64,000 nt of DNA, from the IMG/VR virus record IMGVR_UViG_3300022602_000025; one strand, written 5' to 3'. Positions 1 through 64,000 of the stretch are shown piece after piece. Numbering within the stretch: position 1 is the stretch's first letter; every line of letters begins with the position of its first letter. The stretch is from a virus. Lineage: Duplodnaviria; Caudoviricetes. The notes beneath the pieces are model-generated. The model was not told the DNA's origin and ran no database searches. It worked only from the letters and a program-made list of their open reading frames with translations. The translations under genes and the position numbers were made by a program.

Positions 1-8413: not shown

Positions 8414-10912
8414 ATGGCCGATTACGCATCAGAACAGACCTTACAGGATTTACTACAAGTCGCACAAGCGATGAATGTAAATCTGACCAAGATTTCATCA
8501 ACTTTGGTAAAAACTAATCAGTCTGAAGAAAAGAAAACTTCAGGATCTAGCGGTGCTAGCTCAGGAGTTGTTGATACACTAGCAGGACAATTTAGTAAAT
8601 TTGTTCCTGTAGCAAAAGCCGTAGGAGTAGCATTTGATTTATTAGGACCTGCGGTAAGCCTAGTAGCAAAAGCATTTTCAGGACTGTTTGGTATTCTGGG
8701 TAGTCTAGCATCTACAGTGGGTAATGTACTAGGAATACTTAAAGATTTTGCTCTTGCAGCCGCAACAGGCGAAATGAAACTTAGCCAATTAGCTGATGTC
8801 ATGGGAGACCTTGCGTCTCAAGTTCCGCTAGTTGGCGGAGTATTAAAGATGCTATTTGACATTGGCGGCATGGCGATCAAGCGTCAAGAAGAAAATCTTG
8901 AAATTTATCGTAAGCTAACCGCAGGCGGTATGGCCTTAAATGCAGATTTTGAAACCCTAAGAGATACAGCAAGATTAACTGGACTTACTCTTAGCGAGTA
9001 TCAGGCGGTTATGTCAGATCCTAAATTTGGTCAGGCATTAGCTACAATGACAGGCGATGTTGAATCAGGGCGACTACTATTCAACAAGAATATGAAATCG
9101 TTTATGGGAGAAGGTAGCGAATTTAGAAAAGCTATCTACGGATTAGGGTATACTACACAACAAGCGGCCGGAATCATGGAAGTATTCATGATGGGGCAAG
9201 GTAGTATTACTAAAAAAGGATTACAGGACAGCAGAGTAGTTGCAGAAGGTGCTACAAATCTCGCACAAGAAATGACATTCTTAAGCGAAGTAACTGGTAA
9301 ACGCAGAGAACAAATAGAAGCAGAATTAAAAGAAGCTACAGAAGAAGCCAACTGGAAAGCATTTACAGCAGGACTAGATCCTAAAGCAGCCGCTAATGCA
9401 ACTACCGCTGTAGCAGACGCACTAGCAAAATTTGGTCCAGATGGTGCTAAAGCAGTTAAACTAGCTATCCAAACAGGTATTACTACTCCAGTTAACGAAG
9501 CTGGTGTTAGAATGAACGTAGCGTCTAAAGGACAATTTAGACAATATTTAGAAAACGCTAAAAATATTAATGAATCTGCTGATCAATTTCAATCAGGTAT
9601 AGATAGAGGTACACTAGCAGCGGCTAATGGTATCAAACAAATGCACGACCAACTAGGTGTTACTAACAACATCATGGTCGCTCAAGGTAAAGGCATTATC
9701 AACGGCCAGATGCAGAATCTAGCTAACCAACGAAGCCAATACAAATCTGATGCAGAATATCTAGAAGCAATGAGCAAACTACATGCAAAAACTAAAGATA
9801 CTGCTGGAAATCAAGCTGCTCAAATGGGTGACTTAACACAGAATTTACGAGATGTAGGTAACGTAATTGACAGAATTATGGGTACCTTATTAGGACCATT
9901 CTTAAAACCAATGTTAGCTATGTCTGGAAAGTTTGAAGCTGTGTCGTTAACTTTTGCACACATAATTGAACCATACGTTACTAGATTTGGTGCCGCATTT
10001 AAAGCGTTTACTGACAAGTTTGAGAATATCCATAGTTGGGACGAATTTAAAACAGCATTGTTACAATTCTGGGACGATACTAAAAAGATATTTGGCCCTG
10101 CTGTCCATGAACTGTGGGAATCAACTAAACCTATATTGTATTCCGCCATCAAAGAACTATTTGATTTCTTATGGCAAGCGATCAAAGGTGCTGTTATTCC
10201 TCGTTGGATGCGATCAGATACTGACATGGAAAAAGCAGAAGATGCCGCAAAGAAAAAACAACAGCAAGAAGAAACTCTACAAAAAATTAATGATAACATC
10301 ATTAAATTAGAAAAAGAAAAAGCAGCCTTAGGTGACGGATTCTGGGATAGACAGAAAAAAGGTATACTTGATAACCAAATTAATCAACAAAAACAATGGA
10401 AGGGCCGTGTAGAAAAAGACATGGGGGTAACTCCTTCTAGTCAACCTGCTGCAAATCAATCATCTGCAGAAGCACCAAAAGTTGATCAAGCAACCAATAT
10501 TAGAAATTGGGCATACAGCATGATGATTGGTGCTACTCCCGATGACGCTAGCAAAGTTCCAGCAAGCATTAAAGATGATGTTCTTAAGATTTACAATAAT
10601 CCAGATGCTAATCTTAAAGCACAGGCTGCAAGTTTCAAAGCTGCAGAAGCTAAGAAAATTGCAGATCAAAAAGCCGCACAAGAAAGAGAAGCTGCTGATA
10701 AGAAAGCCGCAGATGCTAAAGCTGCCGCAGAGAAAAAAGATCAAAAACCTGCAGATGCACCGGCGGCTTCGGTCCAAGAACCTAAACAAGATCCTATTAC
10801 TGCGTTAAATACTAACATAGCAAGACTAATTGCAGTTAATACCAGAACAGCAGAAGCAACAGAAAAAACCGCAACTACGCTAGCGTCAAACGGTAATCTG
10901 TTTAGAAAATAA
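8414..10912 (+). CDS. Tape-measure-like / baseplate hub protein
   Basis: 832 aa, Ala/Gly-rich helical with hydrophobic stretches; divergent from gp26-like and upstream of the portal. Confidence 0.6.
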   Translation: MADYASEQTLQDLLQVAQAMNVNLTKISSTLVKTNQSEEKKTSGSSGASSGVVDTLAGQFSKFVPVAKAVGVAFDLLGPAVSLVAKAFSGLFGILGSLASTVGNVLGILKDFALAAATGEMKLSQLADVMGDLASQVPLVGGVLKMLFDIGGMAIKRQEENLEIYRKLTAGGMALNADFETLRDTARLTGLTLSEYQAVMSDPKFGQALATMTGDVESGRLLFNKNMKSFMGEGSEFRKAIYGLGYTTQQAAGIMEVFMMGQGSITKKGLQDSRVVAEGATNLAQEMTFLSEVTGKRREQIEAELKEATEEANWKAFTAGLDPKAAANATTAVADALAKFGPDGAKAVKLAIQTGITTPVNEAGVRMNVASKGQFRQYLENAKNINESADQFQSGIDRGTLAAANGIKQMHDQLGVTNNIMVAQGKGIINGQMQNLANQRSQYKSDAEYLEAMSKLHAKTKDTAGNQAAQMGDLTQNLRDVGNVIDRIMGTLLGPFLKPMLAMSGKFEAVSLTFAHIIEPYVTRFGAAFKAFTDKFENIHSWDEFKTALLQFWDDTKKIFGPAVHELWESTKPILYSAIKELFDFLWQAIKGAVIPRWMRSDTDMEKAEDAAKKKQQQEETLQKINDNIIKLEKEKAALGDGFWDRQKKGILDNQINQQKQWKGRVEKDMGVTPSSQPAANQSSAEAPKVDQATNIRNWAYSMMIGATPDDASKVPASIKDDVLKIYNNPDANLKAQAASFKAAEAKKIADQKAAQEREAADKKAADAKAAAEKKDQKPADAPAASVQEPKQDPITALNTNIARLIAVNTRTAEATEKTATTLASNGNLFRK

Positions 10913-10921
10913 GGATAATTT

Positions 10922-12649
10922 ATGAGTTGGAAAAAGTACTTCACTCCTGTTAATACACAAGGTACACTAAGCCCTATCAGTGGTTCTGGAGGAAGCAGAG
11001 CAAATCCTACTCGCACAAACTACAGTTCATATTTGCCAGATGTTTATTCAGGACATCCAAATCGTTTAGAACGATATGGTCAATATGACACTATGGACAG
11101 CGACAGTGAAGTTAATGCAGCCTTAGATATTCTAGCTGAATTCTGTACACAAATGAACGAAGAAAACGGTACTCCGTTTGAACTGTTCTTTAAAGAAAAT
11201 GCTACTTCAACTGAAGTTAAGATCCTTAAGAAGTACCTACAACAGTGGTCTAAGCTAAACAAATTTCCTAAACGTATCTTTAAATTAGTACGTAATGCGT
11301 TCAAATACGGTGACGTATTCTTTATACGTGATCCAGAAACTCTAGCATGGTTATACATTGATCCTGCTAAGATTGACAAGATCATTGTTAATGAAAGTGA
11401 CGGCAAACAACCTGAACAGTATGTTGTCCGTGATCTAAACATTAACCTACAGAACTTAACAGTTACACAAATCACACCTACAAACCAAACAAGCGGTCCT
11501 GGCGGTTCAGGTTTTACTACAAATAACGCACAGCAACGTGGTATGGTAGGTACATATAACCAAGCAAATAACGGCGGACGCTTTGCTATTAACCAACAGC
11601 AATACGCAATCGACGCAAAACATGTCATTCATTTGTCAATGAGTGAAGGTTTAGACAACAACTTTCCTTTTGGAAATTCACTTTTAGAGTCAATTTTCAA
11701 AGTCTATAAGCAAAAAGAATTGCTTGAAGACGCTATTATTATCTATCGTGTGCAACGTGCTCCAGAGCGTAGAGTGTTCTATATTGACGTAGGTAACATG
11801 CCTAGTCACTTGGCTATGGGATTTGTTGAACGTGTTAAGAACGAAGTTAACCAGCGCCGTATACCGTCTTTAACAGGCGGTGGCACTAGCGTCATAGACG
11901 CTAGTTACAATCCACTAAGCATCAATGAAGATTACTTCTTCCCACAAACATCAGAAGGTCGTGGCTCTAAAGTAGAACTATTACCGGGTGGTACGAACTT
12001 AGGAGAAATTGATGATTTACGATATTTTACTAATAAGTTGTTTAGGGCTCTTCGTATTCCTTCCAGTTACTTACCTACTGGTCCAGATGATGGCGGTAGC
12101 AGTTTTAACGATGGCCGAGTGGGAACAGCTTACATACAAGAATTACGATTCAACAAATACTGCGAAAGACTACAATCACTATTAAACGAACAATTTAACA
12201 ACGAGTTTAAGGCATACTTGAACCAACGCGGTATCAACATTGATCCTAATTTATTCGACGTTAAATTTAATCCACCACAAAACTTTGCGTCTTATCGCCA
12301 AGCAGAAATGGATACAGCCCGTGTAGGTACATTTGGTACTATGGTTGGAATTCCGTTCATGAGCAAACGCTTTGCTATGAAACGTTTCCTAGGTTTAACA
12401 GCAGAAGAAATTGCAGAAAACCAAGAAATGTGGCAAGAAGAAAACCTAGAAAGCAACAAAGGCAAGATGGATGCTAATGCTGAATTACGTTCTGCAGGTG
12501 TTACATCTGCTGGCGCCCAGCAGGATCTAGGTGATATAGACGACCTAAGTCAACCTCCAGAAGGTATGGAAGATGATATGGGTGCTGAAGCTGCTCCTGG
12601 AGCAGGTCAAGCAAGTCCTAGTGCTCCTCAAAGCACTCCACCAGCCTAA
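10922..12649 (+). CDS. gp20: Portal vertex protein
   Basis: LLEDAIIIYRVQRAPERRVFYIDVGNMP, EDYFFP..SEGRGSKVELLPGG.NLGEIDDLRYF.NKLFRALRIPSS. Confidence 0.96.
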   Translation: MSWKKYFTPVNTQGTLSPISGSGGSRANPTRTNYSSYLPDVYSGHPNRLERYGQYDTMDSDSEVNAALDILAEFCTQMNEENGTPFELFFKENATSTEVKILKKYLQQWSKLNKFPKRIFKLVRNAFKYGDVFFIRDPETLAWLYIDPAKIDKIIVNESDGKQPEQYVVRDLNINLQNLTVTQITPTNQTSGPGGSGFTTNNAQQRGMVGTYNQANNGGRFAINQQQYAIDAKHVIHLSMSEGLDNNFPFGNSLLESIFKVYKQKELLEDAIIIYRVQRAPERRVFYIDVGNMPSHLAMGFVERVKNEVNQRRIPSLTGGGTSVIDASYNPLSINEDYFFPQTSEGRGSKVELLPGGTNLGEIDDLRYFTNKLFRALRIPSSYLPTGPDDGGSSFNDGRVGTAYIQELRFNKYCERLQSLLNEQFNNEFKAYLNQRGINIDPNLFDVKFNPPQNFASYRQAEMDTARVGTFGTMVGIPFMSKRFAMKRFLGLTAEEIAENQEMWQEENLESNKGKMDANAELRSAGVTSAGAQQDLGDIDDLSQPPEGMEDDMGAEAAPGAGQASPSAPQSTPPA

Positions 12650-12662
12650 TCTAATTTTGGGC

Positions 12663-12668
12663 TAAATA
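12663..12668 (+). promoter_or_regulatory. Late promoter core TAAATA, 5 nt before ATG
   Basis: GCTAAATACCCTTATG; no SD. Confidence 0.55.
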
Positions 12669-12673
12669 CCCTT

Positions 12674-12916
12674 ATGCTATTAAGAGAATTTGTTTATTTT
12701 AATGATGAAGATGCTGATCAACAGCAGGATAAGCGTTACGATCCTGACTCTGATAAAAGCATATTGAGTATCAAAGATACTCGTAAAACACGCTTGACTC
12801 TTAAGATGCTGAATCAACTTCGCCTTGCAGGTGAAGCACGAGAACAAGAAACCGAAGAAGAATTAGCTTTAGTTAGAGAGATGTATAAAAATCCTCCAGC
12901 TGAAGTTCAGGCCTAA
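12674..12916 (+). CDS. Small head-module protein (possible prohead core component)
   Basis: 80 aa between the portal and the acidic core protein; assigned from position only. Confidence 0.6.
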   Translation: MLLREFVYFNDEDADQQQDKRYDPDSDKSILSIKDTRKTRLTLKMLNQLRLAGEAREQETEEELALVREMYKNPPAEVQA

Positions 12917-13015
12917 AACTGCCATTTTAATTTAATTTTCGGCTCGATAAATATCTCGTTTGAGCCAAAACGATCGATTTTTGGCCTATTTCGCATAAGT
13001 AATTCAATAGTGCTG

Positions 13016-13021
13016 TAAATA
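13016..13021 (+). promoter_or_regulatory. Late promoter core TAAATA
   Basis: Upstream of the AAGGAG SD at about 13049; a second copy lies at 12948-12953. Confidence 0.55.
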
Positions 13022-13063
13022 TAATACACAGCCTTGCCTGCTGATACTAAGGAGAAAAATCAC

Positions 13064-14128
13064 ATGTCAACAAAGTTTGAACAATTACTGGACTATCTAG
13101 TAAACGAAGAAACTGATAAAGCCAATGAGCTTTTTCATGAAATCGTTGTAGAGAAGTCACGAGAAATATACCAAAATCTTATCGCTGAAGAAGAAGAAGC
13201 GGAAATGGACGAAGCATCTGAAGAAGATGATGAATCTATGGAAGAAGCCGCTGAAGAAGAAGACGATGAGTCTGTAGAAGAGTCTGTAGAAGACGAAACT
13301 GTAGAATCAATGTTCGGAGAAGAAGAAGACGAATTCCCAATTCAAGATAAAACAGACGACCTAGAAGGTGATACAATGGATCACGATGCTATGGGCGGCG
13401 ACGATGAATTTGGCGGCGACGAAGGTGGCGACGGCACAGCTCCAGCTACTAAAGATGACGTACAAGATCTTGAAGATGCTCTAGAAGAACTAAAAGCTGA
13501 ATTTGAAGCTCTTATGTCTGCAGAGCGCAATGAAGAAGAAAACGAACCAGGCGTTCATGATGACGAAACTGGCCATGATCCTTTAGATGATGTTGACGGC
13601 GGTGCCGAAGACGACGAAGAAGGTGATGAAGAAGGTGAAGAAGACGACGAGGGCGAAAGCATGAAAGAAAGCCGCGGAGCTAAGTCACAAGGCGAAATGA
13701 TGCGCGAATACATCGAAAAAGTTGCTGTAACAATGGCAGACGGTGAAGGCGTTGGATCAGGTCGTGGTGATAAAGCTGGACAAACAGGTCACGATAGTGG
13801 CAAGAGCCCAATCAGCTCTGGTTCAGGTAAACCAACAAGCGGTGCAAATGCTAAAAACATAGCACAAGCTGGTAAAGGTGCTGACGAAGACGGTCAAAAA
13901 CCACACGGTAAGTTAGGTGGTGTATTGAAGAAAGGTGCTGACGTTCCACACATGGGTGACTTTGAAAACGTTGAGAAATCAAGCCGTTCTACAAAGAACA
14001 TTTTTAGCACAGCTAAGAAACCAGCAAGTGGCGAAGGTCACGGCGTTGGTGCACAGACTGGTGGCGAAAAAGCAGGTCAAACAGGCGGTAGTACAAATAC
14101 TAAGTCTGTAGTTGACAAGAAACTATAA
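13064..14128 (+). CDS. Acidic prohead core protein (gp67-like)
   Basis: Extremely D/E-rich and located before the prohead protease. The likely start is the ATG at 13064 after AAGGAG, not the TTG at 13034. Confidence 0.65.
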   Translation: MSTKFEQLLDYLVNEETDKANELFHEIVVEKSREIYQNLIAEEEEAEMDEASEEDDESMEEAAEEEDDESVEESVEDETVESMFGEEEDEFPIQDKTDDLEGDTMDHDAMGGDDEFGGDEGGDGTAPATKDDVQDLEDALEELKAEFEALMSAERNEEENEPGVHDDETGHDPLDDVDGGAEDDEEGDEEGEEDDEGESMKESRGAKSQGEMMREYIEKVAVTMADGEGVGSGRGDKAGQTGHDSGKSPISSGSGKPTSGANAKNIAQAGKGADEDGQKPHGKLGGVLKKGADVPHMGDFENVEKSSRSTKNIFSTAKKPASGEGHGVGAQTGGEKAGQTGGSTNTKSVVDKKL

Positions 14129-14145
14129 TTAGGAATTCAAGATAG

Positions 14146-14772
14146 ATGCTATATCTACGTGAACATTTAAGTTTTGACCAAGCTCGTGTCGTATTGGAGA
14201 GTGATGAGAAGGACGGCGGAAAAAACCTTTACCTAAAAGGTATCTGCATCCAAGGTGGCATACGCAACGCTAACCAGCGTGTGTATCCAGTCTCCGAGAT
14301 AGGCAATGCTGTAAAGACTCTAAACGACCAGATTCAAAACGGTTATAGTGTTCTAGGAGAAGTAGATCATCCAGATGACCTTAAAGTAAATTTGGACCGC
14401 GTTAGTCACATGATTACAGATATGTGGATGGACGGTCCAAACGGATACGGCAAGATGAAAGTCTTGCCTACCCCGATGGGTAACTTAATTCGTACTATGC
14501 TTGAAGCAGGTGTAAAACTTGGCGTAAGCTCTCGTGGTAGCGGAAACGTTAACGAGTCTACAGGCGAAGTAGCCGACTTTGAGATAATCACAGTCGATAT
14601 AGTTGCTCAACCAAGCGCACCCGGCGCATATCCAACTCCAATTTATGAGCATCTCATGAATAACAAAGGTGGTTATGGTGCATGGCGTGTTGCCCAGGAA
14701 GTTAAAGAAGATCCAAAGGCCCAGAAATACATTCGTGAATCATTAATGAATGTTATTAAGGGTTTAAAATAA
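14146..14772 (+). CDS. gp21: Prohead core protease
   Basis: NANQRVYP, LGEVDHP, GVSSRGSG, DIVAQPSAPGAYP. Confidence 0.95.
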   Translation: MLYLREHLSFDQARVVLESDEKDGGKNLYLKGICIQGGIRNANQRVYPVSEIGNAVKTLNDQIQNGYSVLGEVDHPDDLKVNLDRVSHMITDMWMDGPNGYGKMKVLPTPMGNLIRTMLEAGVKLGVSSRGSGNVNESTGEVADFEIITVDIVAQPSAPGAYPTPIYEHLMNNKGGYGAWRVAQEVKEDPKAQKYIRESLMNVIKGLK

Positions 14773-14782
14773 GGAGAACAGG

Positions 14783-15877
14783 ATGTTGGACGCATTCAAA
14801 CAATTGGTAGAAAGTGGTGTAATGTCAGAGCAAGTTAAGTCTGAAATTGAATCTGCCTTCAGTCAAAAAATTCAAGAGAATCGCGACCAAGTCACAGCAG
14901 AACTTCGTGAAGAGTTTGCTCAGAAATATGAACACGATAAAGGTGTTATGATCGAGTCACTTGACAAGATGTTAAACGACAGACTTGCCGCTGAAATGGC
15001 AGAGTTGGCTGAGGATAAACGTGCATTAGCAGAAGCAACAGCTAAGTACGCTGAAAAAATGGGAAGTGACGCTAAAGTCATGGAAGCATTTATGTCTCAT
15101 CAACTAGCCAAAGAGATGGTGGAATTCCAAAATGATCGCAAGAAAGTTTCTGAGAATTTCCAAAAACTTGAACAATTCGTAGTACACGCATTGGCAAGAG
15201 AAATTGCAGACTTTGCAGAAGACAAACGTGATCTAGCTGAAACGAAAGTTAAGTTAGTTGCGGGTGCTAAAGCAAAATTTGCTGAAGTAAAACAACAATT
15301 CATTAATAAAGCAGCTAAAACTGTACAAGAAACAGTTGAAAAAGGTCTACGTACTGAAATCAAACAGTTACGTGAAGACATTGATTCAGCTCGTACAAAT
15401 AGTTTTGGTCGCAGAATTTTTGAAGCGTTCGCTCAAGAGTTTCAAGGTTCATTCCTAAACGAAAAATCAGATACAGCTCGTCTGTTGAAGATTGTAGATA
15501 AGAAAGAAAAAGAAATTGCTGAGGCACAAGCTGCTCTAGCTCAAACACAAAAACTAGCAGAATCTAAAGAACGTGAATTACGTGTTCAGAAAGATCTAAT
15601 GGAACGTGCTAAAGTAATGGGCGAATTGTTGGCACCTTTAAGTGCTGATAAAAAAGAGGTTATGGGTAGTTTACTAGAGTCTGTACAGACAAGTAAATTA
15701 AACATAGCATTTGACAAATACCTACCCGCAGTCATGGAAGGCGCAACTAAGAAAGCAACGGTAAAAGCTGTTATTACAGAAGGTACCGAAGTAACTGGTG
15801 ATCGCGAAGTACGCAAGTCTGAGGTAGGCTTAGACAATATTTTAGACATCCGCAAGTTAGCGGGTCTATCTAAATAA
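14783..15877 (+). CDS. gp22: Prohead scaffolding protein
   Basis: Long E/K-rich coiled coil between the protease and the major capsid gene. Confidence 0.85.
   Translation: MLDAFKQLVESGVMSEQVKSEIESAFSQKIQENRDQVTAELREEFAQKYEHDKGVMIESLDKMLNDRLAAEMAELAEDKRALAEATAKYAEKMGSDAKVMEAFMSHQLAKEMVEFQNDRKKVSENFQKLEQFVVHALAREIADFAEDKRDLAETKVKLVAGAKAKFAEVKQQFINKAAKTVQETVEKGLRTEIKQLREDIDSARTNSFGRRIFEAFAQEFQGSFLNEKSDTARLLKIVDKKEKEIAEAQAALAQTQKLAESKERELRVQKDLMERAKVMGELLAPLSADKKEVMGSLLESVQTSKLNIAFDKYLPAVMEGATKKATVKAVITEGTEVTGDREVRKSEVGLDNILDIRKLAGLSK
15871..15876 (+). promoter_or_regulatory. Late promoter core TAAATA for the capsid gene
   Basis: Overlaps the end of gp22; AGGAG SD follows. Confidence 0.55.
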
Positions 15878-15903
15878 TATAATATTCAAGGAGATATATT
15901 AAA

Positions 15904-17082
15904 ATGTCACAACTTCTGAACGAAAGATGGTCAGATACCAAAGAAGCTCTACTTGAAGGCCTACAAGGTAACCGTCGTGCTTCGATGAGCGTATGCTTAG
16001 AAAATACACGTAAGTACTTGGCTGAAAGTGCAACTTCAGGTGCAACTTCTGCGGGTAACATCGCAACATTAAACCGCGTGATTCTTCCAGTAATCCGTCG
16101 TGTTATGCCAACAGTTATCGCTAATGAAATTATTGGCGTTCAACCTATGACTGGTCCAGTGGCTCAGATCCATACATTACGTGTTCGTTACGCTGATCAA
16201 GGTAACAACGTAGTAGCTGGTGAAGAAGCACTAAGCCCATTCAAGATCGCTGCTGCTTATTCTGGTAACGATGTAGATTCTACTCCAGCTGCTAATTCAA
16301 CAGCTGCCTTAGAAGGTACACCAGGCCGTAAGATGAGCATTCAAATCTTGAAAGCTCCAGTAGAAGCTAAGTCACGCAAGCTATCAGCTCGCTGGACATT
16401 TGAAGCTGCTCAAGATGCACAAGCCCAACAAGGTATTGACATCGAAGCAGAAATCATGGCTGCATTGGCTCAAGAAATTACAACTGAAATCGACCAAGAA
16501 ATCTTAGCAAGTCTAAGCGCATTGGCTGGTGTTGAAGAATACTATGACCAATCATTAGTTTCTGGTACAGCTACATTCGTTGGTGATGAACACGCTGCTT
16601 TAGCGATTCAAATCAACCGTGTTGCAAACTTAATTGCTCAACGCACACGTCGTGGTGCTGGTAACTGGGCAGTTGTTTCTAACTTAGCTCTTACAATTTT
16701 ACAATCTGCTACTACAAGCGCATTTGCTCGTACAACAGAAGGTACATTTGAAGCACCTACAAACACTAAGTTTGTTGGTACATTGAATGGCGCTATGCGT
16801 ATCTATGTAAACAGCTATATGCCTGACACAGGTCGTGACAACGATCAGGTTCTTATTGGTTATAAAGGTGCTAGCGAAGCTGACGCAGCTGCGTTCTACT
16901 GCCCATATATTCCTCTAATGAGCTCTGGTGTTGTTCTAGATCCAACAACATTCGAACCAGTAGTTGGCTTCTTAACACGCTACGGCTATGTTGAGTTGAC
17001 AAACACTGCTTCATCTCTAGGTAACGCTGCTGACTACTTAGGCAAAGTATCTATTACTTCTGCTAACGTAAGCTTCAAGTAA
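15904..17082 (+). CDS. gp23: Major capsid protein
   Basis: GVQPMTGP, SRKLSARWTFEAAQD, EIDQEI, AAAFYCPYIPL, GFLTRYG. Confidence 0.97.
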   Translation: MSQLLNERWSDTKEALLEGLQGNRRASMSVCLENTRKYLAESATSGATSAGNIATLNRVILPVIRRVMPTVIANEIIGVQPMTGPVAQIHTLRVRYADQGNNVVAGEEALSPFKIAAAYSGNDVDSTPAANSTAALEGTPGRKMSIQILKAPVEAKSRKLSARWTFEAAQDAQAQQGIDIEAEIMAALAQEITTEIDQEILASLSALAGVEEYYDQSLVSGTATFVGDEHAALAIQINRVANLIAQRTRRGAGNWAVVSNLALTILQSATTSAFARTTEGTFEAPTNTKFVGTLNGAMRIYVNSYMPDTGRDNDQVLIGYKGASEADAAAFYCPYIPLMSSGVVLDPTTFEPVVGFLTRYGYVELTNTASSLGNAADYLGKVSITSANVSFK

Positions 17083-17101
17083 TCCTAAGAGGGATCACAA
17101 A

Positions 17102-17133
17102 AACAAAAACCCGCTTTATGCGGGTTTTTTGTT
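17102..17133. terminator. Bidirectional intrinsic terminator
   Basis: AACAAAAACCCGC-TTTAT-GCGGGTTTTTTGTT between the convergent gp23 and GH19 genes. Confidence 0.88.
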
Positions 17134-17150
17134 GACTTAAAAAATTACGA

Positions 17151-17789
17151 TTAACTGTTGTCTGCTAAAATATCACAGAACGCATTGTACTTTTGTGTAC
17201 GCTCTTCTAAGCCAATGTAACCACCATTGATACGATGTGTGATTTCTTTAATATCATCAGCGTCAGCCCAAGCATTTAAGCCATGAGCGTTCCAGAACCA
17301 ACAAGCACCTACAACACACCCTTCTTTGCTTTCTAGCCAATCAGGACTATCTAAAAGACGTCCGTCACCAAATACAGCTTTAGAACATGCTAGATAATTA
17401 TCATGTCCTGTTAGTTGAACGATACCGCGACCACGGAAACGATATCCATCGCCTGACGCTTCATCACGGTTGCCCATGCGATTACCGTAGATGCGATTAG
17501 CAATAGCTTCTGGATTATGTGCATACTGGCTAGCTGTAGCTTCATCAGGGAAATAATGCGGAAATACACGCATTAATCCTTGTGCTTGATAATTTAAGTT
17601 TTCATGAGTAACGGTAAAGTCCATACTCTCATGAGAACATTGAGCTAAAAAAGCAGCGGCACGTTGTACGGTGTTAATCTCAAAGTGTTCTAATTGTGCG
17701 TACACAACTGGAAACCATTGATCAATTTCTCTGTTTTTAGCAAGACATTCTTGTAACTTGTCTTGTGTAAAATTAAATGCAAACGGCAT
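17151..17789 (-). CDS. Glycoside hydrolase family 19 (endolysin)
   Basis: AAAFLAQCSHES, YGNRMGN, GDGYRFRGRGIVQLTG.DNY, ITHRINGG.IGL.ER. Confidence 0.92.
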   Translation of the reverse strand: MPFAFNFTQDKLQECLAKNREIDQWFPVVYAQLEHFEINTVQRAAAFLAQCSHESMDFTVTHENLNYQAQGLMRVFPHYFPDEATASQYAHNPEAIANRIYGNRMGNRDEASGDGYRFRGRGIVQLTGHDNYLACSKAVFGDGRLLDSPDWLESKEGCVVGACWFWNAHGLNAWADADDIKEITHRINGGYIGLEERTQKYNAFCDILADNS

Positions 17790-17814
17790 TATGTGCCTCC
17801 TTTTAATGTATGTT

Positions 17815-17844
17815 TATTTATAGATACCTTTGTTACACTAAATA
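17815..17844. promoter_or_regulatory. Back-to-back late promoters
   Basis: TATAAATA on - (17815-17822) toward GH19; TAAATA on + (17839-17844) toward 17935. Confidence 0.65.
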
Positions 17845-17853
17845 TAATGTATG

Positions 17854-17910
17854 ATTCACATGGGGTGAATTTTATGCGGAAATCCAACCGCGTACGGCCT
17901 AGAACGCCGT
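17854..17910 (+). promoter_or_regulatory. Structured 5' leader with three consecutive hairpins
   Basis: ATTCAC/GTGAAT, TATGCGG/CCGCGTA and ACGGC/GCCGT between the late promoter and the AAGGAG SD. Confidence 0.5.
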
Positions 17911-17934
17911 TATATTCTTTTAAGGAGAAACGAA

Positions 17935-18930
17935 ATGGGACGTCCTATTAAAGCCAAATATTTTGGTAATTTAAATAATGAAAGTTTTGGTTTAGTTAAC
18001 AGCCAAAGCGGTATTGGTGGTGAAGGTATCGCCAATATTACAAATCCAGTGCAACTAGGTAGCTTCCTTGTTAACAGCACAGCTACAGTAACTCCAGCAC
18101 TAGTAATTCCAGCACCTGATCTACCAACAGGCATTCAAGCAACAGCTCAAGTAGTTTGGGAAGTTGAAAGTGTTACTGTTACAAACGGTACAGCAGGTCA
18201 TAACTATCAAACAGGTACTAATGCTACACTAACAAGTTTAGGTGGCGGAGTTGTAGTTCACATCGCAACAGTTGGTTCAGGCCAAGGCGAAGTTCAAACT
18301 ATTGATTTTAACTCAACTGGTTCAAATCGTGGTAGCTTTACAACTATTCCTACAGTAGCTACAACATATCAAATTGTTGGACAAGGAGCAGGCAACGGTG
18401 ACGGTAATAACCAAACACAGGTTAAATTCCGTGTTAAACAAATCAACGTAACAAATGCTGGACGTGGTTATAGCACAATTCCTGCACTAAGTTTCAACAA
18501 CTCTGGTGTTATCGGTACAGGACCTGGAGCTCCAACAGCATGGATGCAGACAATAGAAACTCATGGCCCTGCTATTAAAGGTCTTGCATATCTAAGCACC
18601 GGCTCAAGTGCAGTTACATTTGATATTATCAAGCAAGAAGCTAGCCGTCGTTATCTTGTAAAAACAGCACAAGGTCTAGGCCAATGCAAACTTGTATCAA
18701 CTGATACACTAGCAGCAGGTCAGATGACTATTATTGCAACTGACTTCGGTGGCGCTACATATTATGTTGGCAAATTGTCAGGTCGTAAAGTAGTTTTACG
18801 TCCAAGAACAAATACAAGTACAGCGTTAGTTACATTAGTTACTGACGGTGCAGGACAAACAACTGGCCGTACAGGCTGGACTGTAGGTGCTGCTACTGGT
18901 ACAATCGTATCTATTGCACATACAATTTAA
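17935..18930 (+). CDS. Virion structural protein (G/T/V-rich, beta-structured)
   Basis: 331 aa with strong SD and late promoter. Confidence 0.6.
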   Translation: MGRPIKAKYFGNLNNESFGLVNSQSGIGGEGIANITNPVQLGSFLVNSTATVTPALVIPAPDLPTGIQATAQVVWEVESVTVTNGTAGHNYQTGTNATLTSLGGGVVVHIATVGSGQGEVQTIDFNSTGSNRGSFTTIPTVATTYQIVGQGAGNGDGNNQTQVKFRVKQINVTNAGRGYSTIPALSFNNSGVIGTGPGAPTAWMQTIETHGPAIKGLAYLSTGSSAVTFDIIKQEASRRYLVKTAQGLGQCKLVSTDTLAAGQMTIIATDFGGATYYVGKLSGRKVVLRPRTNTSTALVTLVTDGAGQTTGRTGWTVGAATGTIVSIAHTI

Positions 18931-18968
18931 TTTGTAAAAAATAAGGGGGATTCGTCCCCCTTACTTCT

Positions 18969-19238
18969 ATGTTAACAATTAAACAAAGTTTAGATTGGCC
19001 TAGTGTAGAATCAGAGCTACGTAAACTTGGCAACATGATGCCAATGTTTAACCATGATACTAGACGCTTTATTAATCGTATTGGCGAAATGGTATCAGAG
19101 TTAAGCAAGTTAGAAGTTGAAGCAAGAAGAACACATTCAAAATATTCTATTGACAGATGTAAACATCAAGCAGATAGGATTAACGAAGAATTAAAACAAG
19201 TACACAAAATTCATTTAATGTCAGTATTAAGTAGATAA
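18969..19238 (+). CDS. Hypothetical protein
   Basis: 89-aa helical-looking ORF, co-oriented. Confidence 0.5.
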   Translation: MLTIKQSLDWPSVESELRKLGNMMPMFNHDTRRFINRIGEMVSELSKLEVEARRTHSKYSIDRCKHQADRINEELKQVHKIHLMSVLSR

Positions 19239-19239
19239 G

Positions 19240-19773
19240 ATGCCATATACATATTTTCCAAGTCAAGTCGTAGGACTTCAGCCCGTTGAAGGTGAAATCG
19301 GGTGGAATAGCGTACCGTCAGCTAATGACGAATCTATTGGAAATAGACGATATATCACTATATCAGAATTATCGCACTTATCAAATCCTGCCGTTGGCGA
19401 TCAACGCACACGAACACAAGCATTAGCATGTATTGGATTTCAAGTAACTCAGTTACCTCCTGTAATTTCAGGAATTGAAGTAAACATTAAAGCCCAACGA
19501 GGTGGTAGAGTTGTAGATGAACAGATACAGCTAACGTATCAAGGGCAAGCTATTGGCATAAACAATTTTAAATACCAAACTGATTATTATGGTAATTTAG
19601 AAATACTTAACAATACTACATATGGCGGTACAACAGATTTATGGGGAGCAACGCTAACCCCAGAAATGCTACAAGATCCTAGTTTTGGGGTGATTGTAAA
19701 GTTTCAAGCACACCCGTATACTCCGCATCGTACCGGTATATATTTAGATTCAGTTTCTTTAACTGTCTACTAA
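19240..19773 (+). CDS. Hypothetical virion protein (beta-sandwich-like)
   Basis: 177 aa, starts immediately after the upstream stop. Confidence 0.55.
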   Translation: MPYTYFPSQVVGLQPVEGEIGWNSVPSANDESIGNRRYITISELSHLSNPAVGDQRTRTQALACIGFQVTQLPPVISGIEVNIKAQRGGRVVDEQIQLTYQGQAIGINNFKYQTDYYGNLEILNNTTYGGTTDLWGATLTPEMLQDPSFGVIVKFQAHPYTPHRTGIYLDSVSLTVY

Positions 19774-19776
19774 GAA

Positions 19777-19782
19777 TAAATA
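19777..19782 (+). promoter_or_regulatory. Late promoter core TAAATA
   Basis: Upstream of the AAGGA SD of the 19801 gene. Confidence 0.55.
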
Positions 19783-19800
19783 GAGTAAAGGATCAGATCA

Positions 19801-20913
19801 ATGACTGTAGACGTTTTAAGAGTACAAGGCGATTATCACATAATAACCAACGCATCTACTACTACGAATGGCGCTAGTGGTGGTGGTAATATCACGCTTG
19901 ACGTCGGTGGAAATGGTGTTAACACAGGTACTGTAGTAATTACAGGTAACTTAGATGTTAGAGGCACTACTACACAAATTGAAAGTATCAATGCCACTAT
20001 TAAAGATAATACTCTTATCTTAAACAGCGGTGAACCAAATAATACAACACCCGGTGGTGTAACTAACGGCACTAGCGGTATTATGATTTCTAGAGGCCGT
20101 GCTGGTGCAGATACTCCTAGCATTGGCGCATTTTTAGAGTGGAACGACAATGCTCAATGGGCAGGAACTGGCGTACTATCAAGTGTGCGCGGTGTTTGGG
20201 AATTCCGTGAAGGTCCAACAGGTAGTGGTGCAAAATATTCTGCAATCAAAGTTAATGCTATCCGTATTGATGAAGCCTCTGCAAGTACAGCAGGGTCTGG
20301 ACAAGGTCTTGGAGCCCGTTTAAATATCTTAGGTTCAGATAACCCTACATCAGTTATTAGCGTATCTGGAACAATTAACTATGAAAGTCGTGTTACAGAT
20401 AAAGACGACATTCCAAATAAAGCCTATGTAGACAATACATTAGCATCTGGTATTAATACAGCACAAAGTTTAGTTGACGGCCATTCGTACCTAAAAATAA
20501 TAGACAATTACCTAGATGGTGTGACTAGCGAAGTAATTGCAGTTTTAGATGGCGACCCTACTCAGCGAGTAAATATTACAACCGGAACAGTAGTAATGCG
20601 CCTAACAGCGGCTATTGCTCAGTTCTCAGGAATCCAGTTCATTGGAAATCAAATACAACCGACTGGAACAAATACAGATTTAAAATTAGTAACTAACGGT
20701 TCTGGTCGTATTATATTAGAAGCCCCGTTAGTTTTTAACTCATTGGTGACTCCAACTAGCCCACCAATTGGACAAACAAACTTATATGCTAGTACAGCAG
20801 GTGGTGGTGGTACAGGTATGTACTTCCAGACAACAGATAGTTTAGGTGTAACTACATCAGATGAATTCGTTAGTCGTAAAAAAGCCCTAGTGTTTAGTAT
20901 TATATTTGGATAA
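19801..20913 (+). CDS. Virion structural / fibre-associated protein
   Basis: GNLDVRGTTTQIES...IKDN.LILN fibre-type motif; C-terminal KALVFSIIFG. Confidence 0.65.
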   Translation: MTVDVLRVQGDYHIITNASTTTNGASGGGNITLDVGGNGVNTGTVVITGNLDVRGTTTQIESINATIKDNTLILNSGEPNNTTPGGVTNGTSGIMISRGRAGADTPSIGAFLEWNDNAQWAGTGVLSSVRGVWEFREGPTGSGAKYSAIKVNAIRIDEASASTAGSGQGLGARLNILGSDNPTSVISVSGTINYESRVTDKDDIPNKAYVDNTLASGINTAQSLVDGHSYLKIIDNYLDGVTSEVIAVLDGDPTQRVNITTGTVVMRLTAAIAQFSGIQFIGNQIQPTGTNTDLKLVTNGSGRIILEAPLVFNSLVTPTSPPIGQTNLYASTAGGGGTGMYFQTTDSLGVTTSDEFVSRKKALVFSIIFG

Positions 20914-20922
20914 GGAATTTAT

Positions 20923-21246
20923 ATGGCAATTACAAATGCACAATTAGCATCAACAACTACTACAAAGATATTTTTATCTAGTGGTCAAAATGCCATTACT
21001 TCTATGTTTTTTTGTAACGTAACTACAGGTACATCAGCAACATTTGATCTGTACATAGTTCCATACACAACTAGCAGTAATGCCAGCATTCAGACTCAAG
21101 TTCTTAAGGCTGTTTCACTACCGCCGGCAGAAACTTTTGTATTTGATACAGAAAGATTAATCTTAGAAGATAACGATTCTATCTACGCTCAAGCAAGCGC
21201 AGGTAATGTTGTTACATCAACTATTAGTTATATAGCTACAGCATAA
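20923..21246 (+). CDS. Small virion protein (beta-sandwich), paralog of 31987..32373
   Basis: Shared pattern: ...CNV/ANV...LPPAETFV/IPPNNAASL...KL/RLILE..DSIYAQAS/ASA. Confidence 0.6.
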   Translation: MAITNAQLASTTTTKIFLSSGQNAITSMFFCNVTTGTSATFDLYIVPYTTSSNASIQTQVLKAVSLPPAETFVFDTERLILEDNDSIYAQASAGNVVTSTISYIATA

Positions 21247-21986
21247 TGAAATTTATTAAACGACAACCTATCGATAGAAACAGTCCGATGAGAAACCAAT
21301 TCGCTGTAGAAAGCGATGGCCGCATTGTTACTGACAGTACAAATAGCTTAGAAATTCCAGCTGGAACAAAAGCACAGCGTCCTGCTACTCCTGTTAACGG
21401 ACAATTACGTTATAACACACAATTAGGTACAGGCGATATTGAAGCTTATGTCAATGGCACATGGCAACGAGTATTGACTAATAGACAGGCTACAATTACA
21501 CAAACTACTTTTACTAACGGCGATTACGCAAACACAATCTTTGGTCCACTACCGTATGATGTTAGTGTAAGTTCTCCACAAAATGTTGTGGTAGTAGTTG
21601 ATAACGTTTATCAAATAGGTGGTACAGACTACATCCTAGTTAAAAGCACACCATCAAACATTCTAACTACTTCTACTACGATTATTAGAAACGAACCAGC
21701 AAACACCACAACATTGTATGTTTCTGAAATCGCAGACTTTAATATCGGCGCAACTTTGTCAGGAACGGGCGTTAACGGATCTGAAGTAGTAGGATATAGC
21801 ATCACAGCAAGCACATTAACAATTTCTCCGGGTTCAATCTCTCCAATTTCATCAGGAACTGTGATTACAACCTCGTTTGGAACTGGCACTTATGTAGTGT
21901 TTACCCCAGGCTCTTACCCAGTACCTAGTGTACCTGTCGTAACAATACAAGGATTTGATGGTTACGGCGCTCCTTTTGAATCCTAA
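21246..21986 (+). CDS. Virion structural protein
   Basis: LEIPAGTKAQRP...GQLRYNT...IEAYVNGTW motif typical of T4-like tail/baseplate accessory proteins. Confidence 0.65.
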   Translation: MKFIKRQPIDRNSPMRNQFAVESDGRIVTDSTNSLEIPAGTKAQRPATPVNGQLRYNTQLGTGDIEAYVNGTWQRVLTNRQATITQTTFTNGDYANTIFGPLPYDVSVSSPQNVVVVVDNVYQIGGTDYILVKSTPSNILTTSTTIIRNEPANTTTLYVSEIADFNIGATLSGTGVNGSEVVGYSITASTLTISPGSISPISSGTVITTSFGTGTYVVFTPGSYPVPSVPVVTIQGFDGYGAPFES

Positions 21987-22010
21987 TCATTTGATTTAAA
22001 ATTTCCGTAA

Positions 22011-22107
22011 TAAATACAGTTGATGCTGGATCTCTAGCAGAACATACTGTGGTAAACCCGCAATGAAAGGTGGTTATCCGTGAAACACGGTGTATTGAGG
22101 AGCTAAC
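22011..22107 (+). promoter_or_regulatory. Late promoter plus structured 5' leader of the giant gene
   Basis: TAAATA at 22011, hairpins at 22024-22039, 22048-22062 and 22078-22090, closing ATAC/GTAT, then GAGGAG SD. Confidence 0.55.
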
Positions 22108-25100
22108 ATGGCCGTAGGTCGCATTACGGGGCCAATGCTTGCGGATAACCTTATCCGTAATGGCGTTGACCTAGCATTTGAAACTAATTTATTATTCCTT
22201 GACGTCATTGATGGCCGCATTGGTATCAGTACCGCGACTCCGCAATACCAATTAGATGTTAACGGCACAGCCGCACTACAAAATCTAATTGTTCCACAAA
22301 AATCAACCCTAGCGAATTTTGTAATTACAGGTAGCAGTATCACTAATACTGTTGGTGATGTATTCATCTCTGCAGGACCTGAAGGGAAAATTCGTTTACA
22401 AAATTCAGTAGAAGTTACTGGAAATATCCACGCTACTGGAAACATTACAGCAGACGGTAATGTACAAATTGGTAACATTACTGGTACAGATACTGTTAGC
22501 GTATTCGCTAACTTTACATCAGATCTTATTCCACAAACACCTGATAATTATAATCTAGGTAGTGCAGATAAGACATGGGCTAACGGTTATTTTAATAACG
22601 TAGTAGCTGATTCAATATTAGGATTCACCGGCCAAGAAATTAACATTGGTCAAAAACTAGACCGCACAGGTAGTGATATCAATGTAGGTCCTATTGTTAA
22701 TCCAACAATTAATTTAAATGGTCCTGTACGCATTTGGGGAGATAATCCACTAGGTACAAGTCCAACAGTTTCAAATATTTTATATGTTAGCATGGACGGC
22801 GACGACACTAATGATGGTCGTGCTGCAGATGCTAGCCGTGCTTGCCGTACAATTGGCGGAGCAGTAAAATCTCCTTACTACAAATACGGTACAAGTATTA
22901 AAGTTGCACCAGGTCACTACTACGAAAATAATCCAATTGAATTAAAACCTTATACTTCAGTTATCGGTTCTGACTTGCGTACAACAAGTATTGAGCCAAT
23001 TAATAAGACTCAAGACTTATTCCATGTGCAATCAGGTAACTATCTTGCACAGATGCAGTTCTTAAACGGTCAATCAGGTTTATTACCTGGTCCTGGTTAT
23101 ACTCCAGGCACTAACCGTGGCGCATACTGTGCGGCGTTTCCACCTAACTATGGCGGAACAAAGATTGACGTATTCCACTCACCATATATTCAAAACTGTA
23201 CAAACCAATCTGGTCCATGGTTAATGGATGGAACAATGTTCTTTCCTAACTCTACAGTACAGCTTCCAAGTGCAGTAGGTACAGGTACATGGGCGATTAA
23301 TACTACATCAATTACAGTAAGTGTTAGTGAAGGAACAATCCAAGTTGGGCATTCAGTAAACGTTGGCCCAACACCTCAAGATTATGTAAATGCAAGAACA
23401 TTACTGTTAGCTAACTTACCTTTCTTCCAAGAACAAGTAATTGCGTATGTCGATGAAAATAATACTTTGTTTGGGTACAACAAAGAAAATTGCATTAGAG
23501 ATACTGGACTAATCATCGACAGTATGGTTGCTGACTTAGTGTTTGGTGGTAACGGATATACACAAAGCAATTTTGCAGGTTTACAATATTGGAGCCAACA
23601 AGGATATACAGGACAAATTGGCAACGAGTTATCGACTACAACAAATGCTCTAAGCTATGTACAAATTTTAGCAGAAAAACTCGTTGCTAATAATACAAGC
23701 GGTCCTCGCTATCAATCAACACTAACACAGACATTAGGTGTGGCGTCAACACAGTCTGCGGCAACTATCGCTAGTGAATTTACAACTATTATTAATATTT
23801 TAAATTCAGGTACTGTAGGCGTAACAGATCAAATTGTTTCAAATGGCATAACAGTTGTTTCAGCTGACGCACAAAACGCATTTAACACTTTACAAGCCAA
23901 CAAAGCATATATCCAAGCAGAAGCGGTTGCGTATGTTAACGCAGCTAATCCTGGATTTGTTTATGATCAAACAAAATGCTACCGCGACATAGGATATATT
24001 ATTGACAGCGTATCATTTGATATTCTTTACGGTGGCAATCGCCAAGCGATTCAAAGTGCTGTTTTATATTATGGATACTCTGACACTGACAGCATTGTTG
24101 CTTCAGAAGCACCACAAGTAACTGCGGCTTATTATAGAATTAAAGATATTGTATCACAAATTGTAATCAACCAAGTTATTACAAAATCAGAAGGTAACCT
24201 TAGCTCACAGAATACTAGCTTACCATCGGCTACAAGTAGTGAAGCACAGACATTACAGTCAATGGTTAATTTAATTACAGAAATTATTAACGCTGGTCCT
24301 AATTCTGCATTAACTCTTAAACCAATTAGTGTAACTAAGTCAGCTAACACTAACATCTTAAATGCGGCTGCTATTTTAAGAGCTAACAGAGCATTTATTA
24401 TCACGGAAGTAATCAGCTACGTTGATCAATTCTATAATAATAAGTTTGCTTACAATGAACCTAAATGCTATCGTGACACTGGATTGATTGTTGATTCTAT
24501 CGCGATGGACATATTATATGCAGGTGATAGTCAGACTACATTTGCAGGCTTGCAGTATTGGAATCAAGACTTAGGCTATACAGGTGCCATTGGTGCAGAA
24601 ATTACAACTACAACTAATGCGATCCAATACCTAAAACAACTTGCTCAATCAATTATTGTTAATGCAACAGGTACAACTTATCAAAATACAGTAACGCAGA
24701 TATTAAGCAGTGCTGCTACCGTGGCAGAACAAGTTACTGTTGGTAAAGAATTTGATTACATTATAAACATTTTGAATACTGGAACAGCAGGAGTAACAGA
24801 CTCCATAGTTCCAAACGGTATAGCAACAACTTCAACAAATATTCTAAATGCTTACAGCTTGCTACAAGCAAACAAACCATTTATGCAAGCAGAAATTGTT
24901 GCATGGGTGGCTGCAAACAATCCTGGATTTGACTATAATCACGCAACATGCTATCGCGATGTAGGATACATTATTGACAGCATCAGTTTTGACCTTGTTC
25001 ATGGAGGTAACCGCCAAGCCTTCCAAGCAGGTGTTTACTATTATTCGTACGATGCTAATTCAACAGCGGTACCAAACGAAGTTCCTCAAGTAGTCGCGGC

Positions 25101-28100
25101 ATACGATCATATTAAAAATATTATTGGAAAAATCCTAACTGGTCAAACTGTTAATCCAACAACAGGAAATACTTCTACACAAGTTACTGCGCTGTCAACA
25201 GCAAGCTCTGGAGTAGTTACAACAGCTTACGGTTTAATTGATAATATCACAAACATTATTAATAATGGCCCTTCAGTTGCCGGATCTAAAACTCCAATTA
25301 GCCTAACACCAAGTGTTGATCCTAACACAGCGTATGCTTACAACATGTTGATGGCTAACAGAGCATTTATACAAGCAGAAACTATTGCTTACACTAACTT
25401 GTTTAATCAAGGCTTTGTCTATAACCGAGCAAAATGTAAACGAGATATTGGTCTTGTTGTTGAAAACATTGCCTATGACGTTGCCTTTGGTGGAAATGCA
25501 AAAACTGTTGAAGCAGGTCTTGCTTATTGGAATGGTGTAACAAGTTATATTCCAAACGAAATCACAACAACTACAAATGCCTTTACATATCTAGGGGAAC
25601 TTGCGGTTGATGTGTTAGCCAATGTTACAGCAACTAATTTATTAAACACATATCAAACAGCACCACAAGTTATTAACTATGTGTTGACTAATGGTTCAAC
25701 AGCCGCACCGTTAGTAACAAAACTAATTGGTGTTATGAATAATATTATTCAAAATGGTCCATCTGTGGCTCCTCCGGTACAAACAGGAAACGGACCAGAT
25801 TGGGGTTCTGTAAGTGCTGAAGTATTATTACAGGCTAACAGAAGATTTATTCAAACTGAAGTTATTAACTGGGTAGATGATAATTTTCCAAACTTTATCT
25901 ATAGAGAAGATCTATGCTATAGAGATACTGGTCTAATTATTGACGCGATTAGTCAAGACATTATTTTAAATGCTAATGCTAAATCTATTGAAGCAGGTCT
26001 TACATACTGGACCGGTGGTGTTAACTCTGTAGCTAAAGAATTAACTACAACAACAGCTGCACTGAACTACGCTAAATCATTGGCATTACAGATTATCAAC
26101 AATACCACAGTTACTACATCAGCATTTACATTTACATCTGCTAAATGTGCTCGTGACACTGGATTAATTGTTGATGCACTGGCTCAAGATTTATTATTTG
26201 GCGGTAACAGCCAAAGTACGTTTGCTGGCATCCAATATTGGAACCACGGTAATTATGTTGGAAACATTCCAAATGAAATCACAACAACAACAGCCGCATT
26301 GAATTATATCAGTAGCGTTGCTCAAAAAATTGTTCTTAATGATTTCTCAGGACCACGCTATCAAAATACAGTAACACAAGTGGCTACAGTTCCTGCAACT
26401 AACGCACAGAAATCTACAGTGGCTAACGAGTTTTCAGTTATCACAAACATTTTAACAAATGGCGTGACAGGAATTACAGATACAATTATTCCTAACGGAT
26501 TTACAGCAAACACAGATTATAATGTTGTTAATGCTTTCACAGCACTACAAAATAATAAGTCATATCTGCAAGCAGAAGTTATTGCATGGATTGAAGCTAA
26601 TAAGAGTTTCAAATATAATCAAGCAAAATGCAGTCGCGACACAGGATTGATCGTTGACAGTATTATTTTTGACTTGTTATATCCATCAACACATGGATCT
26701 AGTCAAGCAACTTTTGCGGCATTGTCATATTGGAATCAAGACAGCGGATACATTGGCTCTATTGGTAATGAGTTAACAACAACAACTAACGCAATTAATT
26801 ACGTAAGTAATCTAGCACAAGCTGTGGTTCAAAATATTACAGCAGGTACAAGATATCAAAATGCTGTACCTCAAGTTACAGGAACCGCTGCCACAACAGC
26901 TGAAGCAACAATATTACAAACAGAATTTAATTTAATTACTCATATTATTAATTCTGGAACATCTGGTGTAACTGATCTAATCGTTCCTAACGGTATTTCT
27001 GCATCAACATCTACAAACATTAATAGTGCTTATACATTACTACAAGCAAATAGAGCATACATTCAAGCAGAGGCTGTAGCATTTGTAGAAGCAACTAAGA
27101 CAGCCGGATTTGTTTACAATCCAGATACTTGCTATCGCGATGTTGGATACATGATTGACTCTGTGAGCTTTGACTTATTGCACGGCGGTAATCGTCAAGC
27201 AATTCAATCAGGTGTATACTACTATACATTTGATAGCACATCAACTTCGATTGCAGGAGAAATTCCGCAAACTATCGCAGCTTATCAATATCTTGACACT
27301 CTAGTTAAATCTATTGCACAAAATATTGTTATCACTCCTCAACAAACAGATGTGGCGCAAGTTACTACTGATTTAATAAGTGCAAATGGCTCAGTGATCA
27401 ATAGCATTGGCGCTGAAACAGATAGAATTATTAAAATTCTTGAAAATGGACCAAGCGAAGTTGCGTACAAAGAACCAATTGGACTATCTGAAACATCAGA
27501 CGGTAATTTAATCATAGCTGCAACTAACATTTTAGCTAACAAGGCATTCATCCAAGCTGAGGTAATTGCTTATATCAATAAATTCTTTGCTTTCAACTAT
27601 AATGTTGAAACATGCCAACGAGATATAGGATATATTATTGATAGTGTGAGCTTTGACTTGTTATATGGCGGTAATCGTCAAGCAATTCAATCAGGTGTAT
27701 ACTATTGGGGTTACAATAATACCAGCACAAGTTTGCCAAGAGAGCAAAATGCTTCCACACAAGCATACAATTACATGAGTCAAATTATCTCAAGTATTGT
27801 AACAGCTACACCGTTGCCACTAACTTATCAAACAGCGGTTACCCAGGTAACTAATTTACCTGCGGCGACATCAAATGAAGCAGCCTCAATCGCAACTAAT
27901 GTTGAATTAATTACTACTATCATCAATAATGGTCCTGCATCAGCACCAGCTAAGAAACCTATTGGTCTTGTACAAAGCAATAATGCGTTTGTTAATAATG
28001 CAGTTGCACTACTAGAAGCAAATAGATCATTTATACAAGCAGAGGTTATTGCGTTTGTTGATGCAACAATCGTATCTAATCAACAGGTTATTAACACATT

Positions 28101-31100
28101 CTATAACAAAGGTGCTAACGCTACATTATCTGTAACACGTAACTTTGATTTAATTACAAATATTGTTAATAACGGTCCAGGTGTTGCACCTACAAGCACA
28201 CAAGGTAACGGAATTTATAACTATACTGGTCTTGTAGGAGATGACGTAAGAATTGCTCCAACCGTAACTTCAGTAACAACAGTAACTACTGGAACATATC
28301 TAGTGACACTAAGTCAAAGTACTGTTGGTTATGGTGATAGTACTACTTTATACTTTGGTGATACACTGGTGTTCCCACTATTAGATAGTGCTATTCCAGA
28401 TCGTTGGCAACAACGCCGTATTAATCCATATGGATCTATGGGCGGTGCTCTTGTAGACGGTGCTGTAGTTTCAGCTCGTTCACCAATTAACTCTTTCGTG
28501 TTTGATGCGTTTACTCAAGTTAACCAGGGCGGTATCGGTATACACATTAACAACAACGGATACGCACAGTTAGTTTCTGTGTTTACGATCTTCTGTTCAA
28601 CCGCTGTATTAACAGAGAACGGTGGTATCGCTTCTATTACTAACTCTAACGCCAACTTTGGTGATCAATGCTTAGTATCTAAGGGCTATGGAACAAGAGA
28701 ATTTAGTGGTTACATTTATAATCCACCAGTGGCTCCATATTATCCAAACGGTGTATACCCACAGAGCGGTAGCGTGGAAGTTTATATCGCTGATCCAGGC
28801 CTACGTCCACACATTTCATTGATTATGGAAGTTGAGCCACCAGAAGGTTATAAAAACTATCAAGGACTTCCTGGTTTCTTAACAGGTAATACAAACATCG
28901 GAGTTCTTACAACAGGAACAATTTTAATTACTGGTATTGATAATACAGGAATGGTTGTAGGTCAAAGTTTCTATGTAGTTGACCAATACGGTCTCCAAGT
29001 AGATGCAAATAACCAACCTTATGTAACTCCTGGTACAATCGTTGCTGATGTAGCGTATCAAAGCGTTACACTAAATTATCCATTGAATAGTGGTGGTGGC
29101 GATCCTAATAACAGTAACTACTTCAATCTATATACATCTGGTAATGCGTACTACACAGTACTGTCAAGTACTGTAGCACCAGATCCAATTACTCCAGGTA
29201 CACTATTGCTTCCAGGAGTACAAAATCTTCAAGAAGATGTGGCATTAGGATTCTTAGGAACATTAACTTCTTATATTATTTCTAATACTCCTGTAACTCC
29301 ATTGCAAACAGCAACTACACAAGTGTACGACTTGAGTTTAGTCGGTGGTGCAGGTGCAGAATCATTCATTGTAAACGATTTAAACATCATCGGTAGTATC
29401 TTAGTAAACGGATACTCAAGTGCTCCAACAGTAACAACTAGTGGAACATTACCAACAGGTGCATCACAAGCGGCCAGCTTGTTAAATGATAACCGTGCGT
29501 TCATACAAGATGAAGTAGTACAATACATTAATAACACATATCCGCCATTCACATATAATCAACAAACTTGCTACCGTGATACAGGATTGATTGTTGATGC
29601 TATTGCACAAGACTTATTATTCTTAACAGATAGCCAATCAACATTTGCTGGTATCCAATACTGGAATCAAGTAAGTTACACTGGTGCTATTGGTTCAGAA
29701 ATTACTACAACGACAGCTGCGATTTCTTATATTAAAACATTATCACAACAGGTAATTCAAAATATTACTGGTGGTACTCGTTATGGTACAGAAACACAAA
29801 TTACAGGTATCGCAGGAACTATTGATGAATCTAACACTATTGGTGCAGACTTTGATTTAATATTATCAATATTAAACACAGGTACAGCTGGTGTAACAGA
29901 TTTAATTGTCCCTAATGGAATCACAACAAGCACTAATGCCAACGTGGTTAACTCATATAACTTGTTGCAAGCTAACAGACAGTACATCCAAAGTGAAGCT
30001 GTTGCGTTTGTTGAGTCAACTAAGACTCCTGGATTTGCATACAATACAGCAACTTGCTATAGAGATGTAGGATACATCATTGACTCTGTAAGTTTTGACT
30101 TGTTATATGGCGGCAACCGTCAGGCAATTCAAAGTGCTGTTTACTATTACGGTTACAGCACAACTTCAAGTTCAGTATCAAATGAGCTACCAGAAGTAAC
30201 AGCGGCATATCAACACCTAAGCATTATTGCTGATCAAATTATTAGAGGCGAGACTGTAACAACATATCAATCAACTGTTACACAAATTGCATACTTACCA
30301 AAAGGTACAAGTGCAGAATCAACTATTGTTGCTGACAGACTTAATTTGATTACTAATATTATAAACAATGGTCCATATGTTGTCAACGGTCCGTTGCCAG
30401 TAACAACTTGCACAGACATCAACGCTGTAAATTCAGCTATGATGATTGAACAAAATAGAAACTTTATTATTGCTGAAACAAATGCGTATATCAATAGTGC
30501 GTTCCCAGGATTTGTATACAACACAGCAACATGCTCACGTGATACAGGATTGATTGTTGATGCGATCGCACAAGACTTAGCGTTTAACAGCTTCAGTCAA
30601 ATTTATTTTGCAGGCGAACAGTATTGGAATCACAACGGATACGTTGGTGCTATTGCAAGTGAACTAACAACTACTACAGCCGCTATCAACTACGTTAAAA
30701 ATCTAGCACAGAAAATTGTGTTGAACGATACATCTGGTCCACGTTATCAGTCAATCGCAACTCAATCTACATCATTAAGTCCTGCAACATCAGCAGAAGC
30801 ATCTGCGATTGGCGCAGACTTCAATGTTATTCTACAGATTCTAAACACAGGAACAAGCGGTGTAACAGATTTAATTGTACCAAACAGCTTAACTCCGAGT
30901 GGAAGTTTCAACGTTAATGTAGCATTTGAAAACTTGCAAGCAAACAAAGCATATATCCAAGCAGAAGCAGTTGCGTATGTTGACGCAATTAAATCTAGTG
31001 GATTTAATTACAATTCAGAAACATGTTATCGCGATGTTGGATACATGATTGATGCAATTAGTATTGACTTATTATACGGTGGTAATCGTCAAGCTGTACA

Positions 31101-31971
31101 GGCAGGTACTTACTACTATGGATTCAATGCAAGTTCAACAGCATTACCCGGTGAACAAATACAGGCAGTGGCTGCGTACAACTATATTAAATCAATATTG
31201 CCAAATATTGTAGAAGGTGTTCCACTACCATCAACATACCAAGGAACAGTATCACAAGTAACTAGTGGCACTCCTGGTAATGTTGAATGGGCAGAAGTTG
31301 CACAAATTAACGTTGATATCTTGACAGGTATTATTACTAATGGTCCAAAAGCACCATTACCTAAGAGACCAATTAACTTGAACATGAGTTCAACTCAGTC
31401 AGTGATTAATGCAGCCGCAATACTAAAAGCCAACAGAACATTTATGCAAGCAGAAACTATTGCATATATCAACAAAGCATTTGGTTCATACAATGTAGCA
31501 AAATGTAAACGTGACGTTGGATTAATCGTTGATGCCCTAGTATATGATTTAGCTAATGGCGGAAACTACAATGCGGTTGTTGCAGGACAAAGCTATTATG
31601 CTACTCATGGCACACATCATATTGTTAACTTAGAAGAAGCAGTAACTGATCCAGGATTATTCCCAGACGGTGCTATTATTAATTTCTATCAACGCTCATA
31701 TCAATCAGCTTCTGGTTACTTGTTTGAGTATGTAGGTGCTGGTACAAACTACGGTGCTTTACCGCAAAGAGGTAAAGCTGACGTTGTTCAAACAAAAGAA
31801 ACAATTCAGTTGAACAACGGTAAGGTGTTCTTTACATCAACTGACCAAAACGGTGACTTCCGTATTGGCCCAGGATTGGTAATTAGCCAGGCAACTGGTG
31901 TGTTATCAGGAAGAACATTTACAAAATCATTATTTGCGAATATGACTCCGTTCATATTGGCAATTGAATAA
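22108..31971 (+). CDS. Giant virion-associated protein: beta-helix scaffold carrying 15 phycobiliprotein/globin-like repeats
   Basis: 3287 aa. [8 protein letters not shown].NDG...IKVAPGHY.E suggests a pectate-lyase-like beta-helix start. It has 15 C-x-R-D-[TIV]-G repeats. Confidence 0.75.
   Translation: [3287 protein letters not shown]
23491..31520 (+). repeat. 15 protein-level repeats centred on C-x-R-D, mostly about 480-500 nt apart, in two arrays (10 and 5)
   Basis: Cys codons at 23491, 23977, 24466, 24949, 25435, 25915, 26146, 26629, 27130, 27613 and at 29569, 30055, 30532, 31024, 31504. Confidence 0.9.
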
Positions 31972-31986
31972 CGAGGATAAAATAAA

Positions 31987-32373
31987 ATGGCCTTATTACC
32001 ATTAAACACGTTTAAGACAAAGACAGCTACTCTTACAACTACTACGAATACTAAAGTATATACTACTCCTGTAGGTGTAACAGCGATTATTTTGATGGCG
32101 AACGTAGCAAACGTTGATCCAAATAACACACATGAAATTACGTTTAGTCATTACAGAAACTTGCCAGTTCTACCAGATACACAAGGTAACGGCGGTCAGG
32201 TAGGCAACACAATTACTGAACAGGTTAAGGGATTTGCGATACCACCAAATAATGCCGCTTCATTATTATCAGGTAAACTGATTGTAGAAAGTTTAGATAG
32301 CATTTACGCATCAGCAGATGCAGAGGGAGTCCTTAAATTAACATTGAGTATTCTAGAATCTGCAAATAGTTAA
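31987..32373 (+). CDS. Small virion protein, paralog of 20923..21246
   Basis: VYTTPVGVTAIILMANVANV...LSGKLIVESLDSIYASA. Confidence 0.65.
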   Translation: MALLPLNTFKTKTATLTTTTNTKVYTTPVGVTAIILMANVANVDPNNTHEITFSHYRNLPVLPDTQGNGGQVGNTITEQVKGFAIPPNNAASLLSGKLIVESLDSIYASADAEGVLKLTLSILESANS

Positions 32374-32385
32374 TAGAGATATATA

Positions 32386-34395
32386 ATGCCACAATTATTA
32401 AACCAGAACGTTGCCCTAACATACACCTCAGGAACTAATAAACAGTTCTTAGGGCTAGGTGGTGCTCAGCCTTATTTGGGATTAACCCCAAGTACTACTA
32501 CTGGTTTTACATTAGTATCTAATCCGTTAACAGGACAACCATACTTTGTAAGCACATTAGGTGGTGCTTATTTTAATAATAGTGTTATTACAGCACAAAC
32601 AACTAATACTGACCTTACTTTAACATCTACAGGTACTGGTAGATTAATATTAACAGGTAATGTTGTAATTAATGCTAACAATTTACAAGTTACTACAGCT
32701 ACCTTCCAAGATTTAACGATCACTAACGCAGCAAACTTTGTATCAACTACTACTAATGTCAACATGAGTGCTAGTTTGTACATCAGCAAGAGTTTAGATG
32801 TTGGTGTTAACGCATACATTCATGGTAGTTTAGAAGTTTATGATAACGTAACTTTTGAACCAAACAATGGTAATGTTAATATTCGTCCTACAGGACTAGG
32901 ACAAGTTGTAATATATCCTGACTCAGTTGGTTATATTGACAACATGGACATTGGTCAATATGCTCCAGCTAACGGCCGATTCGTTACATTAACAGCTACA
33001 AACTTTGTTATTCAAAATACATCGTTTATTGACCTAACTGTATCAAATTTAACAGTTACAAATAACTTAGTTGTAACTAATTTCTTTGCGCCAAGTTTTT
33101 CTGCAAATACAGCAACTATTAACAATAGCCTTAGTGCTCCTGCAATTTATGAAAATGGTAATCAAGTATTAACGAATGTAGTAGTTAATACCGGACCAGG
33201 TCTTTCAAGCACAGTTAACATATCTGGTGTAACCGCTACTATTGCATTAACCAACACAGGTGTAACAAGTTTAATTGCAGGTAGTGATATTTATTTGTCT
33301 AGCGGTACTGGCAATATTACTATTGCAGATAGTAGCACATTACAATCAGTAACTAGTCGTGGTGCTACAACTACTAATGTTGTATATTTTAATAACGCTA
33401 CACCAGCAGGAAGCACAACTGGATCTATAGTTGTAACAGGTGGTGTGTACGCCAGCGCAGGTATTTTTGCAGATGGTCTAACAACTTTCCGTGGATCGGG
33501 CAATCAAGAATATACGATAAGAGTTGTAGGCGGCTCAACAGGCGCTCAATTAGCAATTGGTACTAGCGGAGTATCCACATACGGTATTGAAAGTGATGTT
33601 CTTAATGCTGCCGGATCAGGTTTTGCAAAATTAACTCAAACAGCTAGCGAGTTTCATTTTAATGTAGCAAATAGTAGCGGTATTCCTGTTCAAACAGATG
33701 CACTAGTAGTCAATGCGAACGGCTATGTAATTATTAATAGCAGTCAAAATGCAAGTAATCAAACTACTGGCGCCTTACAAGTAGTCGGCGGAGTGGGAGT
33801 AGGTGGTAATTTATATGCCGCTAATATTTTCTCAAATGGTTTCCAAGTAACTACATCAAGCTCGTTAACATTTGAATACCACGGAAGCATTTTAGGCACA
33901 GCAGGAACAGTTAATCTTGATAGAGGATTTACAGCAACCGTAGTTGGCGGTGTTATTACAATTGATACCGTTGCAGAAGTAGGTGTTACAAGTATTACAG
34001 CTGGCACAGATATTTCAATTACTACATCAACTGGCGCGGTAACAGTTAATGACACAAGTACACTACAAACTGTAACTAGTCGCGGAAGCACAACTAATAA
34101 TGCAGTAAATATAACAAATGGTACTAATGCAACTACATCAACAACTGGTGGCGCATTACATGTATCAGGTGGTGTTGGAATTGGTCAGGACTTATGGGTA
34201 GGCGGTAGCATTTATGATACTAATGCTGGATCACCTTACTATGGAGGATTATTATTCACTCCAAATGTAACCTTAAGTGTAACTCCTCCAGCAAATCCAC
34301 GTATTGGAGATTTTTGGTACGATAGTAACAGTTACTCATATCAGTTTATTCAAGACGGTACTAGTACATTCTGGATACAGATTGGTGCATTTTAA
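32386..34395 (+). CDS. Tail fibre-like protein
   Basis: T/G/V/N-rich, TLQSVTSRG repeats, GALQVVGGVGVGG motifs, C-terminal PPANPRIGDFWYDS. Confidence 0.75.
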   Translation: MPQLLNQNVALTYTSGTNKQFLGLGGAQPYLGLTPSTTTGFTLVSNPLTGQPYFVSTLGGAYFNNSVITAQTTNTDLTLTSTGTGRLILTGNVVINANNLQVTTATFQDLTITNAANFVSTTTNVNMSASLYISKSLDVGVNAYIHGSLEVYDNVTFEPNNGNVNIRPTGLGQVVIYPDSVGYIDNMDIGQYAPANGRFVTLTATNFVIQNTSFIDLTVSNLTVTNNLVVTNFFAPSFSANTATINNSLSAPAIYENGNQVLTNVVVNTGPGLSSTVNISGVTATIALTNTGVTSLIAGSDIYLSSGTGNITIADSSTLQSVTSRGATTTNVVYFNNATPAGSTTGSIVVTGGVYASAGIFADGLTTFRGSGNQEYTIRVVGGSTGAQLAIGTSGVSTYGIESDVLNAAGSGFAKLTQTASEFHFNVANSSGIPVQTDALVVNANGYVIINSSQNASNQTTGALQVVGGVGVGGNLYAANIFSNGFQVTTSSSLTFEYHGSILGTAGTVNLDRGFTATVVGGVITIDTVAEVGVTSITAGTDISITTSTGAVTVNDTSTLQTVTSRGSTTNNAVNITNGTNATTSTTGGALHVSGGVGIGQDLWVGGSIYDTNAGSPYYGGLLFTPNVTLSVTPPANPRIGDFWYDSNSYSYQFIQDGTSTFWIQIGAF

Positions 34396-34411
34396 TTAAA
34401 GAGATATATAA

Positions 34412-37400
34412 ATGGCATTTTTTAACTTTCCACCGAATCCAAATATAGGCGATACCTACACAGTAGGATCGAAGACCTATGTGTGGAATGGTTACGCTTG
34501 GACTTTACAAGCAACGTTCCAAGCAACTAGCATTACTGTAGACACTATAACCGTAACAAGCTCTACAAATTCTACTGCTACAACCAATGGTGCGGCAGTT
34601 ATTGCAGGCGGTTTAGGTGTTGGCAGAGACATAACTGTCGGTGGATCAGCATATATCGCGGGTGACCTATACGTTGACGGTACACAAACTGTTGTTAATA
34701 CAGTACAAATACAAACAGGCGACAAGAATTTAGTTTTAAGCACTAGTGCAACTTCTGCATTAATGGCAATCAATAGCGGTATTGAAGTAGGTCCAGCAAG
34801 TTCTCCATATATCACATGGCTATACGACGGTGTCGGTAACTGGGTATCTAGCGGTGGTGTTATTGTTGACACTACAGCATCTATATTATCAAATTTAAAT
34901 GCTACAACTGTAACTAACGGTGCGTTAGTTGTTAAAGGTGGTGTTGGAATTGGTGGCGCATTATATGTTGGCGGCAACATGTATAGTGGTGGCTACCAAG
35001 TAATTACTACAGCAAACTTTTCTTCAACTGGCGTAACATCAGTTAATGCAGGTCCTGGAATTAGTGTTAACCATCCAACGGGTGATGTTATTGTTTCTAA
35101 TACAGGTGTTCTTGCAATCATTACAGGTAGCGACGTTACAATCAATCAACCAAATGGTTATGTAACACTAGGCGTAACTTCTACATTACAAACTGTAACT
35201 AAACGAGGTAACTCAACTGATCAGATCATCTACATTACCACTACGACTGACAGTTTTAATACTACTACAGGTGCATTAGTTGTAACAGGTGGTGCAGGGT
35301 TTGGCGGAACAGTTAATATTGGCGGAAGTTTAGGTGTTATTGGAATTGTTAACGCTTCACAATTATATGAAGGCGGGGTCAACCGTGTACTAACTTCAGC
35401 CACAATAGTTGCAGGTACAGGCTTAAGTGGTGGTGGTACAATTACAGGTCCTGGCGGAACAGTAACCTTAACTAACGCAGGTGTAACATCTCTTGTAGCC
35501 TCAACAGATCTTTCTGTAAGCGGATCAACTGGTGACATCACGATTTCAAATACCTCTACACTACAAAGTGTAACAGGTAGAGGTAACGTAACAACTAATG
35601 CGATTGGCATTACAAATCTAACTCAATCAAATACTCCAACTGGCGGCGCACTGGTTGTTGCTGGTGGTATTGGAGTTGGAAAAGATTTACGTGTTGCTGG
35701 TACAATGTATCAGCAGGGCAATTTAGTTATCGATGCTGTCAATATTTTCAGTCACGCTGTTACCTCATTAGTAGCAAGTCCTGGATTATATGTTGATCAA
35801 AATCAAGGCGACATTACAATCAGCAACTACGGTGTGCTCGATTTATCTAGTGATGGATATATTGGTCTAAGCAACAACACTGGTTCTATCTACATTACAA
35901 ACTTAGGTGTTCAAAGTGTAACAGCTGGTGTTGATATGAGTGTAAGTGCTAACACTGGCACAATTACAATAGATAACACAAGTACTTTACAGTCAGTAAC
36001 GTATCGTGGAGGCACAACTAATAACGCTATCGCAATTACTAACCAAACTTATAGTGCAAGCACATCGAACAGTCAAGCATTATTAGTATCTGGTGGTATT
36101 GGTGCATTGATGGTTACAGCAAGCGTTATATTTGATAACGGTAATCGCGTATTGACTAATGTTGTTCCAACAGCAGGATACGGAATTGATGTTACTAGCT
36201 ATACTGTTAATGGTACTACAGCATCATTCACAATTGATAACTTAGGTGTAACTAGTTTAACAGCAGGTACAGATACCGCTGTAACAGCAAATACAGGCGA
36301 TGTCGTTGTATTCACTACATCAACCCTACAATCAGTAACTAATAGAGGTAATGCAACTTCTAATGCAATAGAAATTGATAATATTTCATTCAGCAGTTCG
36401 ACTATCGCAGGCAACGCTTTAGTTGTTGCTGGTGGTATTGGTGCTCAAACATTATATGTTGCTGGTACAATTTACACGAACGGTCAGGCTGTAGCAACAA
36501 CAGAATCTATTTCAACTAATTCAGTATCTGCAATTTACACAGGTCCTGGTATTAGTGTTGATAATCATACAGGTACTGTAACAGTTTCTAACACAGGTGT
36601 TATTGCTATCGTAGCAGGTACTGATGTATCAATTGATTACACTGGCACATATCCAGGAAGCGGTGTCGTAACAATCAACGACACATCAACATTCCGCTCA
36701 GTAACATATAAAGGATCTACAACTCCTTACTCATTAAGCATCACAAGCTCAACAAATGCCACAAGCACAACAACAGGTGCTTTAGTAATCACAGGCGGTC
36801 TAGGTGTTGGACGCGATATTTGGGCTAGAAGCATGTGGTCTAATGGTGCTCAGGTTGTTACTACAGCAACATTAGGAAATTTAGGTGTAAGTTCAATCAC
36901 AGCAGGTTCTGGAATTAGCGTTTCTGCACCAACTGGCGACATAACAATTACCAATACAGGTGTTACACAGCTTAACGGTTCAACTTACATCGGAGTTAAC
37001 AATCAAACTGGTAATATTATCATCTATAACTTAGGTGTACAAACCTTAACAGCAGGTGATGATTTAGCAGTAAGTTCAAACACAGGTACTGTAACAGTTA
37101 GTTCAACAGCTACATTACAATCTGTGACCAACAGAGGATCTGTAACTAGTAACGCTATTAGCATTACCAACGTAACTCAGTCAACAACAATGACCAACGG
37201 TGCTCTAACCGTTGCAGGTGGTGCTGGTATCTCTAAGAATTTAAACGTTGGTGGCAATAGTACAATTTACGGTAACTTAACTGTTGTTGGCAATGCGTCA
37301 TTCATTGGTACATCAACTTATGTTTCGTCAACAAACACTTACTATACTGACAACTTAGTTGATCTCCACGTTCCACCTAGCGGTCCGATGGGCATGTGGA

Positions 37401-39535
37401 CTACTGATGACGGCTTAGACATTGGTTTCAAAATGCACTACTACAAGAGCGGTCTTAGCGATAACGCTGCCCTTGTACGTGATAATGCTAGCGGCGAATT
37501 ACATTGGTATGGAAGTGGTGCATCTTCTACAACAACATTCGCTGCATCTAACTTAGGTGCGTTCAGAGCAGGTACACTTTATGCTTCAGGCGGTGTAAAT
37601 GCTACAACTACCAACTCGGGTGACCTACAGGTAAGTGGTGGCGCAGGTATCGGACAAGATTTATATGTAGGCGGTAATGCTTACATTGGTGGCCAAGCTG
37701 TAATTACTACAGCAAGTATTAGTTCTTATGCGGCTACAAGTATCGCTGGTGGCAATTCTGGAATTTATGTAACAACTTCAAACGGAGTTGTATCAATATT
37801 CAATTACGGTGTAAACAGTATCCAAGGAACAACATACTTAGGTGTGAGTGCATCAACAGGATCAGTACTATTAACTAACTTAGGTGTTCAACAGATTACT
37901 ACAGGTAGTGGTATCGTTGTAAGCCAGTCAACAGGCACAGTTAATATTCAAAGTATTGACACACTACAACTTGTTACACAGCGCGGCCAAACAACTAATC
38001 AAGTTATTACACTAACTAATGGCGCAAATGATCCAGTAAGCACATCAAGCAATCAAACATTGATTGTACAAGGTGGTATTGGTGCATTAAGTGTTGCGGC
38101 TAGCGGATTATTTGATAACGGCAACCGTGTAATTACTAGCGTAACTGTTACAGCAGGCAACGGACTAGGCGGTGGCGGTACAATTACAGGACCAACAGGT
38201 GCTGTAACATTAACTAACATGGGTGTTACTAGCCTTGCTAGCGGTACAGATATCACCTTAAGTGCTACAACAGGATCTATAACAGTTAATGATGTTAGCA
38301 CATTACAATCAGTAACAGGCCGCGGTGCAACAACTAACAATGCACTTACAGTATCTAATAATTCATTAGGTACAACTACATCAACAGGCAATGCGTTAAC
38401 TATTGCAGGGTCAATTGGTGCATTACGTGTTAATGCAACTAACGTATTTGACAACGGTGTTCGTGTAATTACAAACGTAACTCCTGTTGCTGGTACAGCA
38501 ATTACTATTTCATCAGTAAGTACTTCAAACGGTACAATGTCATTCACTGTTAATAATGCAGGCGTAACAAGTATTTCTGCAGGAACTGACACAGCCGTAA
38601 CTGGATCAACTGGTGCTATCACAGTATTCAGCACAGCAACACTACAGTCAGTAACTAATCGCGGTGCTACAACTAATAACGTAACTTACTTTACTAATGC
38701 TTCTTCAAGCAGTAACAGTATTTCTGGCAACGCATTACAAGTACCTAATGGCGGTATTGGTGCTGGAACAATTTATGCTACAGGTAATGTGTATGCTCAA
38801 GGATTACAGGTTGCTACGATTTCTTATGTAACAACTAATACCGTTGCCAATATCCAACAAGGTCAAGGTATTGCTGTTACAGCAAACACTGGATCTGTAA
38901 CAGTCAGCAACACAGGTGTAATTGCTGTTCAAGCAGGTACAGATATTAGTATTTCCGGCACAGGATCTTATCCGGGTGCAGGTACTGTAACGGTAACTAA
39001 CACAGCAAACTTACAAACAGTAACACGCCGTGGCGCAACAACACCATATACTGTATCAATTACTAGCTCGTCAAATGCTGTAAGCACCAACTCTGGAGCT
39101 TTACAAGTAACAGGCGGTGTAGGGGTTGGACAAGACGTATGGGTAGGTGGCAATGTTTATGCTACACAATCAGTATTAATTGGTTCTGCGGCTGTTGCGG
39201 CATCGACACTCGGTGCAAGCACTAACTCTAATGCTGTAATTACAGTAGATAGTTACCCAGCATTGACTTATAGAACAGCCAAATATATTGTACAGGTGGT
39301 TGATAGCGGATTTACTCCAAGCAAAGTGCATGTTGAAGAAATTATGGTGTTCCATGATAACAACGGATTAATAACTATTCCGTATATCATCCAATACGGG
39401 TTAGGTTATAATACAACAGAACTAGGTACCTGGAACGCTGTGTACTCAGGAGGTAACATCTTGCTACAATTTACTCCAAGTTATACACCAACTAACATGG
39501 TTGTAAATGCTCAAAGGATAGCTCTAAGTACGTAA
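34412..39535 (+). CDS. Long tail fibre-like protein
   Basis: 1707 aa; 10 TLQSVTxRG-type repeats; N-terminal FPPNPNIGDTY; C-terminal YRTAKYIVQV domain. Confidence 0.8.
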   Translation: MAFFNFPPNPNIGDTYTVGSKTYVWNGYAWTLQATFQATSITVDTITVTSSTNSTATTNGAAVIAGGLGVGRDITVGGSAYIAGDLYVDGTQTVVNTVQIQTGDKNLVLSTSATSALMAINSGIEVGPASSPYITWLYDGVGNWVSSGGVIVDTTASILSNLNATTVTNGALVVKGGVGIGGALYVGGNMYSGGYQVITTANFSSTGVTSVNAGPGISVNHPTGDVIVSNTGVLAIITGSDVTINQPNGYVTLGVTSTLQTVTKRGNSTDQIIYITTTTDSFNTTTGALVVTGGAGFGGTVNIGGSLGVIGIVNASQLYEGGVNRVLTSATIVAGTGLSGGGTITGPGGTVTLTNAGVTSLVASTDLSVSGSTGDITISNTSTLQSVTGRGNVTTNAIGITNLTQSNTPTGGALVVAGGIGVGKDLRVAGTMYQQGNLVIDAVNIFSHAVTSLVASPGLYVDQNQGDITISNYGVLDLSSDGYIGLSNNTGSIYITNLGVQSVTAGVDMSVSANTGTITIDNTSTLQSVTYRGGTTNNAIAITNQTYSASTSNSQALLVSGGIGALMVTASVIFDNGNRVLTNVVPTAGYGIDVTSYTVNGTTASFTIDNLGVTSLTAGTDTAVTANTGDVVVFTTSTLQSVTNRGNATSNAIEIDNISFSSSTIAGNALVVAGGIGAQTLYVAGTIYTNGQAVATTESISTNSVSAIYTGPGISVDNHTGTVTVSNTGVIAIVAGTDVSIDYTGTYPGSGVVTINDTSTFRSVTYKGSTTPYSLSITSSTNATSTTTGALVITGGLGVGRDIWARSMWSNGAQVVTTATLGNLGVSSITAGSGISVSAPTGDITITNTGVTQLNGSTYIGVNNQTGNIIIYNLGVQTLTAGDDLAVSSNTGTVTVSSTATLQSVTNRGSVTSNAISITNVTQSTTMTNGALTVAGGAGISKNLNVGGNSTIYGNLTVVGNASFIGTSTYVSSTNTYYTDNLVDLHVPPSGPMGMWTTDDGLDIGFKMHYYKSGLSDNAALVRDNASGELHWYGSGASSTTTFAASNLGAFRAGTLYASGGVNATTTNSGDLQVSGGAGIGQDLYVGGNAYIGGQAVITTASISSYAATSIAGGNSGIYVTTSNGVVSIFNYGVNSIQGTTYLGVSASTGSVLLTNLGVQQITTGSGIVVSQSTGTVNIQSIDTLQLVTQRGQTTNQVITLTNGANDPVSTSSNQTLIVQGGIGALSVAASGLFDNGNRVITSVTVTAGNGLGGGGTITGPTGAVTLTNMGVTSLASGTDITLSATTGSITVNDVSTLQSVTGRGATTNNALTVSNNSLGTTTSTGNALTIAGSIGALRVNATNVFDNGVRVITNVTPVAGTAITISSVSTSNGTMSFTVNNAGVTSISAGTDTAVTGSTGAITVFSTATLQSVTNRGATTNNVTYFTNASSSSNSISGNALQVPNGGIGAGTIYATGNVYAQGLQVATISYVTTNTVANIQQGQGIAVTANTGSVTVSNTGVIAVQAGTDISISGTGSYPGAGTVTVTNTANLQTVTRRGATTPYTVSITSSSNAVSTNSGALQVTGGVGVGQDVWVGGNVYATQSVLIGSAAVAASTLGASTNSNAVITVDSYPALTYRTAKYIVQVVDSGFTPSKVHVEEIMVFHDNNGLITIPYIIQYGLGYNTTELGTWNAVYSGGNILLQFTPSYTPTNMVVNAQRIALST

Positions 39536-39548
39536 TTATAAAATAGAA

Positions 39549-39583
39549 TAAATACCGTGTAACCAGCCGTTACGTGGAAAGGG
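39549..39583 (+). promoter_or_regulatory. Late promoter plus leader hairpin
   Basis: TAAATA at 39549; CCGTGTAAC-CAGCC-GTTACGTGG stem with two G-U pairs; purine-rich SD. Confidence 0.5.
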
Positions 39584-39589
39584 AAACTA

Positions 39590-42500
39590 ATGGCAAATAA
39601 AGATTTTATCGTCAAAAATGGAGTACAGGTCTTAGGATCTGGATCGGCTCCTTCAACTAGCACTCAAACAGGCGCTCTTGTCGTACAAGGCGGTGTCGGT
39701 ATAGCCAACGATGTTTGGGTAGGCGGAACTTTATATGCCAACGGTGCAAAAGTTTTAACAACATCTACACTAGGAAGTTCTGGTGTATTAAGCATCACAG
39801 CAGGCACAGATACCGCTGTAGTTAATACTTTAGGTGCTTATACAATATGGAACACTTCTACCCTAGCATCTATTACCGGCCGCGGTGCTAGTACTCCAAA
39901 CGCAATCAGTATTACAAATTCAACATCTGCTACATCAAGCAGTACAGGTGCGTTAACAGTAGCGGGCGGTGTTGGTATCCAAGGAACACTATATGTAGGT
40001 GGCACAACCTACATTAATGGCGACTTATGGGTTGACGGTTCTCAAACAATTTTCAACACAACACAAATTCAAACAGCAGATAAGACATTGGTATTATCTA
40101 GCTCTACAACACTTGCAGGCACAGCGGCAGGTAGTGGTATTATTATCGGTAGCACAAGTTCTCCTTTCGTTAGCATGTTATTTGACGGTAGTCAGACATG
40201 GAATATCAAAGGCAACATGGTTCCAACATCAAATTTTGTGTTGGGTACCCTAGCAAATCCGTGGAATACAGTTTACGGAAATCAGTTATACGACAATTCA
40301 AATCGTGTAGTAACAAATGTTACACCATATGCAGGTTCAGGTATAGGTGTTGTTGGATTAATCAGTGGTGGTCCAAGTCCAATCTTTACAATTACCAACA
40401 TGGGTGTTGTAAGTTTATCAGCAGGATCAGGCATCAGTGTATCAGCATCTACTGGTAGTGTTACTGTTTCAAGCACAGATACCTTACAGTCAGTAACTGG
40501 TCGTGGTGCAATTACTCCATATGCAATTAATATTACTAATGCAAGTAGCACAGCCTTCCAAGTAACAGGTACTATTACAGCAGGCGCACTATTTGTAAAC
40601 GGTGCGGCAGCATGGACAACAGCGACCTTAACTAATGTAAGTCAGTTAAACAACGATGCAGGATACTTAACAAGTTCAACTATTGGACTGTTTGGTGTTA
40701 GTGCTATTAATGCTGGAGCAGGTATTTCAGTAAGTGCAAGTACAGGATCTGTTGTAGTTACTAATACAGGTGTGTTGAGTCTATTTGCAGGTACTGACAC
40801 AGCAGTAAGCTCAACTAGCGGTAACATTACAATCTGGGATATTAGTACATTACAATCTGTAACTAATCGCGGATTTACTACAACTAATTTAATTAACATT
40901 ACCAATACCACAACAGGCGGTAGCACTTTAACAAACGCAGTTACTGGCGCATTAACAGTTGCAGGCGGCATTTCTACAAACGAAAGCCTGTGGGTTAACA
41001 GTTACGGAGTAGTAGGCAATCCTACTAATGCAGGATACGGTACATTACAAGTTGGCGGAAACAGTTTAGCTACAGGTACATCTGTTGCATATCAAGTTTC
41101 TTTACAAGGAAGAAACAACTTAGTAGCATCAAGTTTCAGTCCATTTATTAATTGTACCACAGCTACAACTAGCTCAGCAGGAACAATTTTCTCAAGCATT
41201 GGCCTACGACAAATTACAGGCCTAGCAGGAACTAACGTAGCATTTTTCCAACAGTCAATCGCTTATGGTACAAAATATGCACTGAGCATTTATGTAAAAT
41301 ATTCAAGCCTAGTTAACAGTTTCCAAATTGCTGCAGATATTTCAGCGGGTTCAAGTTATGCTAACGTAGTAGTTGATGGAATTTCTCTACAGGTTAGAAG
41401 CGACCTTGGCACAAATCCTGAAGCATATATCACTCGTGTAGGCGGTGGCTTATACAGACTAACAGGTATCATCACTAGTGGTGCTAGCGGCGCCGCTAAA
41501 AATGCTTACGTTTATGCCCTTGGTACATTTGTTGGCACTGAAGTCTTAGTTGCATCACACGTACAATTAGAATATGGCGCCGGTGCAAGTGCTTATACAC
41601 AAACTATTGGATCGGCTGTAGCTACACCAAATAATTTATTTGTTCCAACAGGGCAAGTAATTGTTAATCCAGGCACAAGTAGTTTACCAGGATACTCATT
41701 TACGGGTATAAGCCCCGCGGCTAGCGGATTATACCTAAATGGTGGTATCACTTGGACATTAGGCGGAACTCCGTCTGGAACATTAGCTGCCAGTGGTGTA
41801 CAAATTTTAAGTACTAGCTCGTTCAGTTGGGCAAGTTCAGCAATTAACGGTGCTTCAGATACATATATCTGGCGAGATGGTCCTGGTATTCTATCTGTAC
41901 GTAACGGAAACTCTGCACAAACACTACGAATTTATAATACATTTACAGATGGTCTTAACTACGAACGTGGTTTCGTTCAGTGGACCGGAAATAGATTTAA
42001 TATCGGTAATGAATACGCAGGTACGGGTGCTGCTAGAGGCATAACATTTAATACTCCGTCAGATTTATTATTCCAAACAAATAATACTATCGGTAATGGA
42101 TGGCAAATCGTTACTAGCGGTAGTTTAATTCCTTCAACAACTAATGCGTTTGACCTAGGTAGCACGGCAAACGTAGTCCGTACTGGCTATTTTGGTAATA
42201 CAGCTTCTACAAGTACTATTACTGGTGCTCTTGTTGTAGGTGGTGGTGCAGGTATCGGTGGTAACGTATACATTGGCGGTAACTTAACCGTAGGTGGCGC
42301 TGTTAACATTTACGGATCTATTAACACAGCAACTAACGTAGCTGGCGGAAATGCCGGTCAATTAATATATCAAACAGCACCTGGACTATCTGGATTTGTA
42401 ACAACAGGTACAAATGGTCAAATTTTAATTAGTCAAGGTACAAGCGGTCCGACATTCTTAAGTACATCAAGTGTGTATGTAGGTAATGCCGTAACTGCAA

Positions 42501-43147
42501 ATAACATAGCAGGCGGAACTGCAGGTCAGATCCATTATCAAAGTGCTCCAAACACTACTGCATTCTTTGGTCCAGGCACAGCAGGTCAGGTACACGTAAG
42601 CGGTGGTACTGGTGCACCAGTATATCAAAGTACATTAACACTTGCTGGTACAACATTAGCAACATCAACAACTACAGGTGCTCTTGTAGTAGCAGGCGGA
42701 GTAGGTATTGGCGGAGCATTATATGTTGGCGCAGGTATCGCAAGCACAGCAACTAACAATGGTTCTCTAGTTGTTAATGGTGGTGTTGGTATTAGTGGCG
42801 CCTTAAACGCCGCAACTAAGTCATTCATCATACCTCACCCAACTAAGCCAGGACAAAATTTACGTCACGGTAGCTTAGAAGGCCCTGAGTTTGGTGTTTA
42901 CATTCGCGGACGACTAAACAATGGCAACACAATCCAACTACCTGAATACTGGAGTAAGTTAGTAGATCCTAATACTATTACTGTAGATATAACCCCTGTT
43001 GGAAAATATCAAAAATTATTTGTTAAGACAATTTCTTCAACTGAAATTGTTATTGGTAATGATGCATTACTATCAAACGCTGTAGATTGTTTCTACACAG
43101 TTTACGCAGAACGTGCAGACGTAGACAAACTACAGGTAGAGGGATAA
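39590..43147 (+). CDS. Tail fibre-like protein with internal carbohydrate-binding-like domain and C-terminal chaperone-like domain
   Basis: Fibre repeats; YALSIYVK...YRLT...QLEYGAGASAY segment; C-terminal KSFIIPHP...LRHGSLEGPE.GVYIRG...LPEYW..LV. Confidence 0.75.
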   Translation: MANKDFIVKNGVQVLGSGSAPSTSTQTGALVVQGGVGIANDVWVGGTLYANGAKVLTTSTLGSSGVLSITAGTDTAVVNTLGAYTIWNTSTLASITGRGASTPNAISITNSTSATSSSTGALTVAGGVGIQGTLYVGGTTYINGDLWVDGSQTIFNTTQIQTADKTLVLSSSTTLAGTAAGSGIIIGSTSSPFVSMLFDGSQTWNIKGNMVPTSNFVLGTLANPWNTVYGNQLYDNSNRVVTNVTPYAGSGIGVVGLISGGPSPIFTITNMGVVSLSAGSGISVSASTGSVTVSSTDTLQSVTGRGAITPYAINITNASSTAFQVTGTITAGALFVNGAAAWTTATLTNVSQLNNDAGYLTSSTIGLFGVSAINAGAGISVSASTGSVVVTNTGVLSLFAGTDTAVSSTSGNITIWDISTLQSVTNRGFTTTNLINITNTTTGGSTLTNAVTGALTVAGGISTNESLWVNSYGVVGNPTNAGYGTLQVGGNSLATGTSVAYQVSLQGRNNLVASSFSPFINCTTATTSSAGTIFSSIGLRQITGLAGTNVAFFQQSIAYGTKYALSIYVKYSSLVNSFQIAADISAGSSYANVVVDGISLQVRSDLGTNPEAYITRVGGGLYRLTGIITSGASGAAKNAYVYALGTFVGTEVLVASHVQLEYGAGASAYTQTIGSAVATPNNLFVPTGQVIVNPGTSSLPGYSFTGISPAASGLYLNGGITWTLGGTPSGTLAASGVQILSTSSFSWASSAINGASDTYIWRDGPGILSVRNGNSAQTLRIYNTFTDGLNYERGFVQWTGNRFNIGNEYAGTGAARGITFNTPSDLLFQTNNTIGNGWQIVTSGSLIPSTTNAFDLGSTANVVRTGYFGNTASTSTITGALVVGGGAGIGGNVYIGGNLTVGGAVNIYGSINTATNVAGGNAGQLIYQTAPGLSGFVTTGTNGQILISQGTSGPTFLSTSSVYVGNAVTANNIAGGTAGQIHYQSAPNTTAFFGPGTAGQVHVSGGTGAPVYQSTLTLAGTTLATSTTTGALVVAGGVGIGGALYVGAGIASTATNNGSLVVNGGVGISGALNAATKSFIIPHPTKPGQNLRHGSLEGPEFGVYIRGRLNNGNTIQLPEYWSKLVDPNTITVDITPVGKYQKLFVKTISSTEIVIGNDALLSNAVDCFYTVYAERADVDKLQVEG

Positions 43148-43148
43148 A

Positions 43149-43910
43149 ATGGGAATTAATATAAACACATCTATCGTTACAAATGGATTAACTCTTTGTA
43201 TTGATCCTGCAAATGCTAAATCTTACAACTATTATGGTAATGCAAATACATCTACCTATTTAGATTTAGGTCCATTAGGACTTAATGCAAGTTTAGTTAA
43301 CGGTGCAAAGTACGATAATACATCAACAGGAATTCCAAGTTTTTATTTTAACGGAACAAATAACTACGTATCCATGAATGGTTCTGCTGATTCATTAGCA
43401 TGGACTCCGTTAGGATCAATTGGACAAAGCTCATTCACTTTAGAAGTTTGGGTTAAAACAACAGATGCTCTAGGATACATCATTAGTAAACCGTGGAACG
43501 CAACAGGAGGCTACAACTATTATGTTGCTGGTAATGGTATGACGGTAGCTCCAGTGAATCAATCATTTGAACTAGGTAGTTCTTTAACTATGGGATCAAC
43601 ATATTACAACGGATCTATACATCAGTTAGTAATTTGGATCAGCCCTACACAGTTTGGATATTATCTAGATGGCGGCTACGGTGAACAAGCTTCTGCAGCC
43701 CACGGGTTTACACAAGATAACCCACTAGGTAGAACTGATTCGCAGATTCCGCTAACAATAATGACAGAATATCCATATCCTGGTTTTGGTGGTAACTCAG
43801 CATTATCAATCCAAGGAAATGTATTTTCAATAAAAGCATACAACAGAGTATTAGCGCCAGCTGAAATACAGCAAAACTTTAATGCTCTTAGATCAAGGTT
43901 TGGTCTATGA
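43149..43910 (+). CDS. LamG / concanavalin A-like domain virion protein
   Basis: IVTNGL.LCIDPAN.KSY, FYFNGTNNYV, FTLEVWVKT, YNRVLAPAEIQQNFNALRSRFGL. Confidence 0.85.
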   Translation: MGININTSIVTNGLTLCIDPANAKSYNYYGNANTSTYLDLGPLGLNASLVNGAKYDNTSTGIPSFYFNGTNNYVSMNGSADSLAWTPLGSIGQSSFTLEVWVKTTDALGYIISKPWNATGGYNYYVAGNGMTVAPVNQSFELGSSLTMGSTYYNGSIHQLVIWISPTQFGYYLDGGYGEQASAAHGFTQDNPLGRTDSQIPLTIMTEYPYPGFGGNSALSIQGNVFSIKAYNRVLAPAEIQQNFNALRSRFGL

Positions 43911-43951
43911 GAGTAATTAATGTTGGGCTACAAGCGGTTTTGCCCAGCGAA

Positions 43952-43957
43952 TAAATA
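43952..43957 (+). promoter_or_regulatory. Late promoter core TAAATA
   Basis: Upstream of the 43985 gene, just after a TGGGC/GCCCA inverted repeat. Confidence 0.5.
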
Positions 43958-43984
43958 TTGGTAATATTGTAGAAAAAGAAAACT

Positions 43985-46900
43985 ATGGCCTTAAACGACA
44001 AAAATATTTTAATAACTCCTAACTCAGGATCAAGCACAGTTGATCCAAGTATCCAGTTTGTGGGTGCAAATACAGCTACCAGCGCAACTGTTACAGTTAG
44101 AGTTTACCCTACCAACAGCGGTACCTTATCTGTTGAAGGAAGTTTAGGCCAGTTACTATCGCTTTCAAACAGCTTCACAGGAACATTCTTTAGTGTTAAC
44201 GACATTTCAGGTATTCCAAGTATTACTGTAGCAGATAGCGGGTTAGTACAACTTACTCCATACGGTGGACAAGTTACCGTAGGCGGCACAGCAAACTCTA
44301 CAAGCACAACTACAGGTGCTTTAACAGTAGCTGGCGGACTTGGCATCGGTCAAAACTTATGGGTAGGCGGAAATGCCACCGTTGTCGGTACATTGTTTGC
44401 TGCGATCAGCGGTAGTGTAACTACAGCAACTAATATCCAAAATGGTGGACAAGGTCAAATACCCTTCCAAGTTAATCCGGGTGTTACAAGTTTCTTTGGT
44501 CCAGGAGTAGCAGGACAACTATTAGTTTCAGCAGGGACAACTTCAACTGGTCCTGTGTTTACAACAACTTCTAGTATATTTGTTGGGTATGCGAATACTT
44601 CGAATATTGCAACAAATATCGCAGGTGGATTACCTAATCAAATTCATTACCAGTCATCAACTGGTACAACTTCATTCATTGTTGCTCCAACAATTTCTAG
44701 CACATACTTGTTCTGGAACGGAACTTCATTTAGCTGGACAAATAATCTTCCAGGAACAACTAGCACATTCGTAATTAACAACGCCACACAAAGCGTTGGA
44801 ACAAACTCGGGTGCTCTACAGATTGTTAATGGTGGTGCTGGCATTGGCGGCAACATCAATGTTGGTGGTAGTGGTCGTGTTACAGGTAACTTTACAGTTA
44901 CCAGCACATTAACAGCCGCTAGCGCATTTTCTGCAGCATTAACTGTAGGTGGTGGTATTGCTGTTGGCGACAACATGTATATCGCTAACGGATTGAATGT
45001 TGGTGGAAACGCATTAATCACAGGCAACTTAACTGTTAACGGAACAGCAACTTACGTATATTCAACAAATACATATTTTACTGATAACATAATTGAACTA
45101 CATGTTCCACCAGGTGGCGTAGGTAGTACATGGTCAGTAGATGATGGCAAAGACATCGGTCTTCGTTTCCATTATTACGGTAGTGGCGCAGATCAAAACG
45201 GTGCATTAGTATTAACTGACAGTAACAAATATCTAACATGGTTTTCAACTGGATATGAAAATACAGCCAGTGATTTTACAGGTGCAACATACGGATTCTT
45301 TAAAGCAGGCGCATTAATTGCTGCGAACCCAAGTAACGCAATTGGTACTACTGGTTCAGGTGCCCTACAAGTAGCAGGTGGTGCTGGCATTGGCCTAGAC
45401 CTATGGGTTGGTGGCACAATCTACGCAAATAATTCTGTTGTATTAACAGCGGCTACACTAGGTAACTATGGTATCGCACAAATTGTTGCAGGTACTGACA
45501 CAGCCGTAAGTACAGCCACTGGTGCTGTTACAATATGGAACACAAGTACATTACAGTCAATTACTAATCGTGGCGCAACAACTACTAACATAATCACTAT
45601 TGCAAATAACTCGCCGCTGAACGTTAATTCATCAGCATCTGGTGCGTTAGTAGTACAAGGCGGCCAAACTATTTTAGATAGTTTGTTAGTTGGTAACTCA
45701 GTATATGTTAAAAATACTGTAACATCTATTGCAGGGTTCTTTGGAAACTTAACAGGTATTGCTTCAACAGCAACAAATTTACAAGGCGGTACAGTTGGTC
45801 AAATACCTTATCAATCTTCAATCGGTGTTACTAACTTCTTTGGTCCTGGTACATTAGGACAAATATTAACCAGCGGTGGCGCAGGAACTCCTGTATATGT
45901 TAGCACAGGCAACATTTATGTAGGTTATGCAACATCAGCAACTACCATCATGGGTGGTACAGCTGGTGCATTATTGTATCAATCTACATTTAATCAAACT
46001 TCATTCTTAGGTATCGGTACTAACGGTACTATTTTAACATCAAATGGTTCAAATCCACAATGGACATCAATCAGTGGACTAAGTGCAGGTACAGCAAATA
46101 CCGCAACTAATATCGCTAATGGCGGTCCTGGACAGATACCATTCCAGCTTTCCGCAGGTTCAACTAGTTTCGTAGGTACAGGCACAGCGGGTCAACTGTT
46201 AATGAGCAGTGGCACAAGCGGTCCATCATTTGTTAACACCAGCGGAATTTATGTCGGTTATTCAAATAACTCAATCAATTCAGTAAACCTTGTTGGCGGA
46301 ACAGCAGGACAATTACCTTATCAAGTTACACCAGGTGTAACTAGTTTTACTGGCCCTGGTACATCGGGTCAATTATTATCTAGTAACGGAACATCAGCAC
46401 CGACTTATGTAACTACTACAACATTATATGTTGGTTCAGCACTATACGCTAACCAACTATACGGTGGACAAGCAGGTGCATTGGTATTACAAACAGCATC
46501 TAGCCAAACAGGATTCTTAGCTGCTGGATCAACCGGTTCAATACTAGTAAGTGTTGGACCTAACTCAAGTCCAGCTTATACAACTACAGCAAATATCTAT
46601 GTTAATAGTGCTGTAAACTCACAGAATTTAATTGGTGGCTCTACTGGCGCATTACCTTATCAGTCTGCTCCAAACACTACATCATTCCTAAGTATTGGTA
46701 CTAACGGATATGTACTAACATCGTCTGGAACTGGCCCAACATGGCAATCAGTTAGCGGATTATCAGCAGGTTCTGCAAGCACAGCAAGTAATATTGCGGG
46801 CGGTACAACAGGACAAATAGTATATCAAACAAACACTGGATCAACTAGCTTTGCTGGTCCAGGTACACTAGGTCAATTATTAGTTTCACAAGGCGCAAAC

Positions 46901-49900
46901 ATAGCAGGTCCATTGTTTGTTAACACTGGTTCAATTATGGTTGGTGCCGCTACAACTGCAACTAATATTGCAGGTGGTGGACTACAACAGATTGTATATC
47001 AATCAAGTGCAGGTCAAACTGGCTTTATTGGTCCAGCAACCGCAGGTAACATTTTAGTTTCAGCAGGTACATTAGGACCTCCTGTGTTTACAAACACAGG
47101 TACATTCCAGGTTGGTTACTCACAGTACACTAACTATGTACTAGGCGGAACAGCAGGTCAACTAATATATCAAAGTTCACCTAACGTAACAGCATTTATT
47201 GGCCCAGGAACATTAGGTCAACTATTAGTATCTGCTGGTACAAGCGCACCTAACTATCAAAATACAAATACATTCCGTGTAGGATTTGCTGATACATCAA
47301 CTAACCTTGCTGGCGGTGTAGGTGGTGCGATACCTTATCAATCAGCTGTTGGCGCAACAACATTCTTGAACATTGGTACTAACGGATATGTATTAACCAG
47401 CAATGGTTCAACTCCGACATGGCAAGCACTAAGTGGCTTAGCATCAGGTAGTGCAACTAGCGCAACAAATATTTCAGGCGGTTCAACTGGACAAGTTCCA
47501 TTCCAGACAGGCGCAGGTTCAACTAACTTCTTTGGCCCAGGCACAGCAGGACAGCTATTAATAAGCCAAGGTGCAAGCACATTAGGTCCAGTATTCACAA
47601 GCACATCAACAATTTTAGTTGGTGCAGCTGTAACAGCAACTAATATTTCTAGCGGTACTAATGGTCAACTAGTTTATCAAATCAGCACAGGTACTACAGG
47701 ATTTGTAGGCCCTGGCGCACAAGGACAACTACTAGTCAGCAATGGCGCACTAGGCCCAGTCTACACCAATACTTCAAGTATTATGGTGCAGAATGCTACA
47801 CTGGCAACAAACATCATCGGTGGTAATGCAGGTGCGATACTGTATCAAAATGCAACTAACGCAACTACATCATTACCATTAGGTACATTAAATTATGTGT
47901 TGACCGCAGGATCATCTGCACCACAATGGACAGCGATTGGTACATTAACAGCAGGTCAAGCAAGCACAGCGTCTAACATAGCAGGTGGCGGTAACAACCA
48001 ACTGATCTACCAAGTAAGTTCTGGTGTAACTAGTTTCGTAACTTCAGGTACAGCAGGACAGCTATTAATTTCAGCAGGCGGAGCAAGTTCTCCTACATGG
48101 GCAGGTCCTGGTACAACAGGACAACTACTGGTATCACAAGGTACAAGTGCTCCATTATATACAACAACATCTAGCATATTTGTTGGTTACGCAAATACAT
48201 CAAACGTTTCTACAAATATTGCAGGTGGTACAGCAGGTGCATTGGTTGTTCAAACAGGTACAGGTCAGACAACATTTGTTCCAATTGGTCTAGCAGGACA
48301 AGTTCTTGCTGTTAATCCAGGTGCAACAGCACCAATATGGCAATACCTAAGTGGTTTATCAGCAGGTTATGCTACAACAGCCACTAACTTAGCTAACGGT
48401 GCCGCTGGACAGATTCCATGGCAATCAGCCGTTGGTTTAACTAGCTTTACCTCAGCAGGTACCACAGGACAATTATTATACAGTAACGGTACGAGCGCAC
48501 CAAGTTGGGTTCCAACAAGCACAGCAGGTAACGTATTAACTAGCCAAGGTGCTGCGGCTCCTGCATATCAAAATACAATGACCTTATCAGGATCAGTAGT
48601 AAGTACTAGCCCATTAACTGGTGTACTAACTATTCCTAACGGTGGTTTAGGTGTTGGCGGTGCAATTACTCTTAACGGTAACTTACAGTTCTATACAGCA
48701 GGTGTGATCCAAACACAGGGCGCAACTGCTATCAATATTGACACAAGTCAACGTACAGGTTTTGGTACAGCAAGTCCGACAGAAAAAGTTGTAGTTACTG
48801 GATCAGGTAATAACCTATTAGTTGGTAGTAACTCTGCAGGTACACCAGGTGCATGGAGAGTAACAACTAGCAACTCAGGTGGCTCAGTAAGTCCAGTTTC
48901 AGTAAGAAATGAATTTGGTACTGATGGTACAGGTTGGCAATGGCGCTTGGCTAAAAACCAAGGCGGCACAATTACTGATTACATCACTGTACAAGATAAC
49001 GGTACTATTGGTTTATTCACAACTAGCCCTTCATACAACTTAGACCTTACAGGTAGTGCTCGTATTACAGGTAACTTAACTGTACAAGGTACGATTAACG
49101 CAAGTATTACTGGACAATCAACAACAGCTACTAACTTAGCAGGCGGTACAGCAGGACAGCTAGTATGGCAATCTGCAAGCGGCGTAACAGCATTTGCAGG
49201 CCCAGGTACAGCAGGTCAAGTATTATTAAGTAACGGTACTAGCGGTCCGGTTTATACAAATACAGCCAGCATCTATGTAAACTCTGCGGTAAACGCACAG
49301 ACAATTATTGGTGGCGCTGCAAACCAGATAAATTATCAAACAGGTGCAGGTGCAACATCATTTATCACAGCACCTACAGTAACAGGTACATACTTACAAT
49401 GGAACGGAAGTACATTTGTATGGAACTCTGTTGCAGGTGGATCAAGTACAGCAACTAACGTAGCTGGCGGTACAACTGGTCAGATTCTTTATCAAAGTGC
49501 CGCAGGTACAACAAACTTTGCAGGCCCAGGTACAGCAGGTCAAATACTAGTATCGCAGGGTGCAAGTGCTGCAGGTCCAATATACACTAACACATCAAGC
49601 ATCTATGTTGGTTACTCTGCTTATTCACAAAACGTGTTTGGCGGTACTTCAGGTAACTTAGTATATCAATCAGCAGCCAACACTACAGCATTTGTACCAA
49701 CTGGTGCAAGTGGTACATTATTAACAGGTAACACTGGTGCAGCTCCTAGCTTTGTGTCAACATCAAGCATTTATGTAGGTGCCGCACAGTATTCTAATAA
49801 CTTATTAGCAGGATCAGTAGGACAAGTTCCGTATCAAACATCTGGTAGCCAAACAGGATTCTTTGGTCCAGGTACAGCGGGCCAGTTATTGATGAGCCAA

Positions 49901-50290
49901 GGTGCTACAGCCCCTGCTTATGTAAGTACATCAAACATTTATGTAAACAGTTCTGTATTAGCTGAAACAATACGTAACGGTGCAACTAACCAGATTCTTT
50001 ACCAAAGTGCTGCGAATACCACAGCATTCATGACTGCCCCAACAAACGGCACATGGTTAGAGTACTTCTCAAGTGGTGGATTTACATGGAACACAATTGG
50101 CGCTAGTTTCCACGGGCTATATATTGATACAGACGGCAATTTACAGTACGACGTGTTTAATTCGGCCTCTGGTGCAGTGTCGATAAATATGAAGAACTAT
50201 GCAACTAGCTGGTTCTCACCATCTAATACATCAGCATATCAGATGGTACAAATTTCAAGTACACAGCAGTTACAGATGAACGTGGTTTAA
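43985..50290 (+). CDS. Long tail fibre-like repeat protein
   Basis: 2101 aa; more than 20 ATNIAGG.xGQ.xYQ...GTxGQLL-type repeats. Confidence 0.8.
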   Translation: MALNDKNILITPNSGSSTVDPSIQFVGANTATSATVTVRVYPTNSGTLSVEGSLGQLLSLSNSFTGTFFSVNDISGIPSITVADSGLVQLTPYGGQVTVGGTANSTSTTTGALTVAGGLGIGQNLWVGGNATVVGTLFAAISGSVTTATNIQNGGQGQIPFQVNPGVTSFFGPGVAGQLLVSAGTTSTGPVFTTTSSIFVGYANTSNIATNIAGGLPNQIHYQSSTGTTSFIVAPTISSTYLFWNGTSFSWTNNLPGTTSTFVINNATQSVGTNSGALQIVNGGAGIGGNINVGGSGRVTGNFTVTSTLTAASAFSAALTVGGGIAVGDNMYIANGLNVGGNALITGNLTVNGTATYVYSTNTYFTDNIIELHVPPGGVGSTWSVDDGKDIGLRFHYYGSGADQNGALVLTDSNKYLTWFSTGYENTASDFTGATYGFFKAGALIAANPSNAIGTTGSGALQVAGGAGIGLDLWVGGTIYANNSVVLTAATLGNYGIAQIVAGTDTAVSTATGAVTIWNTSTLQSITNRGATTTNIITIANNSPLNVNSSASGALVVQGGQTILDSLLVGNSVYVKNTVTSIAGFFGNLTGIASTATNLQGGTVGQIPYQSSIGVTNFFGPGTLGQILTSGGAGTPVYVSTGNIYVGYATSATTIMGGTAGALLYQSTFNQTSFLGIGTNGTILTSNGSNPQWTSISGLSAGTANTATNIANGGPGQIPFQLSAGSTSFVGTGTAGQLLMSSGTSGPSFVNTSGIYVGYSNNSINSVNLVGGTAGQLPYQVTPGVTSFTGPGTSGQLLSSNGTSAPTYVTTTTLYVGSALYANQLYGGQAGALVLQTASSQTGFLAAGSTGSILVSVGPNSSPAYTTTANIYVNSAVNSQNLIGGSTGALPYQSAPNTTSFLSIGTNGYVLTSSGTGPTWQSVSGLSAGSASTASNIAGGTTGQIVYQTNTGSTSFAGPGTLGQLLVSQGANIAGPLFVNTGSIMVGAATTATNIAGGGLQQIVYQSSAGQTGFIGPATAGNILVSAGTLGPPVFTNTGTFQVGYSQYTNYVLGGTAGQLIYQSSPNVTAFIGPGTLGQLLVSAGTSAPNYQNTNTFRVGFADTSTNLAGGVGGAIPYQSAVGATTFLNIGTNGYVLTSNGSTPTWQALSGLASGSATSATNISGGSTGQVPFQTGAGSTNFFGPGTAGQLLISQGASTLGPVFTSTSTILVGAAVTATNISSGTNGQLVYQISTGTTGFVGPGAQGQLLVSNGALGPVYTNTSSIMVQNATLATNIIGGNAGAILYQNATNATTSLPLGTLNYVLTAGSSAPQWTAIGTLTAGQASTASNIAGGGNNQLIYQVSSGVTSFVTSGTAGQLLISAGGASSPTWAGPGTTGQLLVSQGTSAPLYTTTSSIFVGYANTSNVSTNIAGGTAGALVVQTGTGQTTFVPIGLAGQVLAVNPGATAPIWQYLSGLSAGYATTATNLANGAAGQIPWQSAVGLTSFTSAGTTGQLLYSNGTSAPSWVPTSTAGNVLTSQGAAAPAYQNTMTLSGSVVSTSPLTGVLTIPNGGLGVGGAITLNGNLQFYTAGVIQTQGATAINIDTSQRTGFGTASPTEKVVVTGSGNNLLVGSNSAGTPGAWRVTTSNSGGSVSPVSVRNEFGTDGTGWQWRLAKNQGGTITDYITVQDNGTIGLFTTSPSYNLDLTGSARITGNLTVQGTINASITGQSTTATNLAGGTAGQLVWQSASGVTAFAGPGTAGQVLLSNGTSGPVYTNTASIYVNSAVNAQTIIGGAANQINYQTGAGATSFITAPTVTGTYLQWNGSTFVWNSVAGGSSTATNVAGGTTGQILYQSAAGTTNFAGPGTAGQILVSQGASAAGPIYTNTSSIYVGYSAYSQNVFGGTSGNLVYQSAANTTAFVPTGASGTLLTGNTGAAPSFVSTSSIYVGAAQYSNNLLAGSVGQVPYQTSGSQTGFFGPGTAGQLLMSQGATAPAYVSTSNIYVNSSVLAETIRNGATNQILYQSAANTTAFMTAPTNGTWLEYFSSGGFTWNTIGASFHGLYIDTDGNLQYDVFNSASGAVSINMKNYATSWFSPSNTSAYQMVQISSTQQLQMNVV

Positions 50291-50302
50291 TTAAGGTAAA
50301 AA

Positions 50303-52474
50303 ATGTCAACAAACTTAGGAAAAGTTCGATACAATTTTAAAGGTCAGTGGGTAAGTACAACAGCTTATTTGGTTAACGATATCGTCAACTACAAGCAACG
50401 TGTTTATCGTTGCATCACAGCAAATACAAACTTAGTTCCTTTATCTTACATTGGTTCTTATTGGGAGCTTAGCCTAGGCACATTTGAAGATCAGGGTTTA
50501 TATAACAATAGTACACAATATTATGTGGGTGATATCGTTACAGTTGATAACTCTCCTACAGTTAACGCAGGTGTCGGTGGTTATACCGGTTCGCCGAGAC
50601 AGTTTGTTTCAACGACTACAGACGGTGCGTACCTATCAAATCCTATCAACGTTTATATCTGTATTGCAAATACCTTAGGAAATGCACCAGCGAACCCTAG
50701 TTCAGGTGGTACAGCATATTGGCAACCAATGAGTATGAGCGGCCAATACGGTAGAAATAATAAAGCATTCGCATGGAACTCAAATAGAGGCTATGTACCT
50801 GCAGGAATTTATACTAACACAGCAAATCAAGGTTGGCCTCCAAACGGTGCTCGTCCGGGGGATAGTTATCAGGACGGCGGATTAGGTCATGCCAAAGATG
50901 GTCAGATCTGTTTCCATGCTAGTTTCATTACTCGTAACGGTGGAGTTATTAAGTGGGGTCGTTCAGATTCAGGAAGCCAAGGTAACGGACAGAACAACTA
51001 TCAGATGTCATTGAGTGAATTAAATTTTGCTTTCAATGAATGGTACGATAATACACTACCTACTCCAGACGGTCTTGCACCTAAGGCAGTACAGTACGAA
51101 GAAGGTTATCAAAACAATCTAGTGTTGTTTAACAACGGCGAAGTTTACGCTTGGGGTTACAATGGTCACGGACAGGGTGGATTTAACTCAACAGCGGCCA
51201 ACCAATATCCAATGCGTGTTGGTAACAATAACAACACAACAATTTTAAGAGGTGTTAAGGCGGTTCGTATCGCTTCAACACACGTCGGCGGCCAAACAGC
51301 TACCGCATGTTCACATTATATTTTAACTTCAAGCGGTACTATATATTCTTGGGGTTACAATGGCTACGGCCAGCTTGGTACAGGTAACACAACAAACTAT
51401 TATGTTCCTACCTTAATTTCAACAGGTGGCCTAAACGGTACTCCTACAGATATTTGGGCATGTGGCGGTGACTACGGCCACTTGTATGTATTAACTAGCA
51501 ACGGATACATGTATGCCTGCGGGTACAACGGTTACGGAGAATTAGGTGTTACCGGTACAACTAACCAATCATTACTAACGTATGTTAACAGAACATGGGG
51601 CACAGGCACTGGTAAGATTAGAAAATTCATAATAGCGGATCGTCAATCAGCCAGTTGGTGTGCTGTATTAGATGCATCAGGATCAATATGGACATGGGGT
51701 TGGAATGGTTATGGGCAATTAGGATTTGATAATACAACAAACTTATCTTCGCCAACACAGATCACATTCCCATTCTCAACAGGTTGGACAAATATTTGGG
51801 CTGGAGCAGGTGCATACCCTAACTTGTGGGCAACAAACTCAAATGCTGCCAATACGACATGGCCAGGATATTCTAACTCAACTAACGCACTTTACTCATG
51901 CGGATACAACGGTTACTATAACCTAGGTCGCTTAGTTACAGTTAACTCAAACTTAACACATGCTAACAACGGTGCATCTGGTTCAGGTGTGCAGTACGAT
52001 ACCTATCGTCTACAACAGGTAAACGTAGAACAACAAAGCGGAACTTCTCCTTACTATCAGATCGTTACTAACGTTTTTAACGTAACTAACTGGGGTAACG
52101 GAGATAATAGCCACCAAGGAACATTGATAGAAACTACTGCTGGCGTAAAATACTACCTAGGATATAACGGTTACGGACATGCGGCATTTGGTCACACTGA
52201 TTCATACCTAGCACGTACACGTGATAGTATTGGTAACGTAGCAAACAACCTAGGTAAACGTTTACGTTATACACCTCCTGGGTTGAACGAACAAGATTTC
52301 TTTATCGTTACTCCTGTAGGTTGGACAAACTATTTTGGTGCTCTATGGGCAGACAAATATGGTTATGTTTACTTTAGTGGTGGCGGAAGCACAGTAGCTT
52401 GGTCAAGTAGTATGGTTGACGTAACTAACCAAACAACTTGGCTAGGAACATTTGGAAAAATACCGGAGTCTTAA
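50303..52474 (+). CDS. RCC1/BLIP-II-like beta-propeller protein with N-terminal CBM5/12-like motif
   Basis: Repeated (Y/W)SWGYNGYGQLG blades; KGQW...Y..NDIV.Y. Confidence 0.85.
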   Translation: MSTNLGKVRYNFKGQWVSTTAYLVNDIVNYKQRVYRCITANTNLVPLSYIGSYWELSLGTFEDQGLYNNSTQYYVGDIVTVDNSPTVNAGVGGYTGSPRQFVSTTTDGAYLSNPINVYICIANTLGNAPANPSSGGTAYWQPMSMSGQYGRNNKAFAWNSNRGYVPAGIYTNTANQGWPPNGARPGDSYQDGGLGHAKDGQICFHASFITRNGGVIKWGRSDSGSQGNGQNNYQMSLSELNFAFNEWYDNTLPTPDGLAPKAVQYEEGYQNNLVLFNNGEVYAWGYNGHGQGGFNSTAANQYPMRVGNNNNTTILRGVKAVRIASTHVGGQTATACSHYILTSSGTIYSWGYNGYGQLGTGNTTNYYVPTLISTGGLNGTPTDIWACGGDYGHLYVLTSNGYMYACGYNGYGELGVTGTTNQSLLTYVNRTWGTGTGKIRKFIIADRQSASWCAVLDASGSIWTWGWNGYGQLGFDNTTNLSSPTQITFPFSTGWTNIWAGAGAYPNLWATNSNAANTTWPGYSNSTNALYSCGYNGYYNLGRLVTVNSNLTHANNGASGSGVQYDTYRLQQVNVEQQSGTSPYYQIVTNVFNVTNWGNGDNSHQGTLIETTAGVKYYLGYNGYGHAAFGHTDSYLARTRDSIGNVANNLGKRLRYTPPGLNEQDFFIVTPVGWTNYFGALWADKYGYVYFSGGGSTVAWSSSMVDVTNQTTWLGTFGKIPES

Positions 52475-52479
52475 AATAA

Positions 52480-54732
52480 ATGGCACAGAATTTAATTAAC
52501 GTTGGGCAGATTATGTTTTACAATGCAGGTACTTATAGTGCCAGCACTGCTTACGCTCGTGATACCGTTGTACAGTACGCTAACCAGACATTTATTTGTG
52601 TGGCTGCGACAGGTACAACTATTACAGGTATCGCACCTTTAAATATTTCAGGTGCTACAGGATACATATTAGGTAACAACACAGGACAGATCAACAAATA
52701 TTATTGGGATCAATTCCAGCCTAACGGTTTAAACTGGAGAGGTGCATGGGCAACAGCAACTGCTTATTTGCCAGGTGACGTAGTAAACTATCGCAATAAT
52801 TCTTATATTTGTCGCCGTGCTCATACATCTAGTTTAAACAACCTAGATCCTTTTTATAACCCATACAATGAATGGGAAGAATTTAGTCACGGCGATGTAC
52901 AGCGTTCTACTAACCGTACAAAAATGTTAATGAAACGCGGTCCTATTGGTTGGAACGGGCATCCTTTTATTCCTAGACCTAACTGGGGCAATTCTGCATA
53001 CGTATGGAATGGAAATATTCCTCGTAATATTTCTTCTACCTTTCAACGTTGGGAATGGGCAAGTTCAGACGGACATTCTAAAACTTGTCGCGTAGCCAAT
53101 CAACTTAGTGTTGGTATGGACGGAAGACTACACGCATCTGGCACCAGCGGTAACTATTCGATGGGACCGAGCGATGTGGCAAGACCAAGTAATCAAGAAA
53201 TAGATCCGTCATGGATGCGTGATTATTGGAACGATCAAAACCCAACACCGGGCACATGGACAACTACATGGCGTAAAGATAATACCGCAGGCCATCCTAC
53301 AGTATTACAGACCTGTCCAGGTTATTACGATATGCTAGTATTGTACAATAACGGTACAGTAGTTAAACATGGTTATGGTGGTATTGGTCAAACATCAGAA
53401 GGTAACTCAAACAACTCAACACGTTATGGTTCTGTACAGATACCATTTCCTCCAGGAACATTCATTGTTAAAATTGCGGTAGGTAACGCAGCAGGGACTG
53501 ACGATAACACTCACTACCTTGCATTAGACTCTGAAGGATTTGTATGGTCGTGGGGACAAAACTATTACGGTCAATTAGGACTAGGTGATGAAGTAACTCA
53601 AGGTAAATCAATCGGTATGTTGAACAACGCAACCTCTGGTGCTACTACTGGTGGTTACTTAGACTATGAAAACGTTGCAAAACGTATTCCTAGATTTGCG
53701 TTTAACGGTTATCGTATTGTGGATATTTTCGCCATGGGACGTTATGCAGGTAGTTCATACGCATTAGACGAAACAGGTGTACTATGGTCATGGGGTTATA
53801 ACGGTTACGGACAGCTAGGTTATCCAACATCAAGCGGTTTCCGTTCTACAGGTAACTCAACAGTACCATTCCAGTTTGGTCGTAGTATTGGTCTAAACTG
53901 GACCTCATACGCAGGTATACAAAAAATACAATGCTGTACAGAAGACGATCCAAACAACGGACAAAGTTCAATATACATCCTAGACGGACAAGGTTACCTA
54001 TGGTGGTGCGGATATAACAACTCATACTCAGTAGGTGACGGTGCTACAACAGCATCAACAGGTACTGGTGGTAACCCGATACGTATTACCAGCTTTGGTA
54101 CAGCAGGCGGTGTAGCAAGTGCTACTATCGCAGGTTTGATTTATAATTTCTGGGTATTAGGTTGGGGTGCCCGTGGTAACACGATATTTGTTATGACAAA
54201 CACTGGTAACGTTTACGGTTGGGGTACTAACAACTATTACGATCTAGGACAAGCAGATACTACTTCAAGAAACTATCCAGTAGTAATTAATGGTATCAAC
54301 AACGTAGCCGTAATGGGTAACGGTGGCCATGGTAACTATAATAGTTCTGCAGCACTTTGCTATATAAACTTTGGCAGTGGTCAAAAGTGGCGTGTCATGA
54401 CAGCAGGATATAACGGATATGGATCACTAGGTATCGGCGAAAATACAAGTAACCAAGGTGCAGGCGGCAACTTAGGCGGTATGTTTATGCGCCCAAGTGG
54501 TTACGGACAGTATTGGTGGCAACCTATGTTATTGCCGGGCGGACTACATAGAGCTAACGAAATCCGTGATGTAATGATGGGCGGTTGGACAAACCAAGAA
54601 TTACTACAGGTATTGTATGAAGATGGTACTCTAATGTGTAATGGTAGTTCTGGTAGCGGTGGTAACTACTATAACATTACACCGCAAAGTATTGACCACC
54701 CAAGTCAAACACAAGTACATAATAGCTTTTAA
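52480..54732 (+). CDS. RCC1/BLIP-II-like beta-propeller protein
   Basis: LALDSEGFVWSWGQNYYGQLG, LWSWGYNGYGQLG; two W/Y..Y..GDVV.Y motifs. Confidence 0.85.
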   Translation: MAQNLINVGQIMFYNAGTYSASTAYARDTVVQYANQTFICVAATGTTITGIAPLNISGATGYILGNNTGQINKYYWDQFQPNGLNWRGAWATATAYLPGDVVNYRNNSYICRRAHTSSLNNLDPFYNPYNEWEEFSHGDVQRSTNRTKMLMKRGPIGWNGHPFIPRPNWGNSAYVWNGNIPRNISSTFQRWEWASSDGHSKTCRVANQLSVGMDGRLHASGTSGNYSMGPSDVARPSNQEIDPSWMRDYWNDQNPTPGTWTTTWRKDNTAGHPTVLQTCPGYYDMLVLYNNGTVVKHGYGGIGQTSEGNSNNSTRYGSVQIPFPPGTFIVKIAVGNAAGTDDNTHYLALDSEGFVWSWGQNYYGQLGLGDEVTQGKSIGMLNNATSGATTGGYLDYENVAKRIPRFAFNGYRIVDIFAMGRYAGSSYALDETGVLWSWGYNGYGQLGYPTSSGFRSTGNSTVPFQFGRSIGLNWTSYAGIQKIQCCTEDDPNNGQSSIYILDGQGYLWWCGYNNSYSVGDGATTASTGTGGNPIRITSFGTAGGVASATIAGLIYNFWVLGWGARGNTIFVMTNTGNVYGWGTNNYYDLGQADTTSRNYPVVINGINNVAVMGNGGHGNYNSSAALCYINFGSGQKWRVMTAGYNGYGSLGIGENTSNQGAGGNLGGMFMRPSGYGQYWWQPMLLPGGLHRANEIRDVMMGGWTNQELLQVLYEDGTLMCNGSSGSGGNYYNITPQSIDHPSQTQVHNSF

Positions 54733-54749
54733 AGAACACAGGAGTAACA

Positions 54750-55352
54750 ATGAGACAAAAATTTACAAGTCCAAGAAAACTGTTTTCAACAGTTGATCAA
54801 GGACATTCGGAAGGATTTGATTTTCCAGGAAGACATTTGCCTGGACCAGAAGCCCCAAGACTAACAGAAGACAAAACATACGACGGTAGAAATTTCTATG
54901 CAGGAGATTTTGATCCAGAATGGCAATATCCAGACGAAGAAAATACATTCTTAGGATCATATAACGGCCGCATATATCACAGCATACGTGGAGATATTTC
55001 TACAGACTTAGCAGATTTAGGGTCCGATCCTACACCCATGGATCCACAAACACACGCTACAGTCGGTCAAGATGTTTATAACTATCTTTCTACATCACCA
55101 TTTTTAATAGATGTATTTGGAGTATATGGTTTGCAAGGAACAGCAGATTCTAGATTGCGTGATATGTTTCCTAATGCGGCTGCGTTAAAATCAGCTATTG
55201 ATAAAAATCCAAATGTTATCACAGAATTCTTTTCACAGGACGCAACTTCTGTAGATGAAGTAATGGCTGCATTAGGTGTGGTGTTAGATAATTCTGCAAC
55301 AACGTCAACTAACACATCAACAACATCAACAAGTGTATCAGGCACAGTATAA
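54750..55352 (+). CDS. Hypothetical protein
   Basis: 200 aa with AGGAG SD; acidic with an S/T-rich tail. Confidence 0.6.
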   Translation: MRQKFTSPRKLFSTVDQGHSEGFDFPGRHLPGPEAPRLTEDKTYDGRNFYAGDFDPEWQYPDEENTFLGSYNGRIYHSIRGDISTDLADLGSDPTPMDPQTHATVGQDVYNYLSTSPFLIDVFGVYGLQGTADSRLRDMFPNAAALKSAIDKNPNVITEFFSQDATSVDEVMAALGVVLDNSATTSTNTSTTSTSVSGTV

Positions 55353-55365
55353 TAAGGGATAAGAT

Positions 55366-58200
55366 ATGCCATCAAATAGACAATCGGGCGTTTTAGATTT
55401 TACAGCTCTAAAGTACAATTGGAGAGGTGAATGGTCTACTGCCGGTATCTACAGTAAAAACGATATTGTTCGTTTTAACGGACGCACATATTTCTGTAAT
55501 ACAGATCTATTATTTGAACAAGGCCTTGCAGGTCCTGCATATGGCCCAGCAAACATTCTAATAACTGGCGACGGATATACCGCAGGTGAGGTAGCACCTA
55601 CTACATGGAACATGAGTCCAGTCGCTAACATAGAACCAACTAACATGTCGCCGTCTGCCCTAAACGGCAACTATGTTAACCCAAATACAAACCCATTTGG
55701 TACACAAAGTTATCCACGTCCACAACCTGGCGGATTCCAATACGGTTTTAGAAAAAGTTACGGTACTACAGCAGCTTGGGATACTTCAATTTATTCAGTA
55801 GAATATTATAACAACTCAGCTTACATCAGTGCTCAAGCACCGCAGACTAATGCTTATATCATGTTTGGATTTACTACTCAGCCAACTGTAAGTAACTCCT
55901 ATGCTAACATTAACTATGCTTGGTATTATTCAGCAGATACAACACTGCAAATTTACGAAAGCGGTTCCCCCATCGGTGCTTTTGGTAACTATACGCCAAG
56001 TACAAAATGTACTATCACTTACGACGGCAAGTACATACGCTACATCAGAGACGGTATCGTATGGCGCACGGTTGATCGTACGGTAAACACGATTACTCCG
56101 ACTCCGTTATATGCACAAGCGGCATTTTATACTCAAGGCGCAGGTACTAGCCAATATTCACAATTATCTAATATAACATACGGTTCAGGTAGACCAAACG
56201 CATACTGGACAGAGCATACTGATGGATTCTTATTCCGCGGCGGTTGGATGGCCATGAGAAAATACTATCCTGGCGATATTGTTAAATTACGCGGTGACGT
56301 TTATCTATGTAAAAATTACAACTATAACGGTCATCCATTATATAAAAACGGCTACTTCCCAAATACAACAGACGGTACATACGCTACTACTCCTAATCCC
56401 GATTGGAAAAGGATTGGTACAGGTATCCGTGCCATGGACGACAAATATGTAGAAATGTTGCCTAACATGAATCCGTTAGGTTGGACCAAATATCCAGACA
56501 GTTGGGGCGGAGAACCAGGCAAATCACCAGTTCAGCAACGTTACCACTTCTTCACAGCATCTGGAAAAGTCTATCTAATGGGCGAAGCAAATACCAATAA
56601 CAATAACGGTTCTGGAATCAGTTCAGAAAATGGAACACAATGGATCGCAACTCCGGCTGTTTCAATGGTGTTTGAATTAATGGATTACAAATACGGTCGT
56701 CTACCAGGATATCAAGGAAACCCGCCTAAATGTATACAGGTAGTAGGTAATGACTGGTGGGGTATGGCCCTGTTTGACAATGGCGAATTATATCACTGGG
56801 GTTATGGTGGTGCTGGAAACACAGGTGACGGTACAACTAGTGACTGGGCATACCCACGTCGAGTTGGTTATGTTAATGGTACACACTACTATCAGAACAG
56901 TGGTACAGGTGCAGGCTACTTAGCAACTACTCGTATTGTTAAGATTGGTACAGCACCTGGCGGTAGCAACGGCGATGCGCAGCACTCATGTATCGTGCTT
57001 GATTCTAACGGAAGTCTGTGGTCATGGGGTTACAACGGATACGGCCAATTAGGCTTAGGCAGTTATGCTAACTACTCTGTCCCTACTAAGATCAACCAAA
57101 ACTTCTTTGAAGGTGTGCAGATAGTCGACTGCTGGAACAACGGCGGTAACTCATATACAGCTACTTTTGCTCTAGATGCCAACGGTCAGCTATGGGCATG
57201 TGGTTATAACGGTTACGGTCAATTAGGTACAGGTAACACACGTAACGAACCTTCTTTCCGTCTAGTACAATATAACTGGAATAGATACGGTGGTATTAAG
57301 AAAGTACAGTTCTGTTCTAACCAACAGTATGGCGCCTCTTATGTATTAACCAATGATGGAACTTTCCATGCTTGCGGACGTATGAGTAACTCATCAGCAG
57401 CTGCGATTGGTACTACACAAAACCAAGGTTACATACAGGTATTCCGTCCTTATCCTAACATGATGACAGGTAACTTGTTACCTCCAGATGGAACAGCAAG
57501 TTCAACAAGACCAAACTATCAGACTAACGTGCTAAACAACTTAGACAACTTCTGGGTAGTTGGTATGTATTCAGGTGATAACAATACGTTTATCCTTAAA
57601 GAAAAAAATACAGGTGTTGTTTATGGTATGGGATATAACCCAAATAACTGCCTAGCATTTTTACCTCAATCGTACTTAAACGAAGCAGCTGATGGATACT
57701 ATACAGGTAGAAACTATTACCCAATCCCTATCAATATCAACATGCCCGATCTAGTATTTGTCGGAGGTAGCTTAACAGAAACTGGAACTAAGACTCTAGC
57801 GTTTGTTATGGATAATGGTAAAGTTTATACAGCAGGTGCTAATGATAGCGGATCTGCAGGTTGGGGCTGGGACGGACAAGGTCTAGTAGGTGACTTTGCT
57901 CTTTCAGGCATGAACGAATATGATACTACATTCCGTTCAGACTCTAATAAAACTTACTATGGTATGCGCCAAACAGAACGTATCGCTCTGTGCAATCACT
58001 GTTATAATGAATCTAGCGGTGCGATGTATTTGATTTCTGAAAATCAAATGCTGATGTACATCGGTTACAATGACGTGTACGCACTAGCAGGATATAACAA
58101 ATGGCCGGAAAGTAATAACCCACCGTCTGGTAAGAGCTCTTACTATCTAGGGCGCAGTAACAATCCAAATCAACGTAACACAGTACGTGTAATGTATTAA
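55366..58200 (+). CDS. RCC1/BLIP-II-like beta-propeller protein with inserted beta-domain
   Basis: VLDSNGSLWSWGYNGYGQLG, LWACGYNGYGQLG; WRGEW...Y..NDIV.F and RGGW...YYPGDIV motifs. Confidence 0.85.
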   Translation: MPSNRQSGVLDFTALKYNWRGEWSTAGIYSKNDIVRFNGRTYFCNTDLLFEQGLAGPAYGPANILITGDGYTAGEVAPTTWNMSPVANIEPTNMSPSALNGNYVNPNTNPFGTQSYPRPQPGGFQYGFRKSYGTTAAWDTSIYSVEYYNNSAYISAQAPQTNAYIMFGFTTQPTVSNSYANINYAWYYSADTTLQIYESGSPIGAFGNYTPSTKCTITYDGKYIRYIRDGIVWRTVDRTVNTITPTPLYAQAAFYTQGAGTSQYSQLSNITYGSGRPNAYWTEHTDGFLFRGGWMAMRKYYPGDIVKLRGDVYLCKNYNYNGHPLYKNGYFPNTTDGTYATTPNPDWKRIGTGIRAMDDKYVEMLPNMNPLGWTKYPDSWGGEPGKSPVQQRYHFFTASGKVYLMGEANTNNNNGSGISSENGTQWIATPAVSMVFELMDYKYGRLPGYQGNPPKCIQVVGNDWWGMALFDNGELYHWGYGGAGNTGDGTTSDWAYPRRVGYVNGTHYYQNSGTGAGYLATTRIVKIGTAPGGSNGDAQHSCIVLDSNGSLWSWGYNGYGQLGLGSYANYSVPTKINQNFFEGVQIVDCWNNGGNSYTATFALDANGQLWACGYNGYGQLGTGNTRNEPSFRLVQYNWNRYGGIKKVQFCSNQQYGASYVLTNDGTFHACGRMSNSSAAAIGTTQNQGYIQVFRPYPNMMTGNLLPPDGTASSTRPNYQTNVLNNLDNFWVVGMYSGDNNTFILKEKNTGVVYGMGYNPNNCLAFLPQSYLNEAADGYYTGRNYYPIPININMPDLVFVGGSLTETGTKTLAFVMDNGKVYTAGANDSGSAGWGWDGQGLVGDFALSGMNEYDTTFRSDSNKTYYGMRQTERIALCNHCYNESSGAMYLISENQMLMYIGYNDVYALAGYNKWPESNNPPSGKSSYYLGRSNNPNQRNTVRVMY

Positions 58201-58213
58201 GAAAGGAATTTAA

Positions 58214-58651
58214 ATGGCTAGTCCACAAACAGCATTAAGTTGTGTTTCAAATATCTTTATTAAGATGATGGAATTTCAATCAGGTGACGTTGAAGAATTA
58301 CATCGTCATATTTTTGATCACACACAGGTCCTTGCATCAGGCACAGTTAAAATTACTGTGAATTCTGTAGAGTCTGTGTTTGAAGCACCTAAGTTATTGT
58401 TCATTGCTAAGAATACTCCTCATAGAGTAGAAGCGATCACTCCTGCGGTAGTACTATGTGTACACGGTCTTCGTGATGGTTACGGCGTTGACGATATTAT
58501 CGATCCAGCAGGCGTTCCAGAAGGTACAAAAGGATCAGTAATAGGTCGTGCAGATCTAACAGGTAAACATATACTACCATTAATCTATGGTAAAGATCCA
58601 AACGAGTGTTGCACTCAAATTGAGACTGTCTATATAAAGAATGAAAGTTAA
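58214..58651 (+). CDS. Cupin-domain protein
   Basis: HRHIFDHTQVLASGTV...FIAKNTPHRVEA cupin metal motifs. Confidence 0.75.
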   Translation: MASPQTALSCVSNIFIKMMEFQSGDVEELHRHIFDHTQVLASGTVKITVNSVESVFEAPKLLFIAKNTPHRVEAITPAVVLCVHGLRDGYGVDDIIDPAGVPEGTKGSVIGRADLTGKHILPLIYGKDPNECCTQIETVYIKNES

Positions 58652-59180
58652 GCTAGTACAGGATGTGATCACAGAAGAAGAAAGAATAGAACTTCGTGAT
58701 TATGTCCTGAATAACTTAGATCAGTTTCATCTAGGAATTGATAAACTACATTTTAGAGTTTCGTCTCGCCTTTCAAATAGACTTAGCGGAGATAAAATCG
58801 TTTATCCGCCCGCGGTATATGCGGTACAAGAAAGGCTTAGAAGGCTTATTCCACCAAATCACAAGATAGAACATCTGCACGGTAAAGACGGACTAGTAGT
58901 CTGTATTACTTACAACGGTGGAGATACTTATCTACATCGAGATCCTAGATCAGATCCTGTCTTAGAAACTTTAAGATGCAATATCTGTGTCAGTGCACCT
59001 GAAGACGGTGCTATAGTTTATGTTGAAGACAGGCCATTTCAGTTACGTGAACGAGAAATGATGCAATACATGGTAACAAAACATTACCATCAGGTAACTA
59101 AAACTATTGGCGACAAGCCAAGAATCTTATATCAATTTGGTTTTTTGGTTAAAGCGGAAGAGTGGGAATCAACTGATTAA
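58641..59180 (+). CDS. 2OG-Fe(II) oxygenase superfamily protein
   Basis: H-x-D (LHRD), distal His (YHQV) and PRI motif. Confidence 0.65.
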   Translation: MKVKLVQDVITEEERIELRDYVLNNLDQFHLGIDKLHFRVSSRLSNRLSGDKIVYPPAVYAVQERLRRLIPPNHKIEHLHGKDGLVVCITYNGGDTYLHRDPRSDPVLETLRCNICVSAPEDGAIVYVEDRPFQLREREMMQYMVTKHYHQVTKTIGDKPRILYQFGFLVKAEEWESTD

Positions 59181-59597
59181 ATCTAATACAGTTTGTATTT
59201 TTGCTTTTGTAGTTCTGCTAGTAAGTGTATTTTTCAACCCAGTGTGTAACGGCTTAGGCCAGTTATCAATACTAACCCAACAGTAACCTCTGTGTTCGTC
59301 ATTAAGTTGCGGAATAAATTCTTGTTCAACTATCAACACGTATGTATGATAATAAAACAGTTCGTCTTTTGAACTGTAGTATTCAATAGGCACTGGCTTA
59401 GATATCGCAGGAACAAATCCTAGTTCTTCGTTAATTTCGCGTTGTAGTGCTTCGTAAGGTGTGGCATCAGAAGGTTCTTTTTTGCCTCCTGCAATACCCC
59501 AAGTTCCTGCTGTCTTACCCTGATTGCGTAGTAAAAATAAAAAACGCTTGGTATTACGAGCTAGGAATATTCCGCCACTACAAACTATATCTGTCAT
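59169..59597 (-). CDS. NUDIX hydrolase
   Basis: Nudix box GGKKEPSDATPYEALQREINEELG. The likely start is the ATG at 59597, overlapping the gp15 stop as ATGA. Confidence 0.9.
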   Translation of the reverse strand: MTDIVCSGGIFLARNTKRFLFLLRNQGKTAGTWGIAGGKKEPSDATPYEALQREINEELGFVPAISKPVPIEYYSSKDELFYYHTYVLIVEQEFIPQLNDEHRGYCWVSIDNWPKPLHTGLKNTLTSRTTKAKIQTVLDLIS

Positions 59598-61054
59598 AGA
59601 ACTAATCGCCATTGACCTGGATCGTATATGCCCTCAAAACTCTTGTTCCAGCTTTGACCATCCCACGCATATTGTATACCAGTACGTGCATTAGTTATGT
59701 AGGTTAGCTCAGTGATTTCCGCAGAATTGAATAAGATGTTCCACTGTGCGCCGTCCCATTGTACTATATCATTTGCATGAGCAACAAGATATGTTCCATT
59801 AGTATTTTGCCATGCTTTAGCAACATTACTAGAATCTATTCCATCCGCAGTATTGATATCTTCTAAAATCAAGTATCTGCTATCCGTAGCTGCCCAACCT
59901 AAAACGCCATACTGATCGTAAGGTCTTGGATTAAATGTTTCTGGATTTATGATAGCATCTATAGTACCGCGAGTGTACGCATTGTCTAGAGATGTTAATA
60001 ACGTATTCATCGGAATCGTATCATTATCAAAGTTAATAACTAGTATCGAATCATCAGTCGGGCTAACACTCAGATACCCTACTATTTCATTTCCATCTGG
60101 TTTCGCTAGTCTAATCTGACTTAGGCCAGCAATAAATTGTCCAGGGTATTGATCTAAAATAGTAAGCCAGTTTGCAGAACCTGCAATTGATTGTCCTTGA
60201 CCTTGGTCGATATCTTGATTATTAACTGTATTATTTTTAGCCTTAATTAATTTTGCTGTATTATCTAAAATTAAAACACTAAAGTTTCCTAGTGTAGTAA
60301 TATCTACGCTTACAGAATTGCGTCCACTAAAATAGTCAGTAGTTTCTGGGTCTACGTAATTAGTAGATTCATTTTGTCCAGATGCATCATCATACAAGCT
60401 GGTGATGATCTTCGTAATAACTCCTAACTTTTTAACTTTAGCAGGAGTAGTAAGCCATATAGGTGTTGTGAAATTTAAAGTAGCGATATCTATATCTTGT
60501 TCCATACCTTGAGGAATTGAACGGCTACTAAACACCATGTCTGTTAATTCTACTAGACTTAAACTAGTCCAGTCTAAAAAGTTGTTGTTAGTCTGTATTT
60601 CTAAAGACGGATTAAACAATACCAGCAACTGTTCTAGTATCTGTAATTTTTGATCTGTGTTAGTAGTCCAAATATCTGCCGTAAATTTTAGTGTAAAAGG
60701 AGTAGGCATTATACGCTCAACGGTATAATTTGCACCCTGTACATTTAGATATTCATTACCTTGTTCATCAAAGGCACGTTCACGAATATTGTATTTGTTT
60801 ACATACGTAGGATCTGCTAAACGTTCACGGGCAAAATCCATGCTCTTAATGTAACAAGCAATGAATGGAGCACTTTGTACAATGTTTTCGCTGTTCTTTT
60901 TCATCACCTGTGCAACTTGGCGATTCATATCTCCGTAGCGGACAGGGATCTGTGTAAGTTTACCCTTAGCATCCTTGTAGCTAAAGTTACTCATGATACG
61001 CATGAACTGTGTCAGGTATCGCTTGATCTGACCGTCATAAAAGAATTCACTCAT
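59594..61054 (-). CDS. gp15: Tail sheath stabiliser / tail terminator with C-terminal extension
   Basis: FYDGQIKRY..QF, IPVRYGD, MPTPFTL.F..DIWT.N.DQKLQILEQL...FNP. Confidence 0.8.
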   Translation of the reverse strand: MSEFFYDGQIKRYLTQFMRIMSNFSYKDAKGKLTQIPVRYGDMNRQVAQVMKKNSENIVQSAPFIACYIKSMDFARERLADPTYVNKYNIRERAFDEQGNEYLNVQGANYTVERIMPTPFTLKFTADIWTTNTDQKLQILEQLLVLFNPSLEIQTNNNFLDWTSLSLVELTDMVFSSRSIPQGMEQDIDIATLNFTTPIWLTTPAKVKKLGVITKIITSLYDDASGQNESTNYVDPETTDYFSGRNSVSVDITTLGNFSVLILDNTAKLIKAKNNTVNNQDIDQGQGQSIAGSANWLTILDQYPGQFIAGLSQIRLAKPDGNEIVGYLSVSPTDDSILVINFDNDTIPMNTLLTSLDNAYTRGTIDAIINPETFNPRPYDQYGVLGWAATDSRYLILEDINTADGIDSSNVAKAWQNTNGTYLVAHANDIVQWDGAQWNILFNSAEITELTYITNARTGIQYAWDGQSWNKSFEGIYDPGQWRLVL

Positions 61055-62274
61055 TAATTATCTGCCTTTGGTTTTAATACTTGGCTCAGTGCCTGACGTT
61101 CTTGAACAACCTTGCCAGCAATAGTAGCTGTGTTGTTATTGTTAATAAAGCTGGTACGCTGTGTTTGACGTGTACCAATTGGGTTTACAGGTGCACCTGA
61201 CTTGTCAGGAGTACCATCTGCAGAGTTATAAGTGTTAGATAGATTCATACGGACTGCATCATCAAATTTAGTCCAACGCTGTCCGTCATAGCGGAATAAG
61301 CGATTAGGAAAATAGTCTGTTCTTAAATGGAACTGTCCTTTTTCTGCATTAGCAGGAAAGGTGATACCAAATGAATATGCTGCTCCGTTAGGTGGTTTAC
61401 CATTGCCTGTTAAGTAACCTACATAGTATTCTTTTGTTGGTGACTGTAACACCAAGCTAGCATCTAAACTGTCTGCACTAGCATCTTGATCAGTAATACT
61501 TGCATCTTCTAAAGCAAGTGTGCCGTCAGGATTCTGTGGCATTACATATAGTTGATGTGTGTCATAGCCGCTAGTAGGCGCATCTAATTCTGCTTGAGCA
61601 ACAATAGCATTGTTGATTTCAATACTAGTGTTGTAAGTACTTAGGAGATCTCCTAATGTCGTACCGTCACCTTGACCTGCATCAGCACCAAGTATTTCTG
61701 AGTATTCTTGGCTGTCAACTAACGGTACGCATTTTGCACGGATCAAGTGCGGATACCATGTTTGACTGAAGCCATTTGCAGCACGAGTTACATCTTGGAT
61801 AACATAAAATCTTTTTAATGCTGTCATTACATTAGGCTCATCTAAAGCGTATTCATCTTTTAAATGAGGTAATTCAATAACATCACCTGCCATTAATTTT
61901 CTATCTAGAGTATCTACACACCCACGCAAGTGGAAATGAATGTAGATATTATCGTTGTTTAAAAATATACCAAACTGACTTAGGTTGAAATCTAAGTCCT
62001 GCATTTGATATATTCCACGTAGAACGTAAATATCAGGATCGTAGTGACGATCACGATTTTCCATTAGAATTAGATCTTGTATTCCTAATTCTGGTGTAGG
62101 ATTAGTTTGTGTAGGAACTCCCGGAGTGGCTGTACCTTCTTCAGGGCTAACAGGACCTAAGTATTTGTGGACAAAGACGTCTGTTCCGCCTACTTGAAAC
62201 TGTTCAGCAATATTCCTATCAATAAATTTAAAATCGTTGCCTTTTTCAGGGCGGTAAAGAGAGAGTCTTGGCAT
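61054..62274 (-). CDS. gp14: Neck / head-completion protein
   Basis: LSQFGIFL...F.HFH, GDVIELPHL; adjacent to gp13 and gp15. Confidence 0.75.
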   Translation of the reverse strand: MPRLSLYRPEKGNDFKFIDRNIAEQFQVGGTDVFVHKYLGPVSPEEGTATPGVPTQTNPTPELGIQDLILMENRDRHYDPDIYVLRGIYQMQDLDFNLSQFGIFLNNDNIYIHFHLRGCVDTLDRKLMAGDVIELPHLKDEYALDEPNVMTALKRFYVIQDVTRAANGFSQTWYPHLIRAKCVPLVDSQEYSEILGADAGQGDGTTLGDLLSTYNTSIEINNAIVAQAELDAPTSGYDTHQLYVMPQNPDGTLALEDASITDQDASADSLDASLVLQSPTKEYYVGYLTGNGKPPNGAAYSFGITFPANAEKGQFHLRTDYFPNRLFRYDGQRWTKFDDAVRMNLSNTYNSADGTPDKSGAPVNPIGTRQTQRTSFINNNNTATIAGKVVQERQALSQVLKPKADN

Positions 62275-62281
62275 AGTAGTG

Positions 62282-62298
62282 TATTTATAGGCTAAATA
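62282..62298. promoter_or_regulatory. Back-to-back late promoters directly abutting both start codons
   Basis: TAAATA on - (62282-62287), 7 nt from the ATG at 62274; TAAATA on + (62293-62298), 5 nt from the ATG at 62304; no SDs. Confidence 0.65.
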
Positions 62299-62303
62299 TC
62301 GTT

Positions 62304-63062
62304 ATGAGCAACTTAGAACAAACCCGAAAAGAAGTAATAGATTATATCAAAACCCTATTAGGCGATGGTATAGTTGACGTTGAGCTGGATCCAATCCACT
62401 ACAACACAGCTATAGATCGTGCTCTAGCAAAATACCGCCAAAAATCAGCAAATTCTGTAGAAGAAAGTTTTGCGTTTTTGACCCTAGAACAAGACGTTAA
62501 CGAATACACACTAAGTTCAGAAGTTATTGAAGTTCGTGATGTGTTCCGCAGAAGTATTGGTTCTAGAACAGGTGGTGGTGACGGCGGATCATTATTTGAG
62601 CCATTTAACCTAGCGTATTCAAATACCTATTTGCTAAGTTCTAGCAACATGGGCGGTTTAGCAACTTACTATGCGTTTGCTTCATATCAAAAATTAGTAG
62701 GTAAAATGTTTGGTAGCTACATACAGTTTACATGGCAACCTACTACTAAAAAATTAACAATTCAACAACGACCACGTGGTGAAGAAACAGTTTTACTATG
62801 GTTATACAACCATCGTCCTGATTTTTCAATATTTGAAGATCCATACGCAGGTATTTGGATCAAAGATTATGCTCTTGCACAATGTAAAATAATCTTAGGC
62901 GAAGCACGTGAAAAGTTCCAAACTATTGCCAGCCCACAAGGTGGTACTAGCCTAAACGGTACAGCACTAAAACAAGAAGGCCTAGCAGCCATTGAAAAAT
63001 TAGAGCTTGATGTACAAAATTACCAAACAGGCGAAAAACCAATGTGGTTCGTGATTGGCTAA
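62304..63062 (+). CDS. gp13: Neck protein
   Basis: LGDGIVDVEL, WIKDYALAQCK..LG..R.KF, GG.SLNG..L..EG. Confidence 0.88.
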   Translation: MSNLEQTRKEVIDYIKTLLGDGIVDVELDPIHYNTAIDRALAKYRQKSANSVEESFAFLTLEQDVNEYTLSSEVIEVRDVFRRSIGSRTGGGDGGSLFEPFNLAYSNTYLLSSSNMGGLATYYAFASYQKLVGKMFGSYIQFTWQPTTKKLTIQQRPRGEETVLLWLYNHRPDFSIFEDPYAGIWIKDYALAQCKIILGEAREKFQTIASPQGGTSLNGTALKQEGLAAIEKLELDVQNYQTGEKPMWFVIG

Positions 63063-63071
63063 TCAAAATCA

Positions 63072-63100
63072 TTGACTTCGTAGTAAATCTGTAATAAAAT
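63072..63100 (+). promoter_or_regulatory. sigma70-type promoter
   Basis: TTGACT, 17 nt, TAAAAT upstream of the dNMP kinase (AGGGG SD). Confidence 0.65.
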
Positions 63101-63122
63101 ATAGTATCGATTAGGGGATACT

Positions 63123-63764
63123 ATGATTATTGGCGTATGCGGATTTATTGGCAGCGGTAAAGATACCGTTGCAGACTACTTACAAAATTTCCACGAATTT
63201 AGACGAGACAGTTTTGCATCTACATTAAAGGATGCCGTATCTGCGGTATTTGGTTGGGACCGCGAACTACTAGAAGGGCGAACTAAAGAAGCCCGTGAAT
63301 GGCGTGAGCAAGTAGATCCGTGGTGGGCAGAACGCCTAAACATGCCTACCCTAACACCGCGTTGGATCCTACAATATTGGGGTACTGAAGTATGCCGTAA
63401 AGGTTTTAATGATGATATCTGGATCGCTAGTTTAGAGAATAAAGTTCGCAAAAGTAAAGATAGTATTGTTATTAGCGACTGCCGTTTCCCTAATGAAATT
63501 AAAGCAATTAAACAACAAGGCGGACAAGTATTTTGGGTACAGCGTGGACCGTTGCCCGAATGGTACGATCTCGCACTACAAGAAAATCTCCATGGCTCAG
63601 AAGAAGCAAAGTGGGAATTAATTAGACGTAAAGTCCACGTTAGCGAAACCGCTTGGGTAGGCACAGAGTTTGATGCCATTATTGATAATAACGGAACTAT
63701 CCAAGATCTATACGATCAGGTTAAAAGTCTGGTGTTAGATCGCCCTGCCGCCAAGGCAGCTTGA
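63123..63764 (+). CDS. gp1: Deoxynucleoside monophosphate kinase
   Basis: GFIGSGKDT P-loop, TPRWILQYWGTEV.R, VISDCRFPNE, H.SE. Confidence 0.92.
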   Translation: MIIGVCGFIGSGKDTVADYLQNFHEFRRDSFASTLKDAVSAVFGWDRELLEGRTKEAREWREQVDPWWAERLNMPTLTPRWILQYWGTEVCRKGFNDDIWIASLENKVRKSKDSIVISDCRFPNEIKAIKQQGGQVFWVQRGPLPEWYDLALQENLHGSEEAKWELIRRKVHVSETAWVGTEFDAIIDNNGTIQDLYDQVKSLVLDRPAAKAA

Positions 63765-64000
63765 GTTTATGCAGTATGCGTTGACAGTTGGCGCATACTG
63801 TTTTTAAATTGTTTATCTGGCAATTTTTAGGTTCACCATCAATATAGAAAACATTAAACTGTTCAGCGTGTTGGCTTGTAAACCCGCAACGGTCACACTT
63901 AGTTTTCATCCTATATCCGGACAAATACCATAAAGGCATTCCACGTCCGCGACCGCTCGCACAATGATCACATTGTGAACGATAAAATACCCTTTCACCT
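63721..64000 (-). CDS. Zn-binding HNH-like protein with degenerate active site (5' end outside the window)
   Basis: The frame is open to the window edge (GERVFYRSQCDHC...). CDRC...IDG...NL.TVCANCQ resembles HNH, but the H positions are F/Y and Q. Confidence 0.65.
   Translation of the reverse strand, partial: GERVFYRSQCDHCASGRGRGMPLWYLSGYRMKTKCDRCGFTSQHAEQFNVFYIDGEPKNCQINNLKTVCANCQRILHKLKLPWRQGDLTPDF

Follow-up and report, generated by a model that had tools for sequence, protein, structure and literature searches.

P0001, a giant open reading frame (ORF) from an uncultured phage, is predicted to encode a tail-fibre-like virion protein carrying 15 CxRD motifs within tandem globin modules, which resemble phycobiliproteins in fold and place the motif at the canonical bilin-site position. 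The same domain is found in phage genomes with bilin-synthesis or bilin-lyase genes, which suggests that pigment, and perhaps a capacity to sense light, may be a feature of these fibres.

Organization of the giant ORF

The ORF lies within the 64,000-nucleotide stretch of phage DNA that was analysed (the window). Its features are as follows, with the evidence for each.

22108..31971, + strand: giant ORF P0001, 3287 aa, tail-fibre-like virion protein (PHROG and Pfam PF00502 matches)
22108..23370, + strand: N-terminal domain, aa 1-421 (kept in 66/151 family representatives)
23371..27960, + strand: array 1, ten predicted CxRD globin modules, aa 422-1951, Cys 462-1836 (family HMM domain table, motif positions)
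27967..28203, + strand: Cys-less module fragments, aa 1954-2032, helix-B-like and helix-H-like pieces (HMM domains 11 and 12)
28204..29220, + strand: central all-beta domain, aa 2033-2371 (kept in 76/151 representatives)
29221..29433, + strand: partial module, helices G-H, aa 2372-2442 (HMM domain 13)
29452..31647, + strand: array 2, five predicted CxRD globin modules, aa 2449-3180 (motif positions, family HMM)
29920..30408, + strand: modelled repeat, aa 2605-2767, six-helix phycobiliprotein-like globin (AF2, Foldseek, VIA)
31648..31968, + strand: C-terminal domain, aa 3181-3287 (kept in 122/151 representatives)

A regular-expression search recovered the 15 C.RD motifs exactly where the sequence-only reading had placed them, with cysteines at residues 462, 624, 787, 948, 1110, 1270, 1347, 1508, 1675 and 1836 in array 1 and at 2488, 2650, 2809, 2973 and 3133 in array 2. 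The spacing given there, 159-167 aa inside the arrays with one 77-aa step, was reproduced, as was the statement that the motif accounts for 15 of about 21 cysteines; the whole protein has 21. The short step reflects two partial modules (aa 1233-1338 and 1338-1463), and the final module of array 2 stops after helix G. From amino acid composition 0.02 C.RD motifs are predicted by chance, versus the 15 seen. Alignment of the 15 units gave a mean column identity of 47%, with C46, R48, D49, G51, D60, Y76 and E89 invariant in all of them.

The proposal that the protein is a virion appendage is borne out by matches to PHROG tail-fibre and virion families (E to the order of 1e-144), namely phrog_5342 (tail fiber; E 3.5e-144), phrog_4527 (4.7e-135) and phrog_701 (2.1e-74), and by a position within the structural gene module, with portal and major head genes upstream and more giant structural ORFs downstream. 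The C-terminal domain matches the C-termini of two further PHROG tail-fibre families, phrog_3442 and phrog_17885. In S-PM2 and S-WAM2 the homologue adjoins gp12-like short tail fibre genes, and that of S-PM2 lies downstream of gp5. Profile match and gene position thus support annotation of P0001 as a predicted virion fibre protein. For the N-terminal domain, neither Pfam nor PDB sequences gave a significant match; in our reading its residues ~220-400 may begin a beta-helix. The AF2 model of the central domain reached a pLDDT of just 55.7 and its tailspike matches were weak (E 0.02-0.2, TM about 0.2); this domain is possibly a tailspike-like beta-helix. When the N-terminal and central parts were considered as a split beta-helix, no Pfam or PDB sequence match was found, and megablast of the ORF DNA against isolate phages returned no match.

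The phage and its relatives

The source record is 151 kb long and 43% complete. The phage is a jumbo myovirus from freshwater, uncultured, whose capsid protein falls among those of GAP32-like jumbo phages of ~350 kb. It is not a typical cyanophage, and its near-complete relatives lack psbA. The capsid protein is 79-88% identical to those of a jumbo lineage that bears FDBR genes and just 38% identical to that of genome G014, which therefore represents a second lineage. Cultured relatives, with 68-69% capsid identity, have neither the repeat nor hemO-FDBR.

The modules have a phycobiliprotein-like globin fold

The sequence-only reading had proposed a globin or phycobiliprotein-like fold and suggested modelling and profile searches as checks. 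The AF2 model of one repeat (pLDDT 86.8, pTM 0.83) places Cys2650, residue 46 of the model, on the long helix E. Both structure searches ranked phycobiliproteins first: the top 50 Foldseek matches in the PDB were all phycobiliproteins (TM 0.61-0.69), and the top eight VIA matches were phycobiliprotein or ApcE chains (Z 12.9-15.0, 117-145 residues aligned), with photocobilin (11.8) and sensor globins (about 11) behind them. A search of AFDB clusters returned generic sensor-globin rows only.

Profile comparisons point the same way. The whole protein matches Pfam PF00502 with 34.3 bits (E 2.9e-8), above the gathering cut-off of 22.2. None of the single repeats reaches that cut-off; the best scores 17.1 bits and weak matches occur in 5 of the 15. 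A family profile built from 111 repeats matched 30 of 177,635 PDB sequences at E<1, and 29 of these 30 are C-phycocyanin alpha. In the HMMER alignments, which cover CpcA residues 38-104, the CxRD motif sits on KC[AV]RD of C-phycocyanin alpha, whose bilin site is Cys84/Arg86/Asp87, and the GG of the repeat falls on the GG of CpcA. Four blocks had been aligned with phycocyanin alpha in the sequence-only reading; their register holds, and because of an indel between helix B and the motif cysteine the match is gap-free only within the blocks. Of the phycobiliprotein pocket, no residues other than the CxRD motif and the GG turn are recognisably conserved.

The X-Y N-terminal helices of phycobiliproteins mediate alpha-beta monomer and trimer assembly. 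This hairpin is missing from the modules: matches begin at PF00502 position 27 and at chain residues 25-43, and the repeat unit is too short to hold it. Taken together, the model and the profiles confirm the fold and indicate homology of the modules to phycobiliproteins and BBAG globins, with CxRD at the canonical bilin-site position.

A large phage family of CxRD modules

The family comprises 1446 clusters, and a single protein can have as many as about 40 copies; the largest counts were 39 stretches for a protein and 43 matches for a genome. Over about 1555 repeats the motif residues are conserved at 95% (C), 96% (R) and 98% (D). Every occurrence of the domain was in tandem array within a giant phage ORF. 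A repeat-pattern scan of cellular genomes yielded 15 loci only, all on contigs of aquatic metagenome-assembled genomes (MAGs) that resemble mis-binned phage. None was in an isolate genome or was a true phycobiliprotein gene, so the scan supplied neither a cellular homologue nor a clue to the host. These surveys show a family of CxRD modules that is large and, in the genomes searched, confined to phages.

Unannotated repeats of this kind had been suspected in the structural proteins of other aquatic myoviruses, and they were found in S-PM2, Syn9, P-HM1/2, S-WAM2 and others. Known counterparts of P0001 include giant proteins of T4-like cyanomyoviruses (S-PM2 YP_195253, S-WAM2 AOV61722 and AOV61784, and those of Syn9, P-HM1/2 and S-RSM4), which bear annotations such as tail fibre, tail protein and structural protein, are 22-30% identical to P0001, and are encoded by ORFs of 3000-7300 aa with 3-13 module copies per genome. 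The cyanomyoviruses infect cyanobacteria and carry cpeT, whereas the complete members of the jumbo lineage have hemO-FDBR and neither cpeT nor psbA. Our search for an earlier description of phage CxRD globin fibres found none.

Bilin genes in repeat-bearing phages

No bilin-synthesis or lyase gene had been noticed in the window, and an extended check found none in the whole 151-kb record either; the flanks of the cassette are also missing from this record, which indicates that it does not cover the region. From the relative G002, an hsp20-clpS-hemO-FDBR cassette is predicted for the uncovered part of the genome. In all seven near-complete uncultured genomes that were examined, the repeat occurs together with hemO and FDBR as an adjacent pair, and none of the seven has psbA. 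They represent two lineages, with capsid proteins 38% identical. The repeat and adjacent hemO/FDBR genes are found together in G014 and G018 (100% complete) and in G002 (65%). Conversely, the repeat is present in 4/4 FDBR-bearing contigs that are at least 94% complete, and also in the 61%-complete contig G082. The hemO-FDBR pair does not adjoin the globin gene; 16-165 kb separate it from the fibre gene. Among 64 repeat-bearing contigs, mostly small fragments, FDBR was found on four, versus about 15.8 predicted by random placement of the cassette; this shortfall is not read as absence, since the cassette lies 16-165 kb off and most contigs are shorter.

FDBR is present and the repeat absent in Mosig and P-SSM2, so phage bilin genes do not need this acceptor. 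The Pelagibacter phage Mosig was searched with two profiles, unfiltered, in all six frames. Its lack of the repeat rules out that such an acceptor is present in every hemO-pcyX phage.

cpeT and light-dependent adsorption

Named isolates were used for co-occurrence with the lyase homologue cpeT, the portal-based IMG/VR sample of cyanomyoviruses being nearly all fragments of 4-40 kb. Among 16 isolates, ten have both the repeat and cpeT, one the repeat only, none cpeT only and five neither (Fisher p 0.0014); this statistic, like the cassette co-occurrence, ignores shared descent, and the three myoviruses lacking both may be one clade. P-SSM7 has repeats but no clear CpeT. S-SM2 and S-SSM7, like P-SSM2, lack the repeat. 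In three genera, represented by S-PM2, S-WAM2 and S-RSM4, cpeT lies 1.3-3 kb upstream of a giant repeat ORF. T-type lyases normally act on Cys-153, not Cys-82. Together, the co-occurrence of the repeat with hemO-FDBR and with cpeT supports covalent bilin binding by the modules as a prediction from gene content.

Some cyanomyoviruses adsorb in the light only, independently of host photosynthesis, and light-sensitive tail fibres were proposed earlier with no candidate named (PMC6628666). The repeat is present in all three isolates with light-dependent adsorption (S-PM2, P-HM1 and P-HM2) and absent from P-SSM2 and P-SSP7, a distribution that gives a small correlative hint of a role in light-gated adsorption.

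Discussion

We give slightly better than an even chance to the view, drawn from sequence and model, that P0001 and its homologues are giant fibres with arrays of phycobiliprotein/BBAG-type modules that carry bilins. The conserved N-terminal, central and C-terminal domains of the protein are set apart by the two arrays of helical modules of about 160 residues, and the variable number of modules would determine how long the fibre is. During infection the motif cysteine of each module would take up a linear tetrapyrrole through a thioether. In the jumbo lineage the bilin could come from the phage hemO and a PcyX/PcyA-like reductase, with lyase-free attachment as in BBAGs; in cyanomyoviruses it could come from host or phage, with attachment aided by the phage CpeT. 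The assembled fibre would then bear a row of chromophores. What the pigment would be for is the least certain step, and light sensing that gates adsorption is its most attractive reading. That the fibre is a virion-borne photoreceptor, which light absorption by the bilin switches to an adsorption-competent state, we regard as doubtful. Photoprotection, mimicry of host proteins or a relic ancestral to phycobiliproteins, as raised in the sequence-only reading, would be other conceivable roles. We know of no report of a pigmented cyanophage virion despite many purifications.

A possible account, which we place on the unlikely side, is that the modules descend from phycobiliprotein/BBAG-like ancestors, have lost chromophore binding and act as stiff helical beads whose number fixes the length of the fibre. 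Folding, contacts between modules, a disulfide or metal would then be the reason why C, R, D, D60 and Y76 persist. Homologues sharing the same terminal domains do vary widely in module number (from 2 to >10 between the N-terminal and central domains), Mosig and P-SSM2 have bilin genes without the repeat, and D60 is kept in 66 of 67 Cys-less repeats, which suggests that it is a structural residue. A purely structural role is harder to reconcile with one free cysteine per module, 95% conserved, in a Cys-poor extracellular protein, which is unusual, and with the loss of C, R and D as one unit while the fold persists (loss of C accompanies loss of R/D with an odds ratio of 60, p 6.5e-37). It also does not account for the register of the motif with the bilin site, and it leaves the hemO-FDBR and cpeT co-occurrence and the cpeT synteny unexplained.

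The modules might instead hold heme, non-covalent biliverdin or a host surface molecule and act in receptor binding or sensing, with no thioether-linked bilin. Membership in tail-fibre families fits such a role, the structural matches ranked next after phycobiliproteins are to sensor globins and photocobilin (Z 10.6-11.8), and BBAG-2 binds biliverdin without CXRD (PMC10151467). The near-invariant family columns, C, R, D, D and Y, include no conserved His as a heme ligand, however, and the conserved triad is the one used in covalent bilin attachment; we consider this reading improbable. Chance resemblance between helical bundles, with CxRD arisen independently, is highly improbable in our estimate. 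Individual E-values against PDB sequences are marginal (0.0045-0.013) and helical models often score Z of about 13 by chance, but three independent lines speak against chance: the PF00502 cut-off is passed, nearly all PDB sequence matches belong to a single protein family, and both structure searches, with nearly the whole domain covered, put phycobiliproteins at the top. The motif is in register as well.

Compared with phycobiliproteins (C-phycocyanin alpha, phycoerythrin, allophycocyanin and ApcE; PF00502), the phage modules share the globin-type fold from helix A/B to H and the CxRD on helix E, in register with Cys84/Arg86/Asp87 and followed by the GG turn, at a sequence identity of 14-22%. 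Unlike phycobiliproteins, they lack the X-Y helices, occur in up to about 40 tandem copies per polypeptide, and are encoded in a virion-fibre context within the structural gene module, with no phycobilisome operon and, in many of the phages, no psbA. CXRD is the chromophore motif of phycobiliproteins, BBAG-1 and BBAG-3, and the two BBAGs attach bilins without lyases (PMC10151467). BBAGs are paralogues of phycobiliproteins with no part in light harvesting. They are cellular proteins of one domain, found in clusters with V4R and Fe-S proteins, and their genomes, often those of non-photosynthetic organisms, have HO and FDBR (Rockwell, Martin and Lagarias 2023; PMC10151467). Judged by the published description, the likeness of the phage modules to BBAG-1/3 lies in CXRD and fold; unlike BBAGs, the phage domain is repeated within a structural protein and hemO-FDBR is distant. 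The photocobilin/photoglobin domains (8j2w, 8j2y) also have a bilin-binding globin fold and score Z 10.6-11.8, below phycobiliproteins, but have no CXRD; biliverdin is bound non-covalently, and the domains are fusion partners of B12 domains.

If the modules carry bilins, they would form the first chromophore-bearing virion structure. The hemO and bilin reductase genes in phages of non-photosynthetic hosts have been called 'still enigmatic' (2024 Shemin-pathway paper, PMC11480375); with a pigmented fibre, these phage genes, the role of cyanophage CpeT and light-only adsorption would become testable questions. A photoreceptor fibre, if true, would explain why S-PM2 and P-HM1/2 depend on light, but not on photosynthesis, for adsorption. 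Phage cpeT would then have a purpose, as would the hemO-pcyX/pcyA cassettes in phages of non-photosynthetic bacteria. The modules are also a possible stock of small domains that may attach bilins by themselves and could serve as fluorescent tags. The origin of the phycobiliprotein/BBAG globin family is under debate (PMC10151467), and the modules would add a large phage-borne branch to it. Even without pigment, the reuse of a light-harvesting fold in fibres thousands of residues long would be a notable domain exaptation.

Organization and fold of the CxRD modules

The giant ORF encodes 21 cysteines by direct count, 15 of which lie within C-x-R-D motifs at exactly the residues assigned by the sequence-only reading. 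From its own composition, 0.02 such motifs would be expected by chance. The motifs are spaced 159-167 aa apart inside two arrays, with one additional 77-aa step. The layout obtained with the family HMM is as follows.

22108-31971, + strand: giant repeat ORF, 3287 aa
aa 422-1951: array 1, ten modules, two partial
central domain: 340 aa, all-beta, with module fragments on both flanks
aa 2449-3180: array 2, five modules
C-terminal domain: 107 aa, after array 2

Alignment of the 15 units gives a mean column identity of 47%, the invariant positions being the C, R and D of the motif, one Gly, D60, Tyr76 and Glu89 (repeat-alignment numbering). Two subtypes resolved by the family HMM, 'L' (CxRDTGLI...QYW...TTTT) and 'Y' (CxRD[IV]GY...GGNRQA...YYY), partially alternate along the ORF.

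The proposed phycobiliprotein-like fold was borne out by five agreeing lines: Pfam, two profiles against PDB sequences, AlphaFold2, and structure searches. Pfam PF00502 (Phycobilisome protein) matches the whole protein at 34.3 bits (gathering score 22.2, E 2.9e-8); single repeats reach 17 bits at most, below the gathering score. The 15-repeat profile, compared with 177,635 PDB sequences, matched phycocyanin alpha chains only (E 0.013), and a wider one, built on 111 repeats drawn from as many proteins, gave 30 matches at E<1, 29 of them C-phycocyanin alpha (best E 0.0045). In the latter, positions 11-66 fall on CpcA 38-104, placing CxRD on K-C-[AV]-R-D and GG on GG. AlphaFold2, given the 15-row repeat alignment with templates off, modeled six helices (pLDDT 86.8, pTM 0.83), for which the best 50 Foldseek matches in the PDB are all phycobiliproteins (TM 0.61-0.69). 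In an independent all-against-representatives structure search, phycoerythrin, allophycocyanin and the ApcE bilin domain rank first (Z 12.9-15.0, 117-145 residues aligned), followed by photocobilin (Z 11.8) and then sensor globins (about 11). Because the matches begin around phycobiliprotein residue 25-43, the phage repeat lacks the X-Y hairpin, whereas phycobiliproteins possess this element for alpha-beta assembly.

Conservation of the motif across the family

When 1.84 billion representatives were searched with a repeat profile, 1446 proteins matched at E<=0.001, of which 627 reached E<=1e-30; many are 2000-6400 aa long, and a single protein can have up to 39 matched stretches. In the best 151 proteins, which supply about 1555 repeats, the CxRD residues are conserved at 95% (C), 96% (R) and 98% (D), D60 at 99% and Y76 at 98%, despite a mean column identity of 25% between family proteins. 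RD is kept in 98% of Cys-bearing repeats versus 46% of Cys-less repeats (odds ratio 60; p 6.5e-37, which is indicative only, as repeats are not independent samples), and D60 is retained in 66 of 67 Cys-less repeats. Since RD is mostly lost with the Cys while D60 stays, C, R and D behave as a single functional unit that can be dispensed with while the fold persists, as expected of a ligand site. The N-terminal domain of the giant ORF is found again in 66, its central domain in 76 and its C-terminal domain in 122 of the 151 proteins, with a varying number of modules between them. The most extreme array seen, in a complete 400-kb relative (G083:C1:103919-122833, + strand), has 43 repeat matches, mostly in one 6682-aa open frame.

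Virion context and distribution

Within the window, the genes for the late sigma factor, SbcCD, the portal and the major head protein come before the giant ORF, and additional giant structural ORFs come after it. Two large ORFs of the same phage were noted separately.

window 50303-52474, + strand: 723-aa ORF matching PHROG 'regulator of chromosome condensation' (RCC1-like repeats) and tail-protein family phrog_20500, inside a run of large structural ORFs
G000:C1:112909-126603, + strand (full record, outside the window): second giant ORF, 4565 aa, no CxRD globin repeat

The full record is a 151-kb IMG/VR contig with an estimated completeness of 43%. In its major head protein it shares 68-69% identity with the ~350-kb jumbo phages GAP32, Serratia BF, CBB, Vibrio 2.275.O and Sinorhizobium Phosso. 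For the same protein, identity rises to 79-88% against uncultured genomes of 345-400 kb, many of them recovered from metagenomes of freshwater lakes. psbA is absent from 20 of 20 long repeat-bearing contigs and 5 of 5 near-complete genomes. Judged from its jumbo-type head protein and relatives without psbA, this phage is not a typical cyanophage.

The suspicion that similar repeats exist in other aquatic myoviruses proved correct: tblastn of 50,697 isolate phage records found the repeat in 53, all Synechococcus or Prochlorococcus myoviruses. A structure search of viral models gave the same protein set (S-PM2, S-ShM2, S-WAM2, S-CAM1, Syn30, S-SCSM1 'long tail fiber'), and PHROG labels are tail fibre, short tail fibre or virion structural protein. 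One repeat ORF adjoins gp12-like short tail fibre genes in S-PM2 and S-WAM2, and in S-PM2 also lies downstream of gp5. RefSeq places 16 tRNA features under one locus tag, S-PM2t009, within the 3779-aa 'short tail fiber protein' CDS of S-PM2 (NC_006820, 165928-177267), which looks like an annotation coordinate error. We regard the fold homology to phycobiliproteins together with the virion-fibre context of the giant ORF as settled.

More than 590 IMG/VR stretches carry the repeat. In cellular genomes it occurs at 15 loci only, every one on an aquatic MAG contig (bins: Sphingobacteriaceae, Rhodobacteraceae, Flavobacteriales, Euryarchaeota, Verrucomicrobiales). These are probably mis-binned phage contigs, so their taxon labels are unreliable as host evidence.

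Bilin-synthesis genes alongside the repeat

The window had been said to lack bilin synthesis or lyase genes; this holds, and heme oxygenase (hemO), bilin reductase (FDBR), CpeT and CpeS are absent from the whole 151-kb record. The flanks of the hemO-FDBR cassette of the closest relative are missing too, so the record does not cover the cassette region. Of the five repeat-bearing contigs with the highest completeness, three have adjacent hemO and FDBR genes: G014 and G018 (each 100% complete) and G002 (65%). G014 represents a second lineage with both features, as its head protein shares only 38% identity with that of our phage. Overall, FDBR occurs in 4 of 64 repeat-bearing contigs, mostly small fragments, and FDBR relatives in at least 535 IMG/VR stretches. 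Among FDBR contigs of at least 60 kb, 9 of 19 carry the repeat, including all four with a completeness of at least 94% and the one at 61%; the repeat-less contigs are all fragments <=34% complete. Neither repeat nor hemO-FDBR was found in the cultured jumbo relatives. The nearest relative of the FDBR of repeat-bearing jumbo genomes is that of Pelagibacter phage Mosig (49.8%), which has hemO-pcyX and no repeat in unfiltered six-frame searches; P-SSM2 is a counter-example with FDBR and no repeat. Gene neighborhoods of the cassettes are listed below; the jumbo-relative cluster looks like a chaperone/adaptor-plus-bilin cassette.

L085, G018:C1:2500-10500: hemO-FDBR directly after Hsp20-like and ClpS-like ORFs, the cluster adjoined by full-length DnaK (631 aa)
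L086, G002:C1:44000-52000: hemO-FDBR directly after Hsp20-like and ClpS-like ORFs
Mosig, MT647606, 35653-44261: hemO and pcyX-like gene, preceded by ferrochelatase and four 2OG-Fe(II) oxygenase genes, immediately upstream of neck and tail-sheath-stabiliser genes

Where phages of non-photosynthetic hosts carry cassettes of this kind, the literature calls them 'still enigmatic' and names bilin biosynthesis-associated globins (BBAGs) only as a possibility (PMC11480375). Phycobiliproteins, BBAG-1 and BBAG-3 share CXRD as their chromophore motif, and the two BBAGs attach bilins without lyases (PMC10151467).

Association with cpeT and a possible link to light-dependent adsorption

Co-occurrence of the repeat with CpeT, a bilin lyase homologue, was tabulated for 16 isolates.

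Repeat and CpeT in 16 phage isolates
Repeat yes, CpeT yes: P-HM1, P-HM2, S-PM2, S-WAM2, Syn9, S-RSM4, P-SSM4, Syn19, S-SM1, P-RSM4
Repeat yes, CpeT no: P-SSM7
Repeat no, CpeT yes: none
Repeat no, CpeT no: P-SSM2, S-SM2, S-SSM7, Mosig, P-SSP7

The association gives p 0.0014 by Fisher's exact test, and p 0.005 for myoviruses only with P-HM1/2 merged, both uncorrected for shared descent. In S-PM2, S-WAM2 and S-RSM4, cpeT precedes a giant repeat ORF by 1.3-3 kb. Gasper et al. reportedly found in 2017 that P-HM1 CpeT binds phycoerythrobilin tightly with no transfer to the host beta-subunit. A 148-aa ORF of P-SSM4 (NC_006884, 16642-17064) scores above the Pfam CpeT cut-off, contrary to a 2010 review listing this phage without cpeT (PMC2984593).

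P-HM1 and P-HM2 fail to adsorb in darkness, and adsorption of S-PM2 depends on light but not on host photosynthesis; P-SSM2 and P-SSP7 do adsorb without light. Light-sensitive receptors or tail fibres were suggested by the authors of this work (PMC6628666). The repeat, with intact CxRD, is present in P-HM1, P-HM2 and S-PM2 and absent from P-SSM2 and P-SSP7. That the repeat tracks light-dependent adsorption in these five phages, effectively four, is a lead, not a result.

Do the modules carry bilin?

Several observations argue for a covalently bound chromophore: the triad is in register, extremely conserved and lost as a unit; each module of this extracellular protein has a lone Cys; and there are two kinds of genomic association, with hemO-FDBR and with cpeT. 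Against it stand the counter-examples and the T-type lyases, which normally serve another site; we also know of no report of a pigmented virion. The main rival, that the modules are purely structural spacers, we consider possible and rather doubtful. We lean slightly toward covalent bilin attachment to the modules. In full-text literature searches and key papers, phage structural proteins were nowhere described as having phycobiliprotein-like or bilin-binding domains. The modules would represent a putative bilin-binding globin, a kind already known, whose architecture and setting, tandem arrays within a phage virion fibre, are radically new.
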